From: Octopus bimaculoides
Lineage: Eukaryota
Assembly: GCF_001194135.2 (NCBI RefSeq)
Contig: NC_068981.1
Location: 107,964,470 to 108,025,891 of the forward strand
Direction of reading: 5' to 3'
DNA length: 61,422 nucleotides
Shown: positions 1 to 61,422 of the stretch, piece by piece
Numbering within the stretch: the first letter of the stretch is position 1
Layout of the letters: each line of letters starts with the position of its first letter
Notes under the pieces: model-generated
Database searches by the model: none
Seen by the model: the letters and a program-made list of their open reading frames with translations, nothing else
What the model was told of the DNA's origin: nothing
Program-made: the position numbers and the translations under genes

Positions 1-267
1 TATATATATATATATATATATTACCGAGATGTACTTGCTTAGCAAGTGACCTGATCTGAGATCGTGTGCTGAAACAATAGCAATTGCAGCGTGGAAGGTG
101 TTTATAAGCCATTTAAAAACACACAACAACCGTTAAATTCACTTCAACATTTAAATTTAATTTTCTAAAATATTTTCGTCACCGAACCTGGAGCTTAACT
201 GTGGTCAATCCATAGCACCTACTCGGCATTACCTGAAACCTCTGGGTCTAATTGACACCATTATCGC

Positions 268-510
268 TCATAAGTGGATTTGGTAGACGGAAACTGAAAG
301 AGGTCCGCCGTGTGTGTGTGTGTGTGTTTGTCCAATCTTCGCTTGACAACCGATGTTAGTCTGTTAGTATGTTTTACGGTTCGGCAAATGATACCGATAG
401 AATAAGTACTAGGCTTGCAAAAAAAATAGTCCTGCGGTGGATTTCTTCGACTAAATCCCTTTAAGGCGGTGATCCAGCATGGCCGCAGTCACATGACTGA
501 AACAAGTAAA
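268..510 (+). mobile_element. tRNA-derived SINE (dominant family of the window), 5'-truncated, with internal (TG)n
   Basis: Same body/tail blocks (ttggtagacggaaactgaaag; cttgacaaccgatg; gaataagtactagg; ccagcatggccgcagtc) as the copies at 13551, 17563 and 23050. Confidence 0.75.
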
Positions 511-745
511 ACAATATATATATTTCGTTTTGGGATTTGGTTTGTAAGATTCTTTACTTGAGTTCGTGTGTTGAAGCATATTTTGTTGTGTCTGAGGAGT
601 GGCATTCTCTTTTAGTGCCTTATTATCTAATACTCTCACCGGTAANNNNNNNNNNNNNNNNNNNNNNNNNNNNNNNNNNNNNNNNNNNNNNNNNNNNNNN
701 NNNNNNNNNNNNNNNNNNNNNNNNNNNNNNNNNNNNNNNNNNNNN

Positions 746-1305
746 TGTGATAGTGCAGAGTCTTACTGAAACACATATGGCCTTCTATTGCATACGCTGT
801 TTTAACAATTATTTCCAGGACCTCCATGTGGGCGGCAGAGTTAACTCTAAGGCCTTGTGGAAAGAAATAAGGAGGCATCACATGTCCTTCATTGCTGGCA
901 ACCCCTAAAACCATGACAGTTGCAGGAAATTTTGTATGCATAACACTTGAAACTTCAGAAGGGTCTGCACATAACCATCTGTCATTTCTTCCGTTAACTT
1001 TTTCATCTTGGTCGAAGTTTTTCTCGATTGAGAAAAACCAAATCAAATCTTCTGCTGGAGTTTTCAGTTTGTTTAAGAGCCTTTTAGATCTGATGTAGTG
1101 ATTTTCATTTGCTTTTCTGACAAACTGACCTTTCCTCATCATATAAAATTTATATCGGATGTCTTCGTGGATAACATTTCTGACTGTTCCTTCTGACACA
1201 TGGAGATCCTTTTCAATTGACCTCATGGACTTTCTGGCATTGTACTCAATGGCCTGTTGAACTTGCTGGATAAATTCAGATGTTCTGATAATTTCAGAGT
1301 GTTTA
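746..1305 (-). mobile_element. Tc1/mariner-superfamily transposase fragment, maT (DD37D)-like, degenerate
   Basis: ORF 636-1226 reads WFFSIEKNFDQD..NDRWL..HTKFPATVMVLGV.SNEGHVMPP. A shifted frame gives PYVFQ*DSALSH. In frame upstream to 1305 (IRTSEFIQQVQ). First catalytic D is mutated (FSIEK). Confidence 0.8.
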
Positions 1306-1541
1306 NNNNNNNNNNNNNNNNNNNNNNNNNNNNNNNNNNNNNNNNNNNNNNNNNNNNNNNNNNNNNNNNNNNNNNNNNNNNNNNNNNNNNNNNNNNNNNN
1401 NNNNNNNNNNNNNNNNNNNNNNNNNNNNNNNNNNNNNNNNNNNNNNNNNNNNNNNNNNNNNNNNNNNNNNNNNNNNNNNNNNNNNNNNNNNNNNNNNNNN
1501 NNNNNNNNNNNNNNNNNNNNNNNNNNNNNNNNNNNNNNNNN

Positions 1542-1542
1542 G

Positions 1543-1594
<52 letters not shown>

Positions 1595-1596
1595 TG
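1542..1596. repeat. (GCGT)n microsatellite at a gap edge
   Basis: Direct tandem GCGT units. Confidence 0.95.
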
Positions 1597-1699
1597 TTTT
1601 TGTGTACATTTATCAGTTTTTAACAACTCAAAAGTTTACATGCTGTGCTCACAAGAAATCCGAAACGAGGAAACGAATTTGGGAAATTTTTTGAAGTTC

Positions 1700-3200
1700 T
1701 TAAAACTAGTGTTAAATTTTAATCATGTCATGAATGAATATCACCGCAGCGTAACAAAGAAGTCTGGGACAATATTATATTTGTCTCCGTTAGAGAACAA
1801 CGGTTGTATCCAGCTGATAACTGCTACCTTTTACAAGAAACCACTATATATTATATATCAATAATATGAATAGCATTCATATTATTGTGGACAGATGTTT
1901 AATTCTACTTCGAATTAAATACATGGTGAGAAACTGGCAGAAAGTGTTTGTTTTGCTGGTACTAAGTTGAAGAAGAAAACCATTTTTATAAAACAATCCT
2001 TTCTTGTATCTATCTAATTACAAAAGAATATCGAAAATATGCTGGCTGTAATATTTGAAGCAACTTATAAAACAAAAAAATGTAATTAGAAAGCTATCGA
2101 TCTTATGCTATATCAATGCTGCAATTAAGGATTGTTACAAAAGTAGTGTTCAATAGACGGTTAATGAAAAAAATTGTATGATGTCTTCGCAAACTGAATT
2201 AATCACTTATTTGATTTAGCTGGAATGCGTGCCGCTAAGCATTGATGGGGTAATTGTTTTCATGTAATTTGAATGTTTTGTTCTTTTCTTTTTTTCTCTT
2301 TTTTAATTGCTGTTCAATTCTCCCTTGGCAAAAGTGTAGGAGCTATAAAAGTAATTGTCAAATCTGAACTTGGAATTTGATGAAGTTCCAGAACAGGAAC
2401 ATTGAAATCAGTTAATAATTACTTTGATATCACAGTGGAACTTTTGTAAGGTATTGTTGATGGTCAAATTTAATTTTCTGATAAAAGGGATGGTGTGGGA
2501 CAGTTGCTTAATTTTTTTTTCTTTAGTTTTAATTTCTTGTTTTTTCCTGCTTTGATTTTTTTTTAATAAAATTCATGCACATTGACTGTGTCCAAAAACA
2601 ATTCCAGGATTATACTATGAACCTTCATGTAGCTGTTTGTGGCTTAAAGGCCGTTCAAGGTTATTTTGATGCAGTTCATAACCATTGACATTTGAATCAC
2701 TTGAAGCTGAACTGAAAATATGTAATAGATAAATAGATAAGATATTCAAGTAGAAAGACAGCCATAGAAAAAGGAAATAAGTGTCTGGTAAAATGCCAAG
2801 GATGTAGGAGTTAACGACAAAGAAAGATATGATGAGAATAATGAAACAAACTACTAATCCTCTCCATAATGAAATAGAAGAAACAATTATCCGTTCATAT
2901 AAACTAAGATTTAAAACTTGGATTACTTTTAGATGCTAAAAGATTGTTGTTTGACTCAGATGAAAGCAACTGCGTTCATAATATATCTTTAGAAAAGTTA
3001 TTTCAAGCTTAAACTGTTTTGATAACATTGATATGGACGTCCTTCAATCTTTATGAAGAAATTTTGGATTGTAAAGTGTTGTAAGCAACCTTTCAATAAG
3101 TTGGAATTGATCTTATCACATTTGAGAGCAGAGCTTCAGTGAGCCAAGAAAGTCTGTGGACTTTAATGTGAGGAAACTGAAAAAAGTGCAGTTTTAAATT
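1700..3200 (+). mobile_element. Highly decayed hAT transposase relic (ZMYM1-like type)
   Basis: Broken frames give TIDCVQKQFQDYTMNLHVAVCGLKAV (resembles IN.VSK.LQ...DL..A), RKRYDENNE, and NKLELILSHLR..SVSQESL (resembles the hAT dimerisation motif SKLKLIK.YLRSTMSQERL). Confidence 0.5.
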
Positions 3201-4924
3201 GAAGTTCAAAATCATTCATACAAACAGCAAAAAAATACAGATACAAACAAATAATTTCTTTTATTGGCTATTTAAATTAGAATGAGTTCATTTCAAAATA
3301 ATATTTATATATATTTGTATTGCATTTGTAAATGCATGAAGAATTGTTTTATGTACATTTTTATTTTTATATCTATTATATATAACTGTTTTTCGTTTGT
3401 CATAAAATAAAGTTGTTAAAAGTATATTAGAGTAATTATTTGAAGTAACAAGTTGGAGTACTATATAATAGGCATTAGCTAGAATTGTAAAAACTACTGG
3501 CTTCATAGGTGAAATTTATGGAATTTACTCTGGGAGCGATGAAGCTTAGTTGCACACTTGGACATTTAATAGTTTGTTCCTTTTGAAGATGACGACTCCA
3601 TCCCTTACCAAGTTGTATCAATGAGATTTGATGATCCCACTGAGGTGTTTCACGATCCCGAGCAAAGCCTTAACATGGTCGCTCTATTTACTAATAATAG
3701 CAGTCATATTTTCTTTCAATTGCATCCTACCATCTTAAGAGCAAATAACACCTTATATAATGTATTCCTATTCACTCAAAAAGACAAGCTGGCCATTTGT
3801 AGAATGTATTTGATTATAGGTCTATAGAAGCCGACTAGGAGTTAAACAACAGCGGGAGATTTGATATCAACAAGTTAATGAAATACACAATGTCCGCTTC
3901 CAGTGGAGTATGGTACATACATACTGTTATACAACCATCTGGGTAGTTTGTTGGTAGCTAAATGTATTGATTATGACCACAACACGATACCGGTGATGGG
4001 ATGTGAACTATCAAGCCGTCCATAAATAGGCTAGTATATCATTGACTCGGCAATGTGCGACTCCTTTGCCCATAATAGCCTGAAGCCAAAGATAACAGGC
4101 AGAAATTACAGAAAAGGAAAAGACAATAGTCTTAAAATAATTAAAATTAAAGCAACCACCTATTATTACATACCATTTCTGGAAATGCCATCAGAAACAT
4201 AAGATTATAACAGACAATCTTTGCTTCTGTGTTGGAGATAAAATTGTATCTAAAATAGTTGCTAATTACAGGTTTAAAAACTTCGTTTTATGTAATCCCT
4301 TTGACTCTGAGTTGATGTTAATGATAAACGATTCATTATACTCGGTAATAATTCTAAACATATTCATTAACTATTTATTTTAATATCTACAAATATAGAT
4401 TGAGTAATCCCGCAGCGTATTGAAATATATAACAACATACATACTCACACTTAAACTGCAATTTTTTTCTCTGCCTAAGGCAAGTTGTTTTGACACATGC
4501 GGCATTAACACATTAACACTTTATCAAAAATATTTAACAATGGTAATGTCTGAAATAGCCATTTATAGCACATCAAAAGAACTTGATTGTCTTTGAAAGA
4601 CTAAGCGACCTCCAGAAAGAACTGTATAATTATAAACTGTCAGTGAGAAGCCTTATGATAGAACATGAGATTAATTGTATCATCTAGGCCTGTCTTTCAA
4701 AATTTCTACAGATCATAATCTTTACACTCAAATATTCGGTAACACAACACACCACTATTTCGAAACTTACCTAAAAGAAATTAAAGACAGGTTCAACCAG
4801 TAGTTTCAGCAAGTTTAAAAGGTAATATTATTAATATTTCATCATCTACATATGTGTGTGTGTGTGCCTGTGTGTATGTATGTGTATACATACACATATG
4901 TGCATACGTATGTGTATACGTATG

Positions 4925-6470
4925 CATGCGATTATTTTTGCCGTGAAGAAATTTCACAGATTTCTCCACGGTAAAATGTTTCGACTTCAGACGGTCCACC
5001 GACCGTTACTAACAATCTTCCGATCGAAGAAAGGAATTCCTACCCATACAGATAACAGATTACAACGCTGGCGTACAATATTGTTAAATTACAACTTTAA
5101 GACGGAGTACATTCCTTCTAAGAAAATTGGCCATGCAGACTGTTTATCTGGGCTAATTCCGAAGAATACGGAACTGCTGGAAGATACGGTGATAGCCGCA
5201 TTACAATCAGAAAAGGAAATTAAAAACGTTATGTGTAATGTTATTCAGGAGTTGCCTGTGACTGCACAAGACATAAAAAGTAAATCAGCGGAGGACAAAT
5301 ACATCATAAAAATGAAGGAAATCTTGAAAAATAAATAAAAGAGAAACACAAATGCAAACCATTTTTCACTCTGCGACAATGTATTAATGTACGCACAAAG
5401 AGTAGTAGTACCAACTGCACTACAGAAACGGATATTATATGAATTTCATAGTGGACACCCGGAGATGTCAAGAATGAAAGCTTTGATGAGGAGGTACGTG
5501 TACTGGCCGACAATGGACCGGAACATTGAAAAGTTTGGTAAAATCATGTAGAGGTTGTGCGCTAGCAGCCAAGGCACCACCGGTCAAATACCAATCGTAG
5601 CCTGAGACAGATAGTCCGTGGTCCAGGGTACATATAGACTACGCTGGACCAGTAAATGACGCGTACTGCTTGATCATTGTTGATAGCTTTACCAAGTGGC
5701 CAGAAGTATGTAAGTACAGTCAACCTACCCTGAAGGCAACAATAAAGTACCTGCACAAACTTTTCGCTCGATACAGTGTTCTGGACACCATAGTATCGGA
5801 CAATGGAACACAATTTACAGGATACTAGTTCAAGAAATTCTGCAAAATGCATACAATCAAGTACATGTTTACCCTCCCTATCACCCGAAGTCAAATGGGC
5901 AAGTAGAACGATTCGTAGATACTTTGAAGTGAGCGCTTAAAAAGGCAAGGAACAAGTTAAGAAATGACGAAGCGCTAACTAAATTCTTAAGGGTGTACAG
6001 AATAACGTGCTATCTGAATACCAGTTGAGCCAAGTTGCCTGAAAGATTAAATCGATCTTCGACAAATTGTTGCCAAAGGAAAAAAACGTATAGAGAAAAT
6101 ACAAAAAATTCAACCAAGCATTTTGATGTCGGAGACAAAGTCCATTTCAAAGTATACAAGAACGGTAAAGAAAGTTGGCAGGATGGTGTAATGACTAAAA
6201 GAATTAGAAACATACTGTATTTAATAAAAGGCCAATGATGGGAGCATTAACGTCATCTAAATCAATTAAAAGTCAGACATACAGAAGAAAGGAAGCAAAT
6301 TCCAATGGAAGTGTTTTACGACATGTTCAATATTCCATCACCGAAAGAGATTGAGCCTAGAAGGATCAGTAACAAAAAACGTAAATAGACTGAACATTTA
6401 GAAATAATTCTTAAGCGGAAAAGGTACTGAACTCCTCAGGGGAGCAAAATTTCAAAAAGGGGGAGGTGTT
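4925..6470 (+). mobile_element. Ty3/Gypsy LTR retrotransposon pol fragment (RNase H end plus integrase) with polypurine tract and start of 3' LTR
   Basis: HRPLLTIF.SKKGIPTHT.NRLQRW..ILLNYNF (RNase H); HSGHP..SRMKAL.RRYVYWP..C..C (zinc finger); RVHIDYAGP, IVSDNGTQF, PYHP.SNGQVERFV (integrase). PPT at 6454-6466 followed by TGTT. Several stops and frameshifts. Confidence 0.92.
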
Positions 6471-6499
6471 GGAAAGAAAGGAAAAATAATAATAATAAT

Positions 6500-6873
6500 A
6501 AGAGCACTCAGAGAGCGCAAACCTCCGCCAAGGCAACACCAACGTTCTCTCAACGATTAATCAGAAATGATTTTTAAAATGAGAATATCTGAAATAAACT
6601 TGACTGCTCTCACAAACGAGAATATTAAAAATGAACCCGACTGCTCTCAAAAATTAAGTAAAAAAAAAACGGAAAAATAATCCAGAATCCTTGTTCGGTA
6701 CCGGATCGATCCCAAAATCTAATCCGTTCATACCAGTCACGAAGCCAAACATCCCTGAAAGTTTCATCCGAATTCATCCAGCAGTTCTTGAGATATCTTG
6801 TCCACGGACAAACTAACAAACAAACAAACACGACTGAAAACAATACCGCCGCCGTCGCTAAGGAGGAGGTAAT
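6500..6873 (-). mobile_element. Helentron-associated non-autonomous element (HINE/DINE-1-like)
   Basis: Subterminal inverted motif acctccgccaagg / ggaggaggtaat, terminal hairpin ccgccgccgtcgctaaggagg, internal (AAAC)n, sits in an (AAT)n/TT context with no TSD. Confidence 0.7.
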
Positions 6874-8163
6874 AAAATTAATTTCATTTTCTACGGAAGT
6901 CGAAATCTCAAAAGGGATGTTGTGGCGAGAGTCACGACACCCCCTACGAGAATAAACTTGACCGAACGACTATAAATAGTACCGGTCTGAGTGAAACAGA
7001 GTAGGCGTTAATCGCAGGAAGTCGTAAGGTATCATTTTNNNNNNNNNNNNNNNNNNNNNNNNNNNNNNNNNNNNNNNNNNNNNNNNNNNNNNNNNNNNNN
7101 NNNNNNNNNNNNNNNNNNNNNNNNNNNNNNNNNNNNNNNNNNNNNNNNNNNNNNNNNNNNNNNNNNNNNNNNNNNNNNNNNNNNNNNNNNNNNNNNNNNN
7201 NNNNNNNNNNNNNNNNNNNNNNNNNNNNNNNNNNNNNNNNNNNNNNNNNNNNNNNNNNNNNNNNNNNNNNNNNNNNNNNNNNNNNNNNNNNNNNNNNNNN
7301 NNNNNNNNNNNNNNNNNNNNNNNNNNNNNNNNNNNNNNNNNNNNNNNNNNNNNNNNNNNNNNNNNNNNNNNNNNNNNNNNNNNNNNNNNNNNNNNNNNNN
7401 NNNNNNNNNNNNNNNNNNNNNNNNNNNNNNNNNNNNNNNNNNNNNNNNNNNNNNNNNNNNNNNNNNNNNNNNNNNNNNNNNNNNNNNNNNNNNNNNNNNN
7501 NNNNNNNNNNNNNNNNNNNNNNNNNNNNAATCTTTTCCCTTCATTTCTTTGCTACCTATGGCCTCAATTCGCTACCTCTCTTCATCTAATATCAACCCCA
7601 CACAGATTCCCACACACCTCCCGCCTTCACTTTCACTCACACACCTGCACACCGCCTAACTCGGTACACTCTCCACACACACCACTATGCAAACACCCAT
7701 ACACATTATTCAACCCAGTACTCATATCACACACCCACACACACCTTCCCACTCCCAGTAACCACCTCCCTCACCCCTATCCCACATCCCAACCTCTATC
7801 TCTCGCCACCCTGTCACACCTTACACTTCTATGCATTTTCCCACAAGACAGTACTCACTCCAAAAAGCACACACAATACACAAAACGTCTGAACAGAAAA
7901 TATATACACGCGCGCAACACGCGTAAATGCATACAACTTTCGCACACAAACATACATAATACACAAGCACACTATAGGGTCACACACACATACACATATG
8001 CACACACCACCCGAAGAAGCACACATCAACTGCTAAACACAAGCGTTTTCATATGGACACACGCACACACACACACACACACAGATGATAGTGTGTGTGT
8101 GTATATATATATAGAAGTGTGTATATGTGTGTAAGACTATTATCTCGCCGTGTATGCGTGTGC

Positions 8164-8214
<51 letters not shown>

Positions 8215-9149
8215 TATAATGTAACCGTTGGTTATAGCCATGATTCCTTTCTTTCCTACAGGTTCGTAATGCAATATACTTTGGTATATTTATTTCTGCA
8301 TCAACTTTATCAGGTGTTAGATGCGTTTTAGCGAGCACTACATATAGAAGATAATTGCATGTAAGGTCTTTCAACTACAAATTTTGATTTTGTTATTAAG
8401 TTGTGACAATCCTTTCACATTTGATAAAAGAAAAGGTGTAACATTTGTGCAAGTATCAGCGGCTAGCACTTTGAACTTTCGTATGTCGGTGAGCATGGCT
8501 CCAATTTTGAATCTGATATAGCGAGGTCAGTTGCCAAACAATCTTTTGTTCTACGCTAAAAATTTACTACCACTCAGCTGTTGCCTTTTTTATTACATTT
8601 GAATAAACTTAGTTCTTCGGAATGGTACGCACTACATCTGCATTTTTATTTTTTTTTTTTTTTNNNNNNNNNNTTTTTTTTTTTTTTTTCTCGTGTTATC
8701 TGTGAGAGAAAGTTGTTGCTTTGTATGGTGCAACTGTGGCAAAACGAGACGAGAGTTTGCTCCATCTTCTCCTTGCTAACAGACACTTTGCAGATAAAAT
8801 ATACAAACTGCTTGTAAGCGTTTCCTATTGCTTTTTCCTCTTCTTTTGATGTCTTCGTTTATATTTTGGGGCTCTAGCTAGTGTTTCTTGATTTAGTTTG
8901 ATTCTGATACTGATATTTCTTTACAGCATGTGTGTGTGCGCGCACGTGCATGCGTGCATACGAGAGAGAGTGAGAGAGAGAAGAAAGTCTTGTCACATTT
9001 TTGACATGATTACTTTGTGGGTACATTTTCAATAGTAACAGTAAAACAAGCATTAATTGTCGCATTTAAATGGAGTTTATTTCTTCGCAGATTACTTCAT
9101 ACCATAGTGCGGTTAAATTCGAATTGATTTCAGCCGTTTAAGATTATTC

Positions 9150-10124
9150 AGATCAGAGCCATATCAATCACTACTTATTGTATGAATTCAAAAGATCTTC
9201 ATCAATGGAAGCAGCAAGAAATATTCGTTCTGTCTATGGAAATGAAGCTTTAAGTGTCCAGACATGCCAATGATGATTTCGCTAGTTTCGCTTGAAAACT
9301 TTTTGTCTCATAGATTTCCTTCGATCTGAAAAGCTAGTTCTGTCAATATTGAGCTTCTAAAAGCCGTAGCTGAAGAAAACCAAAAGCAAACTGCATGAGA
9401 ATTAGAAAAACAGTTCGATTCAAGTCACACTTCAATCATAAAACACTTTCGTGAACTAAGAATAGTGTCTGGACTTGGTGAGCCGGTCCCTCATCCTCTG
9501 ATAGATTAATCAAAGCTTAATCACTGAGTTAGCTTCTGCTCAGCATTGAAGTTTAAACTTACAACCGAACCTTTCCTGGATAGAATCATCACAAATGATG
9601 AAAAGTGACTTCTCTATAATATTATTCAATGAAAACGACAATGGTTAACCCCCAATGAAAATCGAGAATTCATCCCCAAACCAGAATTTCTATCAAGAAA
9701 TGTGAAACGGAAATTAAACAATTCATACGAAGTATTATTGTCACAAAAATTTTCAGAAAAAGCGGCCATTATTAATCAATCGTAAAGGAGAGGAGTTTTT
9801 AGATGATAATGCAAGATGACATGTTGCCTAAGTCACTAAGGAATGATTATGACACTAAATATGAAAGCTGTGCCCCATCCCCTAACTTTGCTCCATCTGA
9901 CTATTATCTTTTTAGATAATTGCAACATTATTTCGAAGGAAAACAATTAATTAATTGTGAAGAGATTAAAAATGATATTGAGTGTTTCCTTGCTTCGAAA
10001 CACCAGAGAGATCTGCAATTTGCCAAATAGATGAGATTATGCTATCAACAACGAGGGGTAATACTATCTTGATTAAATATATCAATTAAGCCGAAGAAGT
10101 GTACGTTTCGTTCCCATCTTGATA
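9150..10124 (+). mobile_element. Mariner (DD34D) transposase pseudogene
   Basis: HYLLYEF..SMEAARNI.SVYG.EAL (HTH), FLDRIITNDEK, DNAR.HVA, APSDYYLFR; 3' TIR-like end ttcgttcccatcttga-TA at about 10124. Confidence 0.85.
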
Positions 10125-11049
10125 TACAAGAGGACTCTGATTCAAGCAATATACACACACACACACACACACACANNNNNNNNNNNNNNNNNNNNNNNNN
10201 NNNNNNNNNNNNNNNNNNNNNNNNNNNNNNNNNNNNNNNNNNNNNNNNNNNNNNNNNNNNNNNNNNNNNNNNNNNNNNNNNNNNNNNNNNNNNNNNNNNN
10301 NNNNNNNNNNNNNNNNNNNNNNNNNNNNNNNNNNNNNNNNNNNNNNNNNNNNNNNNNNNNNNNNNNNNNNNNNNNNNNNNNNNNNNNNNNNNNNNNNNNN
10401 NNNNNNNNNNNNNNNNNNNNNNNNNNNNNNNNNNNNNNNNNNNNNNNNNNNNNNNNNNNNNNNNNNNNNNNNNNNNNNNNNNNNNNNNNNNNNNNNNNNN
10501 NNNNNNNNNNNNNNNNNNNNNNNNNNNNNNNNNNNNNNNNNNNNNNNNNNNNNNNNNNNNNNNNNNNNNNNNNNNNNNNNNNNNNNNNNNNNNNNNNNNN
10601 NNNNNNNNNNNNNNNNNNNNNNNNNNNNNNNNNNNNNNNNNNNNNNNNNNNNNNNNNNNNNNNNNNNNNNNNNNNNNNNNNNNNNNNNNNNNNNNNNNNN
10701 NNNNNNNNNNNNNNNNNNNNNNNNNNNNNNNNNNNNNNNNNNNNNNNNNNNNNNNNNNNNNNNNNNNNNNNNNNNNNNNNNNNNNNNNNNNNNNNNNNNN
10801 NNNNNNNNNNNNNNNNNNNNNNNNNNNNNNNNNNNNNNNNNNNNNNNNNNNNNNNNNNNNNNNNNNNNNNNNNNNNNNNNNNNNNNNNNNNNNNNNNNNN
10901 NNNNNNNNNNNNNNNNNNNNNNNNNNNNNNNNNNNNNNNNNNNNNNNNNNNNNNNNNNNNNNNNNNNNNNNNNNNNNNNNNNNNNNNNNNNNNNNNNNNN
11001 NNNNNNNNNNNNNNNNNNNNNNNNNNNNNNNNNNNNNNNNNNNNNNNNT

Positions 11050-11280
11050 ATATATATATATATATATATGTTTGTGTGTTTCTATCCACCACCATTGCTT
11101 GACAACCGATGTTGGTGTATTTACGACCCCGTAACTTAGCGGTTCGTCAAAATATACCGGCAGAATAAGTACAAGGCTTACAAAGAATAAGTCCTGGGTC
11201 TATTTGTTCGACTAAAGGTGGTGCTCCAGCATTGCCGCAGTCAAATAACTGAAACAAGTAAAAGAATAAAAGAATCAAAG
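11050..11280 (+). mobile_element. SINE tail, dominant family
   Basis: gcttgacaaccgatgttggtgt...gaataagtac...gctccagcattgccgcagtc, following (TA)n at a gap edge. Confidence 0.8.
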
Positions 11281-11339
11281 AATATATATGTAGCGTACAC
11301 TTGAGTGAAATTCCTCTCCCCTTTATTGTATATACATTC

Positions 11340-12330
11340 ATTCAGACGTAGCCCATAACAGCTAGCCTCTGGCCGCTATTTGGACCCTGTTCTGTCCACT
11401 TCTCTGATTGATTGGTATTGGCGCCATTTGTCTCTTACTCTGTCGCACCAATATGCAGCGTATAACCAATCGAAGTCTCTAAATAAGATCACGTGAGACA
11501 GCCTGTTCTTAACTCAATTTTAGTCTACTGTTCATTATAAAAATCCCGCTACTCCTCGTCTCAAGGTCTTTGGTTCCAGACCTATTAAGGTCTAGCCACT
11601 GACCACACAAGACACAGCCAGTTCCAGCGACAACGCCAGAGCCCGGGTTTCAACACAGCACTGTTCGTGAATTACTTCAACCTGGATCAACAGCAAAGAT
11701 ACAACCTGCGAGCCAGACGCCAACACTCGTCCAACAGCATAACGGCAATCACTTTCTTCGTCGCAACCATCTTCTTCTTAATGACGTCAACATCATCTCT
11801 CTACGTACACAGCTCAACCAGCAACACTGCACAGGTTCTAACATAGCACTGTTTACGAATTACTTCACCATGGTTAACGGCGAATATACAACCTGCGAGA
11901 ACTCGTGTACAAGTAACCCAGGCAGTAGCATCACAGCCACAACTTCACGTACGACACGTACCGCAACCGGCTCTGCATCATCGCCACAACTTCTTGATAC
12001 AGTATTTCTATTACCGTGTACAATTGACTACGAACTGATATTTCTCATTCTTGTGTCTATGAACATTCGTCTAACTTCTCATTATAAGATTCTTTCACTT
12101 TCTTCCTCATTGTTCTTATATGTAGCACACGCATACATCCATGCCTATACACACATACACTTTGTTCTTTTGACGGCCTGTCTATTATTCTGTATACATG
12201 ACGCACACACAGACACACACGTTAACATATCAATAAAACTCCTCTCCCAAACATTCTACCTAGTTGCGTCTCTCATTTCCAACTGGCACCTATATGTATT
12301 ATTCTAGCCTTCTGAACAGAGTCGTTATTA
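11340..12330 (+). mobile_element. Possible solo LTR or promoter-bearing repeat
   Basis: Four CCAAT boxes (11411-11470), E-box CACGTG (11490), TATAAAA (11536), AATAAA (12232) and an internal imperfect duplication. Clean TG..CA termini not found. Confidence 0.35.
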
Positions 12331-12384
12331 GATGGTTTCACCACGCTAGGCACCGACCATCTGTATAGTTGAAATTTACAAAAA

Positions 12385-12495
12385 AACAAAAGACGAAGAC
12401 AGGTGTATAAACAACAAACAGGTGTGTTAGTTTAACGCTCGGGAAGGTGAGAAAGTCTTTTACATTTCGAGCCTACGCTCTTCAACAGAAAGGAA
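12385..12495 (-). mobile_element. Penelope-type terminal repeat fragment containing a minimal hammerhead-like motif
   Basis: Minus strand reads cttt-CTGTTGA-A-gagc(gtag)gctc-GAAA-tGTA-aaag. Confidence 0.5.
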
Positions 12496-12505
12496 CACAA
12501 GGAAT

Positions 12506-12663
12506 GGCGCAGGCGTAGCTGTGTGGTAAGAAGCTTGCTTCCTAACCATATGGTTCCGGGTTCAGTCCCACTGCGTGGCATCTTGGGAAAGTATCTTCTA
12601 CTATAGTTTCGGGCCAACCAAAACCTTGTGAGTGAACTTGGTAGAGGTAAACTGAAAGAAGCC
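12506..12663 (+). mobile_element. SINE tRNA-like head plus CORE-like segment
   Basis: A-box-like tgtgtggtaag, B-box-like ggttcagtccc, then cttgggaaagtatctt; truncated at the following LTR. Confidence 0.85.
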
Positions 12664-13120
12664 TGTAGTGGAATTATTTTCCTCTGGCGTAGTGGACTTC
12701 CATCTATGCGTGATGTGGCTAGTGTGCGGCCAATCGTATTACCTCACACATAGATGCACGACTCGCCATCTCTACAAAATAAAAAAAGAGCGCGTGTTCG
12801 TTTTTCTTACATCCTTAGCACTGCAAACTTCTAACTTACTTGTGCAATTGTAAGTTTTCATGGCTTCCTTCTGACTCCTACATATCTACTCTCACTTTGC
12901 TCACCACTTGTCAACAATTCCAAATAAATTACTATGCTTTAAAAACAAAACATACCTTCTGACATTTATTTCCGCATACACTTATTTCCACGTTATATTG
13001 GGACATTGTTACATTCGAACACGCGACAACTAGCCTTTTTTCAACATTGAACCTATGACATTTAGAACCAGTAACATTAGTGACTACCAACTCACTAAAA
13101 TTTGGTGACACCGACGTGAT
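12664..13120 (+). mobile_element. 5' LTR followed by a tRNA-Trp primer binding site
   Basis: Starts TGTAGTG and ends CACTAAA (13093-13099; one mismatch to the inverted start). TGGTGACACCGACGTGAT at 13103-13120 matches the eukaryotic tRNA-Trp PBS TGGTGACCCCGACGTGAT at 17/18. Confidence 0.7.
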
Positions 13121-13550
13121 CTAAAAATTGGTGATTCAAGTGAACCGCTAGAATTCATCTTCTTCATCTCGAACTTGCACCTGATAGAGTATATATCCTT
13201 CTTCCAATGAAATACACGGTGCTCTTTCAAATAATCTCCTTTTGAAATATTTTAAAATACAATGTCGACTGTCAACGTTTTATACCAGCGAATAGAGCTT
13301 GGAGCTTAGTCCAACATGGTACTTGTCTTCATCTTCCTCGTTAGTTTTTTCCGCGAATTTGTCGCTCTGCGCATGCGCAGTGGATGCACGCGCCAAATAT
13401 CGTGGGTTCTCTATTAAATTCGCCTGTCTTGGATTTTCCATGTGCCGTGACTTCATGATTTTTATAACACTTCGATGAAAGACTTATTCTTCTTTTCTCA
13501 CTAGTTCGGTGTATAGTCATCTCCAGGCGAACGAAACCTTTCATTTTTCA

Positions 13551-13725
13551 AGTAGGAGGACTTATTCTTTGTTAGCCTAATGATTATTCTATCGGTCTCT
13601 ATTGCCGAACCGCTAAGTTACGGGGACGTAAACACACCAGCATCGGTTTCAAGCGATGAACGAGGGACAAACAGACACAAACACATACACACATACGCGC
13701 GCGCGCGCGCACACACGCACGCACG

Positions 13726-13760
<35 letters not shown>

Positions 13761-14177
13761 NNNNNNNNNNNNNNNNNNNNNNNNNNNNNNNNNNNNNNNN
13801 NNNNNNNNNNNNNNNNNNNNNNNNNNNNNNNNNNNNNNNNNNNNNNNNNNNNNNNNNNNNNNNNNNNNNNNNNNNNNNNNNNNNNNNNNNNNNNNNNNNN
13901 NNNNNNNNNNNNNNNNNNNNNNNNNNNNNNNNNNNNNNNNNNNNNNNNNNNNNNNNNNNNNNNNNNNNNNNNNNNNNNNNNNNNNNNNNNATATATATAT
14001 ATATATATATACACGACGAGCTTCTTTCAGTTTCCATCTACCAAATCCATTCGCAAGGCTTTGGTCGGCTCGAAGCTATAGTAGAAGACACTTGCCCAAG
14101 GTGCCACGCAGTAGGACTGAACCCGGAATCATGTGGTTGGTAAACAAGCTATTTATCACATAGCCACTCTTGCGCCT
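13551..14177 (-). mobile_element. SINE, dominant family, with internal (CA)n/(TA)n spanning an assembly gap
   Basis: tRNA head at 14090-14177 and tail at 13551-13680, matching the copy at 23050-23450. Confidence 0.9.
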
Positions 14178-14605
14178 AAATTTTTCTTTTAGATGTTCGT
14201 TTGTATGTCCGTTCAGAGAAGACTCTAGTGTTTTTGCAATAAAAAGGATGTTTACATCTTTGAATACTCAGGGAGAAAGGGAAGGAAAGAAAAGGAAGAT
14301 TTAATTATTAAAAAAAAATTGTAGAAATTAAGGTGTTAAAATTTACTGAAGATGATCTTTTGTCTGTCCGAACAGAGAAAAAAAGAAAGAAAACTGTAGT
14401 GTTCTTGGAATAAAGAGGATGTTTGCATTTTCGAATACTCTGGAAGAGAAGAAAGGATAGGTATTCACAGAAGTTGTAGACATTAAAGGTTTTAAAGCTG
14501 ATCGTTTATGTTTTCGAAAACTGTAGATATGTAAGTTTCTTAACTTATTTTGAAGGAAATTCAAAATACTACAGGAAATTGTAGATATTCCAGTCTTTGG
14601 GAGTT

Positions 14606-14610
14606 ATTAC

Positions 14611-14665
<55 letters not shown>

Positions 14666-14920
14666 TAGTTTTATTTTTATAACGTGCTTTCACTTCACTA
14701 CCGAGCGCAGCTCTGTGCGCCTTGGGTATGTGCTGTGGTTTGCTGTGGTGCTCTTATATTTACTGTATTGAAAGTGTTTTGCGTAGAATGTGTGCAGTAC
14801 CCAGTAGTGCAATTTTCTGTATGTTATATATATTTGTAAGTCCTGCTATTTTTGTTATGTATTTGTCTGAATATTTTTTTATTATACCTAAGGCACCTAC
14901 TATGATAGGAATTGTTTCTG
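14606..14920 (-). mobile_element. R4/Dong-clade non-LTR retrotransposon 3' end with (TAA)n tail
   Basis: Near-identical to 41486-41810; ends in a long (TTA)n at 14606-14662 on the plus strand. Confidence 0.85.
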
Positions 14921-15689
14921 NNNNNNNNNNNNNNNNNNNNNNNNNNNNNNNNNNNNNNNNNNNNNNNNNNNNNNNNNNNNNNNNNNNNNNNNNNNNNNNN
15001 NNNNNNNNNNNNNNNNNNNNNNNNNNNNNNNNNNNNNNNNNNNNNNNNNNNNNNNNNNNNNNNNNNNNNNNNNNNNNNNNNNNNNNNNNNNNNNNNNNNN
15101 NNNNNNNNNNNNNNNNNNNNNNNNNNNNNNNNNNNNNNNNNNNNNNNNNNNNNNNNNNNNNNNNNNNNNNNNNNNNNNNNNNNNNNNNNNNNNNNNNNNN
15201 NNNNNNNNNNNNNNNNNNNNNNGTGTGTGTGTGTGTGTGTGCGTGTATGTGTGTCTGTGTGTCTGTCTGTCTGTCTGTCTGTCTGTGTCTGTGTTTCTGT
15301 GTATGTACCTGAATGTGTACCTAAGTACTTTGTAAAAGAAACCAAACATTTACTATATGGCGCCAACTAGACCAGCCCAGCCCAGTATGCTTGCTATGGC
15401 TGAGAGTGATGTCAATATCTTCAGTCTAATGAGTGCGGTAAGCTGGCAAAATCGTTAGATCCTCCGAAAAAATGCTTTGCGATATTTCTTCTAGCACCTA
15501 ATTGTATTCAAGTCCTGCCGAGGTCAAGCTGTCTTTTATTCTTTCAGCATGGCAAGTCTTAGCTCTGGGGTACCTGTGTACTTATGCCTAAATCAGAAGC
15601 TTTTATTATTAGTGTAAAAATAGTCATATCATGCTACGTCAGTAGGCCGTTTGTCCACACTTTTGGTTATCTTCTATATTTAGTCTATT

Positions 15690-16880
15690 ACTGTTTTACG
15701 GTTTAGGCTATGACTAAGACGATATGCGTGGTCTTAAGAAATACTACAGCTATAACTAAAAAGACTTGTCAGTCCGCCTCATGGTCGCGGTAAATAAAAT
15801 TAAAAAGGTGTTGCTCTGGATGACGGCGAGGGAGATGCTATGGAACAGCCCCTCTGACTCACGGGGTTTCGCACTTGTGAATAGCCGTCACATGACGGCT
15901 GATACTTTAATATTTTGCCCTTCTCGGCTTGGCGAGCAGCAGAGCTTGGGCTGGCAGGCGAACACACTAGGTTGCCGCTGGAGAAGGTGTCGCAGCAACT
16001 GGCATCCCAGATGAGGGGCCTATCAGTGCGGAACGGGAAAATTGTCATGCCGTCTGGCCTCTTAGCGTGCCTTTTGTTCAGCCCAGCGGGTACGAGCTGG
16101 GAAGTGAAGCCTGCGGCGTTTAGATCATGCTTTATGATCTCATTGAGAGCAGCTTGACGTGGAAGGCAGCCAGTACTATAATGGCATGACAATAAGTGAG
16201 GACCGAAGAACCCACAGTGGATCCACAGCGGCATTTGTGAGGTTTACAGATCTGGGGACGAAGCGTCAAGGAAACACCGATACGCCAACATTCGCTATTT
16301 AACTGAGCGCCAGTCGAAAGTGATGGCACTTCATTGAGCCAGGTAGCGCTGTGGAGCCGGGAGGCCGAGCGGAAACATGCCAGACGATACTTATTAAGAT
16401 GGTGCACCAGCCCGTCGGAGATCATGCTGGACTGGATGGCGTCCCATTTGTTTTAGGGGGACCGGACACCCACAAAGAGAAGAGTTGGGTGGACGTCTTC
16501 AGTGTGACGGTAGAGATGGCTCCATGTCGCGTAGGCTACATCGCGGTCCCCATTTGCAGTATGTACAGCTGTGTTGTGGAGAACCCTGTTGATGAGGATA
16601 TGACAAGAGTCACCGGCGAAAGAAATGCCTGCAAGTGCAGTGAGACCGAAGGCCGGAGACGGGAGGCCTGAAGCAGAGGCTGCCATAGCTGACAGGCAAG
16701 ATAGCTTGTTGCCACTTAGTGTCGCCAAACCGGATGTTGCATATTTCCTCGGCGGCCAGTTGGATACAGGCGTCAAGATCTTTGAGGAGAGATGCGTGGC
16801 TATAGCAAGGGGCACGGCGGAAGGTATATAGAAACTTCGGAATGACGGAGTATTTCCTAACCACTTTAGAATCAAAACAT
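15690..16880 (-). mobile_element. CRE-clade-like non-LTR retrotransposon, 3' part (post-RT region, zinc knuckle, restriction-like endonuclease), frameshifted
   Basis: IPKFLYTFR.APC...ICNI.F.DTKWQQAILPV.YG; CKPHKCRCG; HLLSC...RQAALNEIIK; KRPDGMTIFPF....LIWDASC.DT (PD..D). More GC-rich than the flanks. Confidence 0.75.
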
Positions 16881-17562
16881 GTCAGTTAATCAATTATCTA
16901 CTTTGGCTAGAGTGAGGTATCTCTAGTGTATTCGGCTAGTTTCAAATCGGATAAAAATTTCACGGAGAATTTTCAAATCCTGCAATTGTCTTTGTTAAGA
17001 GGAATTTTATGATTGCTACTAGAGTTTCAAATTGTGAGGAACATCCACCGAAGATGATACCAAATCTGAACACCCTTAAACTACAACAGGCAGCGATTAT
17101 ATTGCTAAAATGTGTGCTGTTATCTGTGGAAATCGTCACCTAACTACTGTCCTTCAAAGTTTCCAAAAAACTAGATACAATAATACCTCACTTTACGAAA
17201 CCCCAGGTTTACGAGTTTACTTTTTCAAGCGCAAGATTCAAATTTTGAACTAAGTGCAAAAGTTTCTACTACCATAACAAATGCTTCTGCGTGTTGCTGA
17301 GAAATTTATAGAGTGAAAAAAGTTTCTAAGCAAACCGCTCTAGACTTGTTTTTTTAAAAAGAAATCTACAAGTCTATATACAAGTGCTTGTGAATCAGCG
17401 ATCGCGTCTACAAGTGATGGTGAGTACGAGTCTAGTGCGAGTATAAGTAATTCAGAAAACGATTATAATATTTTCCATTATAAATGATCTTGACGTTCTT
17501 TCTACTTCACATAAAATATTCTTTACATTCTACTGTTGTTTTATTGCCATTTATTTACGAAT

Positions 17563-18027
17563 ATTACTCTTTTCTCTCTTTTACTTGTTTCAGTCATTTG
17601 ACTGCAGCCATGCTGGAGCACCACCTTTAGTCGAGCAAATCGACCCCGGGACTTATTCTTTGTAAGCCTAGTACTTATTCTATCGGTCTCTTTTGCCGAA
17701 CCGCTAAGTGACGGGGACATAAACACACCAGCATCGGTTGTCAAGCAATGCTAGGGGGACAAACACAGACACAAACACACACACACACANNNNNNNNNNN
17801 NNNNNNNNNNNNNNNNNNNNNNNNNNNNNNNNNNNNNNNNNNNNNNNNNNNNNNNNNNNNNNNNNNNNNNNNNNNNNNNNNNNNNNNNNNNNNNNNNNNN
17901 NNNNNNNNNNNNNNNNNNNNNNNNNNNNNNNNNNNNNNNNNNNNNNNNNNNNNNNNNNNNNNNNNNNNNNNNNNNNNNNNNNNNNNNNNNNNNNNNNNNN
18001 NNTTACCACACAGCCACTCCTGCGCCT
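17563..18027 (-). mobile_element. SINE, dominant family, gap in internal microsatellite
   Basis: Tail at 17563-17790 and 5' end ttaccacacagccactcctgcgcct at 18003-18027. Confidence 0.9.
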
Positions 18028-18214
18028 ATATGCCAACATTCGCTATGTGAAATATGTGAAATATTTTTCTGGGAACGAATTACGATTTATAACATTGCTA
18101 CTATGGGAAATTATTGCTATACTTTACGAGTTTTCGCTTTACAAGCTGTCTTCGGGAACAAATTAACTCGCATATTGAAGCATTACTGTGTCTGTATTTC
18201 TGTTGCTCTGCATC

Positions 18215-18245
<31 letters not shown>

Positions 18246-18289
18246 CATACATACATACATACATACATACATACATACAGAGACCAAGC

Positions 18290-18520
18290 GTTATATTGAA
18301 TCTGTGGGAAATTTAATTCCAGATACAAAAATCATCTTTCATCCTTTAGATACCCCGAGAAGAGACATGCATCAACCAGCATTCATCTGGAAACTTATGG
18401 ACGAGAACGTCAGCTACAACATCAATTGGAAGCTCCTTTCTAAGACCAAACTTTGTATTAACAGGTCAAAAATATTTCCATATTCTTACTTGGAAAACTG
18501 TATCTTTTAAAAGACTTAAG
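18290..18520 (+). mobile_element. Penelope-like element C-terminal fragment
   Basis: FIWKLMDENVSYNINWKLLSK.K, typical of the region after the GIY-YIG domain in PLEs. Confidence 0.5.
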
Positions 18521-18949
18521 AACCTCCAGTGATTGTGTAAATATCAGGAGCGAGAAAGTACATTTTAGCGGAAATTAAAGATAACCCACCGGACTCATCA
18601 GAAACCATTCAAGTGTTAGTTTATGTAATTTTGATATTCGTAAGACACTGGTTATATTTACTGTGAAGTTAATTATTTTCCCTGTGTTTTTCTATTTTTT
18701 TCTAAATGCGCATGCTCATTGAAACGTCGATTGCATCGAAAACGATTGCTAAACCGTCTTGTTTCTAACAACTTGATAAATAGCGAAAAAATTGATATTT
18801 TGGCCAAGAAACCCTGGGTAGCTGTATTCACAAGGTTTTTGTGTGTAGTTTTCATTAAAATAATATCTTTGCTCTCTTAACTTCTCGAATGCTTGTGCTA
18901 CTTGTTGAAGTCTTGCTACGCGCGCGCGCGCGCATATATATGCAGGGAG

Positions 18950-18988
<39 letters not shown>

Positions 18989-19698
18989 AGACAGCAGATA
19001 CAGGGAGAGAAAGTGCAGACAAACTGAAACTGACAGAAAAGTCAGGATGCTTGGCAAACAGCCGGTTCCGATGACACCGAGATCAATGACCCAATATGTT
19101 TCAACATAATTAGTTAATGAATGATGAACAACACACAATACAGATGCACGCATACATGCACTTAGATATGGACTCTTTCGTCTTTTTCCACAAACGATTG
19201 TTCAGCTTGTTCAATCAATCCAATTATATATTCATTGAAATTGTAATGTGTATCTGACTCGCTCTTAGACACTTGTATGATTAACATAATCCACTGACAG
19301 GAGACTGTATATAGCATGGTTGTGCTTAAATTACGTGCACAGCCCGTACGACAGTTTCTTTCTAATTTTATTCCCTAGATTTGGATTGATTCCAGAAGAC
19401 ATTTGCTCAAAATGCTGCGATTTGCGTTCGAATTCAGTCGCACCTACGTGCGAAGCAAAATTCTTAACCACGCAGTCACGGCGCATGCGCACATTTATAT
19501 GAAGATTCAAACCTCTTTTTTTACCGCTTCTTGACAAGTAAGAGCATGGCCGCTGACTCTGGGAGAAGGGAAGTATTCTAAATCTGGAGATCTGATCCAA
19601 ATGCTTATAGCAGTAACGTTAAACCGCATGGTCTTAAATCACTTTTGTTATAACTTGACGCGCGAGCACACACACACAAACTCACACACACACACACA

Positions 19699-19730
<32 letters not shown>

Positions 19731-19736
<6 letters not shown>

Positions 19737-21535
19737 GTTCCGCATTATTAGGCAAATCAACCTTCTCTCAATAAATAAATGTATATTCCTTCAAAACCAG
19801 TTGTTTTCTCAGTGACTGTTGGCAACAGTTATCTGCGCACATTCCGTTAGAATAAATCGGATCTGCGCAGACGCCAACAAATGGCGGCCACTTTTGTGAT
19901 TGGGAAACATTTTCACCATCACAACTGATTAGGCAAGTATAATAAAAATGCTAATTGCGTCAGAACAAATGTTTATTTAATTCAATAGTAAATGTTTAAC
20001 AAAAAATTATTCATCAAGGACTTAATGATAAACATAATATATTCGAATGAAAGTAATCATGGGATTATGATGTCATACAGCACTTAATGTTTGATGTATG
20101 ATCCTCCACATGCAATAACCTTCCTTACGTGTTGTCCATTGAATTTGTCGAGGTGATGATGTTCTCTTGCGTCATGCTTTGGGTAGTATCTACGATATCA
20201 TCCCAGAGGGCAACCATGTTTGAAATCTGCTGTCCATCATAGTAAACGCACCTCTTCAGGACAATCTACAGGTTCTCGATCAGGTTTAAGTCAGGGGAAC
20301 AAGGTGACCACTCTGTCAAACAGCCTCCAGAAAAGCCTATTCGCTGCAGATATTCCTTACAATTCTTCGCTGCATGAGATAGGGCATTATCTTGCATTAA
20401 GACCAGCTTTCTCTTGAATGAAAGTTTTTTTTTGTTTTTCTTTTTTTTGCTTGTTGAACCACGGTTGGAAATTGTCCTTTAAGAAGGCAACATGAGTTTT
20501 CGATGTCATCTTAATGCCATCTGGGACTAATCATGGCCCAACTATCATACCACCAACGAACGTTTACTCCAGCCATCTGGTCGATCAAGGGTAGCACGAC
20601 ATTCGTCAGTGAACAGAACTGTTGAAAAATCTATCTTCATGTATTCTTCTGCCCATTCCAGTCTCTTCTGCTTATGAACAGCCTTCAGAAGGGGGGTCTT
20701 GTAACAGGTTTAACATTCCTCGCCACCTGCTTCAAGAGGCGACACCTGGTAGTTTTCGATATGTCTTCCCTGCCACAACGTTTGAAAACTTCTCTACTTG
20801 TCACTGTGGAGGCGCAATGGCCCAGTGGTTAGGGTAGCGGACTCGCGGTCATAAGATCGCGGTTTCGATTCCCAGACCGGGCGTTGTGAGTGTTTATTGA
20901 GCGAAAACACCTAAGGCNNNNNNNNNNNNNNNNNNNNNNNNNNNNNNNNNNNNNNNNNNNNNNNNNNNNNNNNNNNNNNNNNNNNNNNNNNNCGGCAGGG
21001 GATGGTGGCGAACCCTGCTGTACTCTTCCACCACAACTTTCTCTCACTCTTTCTTCCTGTTTCTGTTGTACCTGTATTTCAAAGGGCCAGCCTTGTCACA
21101 CTCTGTGTCACGCTGAATATCCCCGAGAACTACGTTAAAGGTACACGTGTCTGTGGATTGCTCAGCCACTTGCACGTTAATTTCACGAGCAGGCTGTTCC
21201 ATTGATCGGATCGACTGGAACCCTCGACGTCGTAAGCGACGGAGTGCCAAAAACAACTACTTGTCACACATGGGTTCCGCACAACTTCCTTTTTCACACG
21301 TGACAAACAACCCCGACTTACCCTCATCTGTCCTCGACCAGCAGGAAATAGGAGACAGCACAAATTTCTTCACTGTTCAGTGATCTCTTCTCAGTATTTT
21401 TGATATTTCTATGGTTACTTTTCCTTTTCCAAGGTCTGACACGATGATAGACTTCTCATTCGAGGTAAGATCATGTTTCTGGCCCATAATGACACTTAAA
21501 TTGGGCACCTGCCTAATAATTTTGGACAGCAGAAA
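19731..21535 (-). mobile_element. Tc1 (DD34E) element, near full length, decayed, interrupted by a SINE
   Basis: TIR-like ends ctgcgttccgcattattaggca (19733) and tgcctaataattttggacagcag (about 21506-21528). N-terminus MGQKHDLTSNEKSIIV..LGKG (21377-21484); WSPCSPDLNLIENL near 20260-20305. Confidence 0.8.
20805..21256 (+). mobile_element. Second tRNA-derived SINE family, inserted in the Tc1 element with an 11-bp TSD
   Basis: Head ggcccagtggttagggtagcggactc...ggtttcgattccc; TSD ctacttgtcac at 20794-20804 and 21257-21267. Confidence 0.9.
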
Positions 21536-21659
21536 TGTTGCTCCTACACGATAATAGCTGCCGGTTGAGAAAATAAAAACGCCCAAAGATGGTGGCCAAG
21601 ATCAAGGAGGTGTTCAATGATCATCCCAGGGACAGAGTGAGGAATGAATGCATCAGGTT

Positions 21660-22380
21660 CTGGAACCGTCTTTAGTCAATTAGGCCTCAAAATCACTGTT
21701 ACGACTAATCTTTCCAAAAGTCGACTTCTTAGATGTTTCCCTTGACCTAAACTCCCGCTCTTTTTAACCCTACCATAAACCAAACGAGAACCTGATAGCT
21801 AACATCAGTAATAGGATACCTAATCTCTCCTCTTCAAAAGAAATATTTGATAAGGCATCCCCCTACTATAACAATACATTGCTAACAGCAGCTTCAAAGA
21901 TAAGATATATTACCACACTTCAATTAAAAATATGAAACCTAAAAATAACCCAAAAATTAATCTAGGAAACTAATTGGCTCACCGCCCCTCTTCCCCCTAA
22001 ATATGAAAACTAATGTAGGCAAAAATTCCTGGTTATTTTAGATAAGAATTTCTCAGTAAATCATAAATACAAGGAGATTTTTAATAGATGTTCGATAAAA
22101 ATATCATGGTGCTGCCCCAATATGAAGAACATCATCATTGTTAAACCACACCAAGAGTTCACTCCCACTTGTAACTGTCGAGACTCTGAAGCTTGCCCAC
22201 TTGACCAGATATATACGATAAATACTGTCATCTATGAGGCAGAAGACGCAGCAACGCTTCAAGATAACGTAACTGAAAAGAAAAATTACATCGGTTTATG
22301 CAAAGTCAATTTTGGAAGACGTAATGCAAACCACCAGTCTTCTTTATGGTACATCTACAAGAGTGAAGCCAATAAGTTGG
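21660..22380 (+). mobile_element. Penelope-like element fragment (RT thumb to GIY-YIG), degenerate
   Basis: QLGLKITV..VDFLDVSLDL; NISNRI..LSSSKEIFDKA; CNCRDSEACPLD; VIYEA..KNYIGL...FGRRNANH. Confidence 0.8.
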
Positions 22381-22458
22381 GTTTATTCTCACACCAACTC
22401 ATTCACTAACATGTGAATGAGTTGGTATGAGAATAAATAACTAGAAAATAAATAAATG

Positions 22459-22510
22459 TATAGATAGATAGATGGATAGATAGATGGATAGATAGATAGA
22501 TAGATAGATG

Positions 22511-22564
<54 letters not shown>

Positions 22565-22577
22565 GACAGACAGACAG
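22459..22577. repeat. (GATA)n microsatellite
   Basis: Direct tandem units. Confidence 0.95.
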
Positions 22578-23049
22578 ATATAGATGTAGGTGTACTTGTA
22601 CTCATGTAATGGGTATGCGTGTCACTTTAGTACACAAGTGTGCGTTTAATTAGTTTTTATGTACGTCACTATGCCATATGCATATCGCGATATTTATTCA
22701 AGGAAACTCAGTTGGAGAATACCCGGAATGTTTTACAAACTTCCTTGTACCACTAATCTATTAGATTTAAAGGATATAAATCAGTTTGTTTTTATTATTT
22801 CTCGGAAAATTTCAGCATTTCCATGTTGTTGTTGTTTTGTTCTTTTTTATGCGGACCCAGTTCACCTGTGATAATAGGTACAAATGAACATCTATAACCC
22901 GAATATAAGAGCTGAAAGTTCATCAAAGATGTCGGCTTTTATCTTTAGATGAGATATTCACAGCCACTGAGCAGTGTATGTATGTATGTATGTATGTATG
23001 TATGTATGTACGTATGTATGTATGTACGTATGTATATATGTATGTATTT

Positions 23050-23255
23050 TTCTTTCTTTTTTTACTTGTTTCAGTCATTTGATTGCAGCCATGCTGGAAC
23101 ACCGCCTTTAGTCGAACAAATTGACCCCAGAGCTTATTCTTTGTAAGCCTAGTACTTATTCTGTTGTTCTCTTTTGCCGAGCCGCTAATTTACGGGGATG
23201 TAAACACACCAACATCGGTTGTCAAGCGATGACGGGGAGACAAACACAGACACAG

Positions 23256-23286
<31 letters not shown>

Positions 23287-23450
23287 CGACGGACCTCTTT
23301 CAATTTCCGTCTACCAAATCCATTCACAAAGCTTTAGTCGGCCCGAGGCTATAGTAGAAGACACTTGCCCAAAGTGCCACACAGTGGGACTGAACCCGGA
23401 ACCATGTGGTTGGGAAACAAGCTTATTACCACACAGCCACTCATGCGCCT
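23050..23450 (-). mobile_element. Complete ungapped copy of the dominant SINE
   Basis: tRNA head (23395-23450), CORE-like cttgggcaagtgtctt, internal (TA)n/(CATA)n, tail ending in tttcagtcatttga. Confidence 0.9.
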
Positions 23451-24020
23451 ATGCACATGTATGATTTTTCTTTGAATTTAATCTAAGTTCTTCTTGAGAG
23501 AGTTCTAGCTTGTTGCTAACAAGGTGACAAGACCTTTCGAGTTAAGAGAGTTCCCAGTATTTGTAAATATGTGAGTTGGTTGAACTGTCGATGCATACAC
23601 CCAAGTGTGTGCATCTATTCACATAAGAATCTCACATCTTGGAATGTCTTATAAATCTTCACTGTGCCACTAATAGACTGGATTTGGAGAATCCGCGTCG
23701 GTTTCTTTTTCTCTTTTTCCATGAAACCGAGTATGTCTAGGTTTTCGTGCAAATTTGTTGGCACATAACCTAATGCACCTATGATGATAGATACAAATGA
23801 GAATACATAGTCAGGCTACAAGAGCTGTAAGTTCCGCATTAATTCGCCAAGAGTTTCCCTTGGGGGGGGGGGGACTTTTGATTGCACATTCACATCTACT
23901 GGGCAGCTGACCTCTACAAAAGTGCATGACTTTTGCCTCTGTGCCACAGAACAATATTAGGTTTGTTATGTTTGCAACGAATTGATGTTTTTATTGTGTT
24001 GTTCTACCAGTATTCCTTGT

Positions 24021-24810
24021 TTATGTATGTATGTATGTATGTATGTATGTAGGCTTGTTTGTATGTATGTATGCATGCATGTATTATGTATGTATGTATG
24101 CTTGTTTGTATGAATGTATGGATGCTTGTTTGTATATGTGTATGTATGTGTATATGTATTATTACGTATGCGCGTATGTATGTATGTCATTGTTCAGTTT
24201 TATTTCAAGATTTCTTGCCAATAGAGAAAGAGCCGGTTTCTAACCTGATTCAAGGCTTCTTCATTGGAATTTCAACACCAACAACAGGGTATTTTTGTAT
24301 GCATGTGTGTATGTATGCATGTATGTATGTATGTATGTATGTGTGCATGTATGTATGTATGTATGTATGTATGTATGTATGTATGTATGTATGTGTGCAG
24401 ATTTGTATGTTTTGTAAATTTTGACCGGCCACCGATTTGGTAGCAAAGTTATGAAGGAAAGCATCCTGATTTAACCATCATCTTTTAAATCTTAAGAAGG
24501 TTTGCAAATGTTTATAGCCCCAGATATTGTGACCATCTGTAGCTCATGAATTAAGGATTTGCATTCTCTCCCCAAGATTTCAAGTTCAGCCAATCTCTCC
24601 TCCAGACAGGTTGCTATGTATCCTATTGCTCTATTAATGAGTATGAAGCTGAAGTGTATCCTTCAAAGTATGTATGTATGTATGTATGTATGTATGTATG
24701 TATGTATGTATGTATGCATGTATGTATGTATGTATGTGTGTATGTATGTATGTGTGTGTATGTATGTATGCGTGCATGTATGTGTGTATGAATGTATATA
24801 TGTATGTTTG
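24021..24810. repeat. Compound (GTAT)n microsatellite blocks
   Basis: Degenerate GTAT arrays at about 24021-24185, 24295-24395 and 24668-24810. Confidence 0.9.
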
Positions 24811-27234
24811 CATGCGTGTACCTAGATATAGGCATGTGTCTGTGTGTTGATTATCCATGACCAAGTTTTCGTGGAATTTCAATGGGTGGGGTAAGATAGT
24901 CAATTACCTAATAGGATTTTAAGTACAACAGTTAACTACAACAGTTAACACTTTTGTCACGTAGACATTTCTGAATGATTAGCTTCCGCATTACGAATTA
25001 TTGGATTATGGGCAACAACATTTTTTTTCCACCGCGATGTTCCAGCATGGCCGCAGTCCAGTGACTGAAACAAATATAAAAGTATCCGTAATTTAGGAGT
25101 TTCATTATCAATTCTATTAAATTTGGCCGGTAAGAGTTGTTTCCCATTCACAAATTTTAAAATGGGTGTTTTTGGTCAACCCTGACCCCATAGTTGAGTA
25201 ATATATTTCTTGAGTATTACAAAGCACAGTAAAATGACTCATTATAGGCAAAGATGTGTCTATTTGGACAAATTAACTGCTAAAAATAGCAGATAAATAT
25301 CCCTCAAATCGCACCTAGAAAAAAGACTGGTTGATCACAGCTGGAATGTCTATAATTATAGGCATGCGCGATCAGGTTTCATCTGAAGTTAAACAACATA
25401 GGAACTTGCTTTTGTTGATTTTTTTAATCGCAGTATGAGTACCAGACTGATCGCTCTCCTTCCAATAAAAAAATTGTTGTCTTGTCTTCTGTCAACCCTG
25501 CTCGAACAGACTTATGAGCAAAAACATACCGCTTCTTTATTTTTCAAATACTACCTAATATTATATTTTTTTTATGATTCCTTTCATTTTCTAGGTAAGG
25601 AAGACTTTGCTGCTATTTCTTAAAGGTTGACCGACTGTACCATTTGTAGTATACTGTAATGCTTATTACAAACAATGTGAAATTTTCTTCGTGGAATGAT
25701 CTTTGCACTTGCACACAAGTAACTCGTAATTTTTGTTTCTTGTTGTCGGCTTTTTTGTCTCAAAGAGCTTCATTAACATTTATTTATTTGGCAGAAAGCC
25801 AGGAAATCGCGTCTGCCGACTGTCGTGACCTATTGTCTAATAGCTTGATACAGTGACAGTTTCGCGCTCTCCGATTTCTGCTTTATAGGTGTGGTTTGGC
25901 ATTTTGCTGTTTTATATAACACGTTCATACACACACACACACACACACACACACCGCGCTAAATTACGAGGTGGAAGGCAGCGAGCTGGTAGGGTTGTTA
26001 GAGCGTACAAGAAAATACTTCGTAGTATTTTTCCTGGCAATTTACGTGTTCTAAAGTCATCCTTTCGGAGATCGGCAAATTAGAGTACTGGTAAAATACT
26101 AGAGTCTATAGAATAGACTTTCCCCATTCCTTCAAAATTGCCGTCCTTTAATTAGAAACAACTAGAAGTTAAAACTATTGCGATGCTACACTGTGCTACA
26201 CAGTTGCTAATTGAAGGGAAGTAACTCTTACCAACCACATTTAACGTGATTAAATTATTGGTGTGTCTGGTATTATGTAATGATTAATACGCACACAGAA
26301 TGTAACGAATATACGTAGCAAATTAATGACAGGATAAAAAGTAATAATCGATATGGCTTTTATTCCATCGTAACAATGTAAGATAAAAACTTCATGTTGT
26401 TGTACACAGATTATTTGCAGTTCTTTTATTCATTCTGTAGGCAGTTAAATTCATCAATAACTGTTAGAAGACGGATAGGAGAGAGAAAGAGTAAAAGAAT
26501 CTACCTGTCTATGTTGATAAATAGTGAACATGAAAGCTGTTATACTGCAGTCAAAGGCCATGCGCGTAGTGCTCCTTATGGTCAGGGGGCCAAGGAAAAG
26601 AAGCGAAAGAAGAACTGAGTTTGAGTACTGTATTTATACATGGTAGAAAATTGATTGTAGGTCAGAGAACAATGGGAGGTAAATGAGTATCTATGTTGAA
26701 CTGTATTTAACCCAAGAATGTTCACTCAAACAACAGAACTCATCTAAGTTTGATAGTTGACTCTCATTAATTTCTAAATGCTAACGTCGAGAACAATAGG
26801 AAGGAACTCATAGAAAAATCTAAACTAGGTTTCGATTCCTAGAAATGATTCACTACACATTTCTTGTTTCAACGCTATACTATCCAAGAGAATAGATACA
26901 TTTAGAGATTTTAGCTAAGAGATACAACTATTTTTATGTACAATATATCCGTGGGAAGAAAAAGAGCATTAGCCAAACTAGTTTCAGTTTTGTATCGTTC
27001 TTTCCACGATACCAATTTGCAAATATAATTCATTCTAACTTAATTAGCAAAACATTATAAACGCTCCAGTCGCTGATTTACTTAAGACCTCAGTGATAAC
27101 GAATTTATACTAGTGGCTCTGGAAACAGCTAAAGAGAGCAGTCGGTCGTCAAAAAACCAAACGCACCCTTAAAGGTTAGTTATAGTGTTAATATATTTAT
27201 TACAGTAAGTATTCGAAAAAGAATTGGTGAGATT

Positions 27235-28085
27235 CTAATACTCTGCTAGTTCCTCAACTGTTACAATGGGATTTTGTTCCACCAGGGTTTGCAGGACGTA
27301 TTCGTCAAGCTCTACAGATCTTCCAGGACGAGGCTCGACTTCTAGGCTATAGTTTCCGACTCGGAATCTCTGGAACCACGGTTGACACTGGCTTACGCTT
27401 ATTGTCTGATCCCCATATATTGCATTAATATTCGTCGCACTTTCCGTTGCGCTGTTGCCTTTATTGAACTCATAAAGCAAAATATGCCGAATAAGCTCCG
27501 TTGTCACTTCCATTATAGCTTTGAAAAAATAACTGCTAAAATCGAACTGTACACTTCAAAACTTGCACCAAGAATAAGTACAAAATAAAATTACTACCTG
27601 TTTTTATAGCAAGTTGATGCAGGTATCAGGTCATCCCATAAGTTATGTCTGAATTTTGAATAAAGAAAACAAGTGATCGTGACCAAATGTTATATTCAAT
27701 TGAAATTTAATCATCAATGTACTTTCCCTGATTATCTATGACTTCCTTCCATCTATTTACAAGCTTTTTAATCCCGTCAATGTAAAACTCTTTTGGTTTC
27801 AAAGCGAAGAACTCTGAAATGTCAGTTTCGACCTCCTCCTGGCTTGCGAAAGTTATGTTCCCCAAATGATTCTGTAAACTACGAAACAAATGGTAGTCTG
27901 AAAGAGCATGGTCGGGAGAATAAGGTGGATGAGGAATTTTTTTCCAACCAAGCTCTTCGATCTTCTGTGATGTGATCTTTGCAGTATGGGGGTCACGCAT
28001 TGTCCTGATGAAACATCATTCCTTTTCGATTCACTAAAGCGGGTCTTTTTTTCTTTATTAGCGACCGACTTGAACTCTCTTAAGA
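27235..28085 (-). mobile_element. Mariner (DD34D) fragments in permuted order (C-terminal half upstream of N-terminal half)
   Basis: 27707-28085: FHQDNA.PHT..IPHPPYSPD.ALSDYHLFRSL..GKYIDD*. TIR plus TA at 27624. 27235-27513: MEVTTELIRHILLYEFNKG..WFQRFR.G (HTH). Confidence 0.9.
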
Positions 28086-28291
28086 AGAACTTAAATATAA
28101 CTCAAAGAAAAGTTATACGCGCAGGCACACACACATACATACATGCATACCTACCTACCTACCTACATACATACATACACATTTTTTAACACATCTACTC
28201 TAGTTATTTCGCTGTCATTGTGATTCTGTTTATTTATCAGTGGAAACTCTCCTTCGATTTAACTAAGTCCCATTGTCAATGTCTAAATCAG

Positions 28292-28617
28292 CTAGAGTAA
28301 AGACACCCCACTTCGGTCATGAATGACCATGGGATTGCACTTAAAAAGTTACCTCCCGAGGCACAAGTCCAGGCAAGGTTGTTTTATAGAAGACCAGCAG
28401 TCGCCCATGCATATCAGCCTCTCCTCTCCAGGCCACTGATGTTATCCAACGGAAAGACAAAGGCTTGGCACCAGTGATGCTGCAACTCATTTCTACAACT
28501 GAGTGAACTGGAGCAGCGTGAAATAAAGTGTCTTGTTCAAGAACACAACACATGACCCGGTCAAGGAATCGAACTTACTACCTCATGATTGTGAACCCGA
28601 TGCTCTAAGCCCTGAAC
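28292..28617 (-). mobile_element. CORE-type tRNA SINE (third family)
   Basis: Minus-strand head with B-box-like gttcgattcc (ggaatcgaac at about 28565 on plus) and cttgaacaagacactt core. Confidence 0.65.
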
Positions 28618-29394
28618 ATCAAGAATAAATAGGAAAATAATAATTTTTGATAAATTATCAACTTTCTTTAAACGTATATTACTGATCCTGAATCTCTTTG
28701 TAACATCTTTAAAAAAAAATTGAGATCAAACTTGAAGAGTTAAATTCATTTCTCTTGTTTAAAACAAACTAAATATAGTTGGTTGTAGCGGATATTTCAC
28801 TTAAAGTCTGTTATTCAGGTTTATTCAGATATGCAGATATGGTTCAGATTTAGATCCCTCATCACTATATCATTGTTGAGTTGAATTGACATTTATTAGT
28901 GTTGTATTTTAATTCAGTTATCTTAGAAATCTCTTATTAAGATAAATAAAAGAATTTCTTCAGTTATGGTCAAGTAATATTCCATGTTAATGCAACATTA
29001 GTTTATTTTGTATGAGTAGCTTTTAATAAAAATTTTAACTATTTTATCCAGCAGAGAAATTTGGTGGGAGGAGGCTAGTCTATTACATCAACCCTAGTGC
29101 TCCACTGGCACTTATTTCATCGACCCTGAAAGAATTAAAGGCAAGGTCGACCTCGGCGGAAATACCCAAGAGAGAAATATATTATTCGATGAATTCTGAT
29201 TTTTTAAATTTCGTTAACGCGGCATTTCAAAATTTAACGAAGTGAATGGAAAAAAGACTAGGAATTCATAGCAATACATCTAATATCATTTTGCTGTTCT
29301 CAAATGATATGTTCTTTCAGATGATTATTTTTTTGCAATAAACTTTAAGATGGCATCACCAACGTCTACCAACCTGACAATAATAGCCTTGATT

Positions 29395-29636
29395 AAGGCG
29401 GCGAGCTGGCAGGAACGTTAGCACGCCGAGCGAAATGCTTAGCAGTATTTCGTCTGTTTTTACGTTCCGAGTTCAAATTCCGCCGAGGTCGACTTTGCCT
29501 TTCATCCTTTCGGGATCGATCGATAAATTAAATACCAGTTGCGTACTGCGATAGATCTAATCGACTGGCCTTCCCCCCACCCCCCACCCCCCAAAGAAAA
29601 AAAGAAATTCGGGCCTTGCGCCTAGAGTAAAAACGG
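29395..29636 (+). mobile_element. tRNA-derived SINE with conserved central domain and 15-bp TSD
   Basis: ggcggcgagctggcagg..gagttcaaattccgcc..gcctttcatcctttcggg; TSD ataatagccttgatt at 29380-29394 and 29637-29651. Confidence 0.9.
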
Positions 29637-30479
29637 ATAATAGCCTTGATTTATTTCATAACAAAAAATCGGTAGAGTTATTTCCCCTAGACTGGGTAGA
29701 AATGTAACTGATTTTTTTTTTCTTTTAGCTTTTGATCTTTTAGATTGTCATGGTGTAGTGACGTGAGAAAAGGGGCGTGTATGTGCATGAATATAAAGTA
29801 GGTAGGTATGTATTTCTATATGAAAATTTGTTCCGTCATATATATAATGTGAAGAAAAATTTTAATGAAATATTTTTTGTGGGTTTATTTTATTTTCAAC
29901 GGTGGCGGTGAAAGTTAAAGGAATAAAAGAAGAGGTATGGCAAATAACTAATAAAAGAAAAAATGACTGGAATAGTTCTATCAAACCTCGCTAAACATCA
30001 TTCATTTTCCCTTTGTGTCTCGGATACAGTAACATACCTACAGTATATTCAACTTGCTCACTTCAGTGCTTCATCCTCCGTAACTCACTGGGGAGGGGCG
30101 GATGATGAGACATAAGAACAAATTGTGAAACAAAAGTTTCTTTTATAAGAAATAAATTTAAAATAAACAGAGACGGTAATAAAACGTATTAAATGAGACG
30201 TTCTGGCAGGATCTCTGTTTACACCGACTACAAAGGGCAAGTGCTCTCCCTTGCTGTGTCTCCAGCCTACAGGCTCATGTTTAGCATACACCCATTTATC
30301 CAGGCTATCCTCAGAAATGTTATACACGTCACGAACCAAGATACCCATAGACACACACACACACACATAATAATCTAAGGCAACAGTACCACTACTCCCC
30401 CAGACCAATACCATACAACCTCACAGACAGCTCATACAAACAAAACTGCAACCAATATTTTTCAGCCCGAGACCAGAGA

Positions 30480-32840
30480 CACCAGGACACGGGTTGGAAC
30501 CTGGTGATCAGGAAAAACCGAAGATAATTAACCTCTCAACTAAACCTCTTTCAAGCACAAAGATAGATATCCTCTCAAAAGGGTTGAAATTCACCCCAAC
30601 ACCATGCAGAGCCAACCAAAATGAAGTGAAAGACAGTATAATAGAATTCTGTAGAAAATTAAAACTCACAGTAGCATTAACCAATTACAATACTGAAGAT
30701 GACTCCCTAGTCAAAAACAAAAGTGAACACATCTCCTACAAAGGAAGAAATAAAAATCCTGATGAATTCTGCAACCACATTGAAAACTTTCCCTACCACA
30801 CCATGCATAAACAGAAAATTACCTCAAACTTTAGCACTACACAATGGAGGGAACTAACAGAACTTCAAAATAATGAAGATATTAAGAATGAAGATATTAA
30901 GTAAGCAGATAAAGGAAGTGCAATAGTAGTAATAGACACATTATACTATAAAAATCTAGTAATCTCCATGCTTAATGAAAGTCAACATTATGAAAAAAAT
31001 CACAAACTACACCCCACCCCAAAAGATAATGAAAACCCTATCCTCACTAATTAAAACCCACAGAAAAAACTGACAACCAAAGAAATTGACTATTTAACAA
31101 ACTTTAAATGCAAACCTAATCTATTTTATGGCCTACCAAAATTCCACAAAAGCCAGATTATAAATGAAACCATAAAAAAGACATACATGCATACACCAAC
31201 CCCAGGGGACCTAAAATTGCAACCCATTATAGGCAGCCACTGAAACCCAGCCTCTGAAACACACAGACTAAGTCTATTTATGGACATCCTCCTGAAACCC
31301 TTCCTTAAACACACCAATAGCTATATCAGAAATGACTTGGACATGTTAACTCACCTCCCAAAAAAAGGCAAAGAAGAAACATTCATGGTGTCATTTGATG
31401 TGATTAACTTATATACTAGTATACCTCATAATTATGGACTATAGGCAATTCAGTTCTGTCTGGACCAATATCCGGAAGAAATATCAGAAAGGATCAGCAA
31501 AGAGTTCATAATTGAATCAATTGAAATCATCCCATGAAACAACCATTTCATGTTTGATAACACTTTTTATGGACAAAAATCCAGAATTGCCATGGGCACT
31601 AGGGCAACCCCAGTCATTGCAAACCTAACAATGGGCTATCTAGAAATAAGAATATACCAAGAATCTTTATTTACCTTTGAAAACCCTCTTCCCCAATACA
31701 TAAAAGAGAATTGGAAAAGATTCCTAAATGACTGTGTCATCTTCTGGAATGAAAACATAGACAAACTCCTGAAATTCAAAAGACTATTGAATAGCATCAA
31801 CCCAAACATACAATTCACAATGAAATACAACCAAGAGGAGCTCCCATTCTTGGATATATTAGTTAAAAAATAAACCTAAAAATAGAAACAGGCATATTTT
31901 ACAAAACCACAGACGTCAAACAATATCTACAATTTAATCCATGCCACCCAAAACACACCAAAACAAACATCCCCTTCAACTTTACAAGAAGGATATGCAC
32001 CATAGTGTCAGAAAAAAAATACCAGAGACTTTAGACTGCAAGAACTAAAAAACACCCTCATTGACAGACACTACCCAGTTCAACTCATAGAGGATGGAAT
32101 CAGACGTGCAACACAAATCGACATAAAAGCCCGAAGAAAAGTTCAACACAGCAACACACCCTCCCTGAAAACACTGCCGTACATATCCACTTACAACCCC
32201 AGAAACAAAGAAGCCTTCACCATCATCACTCCAAATCTACCAATGCTACATAAGGACCCCAAATTAAAGGAAATTTTACATACACATAAGATCATTAAAA
32301 GCCACAAACAACCAAAGTCATTAAAAAAGATCCTCACAAAGGCAAAATTATTTTCTACAATAACGAATGCAAAGTGAAAAAGTGGTCGACTAAATTGTGC
32401 AACATGCCCCAACCATCTAGAAGCATCAGAATTCTTTTTTAAAGAGGGACAAAAATTTAAAATCAAATCTTATTTTACTTGTACCTCAGAAAACCTGATT
32501 TATGTTATAAGATGTTCAGTTTGCCACCAAAACTACATAGGGTCCACTGAATTATCGCTCAGACGCAGATGCACTCAGCATCGACAACAGATTGCATTTC
32601 CAGAATACAGAATGATACCCTTTAGTGAACACATTGACAGATGCGCATAATGACTGCTACCACAATTTGTAACCTTTCCATTTTATCAATGTGCTATTGG
32701 AACACAACTTCGATTAAACAAGGAAACCTACTTCATTGAAAAATATAAGCCAAAACTTAACCATTTCTAGCATTTTTAAATAAGGAAACTTACCTCATTG
32801 AAAAATATAAACCAAAACTTAATCATTTCTAACATTTTAT
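30480..32840 (+). mobile_element. Near full-length Penelope-like element (RT plus GIY-YIG endonuclease), pseudogenised
   Basis: IINLS...LSKGLKFTPTP; ADKGSAIVV; FYGLPKFHK; VSFDVINLYTSIP; IAMGT..P.IANL.MG; WKRFLND (catalytic DD decayed); ELPFLDI; NLIYVIRC..C..NYIG. Confidence 0.92.
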
Positions 32841-33957
32841 TCTAATAAAACCAAATCATGTTAAATTAACAAAACCTAATCATTCCCAACATTTTGATTA
32901 TCTCCCTTATACCGAAAAAATCCCTGATTACCTCCCCCTGTTTCGAACTCTACATCACACCATAACGAATAGATGACACATCAGTAAAGAAATTTGAGAA
33001 ATTTGAAAAGAAAATGCGAAACCAGTTATTTCTCCCAAAACAATGTCACTACACACAAAATTTTATATCATTTTCCTAACATGAAGATTTTAATATATTT
33101 TTTAACCATATAATACAAATTTTCTGTAGTTTTTCATTCTATTTTGTTTTTATACATCCAACCATGTGCTTTCACATACCAACTCTCTCACCCATATATG
33201 TATATATGTGTGTGTAAATATATATATATATATATGCACACACACAGAGGCAAATGCATTTGCACACATACGTACACACGTCCATATACACACACATAAA
33301 TACCAGTACATGTAATGCATATCACTCCACTTAATGTACGCATGGGGTCACTTACACATATATATACACACAGGTCCACATATTTTTCAGCTCGCCCAAC
33401 ACGCACCCCCACCTCATTCATACATACACACTCACCATCCTCACATACAAAAGCGCGAAAGAATAAATTCGTTTGGCCAGGTCACCGTCATTATCTCCCT
33501 TCCATTCAGCCTTCTTCTGGCTATTTCGTCATGCTGTACCGTTAATCCCTACAAAAACTTTTGTATGTATGTATTCGAAATCTGTGTGTGCACGCGCGTA
33601 AGAGAGAGATGAAGAGATATATAGAGGTAGAGAGCACGAGACAGAGAGGGAGTGAAAAAAATTGGAAATCTGTATATATAAAAGGCAGAATGTGTATGTG
33701 TGTGTGTACGTGAATGTAATTTATGCATGCCCACAAATTAGCACGCATGTAGCGACAATTTTAGGACGACATTCGTCATGACCCTAGCTGCATTTCCGTC
33801 AACTTTTTCTCTCAGAGGCACCCAAGTATAGCTGTAAAAATCGATTTTCAACCATAACTTTTACCAATTTTGAAGTTTGCTAACATGGCGAAGTCAAAGT
33901 GTGCGTATGTGCGTGAAGGAGAGAGAGAAAGAAATTGTGTGTGTGTGAGAGAGGGGG

Positions 33958-33989
<32 letters not shown>

Positions 33990-34397
33990 NNNNNNNNNNN
34001 NNNNNNNNNNNNNNNNNNNNNNNNNNNNNNNNNNNNNNNNNNNNNNNNNNNNNNNNNNNNNNNNNNNNNNNNNNNNNNNNNNNNNNNNNNNNNNNNNNNN
34101 NNNNNNNNNNNNNNNNNNNNNNNNNNNNNNNNNNNNNNNNNNNNNNNNNNNNNNNNNNNNNNNNNNNNNNNNNNNNNNNNNNNNNNNNNNNNNNNNNNNN
34201 NNNNNNNNNNNNNNNNNNNNNNNNNNNNNNNNNNNNNNNNNNNNNNNAGAAAAAAGTTTATTGACAATCCATTTATTTAACAACAATGAAACAAAGAGGT
34301 ATGTAACAATTTGTCAGTGAATTACACAATATAAATAGGTAAAATTTCCAAGGCTTCCACCACCCCCAACCCGTTTTTCGGACCACAAAAAGGGTTT

Positions 34398-34493
34398 GGT
34401 AATTTTTCAGATTAACACCCGCATGATTTCCACTAGGGTGTTAGGGTTAGGGTTTTAGGGTCAGGGTTAGGGTTTTAGGGTTAGGATTAGGGT

Positions 34494-34528
<35 letters not shown>

Positions 34529-34612
34529 GGTTAGGGTTGGTGTTAGGTTTACGGTTTTAGGGTCAGGATTAGGGTTTTAGGGTTAGGGTTTAGGGTTAGG
34601 ATTAGAGTTAAC
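34398..34612 (+). mobile_element. One-armed copy of the telomeric-repeat MITE: terminus plus about 170 bp of degenerate (TTAGGG)n
   Basis: ggtaatttttcagattaacacccgcatgatttccactagggtgttagggtt matches the TIR at 51328; followed by TTAGGG, TTTAGGG and TTAGGA variants. Confidence 0.85.
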
Positions 34613-34925
34613 CTAGAAGGGACACGCCCCTTATTTTTTGGTTAAGGCTGTTAGTAAGTTTTCCTAAGTTACTTCAATCCAGATCCCCAATGCAAACCTT
34701 CAGATCAACCTTCTCCTATGCAGATCTCTAATGCAACTTAAAAACAAAACAGCCAATGAGTGGAAATAACCAATAAACTTGATTCCTTATGGATTTCCCA
34801 ATCAAATTGCCAGCAAACCATTTTCAGCCAAACCAATTTCAACGGATTTCGCTCAAATCTGATGTTGATGTTACTTATTTTGGTTTGAAATAAAGCACTT
34901 GATCACTTAATAATCCGAGCTTAAT

Positions 34926-34954
34926 CCGGGGCAGCGCCGGGCTATACTGCTAGT
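34926..34954 (+). mobile_element. Helitron 3' terminus
   Basis: GC hairpin ccggggcagcgccggg followed after 8 nt by CTAG then T (CTRR|T rule). 5' TC end not located. Confidence 0.65.
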
Positions 34955-35679
34955 GGAGAATATATGCTCATACACACAGTCGAAGATACATAAAGATTTA
35001 TTTATCAAAGACATTTATGAACTTGTGAAGCTAATCAAACAAGTAATGAAGAAACTATTTTAATTCGTTATAGAGATATCTTTAAAATATTATGAAACTT
35101 TTTAATAGCAACAAACATGTTTTATTAAAATACCAAATTTACAGGGGAGAGTTACAGTGCCTTAATATAAAACACTAACCGGTTCAATTTCGACTCATTT
35201 ATTTATTTATCCCAGAAGACTTTCTCGTCACTGCATTTACAACCGTATCAATGGATTTCGACTGTCCGTTATTGAAGCTGCATTCTTTTTTGTTTTTGGT
35301 TTTGTTTATTTTGTGGGGTTTTATGCGAGATTTTGTTGTGCGCGCGTGCCAGCATGCGTATATGTTTTGTGTATGTATCCTACATATTCATGTGTGTGTG
35401 TGTGTACCTCTGCTTCCTTGCATGTGTACGAGTGTGTCTAAATGTATGAATTTGTGTGAGTATGTACATACGCCTGTTATGTATGGATGTGTCTCCATGA
35501 GTCTTTGTGTGTATGCGTGTGTGTGCATAAAATGTGTTTGTCATCTTTTGTATGTGTATACTTTCCTTTCTTGTTTTTAGACTTTTTAAGCATCCCTGGA
35601 GGGCGCTTTTGCCTACTCATTGCGTAGACAATTTCAATTGATGGAAATTTTACAACTCACTAAAGTAATGTTATACAAG

Positions 35680-35687
35680 CCGGAAGT
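35680..35687 (+). promoter_or_regulatory. ETS/GABP site CCGGAAGT in a CpG-richer block; candidate Speedy promoter
   Basis: Perfect ETS consensus. Candidate donor ctg|gtaact at 35925/35926 and acceptor tttcaag| at 37253, just before the ATG. Confidence 0.35.
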
Positions 35688-37267
35688 AGATTGTCAACGA
35701 CCTAAGATAATTAAGCTGGCATCGACTGCTGTTAAAATTACGTCTGATCGCCAGTTGTAATGTTACCCTCCCGATGGTTCTGTAACGTTAACTATGCTAT
35801 TATAAACTGATTTTTGAATGAGGATTCCGAGAAAGCGCTTAGATTCAGGGGCGCAGGACTGTGCTCCATTGTGAGAAGTTGCAACTCTAGAAGGGTCTAG
35901 TCTTATCGAAGAGAAGTATTCGCTGGTAACTTGTGTTAAAGTAGTTATACATACAAAAGTGTTGTTACAAATTTATTTCTTCAAATATTCCATAAAAATA
36001 AACACAAGAACATGAATTTGGGTTGTAATTTATTTTGATTTCAGTTGGATTTTGAAAATCTGGCAACACTTGTGAGACATCTTAGAGCAAATCGTAAAAG
36101 CTTGGCGGGATGACAGCTCTCAAGTTTCATTTGTAGATTAACGACAGGAAAAAGCATTTGCCTTGAGGGCAGTCGGAGTTATGTAAAAATTCATTTTTGA
36201 TGAATGACAAAAAAAGGTTGTGTGCCAAACAAAATGGCTTACGGTATTTCTTCAGGCTTTTTATTTTTCATCTGAGTTTAAAATACCGCCGAAGCCAACT
36301 TCGCTTCTCGTTTTTCCAATGTTTGTCGATAAAATAGGGTACTAGTAAAATACTGGGATTGATGTAATCCCCTCTGTAAATTTTTTATTTTGTTCTTAAG
36401 TTAGAAACTATTTCAAGAAGAGTAATGGATGACAATTAGCAGTGTGCGGAACAAAACACCTTCGTACAAAGTTCGAATCCGGCCAAGATTGACTTGACTT
36501 TTTATCCTAAATAATGCGTAATTTGTTTAGATACCAGTCAGACTTCACTTAGCAGACCTATGATTAACGACTTCCTCTGACCAACCAGCCATTTATTTAT
36601 TATTATTTATTTATTTTTGATCAGTGAACTACATTATACAATGTTTTCGACTTTTAAGAGAGTGAAGTGCAATTTTTGAAAGATTTGGCTACTGCTGCTA
36701 GCAAATCAGCAACCCTGGATATATCTTTGATAACTCTTAGTTATCGTGTGCCGTCAATTCAGTTAACTAAATTTCTACTACCAAAAAATGTGTTGTCCTG
36801 TATCAATTATGACATTGATATTTATGTTACCACCATCATTGTTTTGTATCAAGATCAATATAAAATATAGTTCGATCAATGAACAAAACTGGTGATAACG
36901 ATCAATAATTAGTTGTAAATTTGGGAAAATGTGCAACGCACATGTAGATGTGTGTGTCTGTGCATGTGTACACGCACGCATTCACATATTCATACACATT
37001 CGTATATACACATATACATAAGTCTGTTTCGTTGTCTTTATTGAAATCCTTAGAGTTATTGAAGAAAATATTATAGGCTAAGTTACTGTGAGCTTGTTTG
37101 TTGAAAAATATTTCAGGAAAATCTATAATATGAAAGTGAAGCGTTACCAAACTTTCCACAAAGCCTTGAAACGTACAAATACAAGTATACACGATATTTC
37201 ATATTCTGATTTGAAAACAGAGCAGAGTTTTAACATTCCCTAACTATTTCAAGTCGAGATAATTATA

Positions 37268-38515
37268 ATGGAAACAACAGTGAAATGTTGCAATATAACA
37301 TCTAACAGTAGAACTACTAACCAGAAGTTGCGTCAAAAATTTGTCAGTGTACAAAACATACCTCTACCATCAACCAACAGTAATCTACCAGTAAAAGTAA
37401 TGGGCGTCAATAGTCAGTATTTAAAGTTATCCTTGACTGGAAGCAATGGATCAAAGGTAAGAAAGGATCGTAATTCTTCAGGAAAATCATCGGAAAGAAA
37501 ATACGATTCATTTAGTGAAAGAAAAACAAAGACTTATGAATGGAGGCAAAAGAAAAGGCAGCAGAAGATATTTAAAGCAGTACCTCGGCACTTATCTCGG
37601 TTGAGTGAGAGGAGGAAAATAAATGACATTTTATCGAGCAGCTGTTCTACAGAAACATTTCTTCAGAAGCAGTTCGAAGATAATGTGAAACAACGTCAAG
37701 AATTATTACGTCTTTATAACGAATGGCAAATGCATGTTACTCTTCAATATGAAGAAACAGAACAGATTAACAAGAAATTGTCTGTCCCAAAATATTTTAA
37801 ATTATCCAAGTTTGAAACTTCAAAGAAACTGCCCAAGGTAATGAAGGAAAGTGAAGTGAAAACCAACGAATTACTGAGATTTTTTAAATTGCTCCAAAAT
37901 GATGTTGTTGCTTGCTTTTTGGAAAGAGATTCTTGTTATCGTCTCTCCGATAAATATCTTCTGGCAGAAACATTTGTGTATTTCAAGCGAGCAGGTTATT
38001 TGGCCGATAAATATACCTGTTATAACTTCTTTGTAGCTCTTTATCTTGCCAGTGATATGGAGGAAGATGAAGAGGAACTCAAATATGAAATATTCCCTTG
38101 GGCTTTGGGAAAAAACTGGCCTAGTAATTTTCCACGTTTTCTTAAAAAACGGGATCAATTATTCAAGAAAATAGGTTATCATGGAGTAGTTAGCCGAGTG
38201 TGCTGTGAAGAAATAATGGCCATACTACCAAACAGCCAATATTGGCAGAGAGAAAGACCATTACATCATGCTGGAGGTGTAAGAAAAACTCATTGCTTTG
38301 ATTCCGGTGTTCAGGAATGCAATAAGAAAGATGGTTATTACTATAAATATGGCATGAAAATGCGACCGTTCTGTTTGGCACCAAATAAAGATGCCATTTC
38401 TTGTCTTTTGTGTCACCCGGAGTTAGCACCAACTCCAAAACAAATAGCCTTTGTGGATCCTGTAAAAGTTTATCATAATGAAGACAATCAAATTTCTCCA
38501 ATTGTATCTAAATGA
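37268..38515 (+). CDS. SPDYA: Speedy/RINGO family atypical CDK activator, 415 aa, single coding exon
   Basis: Speedy box: FFKLL..D....[22 protein letters not shown]....[52 protein letters not shown]...WQRERP.HH.G.VR. Uninterrupted ORF; AATAAA at 38532 and about 38720. Confidence 0.95.
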
Positions 38516-40276
38516 TCAACAGGATCCCTTGAATAAAGGCATCATTTTTGTTAATGTCAAAATTTTAAGGTTAACTTTTTGTTTCTTTCCACCCACATTT
38601 TCGTGATTCTTTAAACATTACTTTGAGATTTTTTCATTTATGAGTATATTATTTACTGTTTTGAAGAAAAAAGATGCGGTTCTTAAATTTCAAAAAGTGT
38701 TTTTCTTCGTGAGAAAAATTAATAAAAAAATTAGACATTCATTGATGTTATTGTTCAACTCCAGATTAGCTTGATCAAGCAGACATCTATGACCAAAGAT
38801 GTTCTGGACATGACTACTACATTCTTTTAATCTTTTTTTTACGGAAAGTGCTATATTAAATTTGACTGCTACTTCTAGCGGCTCGTTTACCTGAATTTAT
38901 GAATGTTATGAATCATGATCTCTAAGCTCTCTACCTTAACGATTTATCTTTTTTTCCAGTAGTGTAAACAACCTGACAGTCGAATCACTAAAGTAGACAT
39001 ACACATGTAGGCATGAAAAATTAGCATATTTTAAAAAGCAAATCACTGGGGTTAATTACTTTTAAAATGTTAGCCATATAAAAGACTAGTTAGTGTAGTG
39101 TGGGAACTGTTTGTCCTGTTATGAACCTGTAACATACTAGAGAGAAAGTTTTCCCCAATGACCAGTCTATTATCTTTCCGAAGCTCAATATCAGTCGGAT
39201 CAGTCATTGTGGGTCTAGCTACAAACCCACGACATTCTTTCTACCTTCACGGGAAGCACTGTCATACTTGGACTTCCCACAACTCTCTAGTCTCTTAAAC
39301 TTTAAACAATATCTATCCATTCCAATTTATCTTCGCATGGTACAGTCAGCTCAGCTACCAGGACTAAATTATTCAAGTATGATTCCTCGTTTAAATTTAT
39401 TAAATTCAATCTGATAGAGCATTAACTTAATTCATTGACATTTTGTCTTTTTGGTGTCTTGTATAATACTGTTAAGCTACAATATAACTAGTTACAACTA
39501 CCAAAAGAGCTTATTAACTATTTAGAAGCACACACATGTATATATTTTTATAAATATACCATATAATTCAAGGGCCTAGTCTTTTGTGTCAGATCACTTG
39601 ACAAACTGCTTCAGAACCACTTATGACGTGACTCAACTTCAGATTTTTCCCATTTGTATAACCAAATGTATATGTGTGTAAATGATATATATTTATATAT
39701 ATGTTTAATTCAGCAAGCTAAGAGGGAAAGAAAGGAACTTCAGCTGGTCTGAATTTATCAGTCAAAGAAATGCCATTGAACCAATTCCATATTCACAAAA
39801 TATTGGGTTTTATTTATTTACATTCTAGGATGTATAACAGAACTTCTCATCCATACCATACCTAGGTACAGTATTTATATGGTTTACAAACAATAAATTC
39901 ACTGGCATTAAACATGGTAGCTATGGAGTTAATATGTAGAGGTACAAGAAGCTATTTATTAGACTGACAACTGTAGCTTGGCAGAAAACTTGAAGGTGTG
40001 GTTTTATCAGCATGTTCTTACAGTCACTACAAGAATATGAGGTATAGTTGATGAGAATGATAAGTGCTGTTCAGAACATGGCTAGACAAAAACTGAAATA
40101 TAAATATCCTAACAATAACTAGGATAGGCTGGATATTGTCATCAGAAAGATACAGCAATTGGAAGAAAGGGAGCAAATGACAAAGTAATCAGGTTCATGG
40201 GCAGCATGGAAGATATCTGAATGAAGGAAACAATCATGCAACATATGTTGGAAAATGGACCAGCCAAGCTGTGATC

Positions 40277-40610
40277 CATGAGGGTGGGCTGAAAAGTTCA
40301 TATGCTGACTATGATGGAGTGATGCTGGAGCTGTGAAATCTTGCATGCATTAATTTCAACTCTTCTTATTGATAACTGCATTGTTTCTTTCCAGGTAAAC
40401 TGACATTTCATTGTTCAAAGAAGACTGCAAAAGTAACTAATAGTGACTTCTCTTGGCATTGTGGTATTATCAAGTACCTGCAGGAAAAGCATTTAGCCCC
40501 TGGGGACATTCATGTCAACATTGTTGCTACATTAGGGGAATGATGCTCTAAACTTTATCAGTGCAGAAGCGGGCAGCCAAATTTAGGAGAAGGGAGAGTC
40601 GTCCATTGCA
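40277..40610 (+). mobile_element. Mariner 5' fragment (TIR plus HTH region)
   Basis: TIR-like gagggtgggctgaaaagttca; IIKYLQEK.LAP.DIH.....LG..A followed by .AAKFRR. Confidence 0.65.
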
Positions 40611-41347
40611 AATTATTCATGGAGACATAACCAAATTCTGTTAGGCCACTAAAAACAATGAAGTGCTATCAATGTAATGAGAATCAACTCTATTGTATTC
40701 TCTTTAGTTGTCCATGGGGAAGGCAAGAAATAATAATGCAAGTGTGTAAGCAACAAGGGAAAGGGACAAAACCTTTTGTTACTATATTTCCATTGAAAAA
40801 TACTATACTTTAATAAAATGACATTGTCAATCTTTAGCTGGTATTTGGAACATAAAATAACATGAAATCTTGATTGGTTTTAATTTAGATCTTTTTAAAA
40901 CAAGAAATTTGTACTAGAGTCAGTTTGGGTCAGTTTCAGGTGGGTTGGTATCAAAAGAGTTAAGACTTTTATATGGTGCTTAATAACTGGAAGGAGCAGA
41001 TGGCTTTGAAAGAGCATTTGAATTCTCAAGCTACAGTGCGCTAATGAAACAATAGCCTAACTTAATGACTTGAAAAGTCCTGCTAGTTGAGTTGACTGTA
41101 CTATGGGAAGAAAATTTGAAATGGATACATATTGTTTCAATGGCCATTTAATGAGTTACCCCCAAGCAGTTCAAATTTCAAATTATCTTTTGCAAGATAA
41201 TTTATCTACTCTTTCAATCAGTGTCCAAAATTTCATTATTCGAAAGTCTTTTCACTTTAATTTGTCTGTATGTGGAATTTTATGGGCTTGGTGATGAAAA
41301 ATATCTCCTTTAGTGTTCCTGATGTGACACAGTCAAGTCCTAAAAAA

Positions 41348-42553
41348 TATTTACATTTGATGGATATTTGTCTTTATCTTGTTTATTGTTAACATGTTTC
41401 AGCTGATATACCCTCCAGCTTTCATCGGGTGTCTTGGGGAAATTTCAAACCTGGGTTCTCATTCCTAAGGTATTTTCAATGTTATTATTATTATTCAGTA
41501 GTTTTATTTTTATAACGTGCCTTCACTTCACTANNNNNNNNNNATTATTATTATTCAGTAGTTTTATTTTTATAACGTGCCTTCACTTCACTACCGAGCG
41601 CAGCTCTGTGTGCCTTGGGTATGTGCTGTGGTTTCCTGTGATGCTCTTATGGTTACTGTATTAAAAATGTTTTGTGTAGGATGCGTGCAGTGCCCAGTAG
41701 TGCAATTTTCTGGATGTTGTATATATTTGTAAGTCCTGGTGTTTTTGTTGTGTATTTGTCTGAATATTTTTTCATCGTACCTAATGCACCCACTGATAGG
41801 AATTATTTCTGTTTTTAGATTCCACATTCGAGTTACCTCTATTTCCAGGTCTTTGTATTTTGAAAGTTTCTCCATATCTTTCAGAGAAACGTTGTCATCT
41901 GCTGGTATTGATACATCAATTAGAAAACATTTTTTTTCTTCATGATCTCTGACAACTATATCTGTCCTATTAATTTCTCTATCTGTGTGTATTCGCATAT
42001 CCCCGAGTATGGTTGCTTTCTCGTTTTCTGTGACTTTTTCTGGCATGTGCTTATACCATCTTTTTTCTGTTGTTATTCCATAGTGTTGGCATAGCTTCCA
42101 GTGTATGTAGGTCCCAACTTTGTCATGTCTGTGAATATATTCCTTCTTAGCCAGGACTGGGCAGCCAGAGATAATATGATTTATTGTTTCTTGTCCATCT
42201 CCACATATTCTGCAGTTACTTTTTATGTTTATTTTTATTATATGTTTTTGGTAATTTCTTGTAGGGAGGCTTTGGTCTTGTGCTGTAATTAAAAATCCTT
42301 CAGTCTCTGCTTTGAGTCCTGAGCTTCTCAACCATTACTAGGATTTTCCTCTGTGTATTTCTTTTGCATTTAGTTTAGCCCAGTATTTGCCATGGAGCTT
42401 TTCTTGCCATCATTTTATCAAGGTCCGTTACTGTTCTAGTTTTAGTTTGGATTTCATTTGTTTTATAGCTTTTGTTGTTTCTTCTTCTTCATATTTGTTA
42501 GGTAGTATGACTTCTTGTTTGTATTTGTCAGCTTCCTTAAATACTGAAAACAG

Positions 42554-42615
<62 letters not shown>

Positions 42616-42676
42616 TCACTGCTTGGAATCTAACTCGGAATCTTGGGGTTAGTAGCCTGCGCTCTTAACCACTATG
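41348..42676 (-). mobile_element. Hammerhead-motif SINE copy, split by the R4/Dong insertion (body 41348-41485, tRNA head 42608-42676)
   Basis: The two pieces together reconstitute the intact plus-strand copy at 42690-42955. Confidence 0.85.
41486..42555 (-). mobile_element. R4/Dong-clade non-LTR retrotransposon, 5'-truncated (CCHC knuckle plus restriction-like endonuclease)
   Basis: ORF 41591-42331: LKAETEGFLI.AQDQSLPTRNY; CRICG...ETINHIISGC..LA..EYI.RHD; TDIVV.D....C.LIDV.IP; EKLSKYKDLEIE..RMW. (TTA)n on both flanks. Confidence 0.92.
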
Positions 42677-42689
42677 CCATATACCCGTG

Positions 42690-42955
42690 GACGTAGTGGT
42701 TAAGAGCGTGGGCTACTAATCATAAGATACTTAGTTCGATTCCAGGCAGTGACCTGAATAATAATAACAACAATAATAATAACATCAAAAAATACCTTAG
42801 GAATGAGAACCCAGGTTCGAAATTTCCCCAAGACACCTGATGAAGGCTGGAGGGTATATCAGCCGAAATGTGTTAACAAACAAGGTGAGGACAAATATCC
42901 GTCAAATGTAAATAATGTACATAATTCCTCATCTCTTAAATATAGAACTGTATTC
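42690..42955 (+). mobile_element. tRNA-headed SINE with internal (AAT)n and a hammerhead-ribozyme-like motif
   Basis: A box tagtggttaag, B box gttcgattcc, (AAT)n, then gacac-CTGATGA-A-ggctg(10 nt)cagcc-GAAA-tgtgtt at 42832-42874. Confidence 0.8.
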
Positions 42956-42982
42956 CTAAAAAATAATTACATATGTAATGAA

Positions 42983-44015
42983 TTCAGGATACAGTCCTCA
43001 GCCCCTTTCTTGTTCATCGTAGTCCTCCAGGCAATAACTTAGGAATTTAAGTTGGGCTGCCCCTAGGAGCTCCTCTATGCTGATGACCTTGTTCTTATAG
43101 CTAAATCACTATCACTAGAGAAATTTCAGGTGTAGAAACAAGATCTAGAATCAAAGGTCTTTAGAGTTAATTTAGCAAAAACCAAAGTCTTAGTAAGTAG
43201 GAAAGCAGACAAATCAAAAATCCCTTCTGACAGATGGCCCTGCTCAGTATGTAGAAAAGGCATAGGTGGAAGTTCTATAAGATGTACTCAGTCCCAGCTA
43301 TGGACACATAAAAGATGTAGTAATATCAGAGGAAGGTTAACGGAAAATAGTCTTATGTAGGTGTAATAAACACTAGAAATGTACAGAAAAATAGACTCCA
43401 TCAAATGACAGTGGGGATACCTAGAAGTAGCTGATAGATTCCATTATCTAGGTGACCAAGTCAGCAGCAGAGGTGGATGGGATACTCTGAGAGCATAGCC
43501 GCTAGAATAAAAATAGGCTAGGCAAAGTTCAGAGAGCTTCTACCTTTGTTAGAAACAAACAGCCTCTCCCTCAGAGTGAAAGGTAGATTGTATGATGCCT
43601 GTGTGTGAACAGCCATGCTACATGGCAGTGAAACGTGGGCTGTGACCACAGAGGACATGCAAAGGCTTGTAAGAAATGAAGCTAGTATGCTTCACTGGAT
43701 GTGCAATGTCAGTGTGCATGTATAACAGAGTGTAAGTGTCTTGGGAGAAAAACTGGGCATAAGAGGCATCAGAAGTTGTGTGCAAGAGAGATGACTGTGC
43801 TGGTATGGTCATGTGATGCATATGGACGAGGACAGATGCTGGTGGCATCTAAAAGCACCCATTATATTCTTGGAGTGGTTGGAATTAGGAAAGGTATCCA
43901 GCAGTAGAAACCATGCAAAATCGCAGTGGAACCTGGAGCAGCTTACCAGTTCTAGCCAAACTGTTTAATCCATGCCAGCATGGAAAGCAGACATTAAATG
44001 ATGATGATGATGATG
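42983..44015 (+). mobile_element. RTE-clade LINE, 5'-truncated, with (ATG)n tail
   Basis: VLSPFLFIVVLQAIT; ELLYADDLVLIA; GLRVNLAKTKV; KGRLYDACV.TAMLHGSETWAV; 3' UTR ending in (gat)n. Confidence 0.9.
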
Positions 44016-44429
44016 TAAGAATAATGGTTATCTATTCAGATAAAACATTTGGTATGATTTGCTAAGAAAAACACCACTTTTCAGCTTCACCTCCATTAAT
44101 TTAACATTTATGTAGATAAAAGTATTTATATCGCTCCACTGCTCTCTAGATTCAGAAGTTTTGCTATTTAAACCTCTAACTTAATTCTCAAGGGTGAATG
44201 GAAAACTTTTCATTTGTCATTATACTTGATCCTTCAGTTTTTATTTTTTAAATAAATCTGGTCATGTCTGGAACATTCCAGACATGATATGGAATAGCTT
44301 TTATAGTTTTTCAAGTTATTACAATGTTTAAAGGAAAAATATCTTTTCTCACTTTGCTCCCTCAGAGGATAACATCTTTTTTGTATGAAATATTTGTAAT
44401 CAATGACTTGTGCAGTAAAGTGATTAGTA

Positions 44430-44760
44430 CTAAAAAAACTGCATTACTGGTCAAATGGACAGACCTTCCAGCCAATTCAAAAACCAGTTTGCATTCACAA
44501 ATTTGTTATTTCATCAAAGAGATATTGGTGCTTCAGCTGACTGGAATATTTTTGCCACATTGAATGGGAAAAGGGAGAACAATGGAGTGGGTGGTGATGT
44601 GAAAAAGGTTGTTTGCTGGAAAACCTTGTAGATGAAGGTAGTTGTTACAAATCTGGACAAATTCATTGCTGTTGTGAAAAAAGAGTTTCCATCATTTGTT
44701 ATTGCTGCTTGTCTGTCAGAGCAAATTTGAAGCAATGCAAATTTTTTGAAAGAAAGAATG
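44430..44760 (+). mobile_element. Decayed DDD/E transposase, Sola-like (superfamily tentative)
   Basis: HYWSNG/PSSQFKNQFAFTNL and ADWNIFATLNGKRENNGVGGDVKK resemble the SDG..SQFKN and W.FFATSHGKG..DG.GG..K motifs. Confidence 0.5.
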
Positions 44761-45293
44761 GCAACCCATTGAAGATCATTATGAAGAACAAAACACTTTC
44801 ACTACATTGAAGTAGTTAATGAAATTTTTGTTAGGAATTTGTTGTTACCCTCAATTTAAAACAATGATATCAAACCAGAATGCAGTAAATTCTATCTGGT
44901 AAAGTACACATTTGAATGTGAAAAGGATGATACAAAAACCAAAGTGTTACCAGTGATGTGTGAAAAAAATTATCTGGAAGAGCAACTACTTGTACTTCTA
45001 AAACAAATATCAGATGGAAATATTCACACTATTGACAACATGGACAAACTATAGAAACATGAAGATCAAATAGCTGAACTTTTGCCTTGCCCTGACATGA
45101 GACATCATGGAAACCTTAAGTTTGACAAGGGATTAGTTGAAGAAAGAAGGAGAAACTAGAAAGAGAGAGAGATGAACATGTAAAGTGCAGGAGCATGTGG
45201 TATAGTTAAAATGAGAGGCAAAGAGAGAGGGTGACTGAGTGTTGACTGAAAGGAAGACGAGAGTGGAAAGCAGTTACATGATTTTAAACATAG

Positions 45294-45499
45294 TACAGGG
45301 TGCGGCAAAAATACTTCCCACATTTTAAATTTTCACCTATGTATTGCTAATGAACTTATGCAAGTGCCAATGATGTATTCATTTAGCTAAACTGTAACCC
45401 TTTGTTTAAACAACAGTAAAATTAATTTTTCATAAATGTTGTTTCTTTTTCATTTTGTTAACCTTTCAAATGTGGGAGGTATTTCTGCCGCACTCTGTA
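45294..45499. mobile_element. Tc1/mariner MITE with TA TSD
   Basis: TA-cagggtgcggcaaaaatacttcccacattt ... aaatgtgggaggtatttctgccgcactctg-TA. Confidence 0.9.
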
Positions 45500-45789
45500 T
45501 AATAGTATATTATGATAGACAATAAAAATAAAATTTAGTTGTTTTTCAGGTTTTAAGATTCAATTGTTTCAATATATTCAATCCGTGGATGTATCTATGG
45601 TGATAGATTCATTGACAGATAAGAAATAGAAAAATGGATGTCAGGTTATTGACACATAACCTGAGCAAATAGCTGTGGATATTACTTTTACCTCTTCATG
45701 TGTAGCAGCCCAAAGGCTGAGGCCATACTGGAGCACCACAATTATTGGGAGTTTTGTTAATAACAAACAAGATAAGGACAAATATCTGT

Positions 45790-46120
45790 CGGCACTTGTG
45801 CCCGCGGCATGTGTAAGGACTTTTGAGTGAGATTGTTGCCAGTGCCCCTGGACTGGCCCTTGTGTGGGTGGCACATAAAATACACCATTTTGAGCACGGC
45901 CGTTGCCAGTACCGCCTGACTGGCCTTCGTGCGGGTGGCACGTAAAAGCACCCACTACACTCTCGGAGTGGTTGGCGTTAGGAAGGGCATCCAGCTGTAG
46001 AAACTCTGCCAAATCAGATTGGAGCCTGGTGTAGCCATCTGGTTTCACCAGTCCTCAGTCAAATTGTCCAACCCATGCTAGCATGGAAAGCGGACGTTAA
46101 ACAATGATGATGATGATGAT
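45790..46120 (+). mobile_element. RTE 3' UTR or RTE-tailed short element, inserted into the tail of a hammerhead-SINE fragment
   Basis: Two hairpin-rich units of about 65 bp, then ggcgttaggaagggcatcc..(gat)n. Flanked by aacaaacaagataaggacaaatatc (45762) and aattcctcatctcttaaatatagaactgtatt (46122), which are neighbouring blocks in the 42690 SINE. Confidence 0.75.
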
Positions 46121-49100
46121 GAATTCCTCATCTCTTAAATATAGAACTGTATTCAGATTAGCTTTATAAATTATGGAGATTAATCTCATCAATTTATTTT
46201 AGCAGTTCTGTCTTTGGGCTGTGTTTAGTATCCATTAAGAAAACACCCGTCTATAATGATTGGCACAACCTACCATATATTCTTATGATAAACATAAATG
46301 TCAAACACTTGGAACTTTTCCTTTGTTATTTATTCTTAAGACATTTTTATATATTTAATAATTGGTACTTGTTTAGAATTTATAAGAGATTCTTAAGTGA
46401 ATACAGAGATGTGTCAATGAGATCCCCAGGAATACAATTACTTTCATGATTAAGAGGTGGAGGCCCCAAGAGGTAGAAGTTAAATAAAGACTGGAAGAAG
46501 CTAGTTTATTGTTAAGGCTGTGTAGTTGCAACAGCAAAAAGAGAACCCAGAAAGTTTAGAGTGGCTAAAGTAAATCTGTATAAGTATGTTGAACTTTGAA
46601 ACATAAAATTGCATTTTCAGGGAGATATCAAGATTGATAAGAAGTTGGATTTGCTGGACTGAGTAGCGACTACAATGCTCAAAAACAAGTAAAAAAGAAG
46701 CTTTATAAAATAATTATTACCGTTTATGGGTGATGGATTGGAAGAACCATTAGACTGTCAAACGTAATGCCTTGCAGCTGTTTTAGTTTCCAGCTCTTTA
46801 CTTTCTAAGATGGTCTTCAATATGCTTGTTGATCCATTTGAAATGGAATCACTTTTAAACCCATGGAGGATAACAAATCTAGACACCACAGTTGATAGTT
46901 AAATATTCTGACTTGCTTTTAAATGTTTGAACAAAACCTGGCTTCAAAATCAAACCAATTAACCAATTTAAATTCATTGAAGTTTGAAGAAATAGTATAT
47001 TTTACTGAATATTTGGACATGGTGGCAGATTAAAACATAGAAATACTGTTCTAAATGACATTTTAAAATTCACTTAAACATCTGTCTATGTTGAAGGAAT
47101 CCAAATATAAAAGAAGGATTGACTATATATTCAAGCAGTACTATTTCCAAAATACAGTGATATTTTCAAGGAAAGAAATTATAAATAGAATTAATATGGA
47201 AAGCTTTATCCCTTAGTTTGGGTTCCATTGCAGTTTTAATCATATTAATATGCAGCAATCATCTTGCCTTTTTCTTCCTTTTCTTTCTGATTTCCTCTTC
47301 ACTTCATCAAATGCCATAACCAATCATTATTATGTTGTATTGTTTTATTTTAAAACTGTTTAAATGTGGTGAGCTGGTAGAATTGTTAGTGATTTAGATA
47401 AAATGCCTAACTGCATTTCTTCTGGCTTTTTATGTTCTGGGTTCATATTTTCCTGAGTTAGCTTTGCCTTTCAGCCTTTCAAGATCAATACAGTAAATAC
47501 TATTCGAACATGGGGTCAATATAATCAACTTAGCCTTGTGCCAAAATTTGAAACCATTTTAAAACTATGCTGGAACACTTTGTATTAAGTCACAATATAA
47601 GAATTTTAAGAAATATAAACTACTTCATTTGTTAATATCATCTGCATATAACTCATATCAGTTACAATTTTAAATGGACTGGTGGTTGAATTGGGTTAGC
47701 CATTTGAGACATATTAAATATACAAGGACTAAACAGAGATTACTACCAAAGTAAATATTCTTCTATGACAGAAGTTGAATCTGAGAGATTGTATGGTTGC
47801 TGTGAAGACTTTCACTGAGACATCATATCTTTGATAACAGGTAACTCAATATTTCAGAGAGAGAGAGAGAGAGAGTTCCCTTTATTTGCAGCCTACTGAC
47901 AGTATATTCTTCAAAATTATTTGACTTCAGAGGTGTTCTGACTTATAACAATGAAATCTAGACATCTTTACATCATGAACTATTGTATTTATTATTTAAG
48001 CGGTGCAATTTCTCAGCAGTCAAATGTTTACTAATAAATGTACAGGGACATCCCGAATGTTGCTAGGCTTACCTTACATGTTACTCACATGAATTTCCAG
48101 TAAAATAAATATCCTTGACTGCTTTTTGTATAGTTGTTGGAGAGGATGAATGCTGATCACTTGGGAATAATTAACCCAACTAAAATATAGATTGAATTTG
48201 CAGAAGGTTTGAAAGTTGACTATTTGCTTGGCCTGAAAATGTTAAAATTCATGTAAAATTCATGTCTGCATCACAACGTACAATTGAGAGTATTTATATC
48301 AATGTTTCTCAGCCTATTTTGTCCTATGTCCCACTTCAATTTTCCAAAATAACCATGAGCAAAGTTTCCTCTTATATAGCATATATATTCAGAAATGATA
48401 ATGAAAATGTTTTTTTTTTCACTTCTGAAGTAACCCAAGCCCTACCAAAATATTGCCATGCCCCACTAGTGGAGCATGCAACCAACTTTGAGAAACACTA
48501 ATCTATGTAGTCTTTTGACATGCTAAAAATAACAATCAAATCTCCGTATTATCTTAAAAAAAAAGTAGAGACACACAAAGAATTCTGTAACCCTGAATAC
48601 ACTATGTCTGAAATAGAAAATGGGAGAAGTCTGCTCTATTGGGATTGACCTGGGGCTAAAAACGTCATAACCATTTTCAAAAATTTTATTTACTGATTTT
48701 TGCCAACACAGACCTGAGTGACTAAAATATATGTTCCTTTTTATAATTAAATAAATAAAACATGCATGTATTCATACATTTACACACACACACACTCATC
48801 CATCCATACATACATACTGTTTCTTAGTCAGTCATTATGTCAGGAAAAAAGGCCTTAAACTAATTATAACATTCTTAAAAGATAAAGGGATGGAATTTGG
48901 TCAGTGTAAATCTTCCCATATGATTGTGAAATGACCAAAAAAAGTAAATCAGACAAGCAGCATTTCCATAAAAAAACTTGACTATTTCACCAATATTTGA
49001 TGACAAATCCTACAGGTCTTTAGGTATAAATAAAAACATATCTTATAATGGTATGTGTAGCAAGGAACACTTCACCAAAATATATAACAGCCAGACATGC

Positions 49101-49379
49101 TACCAAGGAAAATGTAGACCTCAAAACTCTTTGCATACATAAAAACAGTGACCCACAGTGTATTAGCAGTAGTTGTACTCATACCAACATTTAGGCAACT
49201 TGATTGGATGCTTAATTAGATCCAAATCATTAATATGAAAACCCAAAAGATAATGATTAGCACAAATAATCGTCACATCAACAGTGACACACACTGCTTC
49301 TACCTAAAATGAAAATAAGGAGGCAAAGTTTTATCATCAATTCAGACAGCTTTTGGATGTCATATTGTATTCTTTCAGC

Positions 49380-50030
49380 AACATCTTTTAACTATCAAGT
49401 CTGTATACATGTGGCAGATAATATCACAAGGCTTAGAAAGCAGCTACTTGAGAAATATTCCTTATCTCATAATTTTTAATGCATGCCCAAAGAAGCTGCA
49501 TGACTCTCTATTAGCATATAATCAGATACAAGGATGTGTGCAGATGACCAAGCATGGTTATGTTAGAAGAAAACTCCAGGATGACAACATTATAATCAAA
49601 ACAATCTTGGACCAACAACTGCATCACTAACTCTTATTTTGATAGGTATGCATTTGCAATACAGGAACAGGAAGTAGCTTCCAAATTCCTGATGCACAGA
49701 AGGGACAGAGATGCAAGAAAAGCACCTAAATGTGATAACTAATGCAAACTTTGTAGAGTTTTACACATCATCACATCATAAGCAGTTGTCCAAAAATGTC
49801 ATCACATTATCTTCCATTGAGACTATTGAGAAATTTACAGATAATTCACCCAGACTACAAGTTTAGATTTATACCTGTGATTATCAGAGTACTTGGATAT
49901 GTAACCAGCTGCATCACCATCAGTCACAAGGGATAGGGTTCCCAAAACCAGAGAAGAGAAAGCTAATTAAAAGACTACAGTTACAAGCCATGAATGGAAT
50001 TGTAAAACATGTAAAACTTACTAAAAGTTT
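49380..50030 (+). mobile_element. Old RLE-type (R4-like) non-LTR 3' relic
   Basis: LQIIHPDYKFRFIPVIIRVLGYVT...GFPKPEKRKLIKRLQ.QA.NG.VK. Confidence 0.5.
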
Positions 50031-50079
50031 AGCATATAAGTACATATGCATATGCCTATTCAGGCAACTATATTATCAT

Positions 50080-50300
50080 CAGCATCATTTAACGTCCATT
50101 TTCCATACAGGCATGGGTTGGATGGTTTGACAGGAGCTGAGAAGGCTGAGAGCCACACCAGGCTCCATTGTCTGTTTTGACATGGTTTCTATGGCTGGAT
50201 ACCCTTCCTAATGCCAACCACTTTACAAAGTGCACTGGTTGTTTTCTATGTGGTACCACCACCGACAGGGCCACAAAGTAACTTGCAGGACTAATAAAAC
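50080..50300 (-). mobile_element. RTE 3' UTR fragment
   Basis: catcatttaacgtccattttccat..cccttcctaatgccaacc; reverse complement of the 43860-44015 and 45960-46120 tail. Confidence 0.8.
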
Positions 50301-51327
50301 CCCTCAACTGGGAGTGGACAGTTGTATTGGTGGGTTGGTGAGGTATTGAGCCAGTTGATGAGAGATTAAAGATATACAGGTTTCTTGCAGTAGAGTAGAC
50401 ACATGGATACCTCAGTTGGAAGGGGAAGAGAGTGAGTTAGAAAGTAAGGTAAAGAGAGCAGGTGAGCCACAGAATAAGATAAAGAAAGCAGTGCACACAT
50501 AAGCAAAATCTATAGATCTGCACATACAGACATCAAATACTTGCACATATCCACACAACAATGCATAACTGCCCTGTAGATGTTGAAACTCCAGTGAAAG
50601 AGCCTTGTATCTAGCTTAGAAACTGGTTCTTTCTCCATTTGCAAGACATCTTCAAATAATGCTACATACATGCATATATTAGATAGATAATGCTACATAC
50701 ATACATATATTACATAGATGCATGCATGCATGGATAGCTAAACATGTACATTTCTACAAAGTGTTTCCATCAAATACAGAAATGGTGAAAGTACAGAAGC
50801 AAAAAATAGCTTCCAATGTCCAAGCAAGGGAACACACACACTGATGCACTGCTAATTATATTTGTAGATTTTCCTTTTTAGTTCGGTGGTGAGTCAGAAG
50901 AAATAGTTGTGCACTGACGTAAAGGCCTTAAAGTATTTGTAATAAGTCCTAAATCTAAGTTCATATTCCATCAAAGTCAACTTTAGTGTCATTCTTCTGG
51001 GGTCAATAAAATAAGTGCAATCAAATACTTAGATTAATCCAATCTTAATTAACAAAAACTTTTTGCTTTCGTTCACAAATGATAGTTTTCGTTATTACAA
51101 ATGACAAAATGTCGAGAGAGTTTTTGTTCTTGGTGTAGTTGTAGTGGTAGATTGTGGTTAGTTGCTTGTCAGTTACTTGTTCGTCCTCCAACTGTTCATT
51201 ATCTTTGTGTTGTCAGCTGCTGTCCGCTGTCTCTGTTGGTCAACTCTTACAGCAGCGTTTCTCAACAGGGGTTCCCCGGAACCTTAGAGTTCCGCGAGAA
51301 AGAGTGAGATAAGCTAATGCTAATTTT

Positions 51328-51521
51328 GGTAAATTTTCAGATTAACACCCGCACGATTTTCGCTAGGGATTTAGGGTTATAGTTTTAGGGCCAGGGTTAG
51401 GGTTTAGGGTTACGGTTAGGGTTAGGGATGGAATTCCCTAACAGTAACTGTAACCCTAACCCTAAAACCTAACCCTAACACCCTAGTGAAAATCGTGCGG
51501 GTGTTAATCTGAAAATTTACC
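51328..51521. mobile_element. 194-bp palindromic MITE containing telomeric repeats, 8-bp TSD (Merlin-type)
   Basis: Perfect TIR GGTAAATTTTCAGATTAACACCCGCACGATTTTC on both ends; (TTAGGG)n-GGAATTCC-(CCCTAA)n core; TSD ctaatttt / ctaatttc. Confidence 0.88.
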
Positions 51522-51747
51522 CTAATTTCATGATCTTAAAATTTCTATACTACTTGTACAAAATATTGGTACTATTCAAGAAGAGTAGTCCCAGTGCGCG
51601 CACTCGCGCATCCGCGCTAGCTAGTCATGACTAGTCAATCCTACAACGACTATCTAGCGTGAATGCGCGTATGCGCAAAACATGTATGAGGGGTTTTTTT
51701 AAAACAAAGTAAAACATTTTTTTTAAAACAAAGTAAATAATTTTTTT

Positions 51748-52125
51748 GACGATCTTTCGATACGAGTCGAGTTCGAAATATCGGCGTTTTCCATAAAAAG
51801 TGTCTTTGGCGATCTTTACCAAATATCAGCCTTTTCCATAAAAAGTGTTGGAGAGAAAGAGGGAAACGACGTCGTAAAAGCGAAAGAGATACAGAGAGCG
51901 CAATTTCTTTTGAAGGGTTTAGGGTTAGGGTTAGGGTTATGGTTTGAAGGGTTTAGGGTTTTAGGGTTAGGGAATTCCGTCCCTAACCGTAACCCCAAAC
52001 ACTAACCCTAACACCGTAGTGAAGATTGTGCGGGTGTTACGGAAAAGGCCGATCTTTGGTAAAGATCGTCGAAGACACTTTTTACGGAAAAGGCCGATAT
52101 TTCGGACTCGTATCGAAAGATCGCC
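51748..52125. mobile_element. 378-bp foldback MITE with roughly 90-100-bp repeat-structured TIRs and telomeric core, 8-bp TSD
   Basis: TIR G(A/G)CGATCTTTCGATACGAGTC..; arms 51748-51846 and 52038-52125; TTAGGG and CCCTAA arrays around GGAATTCC (51971); TSD attttttt on both sides. Confidence 0.85.
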
Positions 52126-52540
52126 ATTTTTTTTGTTGAATCTTCCCCATCTTACTCTTAAGACGTTTCTTTACGTTCTTCCAGGATGTATTTTGGTGTC
52201 ACATCTATTTCAGTAATCCCATTGTACGCACTCCAACAATCAGAATATATAGTCGTCCCTGGTTTGANNNNNNNNNNCACTCCAACAATCAGAATATATA
52301 GTCGTCCCTGGTTTGATAATTTTTTTAATAAGTGGTAGAAGAGTTTCAGAAGAACGGTCTAAAGACTAAAAACCTCTTTTTATCCTCCATTGTATTTGCG
52401 CTTGCACATCATAGATTCATCTATTTCTACAGTGTGCCTAAGTCCACCAATTTGGTAGGGGTTACGCAAAAGATAATTTCTTGTAATGTCCCTCATGTTC
52501 TGATACCATTGAACAACAGTAGATTTTGAAAGACTGACTT
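52126..52540 (-). mobile_element. Merlin (IS1595-like DDE) transposase relic, internally deleted
   Basis: TVVQWYQNMRD...IGGLRHTVEIDESMMCKRKYNGG; DRSSETLLPLIKKIIKPGTTIYSDCWSAY; SWKNVKKRLR. Confidence 0.88.
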
Positions 52541-53408
52541 ATTAATATTTCCGCTACACATTCATTCTATCATAAATGCGTACATTTGTATATGTTAGAA
52601 ATCCAGAATATTTCTCTGCTCATCACAGTGAATGTGTGTTCATTGTGTTTTAAACGATATTAACTACGGGACAAAATCGAAGATATGATCGAAATCTTTC
52701 ACACAATGAAACAAGTTCCAGTGTTACGCTTTAAACAACCTTAACTATGTACGAGATGGCAGATATAATTGAAATCTTTAACACACTGTAATATTGATAC
52801 ATCAAAATAGGGACAATTTATAAAACGTGGTATTTTCACAACCCTGCCAGTCTTCAATAATTTGCCTCACCTCTCATTTTTTTTTTATGTAACTATATTT
52901 GCACCTTCCTACATGCATTGAATCCTTGTCTCACGTTCCCTGCGTATGAATGGGTCCTAATAACAAACAAATGAGCGAATTATTATAATTATTACAAGGG
53001 TGTAACGATACAGAATCGGTAAATTGGTGTGAAAATGTTCAGTATTTAATATTGACTTTTTTTTTTTTAGTTCCCATCCTACCAAAATCAACGTCCATCA
53101 CATTACATGGAATACACGAAGTCAAATTGTAATATTTAGTTTCGTTTCAATTGCATGGATTTCTTTTCATTCTGTTGAGTATAATAACTGGAATATCATT
53201 TCAGTTGACACTACTATCATAAAAGCCCCCTCAACTACAAAAGACAGTAATTAAAAAAAACCGACTTGCTTTCAATCAGAAGGAATCATCACAGTTGTTA
53301 TAATTAGATATTTGGACAACACGAAATATAATTTGATTAATCCAGAATTAAAGAATATGTAATTCTGTGCACATAGAATAGTATCCCATCTAACATTGCG
53401 CTGAGATA

Positions 53409-53463
53409 ATGGCGGGTGAAAGACGTACTGGATTTACTGATACAGAAAAAACGGAAAATACTG
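53409..53463 (+). CDS. PRPF39: Candidate first coding exon of the PRPF39-like gene (MAGERRTGFTDTEKTENT-)
   Basis: ataATGG start context, open frame to G|gtaatt. The phase-1 donor matches the phase-1 acceptor at 58024. No homology support for the peptide. Confidence 0.45.
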
Positions 53464-54003
53464 GTAATTTTATTAATGAATACAACTTTATCTATGATTG
53501 AAGATAATTATCTAACTATACTTCGTTATTTTTTTACTATTTCAATGCGAATATGTTATTGATTGTGGTTTCCTTTGAATCTATACAGCATGTTACACTT
53601 CCTAAACAAGAGCATTAACATGTTTGTTTATTTTTTGAAATATTTCTTTAAAAAAAGTTCCTCTTGGAAATATATTTTACATGTAATCATTTTTAAACGA
53701 ATTGATAAGCAATGTAAAATACATAGCAAACTCCACCATGTTGAGCGTATTATTGGAAGCAGTAATTTTAATTATCTAGTTATTTACAATTAGATTTGAC
53801 CGACCAAGTATCTATCAACGACATTCTTGGATGTTTTCTTAGTTTGGTACGATAATTGGAAATATGAAAACTGGTCGGTCATATATTTTAAAACTCGTTT
53901 TGTTATTGTTAATTAACAAAGGTCATTAAATATCTATGGGTAAAAAATTGTAAAAATAACCGATAAATAAAATACCGTTAAATTGCCTAAATCGCTTATG
54001 AGC

Positions 54004-54013
54004 CAAGATGGCG
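54004..54013 (+). promoter_or_regulatory. YY1-type motif CAAGATGGCG near the predicted PRPF39 5' end
   Basis: Consensus match in a non-repeat region; could mark an alternative TSS. Confidence 0.35.
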
Positions 54014-57000
54014 CGAGAATATTCTCTTTTATCTATTAAACATCTGTGTTTTAGATAGGAATCATTAACCTATGTTAAACTTAATTCGTATCAGTGGATA
54101 CCGAACTGAATAGATATTTCTTATGTTCGTCAACTAACAATAAATTTGTATATCACCTCTTCTAGGAGGTGTACTTCTGCTGTTCTTCATGTCTTGCATA
54201 TTTAAAATAATTAGTAAACAAAATTTAATAATTTATTTTAACTCTGACCATCTTACTATTTCGTTTATCTTGTTTCTAGCATTATGGAATTTTTTATTTC
54301 TCCGATTTACAGTTTCTTGTAGGTTATCGTTTGAACTATTCATTGTTTATGTTTAAAACACTCACACACATAATCGGTCAGTTGTTCATAAGTCCGAAAA
54401 AAAAAAGCACTCTAAAATCTTTTGAGCAGTTATATTAACTACATTATATGTATATAATTTAAATAACATCTTGGGCGTTTGTCTCCATTTTCNNNNNNNN
54501 NNTGTGTGTGTGTGTATTGCACTAATAAGTTCAAGGTCTTCATTAATAAGTATTTTTTTTGCATCCTTTGTTTTCAGTATTTATTAAACTTGTTCTAAAT
54601 TGTGAGAAATACAGATAAACTTTCTAATTTTCTTTCGTGATTCCCATTGTCCACTGTTGCTTGGACATCACATCGAAAACATTACAAACTGAATAAAAAG
54701 AGTTGAACGTATGAAGAAAGAATTTTAAAAATGAAATTAATTAGGATAAGTTTTGTCTCAGTTAATAAATTGTTCGCGCTGTTTTAAGAATTTTTGTGTG
54801 TGTCTTATTTTCTAAAAATTAATGGTTTTTGTATAAATGTTTCTTCGATAGCTGAGTGAGAATATTGGAAAGGAATTCAACTTATTAACAGTAACGTATC
54901 TGACCGGTTTAAATGTCCATCTCTTGTACAAATTAACCTGAACAGATAATTTTTATGTTAAAACATTTTTTGACTTAAATGAAACAAAACACGAGTGGAC
55001 TGTTGCCAGCATAAATCAGTTATTTGTAGTTCATAAAATGGATCGAGCCTCCAACAACTCGTTTCTTTTTGTTACAATTCCATTCATAGCTTGGATACTT
55101 CGTAAGTTTATGAATTCCATTTGATTACTACGTTTAATCTCTCACAAAAACCATGTGCCCGTTGAAAATTAGTGTTGTCCTAAGTTTTACTTGGAAAAGT
55201 TTAGTTATTGGATATGATACATAAACACTATAATCTAAAGTTTTGTTGTTTTTTTAGTCAAGCAAAAACGAAAAGAAAAACAACTTTTAATTGCTATGAA
55301 TATCAGGATCTTAATATATTTCATTCTAATTAAAAAGTAAAATAAATTTCAAAATTTCGCGACGGACTTTTAGAATAGCTGTCACAAATAACATGGAATT
55401 TTTTTCCGATATCTTTCGGCATTTCATAATAACCCGCATTCTGAAACACGTAATTAGCATTTAGAAAGTTTTTTTTTCTTCTTCAAAATCCATGGTTTAA
55501 AAATTTTTTTATTCCTCCACTTGCTCATTCATCGAGCCTTCGATAAAGCTGCCACGTTTGAAATAATTTTTTATGGTGTTTTTCATAATTAATACTACAA
55601 ATTCTGAAGCCTTGTAATTCGCGTGTTTGAAAAAATTCCTTTAAAAAATCCATGCTTTTTTTTTTTTTTTAATTAGCCCATCTCCTCCCCCACCCATATG
55701 ATGCAAATTAAATCAAGCTACTCGTTGGTCGCTGGAGCTACGATTTACACAAGTGGATGTGTAAGAAACAAAATTGGAATTTTGAATGCAGTATCTGAGA
55801 GGCTAACTTTAGTTTGGAATGTATAGAATATTTCTAATTGGGAAGAGAAGTATTATGGGACAAGCAATTTTGCTTTGCCCCGCTACCTAACAAGTTAGCT
55901 GCAGCACCTTTTTTTTTTTTTTTAAACTAGAACGGTAATTTGTTTCTATTTTCTCTACGTTTTTTAATTAAATATTTCTTTCTTGCGGGGTTGAGAGCTA
56001 TTGATGCCCTAAACTGATCGCTAGTGACATAAAAGATAACCGATCCACATGTCTGAGACATGAAAAAGCGGCATGTAAAAGTTCAATTTGATATGAATTT
56101 TGTCGATTCCTATCTTTTTTTTTGTTTACAGATTTAAAAGTATAAATATGAAAAGTAACGCTACCGTGGATCGTTGAAGTTCGCCTACACACACACACAT
56201 ATACATACATACATACATATATATATATATGGGGGTACAAAAAAAAGGCATTCCATCGATATAACCTTCGATAAATGTACAGTTTAGTTCAACTGCTATT
56301 TTTAGCATCTTCATAAAGTCATTTAGTTTTCGTGTCGTGTAGAAAAAGATTTACAGAACGGCAAAAGTGAGAGAGAAAAAAATGAGAAAAGTGACAAAAA
56401 GTGGTGGAGGAGGGGGGCGTACGAAAGATAAAAAAAATGGAATTTTGAAGGGNNNNNNNNNNNNNNNNNNNNNNNNNNNNNNNNNNNNNNNNNNNNNNNN
56501 NNNNNNNNNNNNNNNNNNNNNNNNNNNNNNNNNNNNNNNNNNNNNNNNNNNNNNNNNNNNNNNNNNNNNNNNNNNNNNNNNNNNNNNNNNNNNNNNNNNN
56601 NNNNNNNNNNNNNNNNNNNNNNNNNNNNNNNNNNNNNNNNNNNNNNNNNNNNNNNNNNNNNNNNNNNNNNNNNNNNNNNNNNNNNNNNNNNNNNNNNNNN
56701 NNNNNNNNNNNNNNNNNNNNNNNNNNNNNNNNNNNNNNNNNNNNNNNNNNNNNNNNNNNNNNNNNNNNNNNNNNNNNNNNNNNNNNNNNNNNNNNNNNNN
56801 NATATTTATCCTTAGAATCATAAAGAGCAGAAATGCAACAAAAAATTTAGAATATCTCTGTTAAATGAAAGAGGATCACAGAAAAATGGCACATGAAATT
56901 AACGAAGCTCAACTAAATAAAAAAATTCAACAAAATATTCTCTGTAGCTGCTTCACGATCTGCTGAAGTGTCTGTCTTCTTCCTGATGTATTTATGCACC

Positions 57001-58023
57001 ATGCAGTTAAAGAGAGATTATTGAAATTAATCATTACTCAGTCTACCCCACTTTCGACATAATATTTTTTTTAAATTATCAAATTAGACATTAGTGTGGG
57101 GGAAAAAAATTGACAACAACAATTGTACCGACCAATTCCACTCCAAAATGATGCAACAGTACAAAAAAATGATTGCAATAATTTCAGAGAAAATAAAAAA
57201 TAAGAAGGTATTCCTTTTACCCCACTTACCCATCCCCCACCTCCATTTTTTTTTTAATGTGAATTGCATTTGTTTTAGAATGTGAGGATATAAAATGGGG
57301 AAAATACTGGGGGAGAAAGAGAAGTTTCATTTTATTTGTGACAGCTTGGACAATTTGGCAATATATTATATAAATTCTGGACAATGCTTCATTATATGAT
57401 CCTGAGTGAAATTACTGATCCAGCATAGATCATAATTTATCTGAAATTCATGAAGTAAATTGTTTTTGAAATGAAATACGTGATACAACCTTATGTAACA
57501 ACATAAGTGTAAATCTTATTTCATAAAATAATTTTATTATTCTTTAATTATGAATTAAAATTATAAGAATTAAGTAGGATTTGGTGGTATTTTATACAGT
57601 GACTTAGGCAATGTGTGGTGAGTCTCAAAATGTATTTGTTTATTACACCAAACCACTGAACTATGAATTAATTTCAAGGATGCAAGAAAGTTAATTGTAC
57701 TTTCAATGTTAATACAAATATCTCATATGACATAATTCCTTTCAGTCAGCTCATTGATGTTAATGTTCACAATTCTCACGATTGCTTGTTGTAAAAGGGT
57801 CAATCATTTTCTCTACACATAAATAATTACTAACAAACTGTTTTATTGATTTCTATGAACTTAGGTAATTTGATTTTCTGGATTGTAAAACGAAAAATCA
57901 CAAAGTTTTGTGTTTATATATATATATATTTATATAATGTGTGTGTGTGTATTCATTTTGAAAAATAAAATGCATTTCCTTGATGAGTTTGAAATGTGCT
58001 AACAAAAATTTATTTCTCTCAAG

Positions 58024-58133
58024 AAAAAGATGACAAAAAGGAAACTGAACTTGAAAAATATTGGAAAGCTGTGAAAGATAACCCAGCTGATTTTACTGGC
58101 TGGACTTACCTTCTTCAGTATGTTGAGCAAGAG
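58024..58133 (+). CDS. PRPF39: Internal coding exon of pre-mRNA-processing factor 39 (U1 snRNP HAT-repeat protein); the gene continues beyond the window
   Basis: ttctctcaag| [36 protein letters not shown] |gtaagc, matching the N-terminal PRPF39 motif [27 protein letters not shown]. Confidence 0.93.
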
Positions 58134-58554
58134 GTAAGCGGCTATATTTTTTTTTAGTTATAGTTTTATATTTTTAGCCTTGTTTTCTTAAATCTTCCAT
58201 TGACAGCTACCTGATTCACTAATTGAACTTTTATTCCATAAGCCAACAAAGAAGCCTCTAATTATTTCACTTATCAAAATTAATAGCGAAATTTCCTTCG
58301 AACCACACCCTACTGTTTTAAGAAAAAGATATTAGATAATGTGGTCCTTTCATCATCATCATCATCATCATTTTAACATCCACTTTTCCATGCTTGCATG
58401 GGTCAAATAGCATTTACTGAGGTAGATTTTTTTTTTTATGGCCAGACATGTTTTTGCAGAATATTTGAAATGAATGATACTTCTTGTATGACAGTGACAA
58501 CCATTTATTGCACTGTCAAAATAAGATCATACATACTTACATATATTCTTTTAT

Positions 58555-58905
58555 TCTTTTACTAATTTCAGTCATCTGACTGAGGCCATGCTGGAGCACT
58601 GCTTTAAAGGGTTTTGATCAAAGAAATCGACCCCAGAATTTATTCTTTGTAAGCCTGGTACTTATTGTATTGGTTTCTTTTGCCAAATCACTAAGCTATG
58701 GGGATGTAAACACATCAATATTTGTTGTGAAGCAATGGTGGAGGCACAAATACAGACACAAACTTATGCACACATACATATGATGGGCTTCTTTCAATTT
58801 CTGTCTACCAAATCCATTCACTTGGCTTAGGTCAGTCTGAGGGTATAGAAGACACTTGCCGTATGCACCTCACAGTAAGACTGATCCTGACACCATGTGA
58901 TTCAG
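58555..58905 (-). mobile_element. Dominant-family SINE in a PRPF39 intron
   Basis: tttcagtcatctgactgaggccatgctggagcac ... tctaccaaatccattc..gaagacacttgcc. Confidence 0.85.
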
Positions 58906-59554
58906 AAGCAAGGAACTCAACTAGAAGATCTTCAATTTCAGATCTGTTTAATCTGGTCTCCTTGGCCTAAACAATGACTTACATTCTACTGTGCCAACAA
59001 GTTATTAAGTTGCTTAATTTTCTAAAAATAGCAACGTTTTTCTCATTACACCATTTCACCTTAAAAGAGAAAGATACATTTGATAATATCATTTTAGGTG
59101 TCAAAATAAAAAAAAAAATACAACATAGCAGGAAGTATATAGTGTAGATATTATATCTGGAAAAGGAAAAAAAAAAGGATGGTCTTGGCTAGAATGTCTG
59201 CTCAAACATTTCAATTCTAAATATATTTTGAAACAGTAGAGCTCATTTGGAGAGGTTATATTTCATGCCTTTAAGTTATTGTTTTCTTTTGATAAAAATT
59301 AAATTTTAAGCCCATCATTGGCATTGTTTGACACATTTTCACTCATTTCAATTTTTAACATTGGTAAATATACATTGACTTGTCACTTGATAAGAATCAT
59401 TCAAAATGTCTATTTTCCTCACTGCTATTTTTTTTTAAACCAGGAAGTATTCTATTAGAATTGGTAACCTAGCAACCTTCTATCATATAATCTGTTATGT
59501 TTATGTTATTCTTTATCAAACTGATTTTCATACATTATTTACATTGGACAAATA

Positions 59555-59670
59555 TGTGTCCTCATCTTGTTTGTTGTTTTTGCTGATGTTATTATTTATT
59601 CAAGGCACTGCCTGGTATTGAACTTGCAATCTTGGAGTTAGTAGCCTGCGCTATATGCCCATGGGCAATT
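59555..59670 (-). mobile_element. Internally deleted copy of the hammerhead-motif SINE (head joined to tail, ribozyme segment absent)
   Basis: tgtcctcatcttgtttgttg..ttattcaaggcactgcctgg..gttagtagcctgcgct. Confidence 0.7.
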
Positions 59671-59774
59671 ATAGAGTGAATTTTATGGCTTATAAACCTA
59701 ATATTTTTGTATCCTTCCTTAATACTACTCATATCTGCACTAGGTCTGCTTAGGGGGTTATTGTGTCCTAGCAT

Positions 59775-60560
59775 ATGTGCTGCCTCTTTTAGTTTTCATA
59801 TTTTCCATTGGTGTTCTCTGTCTATTATTTTAACTTCATCCCACAGGGGAAGGTGGTCTTCACTTTTCCATACATGATCAGTATCTTGTGTCACAGCTTT
59901 ACGAGGTTTTTCAGCATCTTGTGTCACAGCTTTACGAGGTTCCTCTACCCTTACTTTGAGTGGGCGGCATGTTTTGCCTTTGTATAACTTACCACAACTG
60001 CATGGGATGGAGTACACACAGTCTTTGGTCATATTCTCTTCTATTGGTGGTTTTACTCAAAGGAGATATTTGTGAAGTGTTGTATTACTCTTGAATACTG
60101 TCCTGATGTCATATGGACCACATATCTTTTGTATCTTTTCGGAGAGGCCTTTCACATAGGGTAGACAGACTGTGGTCAGTTTATGGGTTTCATCCTCTCT
60201 CCTCTTAATTGGAGTGAGTAGTATGTTTTTTGGGTAGTTGTTCCTTAATAGATTGTTACTGAGCTTGATCATTTCTTCATGGTGTGTATCAGAATCACTA
60301 CTTATATTCATTGCTTGATGTTTTAGGCACTGAGCAATCCCGCTCTTTACACTGTATGGACAGTGGAAATTGAAGTTGAGGTATTGTCCAGTGAAGGTTG
60401 TCTAGTGGTATACGGATGTCCTGAACTCATGCTTAGTGCATGTTATTAATACATCCAGGAATGCTAGCTGATTGTCTTTTTCCTTTTCCATTGTTAACTG
60501 TATGGATGGCTTTATTGAGTTCACATGATCTAGCTGTACTTGGATATCTTTATTAGTAAA
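59775..60560 (-). mobile_element. Penelope-like element fragment (RT thumb plus GIY-YIG)
   Basis: IQLTMEKEKDNQLAFLDV; VCLPYVKGLSEKIQKICGPYDIRTVFKS; DCVYSIPC.CGK.YKGKT.RPL..RV.E. Confidence 0.88.
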
Positions 60561-61079
60561 ACTGCCAGTAGAAGAGAATATGTTATTTTATCAATATAAT
60601 CTCATTTTCTTAAATTATTCATTCTCCACATTCAGCAGTCTTTCAAAATGGCATTTCCAAACCTCTTTCTTTGCAGAATCATTAAATGCAAGTGCACCAT
60701 CATCTATGCAGACACATTTTCTCTCCTATGACATCATAATTTTCTCTCACACACTGTCTTGCAATCCAAAACACTTTAAGTCCAACTACTCCGGGAATGT
60801 AGTGGGTGCTTTTACATGCGACCAGCACAAGGGCCAGTAAGGTGATTCTGGCAACAATCGTGCTCGAATGGTGCTTTTTACATGCCACTGGCATGCGAAC
60901 CAATCAGCGGCCCTGGCAATGATTACGCTCGGATGGTGCTTTTAATGTTCCATCTGAGCGTAATCATTGCCAGGGCCGCTAATTGGCTCCCGTGCCGGTG
61001 GTATATATATATGTATGAAATTGACTATATATATATATATCTATATATATATATACATATATATATGTATGTATGTATA

Positions 61080-61410
61080 TGTGTTGGACTGGACACCTTA
61101 TTAGAATGAAGGATAGCAGGATTCCTAAGCAGATGCTATATAGAGAACTTGTGAATGGAAGGAGACTCTGGCAGAAACCAAGGCTGCGCTTTAAGGACTG
61201 TGTCAAGTCCTCATTAAAGGCTTGTGATATGCAGGACACTGACTGGGAGAACAATGCCTGTCATCGCCACGGATGGAGGAAGCAGGTTAAGGAGGGGATC
61301 GACACTTTTGAGAGAGCACGTATCCAGCATGGCTCGTATAGTGAATGGGGAAAACTTGGTCTGCAATGTTTGCAGTCGTGTATGTTTGTCAAGAGCAGGG
61401 CTCATTAGCC
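61080..61410 (+). mobile_element. RTE/BovB-like LINE C-terminal fragment
   Basis: WTGHLIRMKDSRIPKQMLY.EL..G.R....PRLRFKD..K..LK.C......WE..A..R.GWR..V..G...FE. Confidence 0.85.
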
Positions 61411-61422
61411 ATCAACAGAGCC

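Follow-up and report, generated by a model that had tools for sequence, protein, structure and literature searches.

When telomeric repeats are found away from chromosome ends, the usual explanation is a fusion of chromosomes or the action of telomerase at breaks. Hairpins, cruciforms and G-quadruplexes can arise in such tracts, which are also known to be fragile or recombinogenic. Transposons that carry the telomeric repeat of their host within their terminal inverted repeats (TIRs) are known from ciliates, namely TBE1 of Oxytricha and Tel-1 of Tetrahymena; in these elements the telomere repeats lie at the outer TIR tips, and TBE1 is a Tc1/mariner element. It is established that, in vertebrates, short interstitial telomeric sequences (ITS) come from telomerase acting during repair, as shown by empty-site comparison (PMC7215372, PMC8537989). 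Drosophila FB, Galileo (P superfamily), Tetris and Tm1 are foldback elements, in which the whole element is a palindrome with short conserved ends and tandem-repeat arms that turn over between lineages (PMC4079207, PMC3573991, PMC3169594). The Merlin superfamily is defined by TIRs beginning 5'-GG and by target-site duplications (TSDs) of 8-9 bp, and Octopus bimaculoides has 191 Merlin proteins, the highest number reported for any protostome (PMC8101967). Among cephalopod telomere motifs, only TTAGGG has been determined experimentally (PMC13218726, PMC6160780). Our literature search turned up no published MITE or foldback element that contains telomeric repeats.

Here we analysed a 61,422-nt stretch of O. 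bimaculoides DNA (the window), which corresponds to ~107.96-108.03 Mb of chromosome CM046601.1 (GCA_001194135.2) and lies in the interior of this 200-Mb chromosome. Within it, a 194-nt palindrome that we call copy B occupies positions 51328-51521 (chromosome position ~108,015,797-108,015,990). We are confident that copy B is a MITE, a non-autonomous cut-and-paste DNA transposon of foldback type, with telomere-like arms and probably of Merlin affiliation. Its parts, and the older element that hosts it, are as follows.

51253-51567, no strand: remnant of an older inverted-repeat element hosting copy B, TIR CAGYGYTTYTCAAC
51320-51327, no strand: left TSD copy CTAATTTT; a single CTAATTTC in the O. 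vulgaris and O. sinensis empty sites
51328-51368, + strand: left TIR GGTAAATTTTCAGATTAACACCCGCACGATTTTC (34 nt perfect), extending to GCTAGGG
51369-51429, + strand: left arm, degenerate TTAGGG array with the canonical G4 motif GGGCCAGGGTTAGGGTTTAGGG
51430-51437, no strand: palindrome centre GGAATTCC; the same centre in copy C, 51972-51979
51438-51480, + strand: right arm, degenerate CCCTAA array mirroring the left arm
51481-51521, - strand: right TIR, reverse complement of the left TIR at 40/41 positions
51522-51529, no strand: right TSD copy CTAATTTC

An earlier note on this DNA had described a 194-bp foldback with a perfect 34-bp inverted repeat starting GG and with degenerate TTAGGG arms meeting head-to-head, and both parts of that description proved accurate. 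The first and last 34 nt are perfectly complementary, and complementarity reaches 40/41 when the repeat is extended. Both ends read GGTAAATTTTCAG..., with their boundaries set by the empty site described below, and the full 39-nt TIR is GGTAAATTTTCAGATTAACACCCGCACGATTTTCRCTA. On the top strand the left arm reads as degenerate TTAGGG and the right arm as CCCTAA, the two meeting at the central junction, and the G-rich strands of both arms run 5' to 3' inward. Together the arrays total ~110 bp. The telomere-type 12-mer TTAGGGTTAGGG, allowing at most one mismatch, was present 23 times in the window compared with 0.1 expected, and these occurrences were confined to three loci. Folded as single-stranded DNA, copy B gave one long hairpin of -81.6 kcal/mol, compared with -21.6 +/- 3.0 for shuffled sequences (z = -20.3). 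Judged by its sequence potential, copy B could therefore form a very stable hairpin or cruciform, and the G4 motif in its left arm adds a possible quadruplex. No ORF of at least 25 aa was present in the interior. Copy B fits a MITE in size and ends (194 bp, non-coding, with TIRs and a TSD), and it also has the long inverted tandem-repeat arms and the largely palindromic structure of foldback elements. An ORF at 51101-51307 adjoins the element; its look-up, aimed at further assemblies of this locus, returned no record.

The palindrome is flanked by CTAATTTT on the left and CTAATTTC on the right, and a match of at least 7/8 occurs at random window positions with a frequency of 0.0013. The window contains a 415-aa Speedy/RINGO ORF (37268-38515), and the ortholog of this Speedy protein (P0121) gave access to the corresponding loci in O. 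sinensis (L122) and O. vulgaris (L123). A reverse-transcriptase ORF is also present in the window (41591-42331), and a protein search with it returned almost no octopus loci. Both orthologous loci share ~88% identity with the window, and they are compact enough that the insertion point is reached. Both O. vulgaris and O. sinensis read ...GAGATAAACTAATGCTAATTTCATGATCTTAAAATT..., with one CTAATTTC and no palindrome. We then deleted the 194-nt palindrome together with one copy of the 8-mer and aligned the joined flanks with both sister species. The alignment was gap-free and matched at 115/126 positions, both to O. vulgaris (L123 20446-20571) and to O. sinensis (L122 21023-21148). Since the empty site is clean and holds a single CTAATTTC in the sister species, the insertion is lineage-specific and the 8-bp duplication CTAATTTY is a true TSD. 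Copy B was inserted in the O. bimaculoides lineage, after its split from O. vulgaris and O. sinensis, and within an older MITE; the last base of the left TSD copy was altered after insertion. The target lies 61 bp inside the older inverted-repeat element, a full version of which is present in O. vulgaris (L123 20459-20979). The earlier note had proposed the TSD (ctaatttt/ctaatttc) and had suggested a search for empty orthologous sites in related species. The single 8-mer in O. vulgaris and O. sinensis confirms the duplication, and the empty sites found in these two species are precise.

These data bear on several origins that do not involve a cut-and-paste element. Helitrons and Helentrons make no TSD, insert between A-T or T-T, and have 5'-TC...CTRR-3' ends or short TIRs together with a 3' hairpin. 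An origin of this type is excluded for copy B by its real 8-bp TSD, its symmetric 34-nt TIRs and its GG...CC ends. Head-to-head TTAGGG/CCCTAA arrays are the signature of a fusion site, and could mark the relic of a telomere-to-telomere fusion. However, the site is interior to the chromosome, its flanks are contiguous in two other species, and the arrays are only ~110 bp long. An artefact of short-read scaffold assembly was considered in the same way, as the window, with 14 N gaps (3,166 N bases), comes from a gap-rich short-read assembly, a type in which palindromes are prone to error. Against this, an artefact would not yield a TSD that matches the single-copy 8-mer of other species, and a foldback with the same TIR is present in an independent O. 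sinensis assembly (see below). The chance that the palindrome is a fusion relic or an artefact is therefore minute.

Three copies are present in the 61-kb window, of which only copy B is intact with a TSD; copies A and C are partial and lack TSDs. The features of these two copies are listed here.

34398-34610, + strand: copy A, one arm; TIR 37/41, array start CACTAGGGTGTTAGGGTTAGGGTTTTAGGG, then ~170 nt of TTAGGG-like repeats
51748-52125, no strand: Merlin-type MITE hosting copy C, 378 bp, TIR GGCGATCTTTCGATACGAG
51909-52039, + strand: copy C, eroded; head-to-head TTAGGG/CCCTAA arms, GGAATTCC centre at 51972-51979

Copy A has no opposite arm and lies within a 1.29-kb composite stretch (33670-34959) that is missing from O. 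sinensis and O. vulgaris. Copy C ends on the right in a truncated TIR, CCGTAGTGAAGATTGTGCGGGTGTTA (52014-52039), and its left TIR is missing. The MITE that hosts copy C is 226 bp from copy B and is bounded by a perfect 8-bp TSD, ATTTTTTT, at 51740-51747 and 52126-52133. The asymmetric centre gave an ambiguous answer on the orientation of copy C with respect to copy B, as expected for a palindrome. The same irregular array start, CACTAGGGTGTTAGGGTTAGGGTTTTAGGG, is common to copy A, the right arm of copy B and the right arm of copy C. Because the copies share degenerate variants, the telomere-like repeats appear to have been inherited together with the ends, and not to have been made anew at each site. 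In total, the DNA covered amounted to ~66 kb of O. bimaculoides and ~126 kb of O. sinensis and O. vulgaris. When a 22-mer of the TIR was scanned in IMG/VR, there were 0 matches. The 15-mer CAGATTAACACCCGC had at least 120 metagenome matches, which we attribute to chance; none extends to the full motif or to telomere repeats.

A relative of copy B was met in O. sinensis while we sampled Octopus DNA via Merlin transposase genes. This 3.1-kb foldback (L126 161-3272) has GGTAAAATTACAGATTATCACCCCCACGATTTTCACTAAGA at both termini and is bounded by a perfect 8-bp TSD, AAAAAAAT. Its TIR (L126 161-194) matches the TIR of copy B at 30/34 positions (E = 7.6e-5). Each arm is ~1.5 kb and consists of poly-A, then ~120-bp subterminal tandem repeats and a further palindrome; neither an ORF nor TTAGGG was found anywhere in L126 161-3272. 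The O. sinensis foldback and copy B share a terminus of ~39 nt and an 8-bp TSD, whereas their repetitive arms are unrelated. Indeed, the homology stops at ...CACTA, exactly where TAGGG starts in copy B. Since the same TIR is followed by hexamers in one element and by 120-bp repeats in the other, the pair displays the foldback-type pattern of conserved ends and fast-changing repetitive arms. Copy B is thus a telomere-repeat-armed branch of an older foldback family. The B-type TIR was absent from ENA contigs L129 and L131-133 and from Logan contigs L125, L138 and L139.

In its whole-element palindrome, its short conserved ends and the turnover of its tandem-repeat arms between lineages, copy B resembles FB, Galileo, Tetris and Tm1. 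In contrast, those elements have 7- or 9-bp TSDs and other ends, whereas copy B has an 8-bp TSD and GG; its repeat unit is a telomere motif and, at 194 bp, it is very small. Copy B also differs from the ciliate elements TBE1 and Tel-1 in the position of its telomere repeats, which lie in the interior, beyond a unique TIR of 39 nt. Its host is unrelated to the ciliates, and its superfamily is not that of their elements.

The unique ends shared with O. sinensis also bear on whether telomerase itself laid down the repeats at this site during double-strand break repair, with no transposon involved. Such repair is the accepted source of short vertebrate ITS, and the inward G-rich strand on both arms of copy B fits the extension of both ends of a break. 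Vertebrate telomerase-inserted ITS, including TERC-ITS, are comparable to copy B as short internal TTAGGG-like tracts with empty orthologous sites, but they are one-off repair products without TIRs, whereas the tract of copy B lies between transposon ends, has an 8-bp TSD and is found at several sites (PMC7215372, PMC8537989). In a telomerase insertion the repeats abut the break, and neither unique ends in common nor a regular TSD would be expected; copy B does not have this structure. Its 39-nt non-telomeric end is identical on both sides and recurs 17 kb away and in the telomere-free O. sinensis element; moreover, the 8-bp TSD is clean and the degenerate variants common to the copies indicate inheritance. 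Telomerase repair at the copy B locus is already contradicted by these findings, and we consider it highly improbable. The TERC-ITS model, in which telomerase RNA is read through, was also rejected: in each arm the unique sequence precedes the G-rich strand on its 5' side, opposite to the model, and this unique sequence is the TIR common to the telomere-free O. sinensis copy. In scans of the whole window with Rfam (gathering thresholds) and for tRNAs, nothing was detected, so that an origin from telomerase RNA, a ribozyme or a SINE receives no support. In agreement with the earlier note, which had inferred a mobile cut-and-paste element carrying interstitial telomeric sequence, copy B has an empty site, an 8-bp TSD and TIRs that are defined and recur.

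We next consider the superfamily of this transposon. Copy B is similar to Merlin/IS1595 elements (Feschotte 2004; PMC8101967) in its 5'-GG TIRs, its 8-bp TSD and its Merlin-rich host genome. Copy B starts with GG, and the TSDs of both copy B (CTAATTTY) and the O. sinensis foldback (AAAAAAAT) fall within the 8-9 bp expected for Merlin. With one O. bimaculoides Merlin protein as the query for Octopus Merlin loci, we found a DDE_Tnp_IS1595 (Merlin) gene on O. bimaculoides scaffold L124. Autonomous Merlin elements with a DDE_Tnp_IS1595 gene and GG TIRs were found at three O. sinensis/O. vulgaris loci (L126-128); they are ~99% identical and are bounded by three different, perfect 8-bp TSDs (GCAAATCT, GAAACTTT and CAAGGCTT). 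Merlin transposons have been recently active in Octopus, and Merlin transposases are present and active in the lineage of the host. The earlier description of copy B as having Merlin-type ends is apt, given its GG TIRs, its 8-bp TSD and the Octopus Merlins with like ends.

Comparisons of the TIRs themselves gave graded results. The MITE hosting copy C and the O. sinensis autonomous Merlin have significantly matching TIRs, with 0/5000 shuffles reaching the score. The B-type TIR was not significantly similar to this O. sinensis TIR (GGCGATGTTTCG...), as 140-1185/5000 shuffles reached the score. A compact autonomous Merlin of 1,059 bp was present in Logan contigs L134-136, and its TIR, GGTACTTCTACAGAACAGCCCACCCATGG, is partly similar to that of copy B. 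In an anchored, ungapped comparison with this Merlin, the TIRs of copy B, copy A and the O. sinensis foldback matched at 15-17/27 positions beyond GG (permutation p = 1.5e-3 to 1e-5). No transposase gene bounded by the copy B TIR was found in ~190 kb of Octopus DNA. Since no such gene was found, Merlin membership is probable rather than proven; Merlin/IS1595 is the best-supported assignment for copy B, and somewhat favoured overall. An interior of telomere-type hexamers arranged as a perfect foldback, as in copy B, is not described in any of the Merlin sources consulted.

An 8-bp TSD is also compatible with hAT and P elements and with some of the Mutator/foldback type. A mobile element of the same kind could therefore belong to another superfamily with 8-bp TSDs, whether Mutator/Foldback-like, P/Galileo-like or hAT. 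FB, Galileo, Tetris and Tm1 classically consist of a full-length palindrome whose arms are repetitive inside, and this possibility also draws on the lack of a cognate Merlin transposase among the loci found and on the non-significant similarity to the Octopus Merlin TIR. However, hAT TIRs begin YARNG, and P/Galileo TIRs begin CA with TSDs of 7-8 bp; the ends of hAT and P do not fit copy B. Elements of the FB/Tm1 type have 9-bp TSDs and Galileo has 7 bp, whereas both TSD-bearing copies of the present family have 8 bp. These two family members have exactly 8 bp together with GG, like all four Merlin insertions found in Octopus, and the anchored TIR similarity to a true Merlin (L134-136) also argues against another superfamily. 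We regard such an affiliation as unlikely, and retain Merlin as the probable one.

From this anatomy, we propose how copy B would have moved. A DDE transposase acting in trans would recognise the ~39-bp TIRs, excise the element and integrate it at an 8-bp staggered cut, and repair of the cut would produce the CTAATTTY duplication. The telomere-like arms would ride along as inherited cargo, with each insertion planting a short interstitial telomeric tract of head-to-head structure. The foldback arms presumably became TTAGGG arrays in the branch of the family found in O. bimaculoides. Since both arms have an inward-running G-rich strand and the homology to the O. sinensis element ends where TAGGG begins, telomerase might have extended both 3' ends of a break in an ancestral copy, after which the ends would have been rejoined or folded back. 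We offer this origin of the arrays as conjecture. A bolder proposal is that the arms are not passive: telomerase would have given rise to the family by healing a transposon that was broken or had been excised, the arrays would now serve the element, and the family would be a main source of interstitial telomeric sequence in this octopus. By recruiting telomere-binding proteins or telomerase, the arrays might protect or extend an excised linear or hairpin intermediate, or they might steer integration. Telomere-like cores at the centre of two other, unrelated inverted-repeat elements (L124 5565-6294 and L130 7149-7601) are a hint that the process recurs. If true, a cut-and-paste transposon would exploit the chromosome-end machinery of its host, although we think this quite doubtful.

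Foldback and Merlin elements are kinds already known; what is probably new here is a telomere-repeat-armed foldback MITE of probable Merlin affiliation. In addition to fusion and telomerase action at breaks, there is a third and copyable route to interstitial telomeric sequence, as a DNA transposon has demonstrably brought a head-to-head telomere-like tract to a new site. A mobile source of fragile tracts is relevant to the heavily rearranged, repeat-rich genomes of cephalopods. Such elements will break short-read assemblies, and they will mislead scaffolding by telomere motif, for example with the TTAGGG setting for cephalopod assemblies (PMC13218726). They also provide a tractable pair for studying the turnover of foldback arms, in which one TIR is joined to telomeric arms in one species (O. 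bimaculoides) and to arms of 120-bp repeats in the other (O. sinensis).

The eroded telomeric palindrome copy C, a head-to-head relative of the telomeric MITE (copy B), is housed within a second mobile element to the right of copy B:

Window 51748-52125: Merlin-type MITE, 378 bp, with perfect TSD ATTTTTTT
Window 51598-51676: imperfect GC-rich inverted repeat between copies B and C, GCGCACTCGCGCATCCGCGCTAGCTAGTC / GACTATCTAGCGTGAATGCGCGTATGCGC

Each TIR of the 378-bp MITE carries two sub-repeats (AAATATCRGCSTTTTCCATAAAAAGTGT). Two candidate routes could have brought copy C into this MITE: it may have inserted there as a nested element and then suffered a deletion, or template switching may have involved copy B, which lies 226 bp away. 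No further copies of the GC-rich inverted repeat were found in the DNA examined.

Telomere-like tracts were also found between inverted repeats at loci outside the window:

L124 5565-6294 (O. bimaculoides scaffold LGKD02092233.1): foldback element distinct from copy B, 730 bp, TIR GATAACGTTGGGATCTTTGGGGTTTGACGGGCAAC
L130 7398-7490 (O. sinensis contig VCDQ01004827.1): one-directional telomere-like array, ~90 bp

The 730-bp foldback has a degenerate head-to-head TTAGGG/CCCTAA palindrome at its centre (~5890-6030), lacks the B-type end motif (the terminal inverted repeat of copy B) and shows no clear TSD. Palindromic elements may acquire telomere-like cores at their centres on repeated occasions. 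The O. sinensis array is flanked by 45-nt inverted repeats (7177-7221 / 7538-7582), so TE-embedded telomere-like tracts also occur outside O. bimaculoides.

Merlin elements of two lengths were recovered:

L134-L136 (Logan runs SRR22455136, SRR22455138 and SRR22455140): complete Merlin, 1,059 bp, forming a contig by itself
L126 4266-12986, L127 3888-12938 and L128 4253-12988 (three O. sinensis and O. vulgaris loci): autonomous Merlin, 8.7 kb

The 1,059-bp element encodes a 299-aa transposase, and its 29-nt TIRs (GGTACTTCTACAGAACAGCCCACCCATGG) are the nearest to those of copy B among those found. The 8.7-kb element, which carries 354-bp TIRs and a 305-aa DDE_Tnp_IS1595 gene, is ~99% identical among its three loci, is surrounded by perfect 8-bp TSDs and looks recently active. 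Nested inside it is a 5.1-kb element with 344-bp inverted ends (L126 4638-9755).

Directly right of the copy B insertion, O. bimaculoides and O. vulgaris are unrelated for ~1 kb and 0.6 kb, respectively (window 51568-52543 versus L123 20572-21191, the O. vulgaris orthologous locus), beyond which their alignment resumes. This region is a hotspot for lineage-specific indels. A MITE with a relative at window 535-645 lies in the O. vulgaris segment. The 10-N gap at window 52268-52277 (within 52245-52300) has an identical 23-nt sequence (CACTCCAACAATCAGAATATATA) on each side, probably a scaffold gap-closing artefact.

Elsewhere in the window, the following features were identified:

Window 636-1226: transposase-like ORF (mobile-element fragment), interrupted by a gap
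Window 4856-5338: LTR-retrotransposon RNase H domain, fragment
Window 33670-34959: composite stretch, 1.29 kb, O. bimaculoides only
Window 37268-38515: intronless Speedy/RINGO (Spy1) ORF, 415 aa
Window 41591-42331: non-LTR reverse-transcriptase C-terminus (zf-RVT), fragment

Where O. bimaculoides has the composite stretch, both O. sinensis and O. vulgaris have 43 bp. The stretch comprises a (GA)n tract and an N gap, together with copy A (a one-armed relative of copy B) and an unknown repeat of ~350 bp whose end reads ...GGGGCAGCGCCGGGCTATACTGCTAGT. The Speedy/RINGO ORF, which shares 95% identity with its O. vulgaris/O. sinensis counterpart at the protein level, is the sole annotated gene within the central 21 kb of the window.
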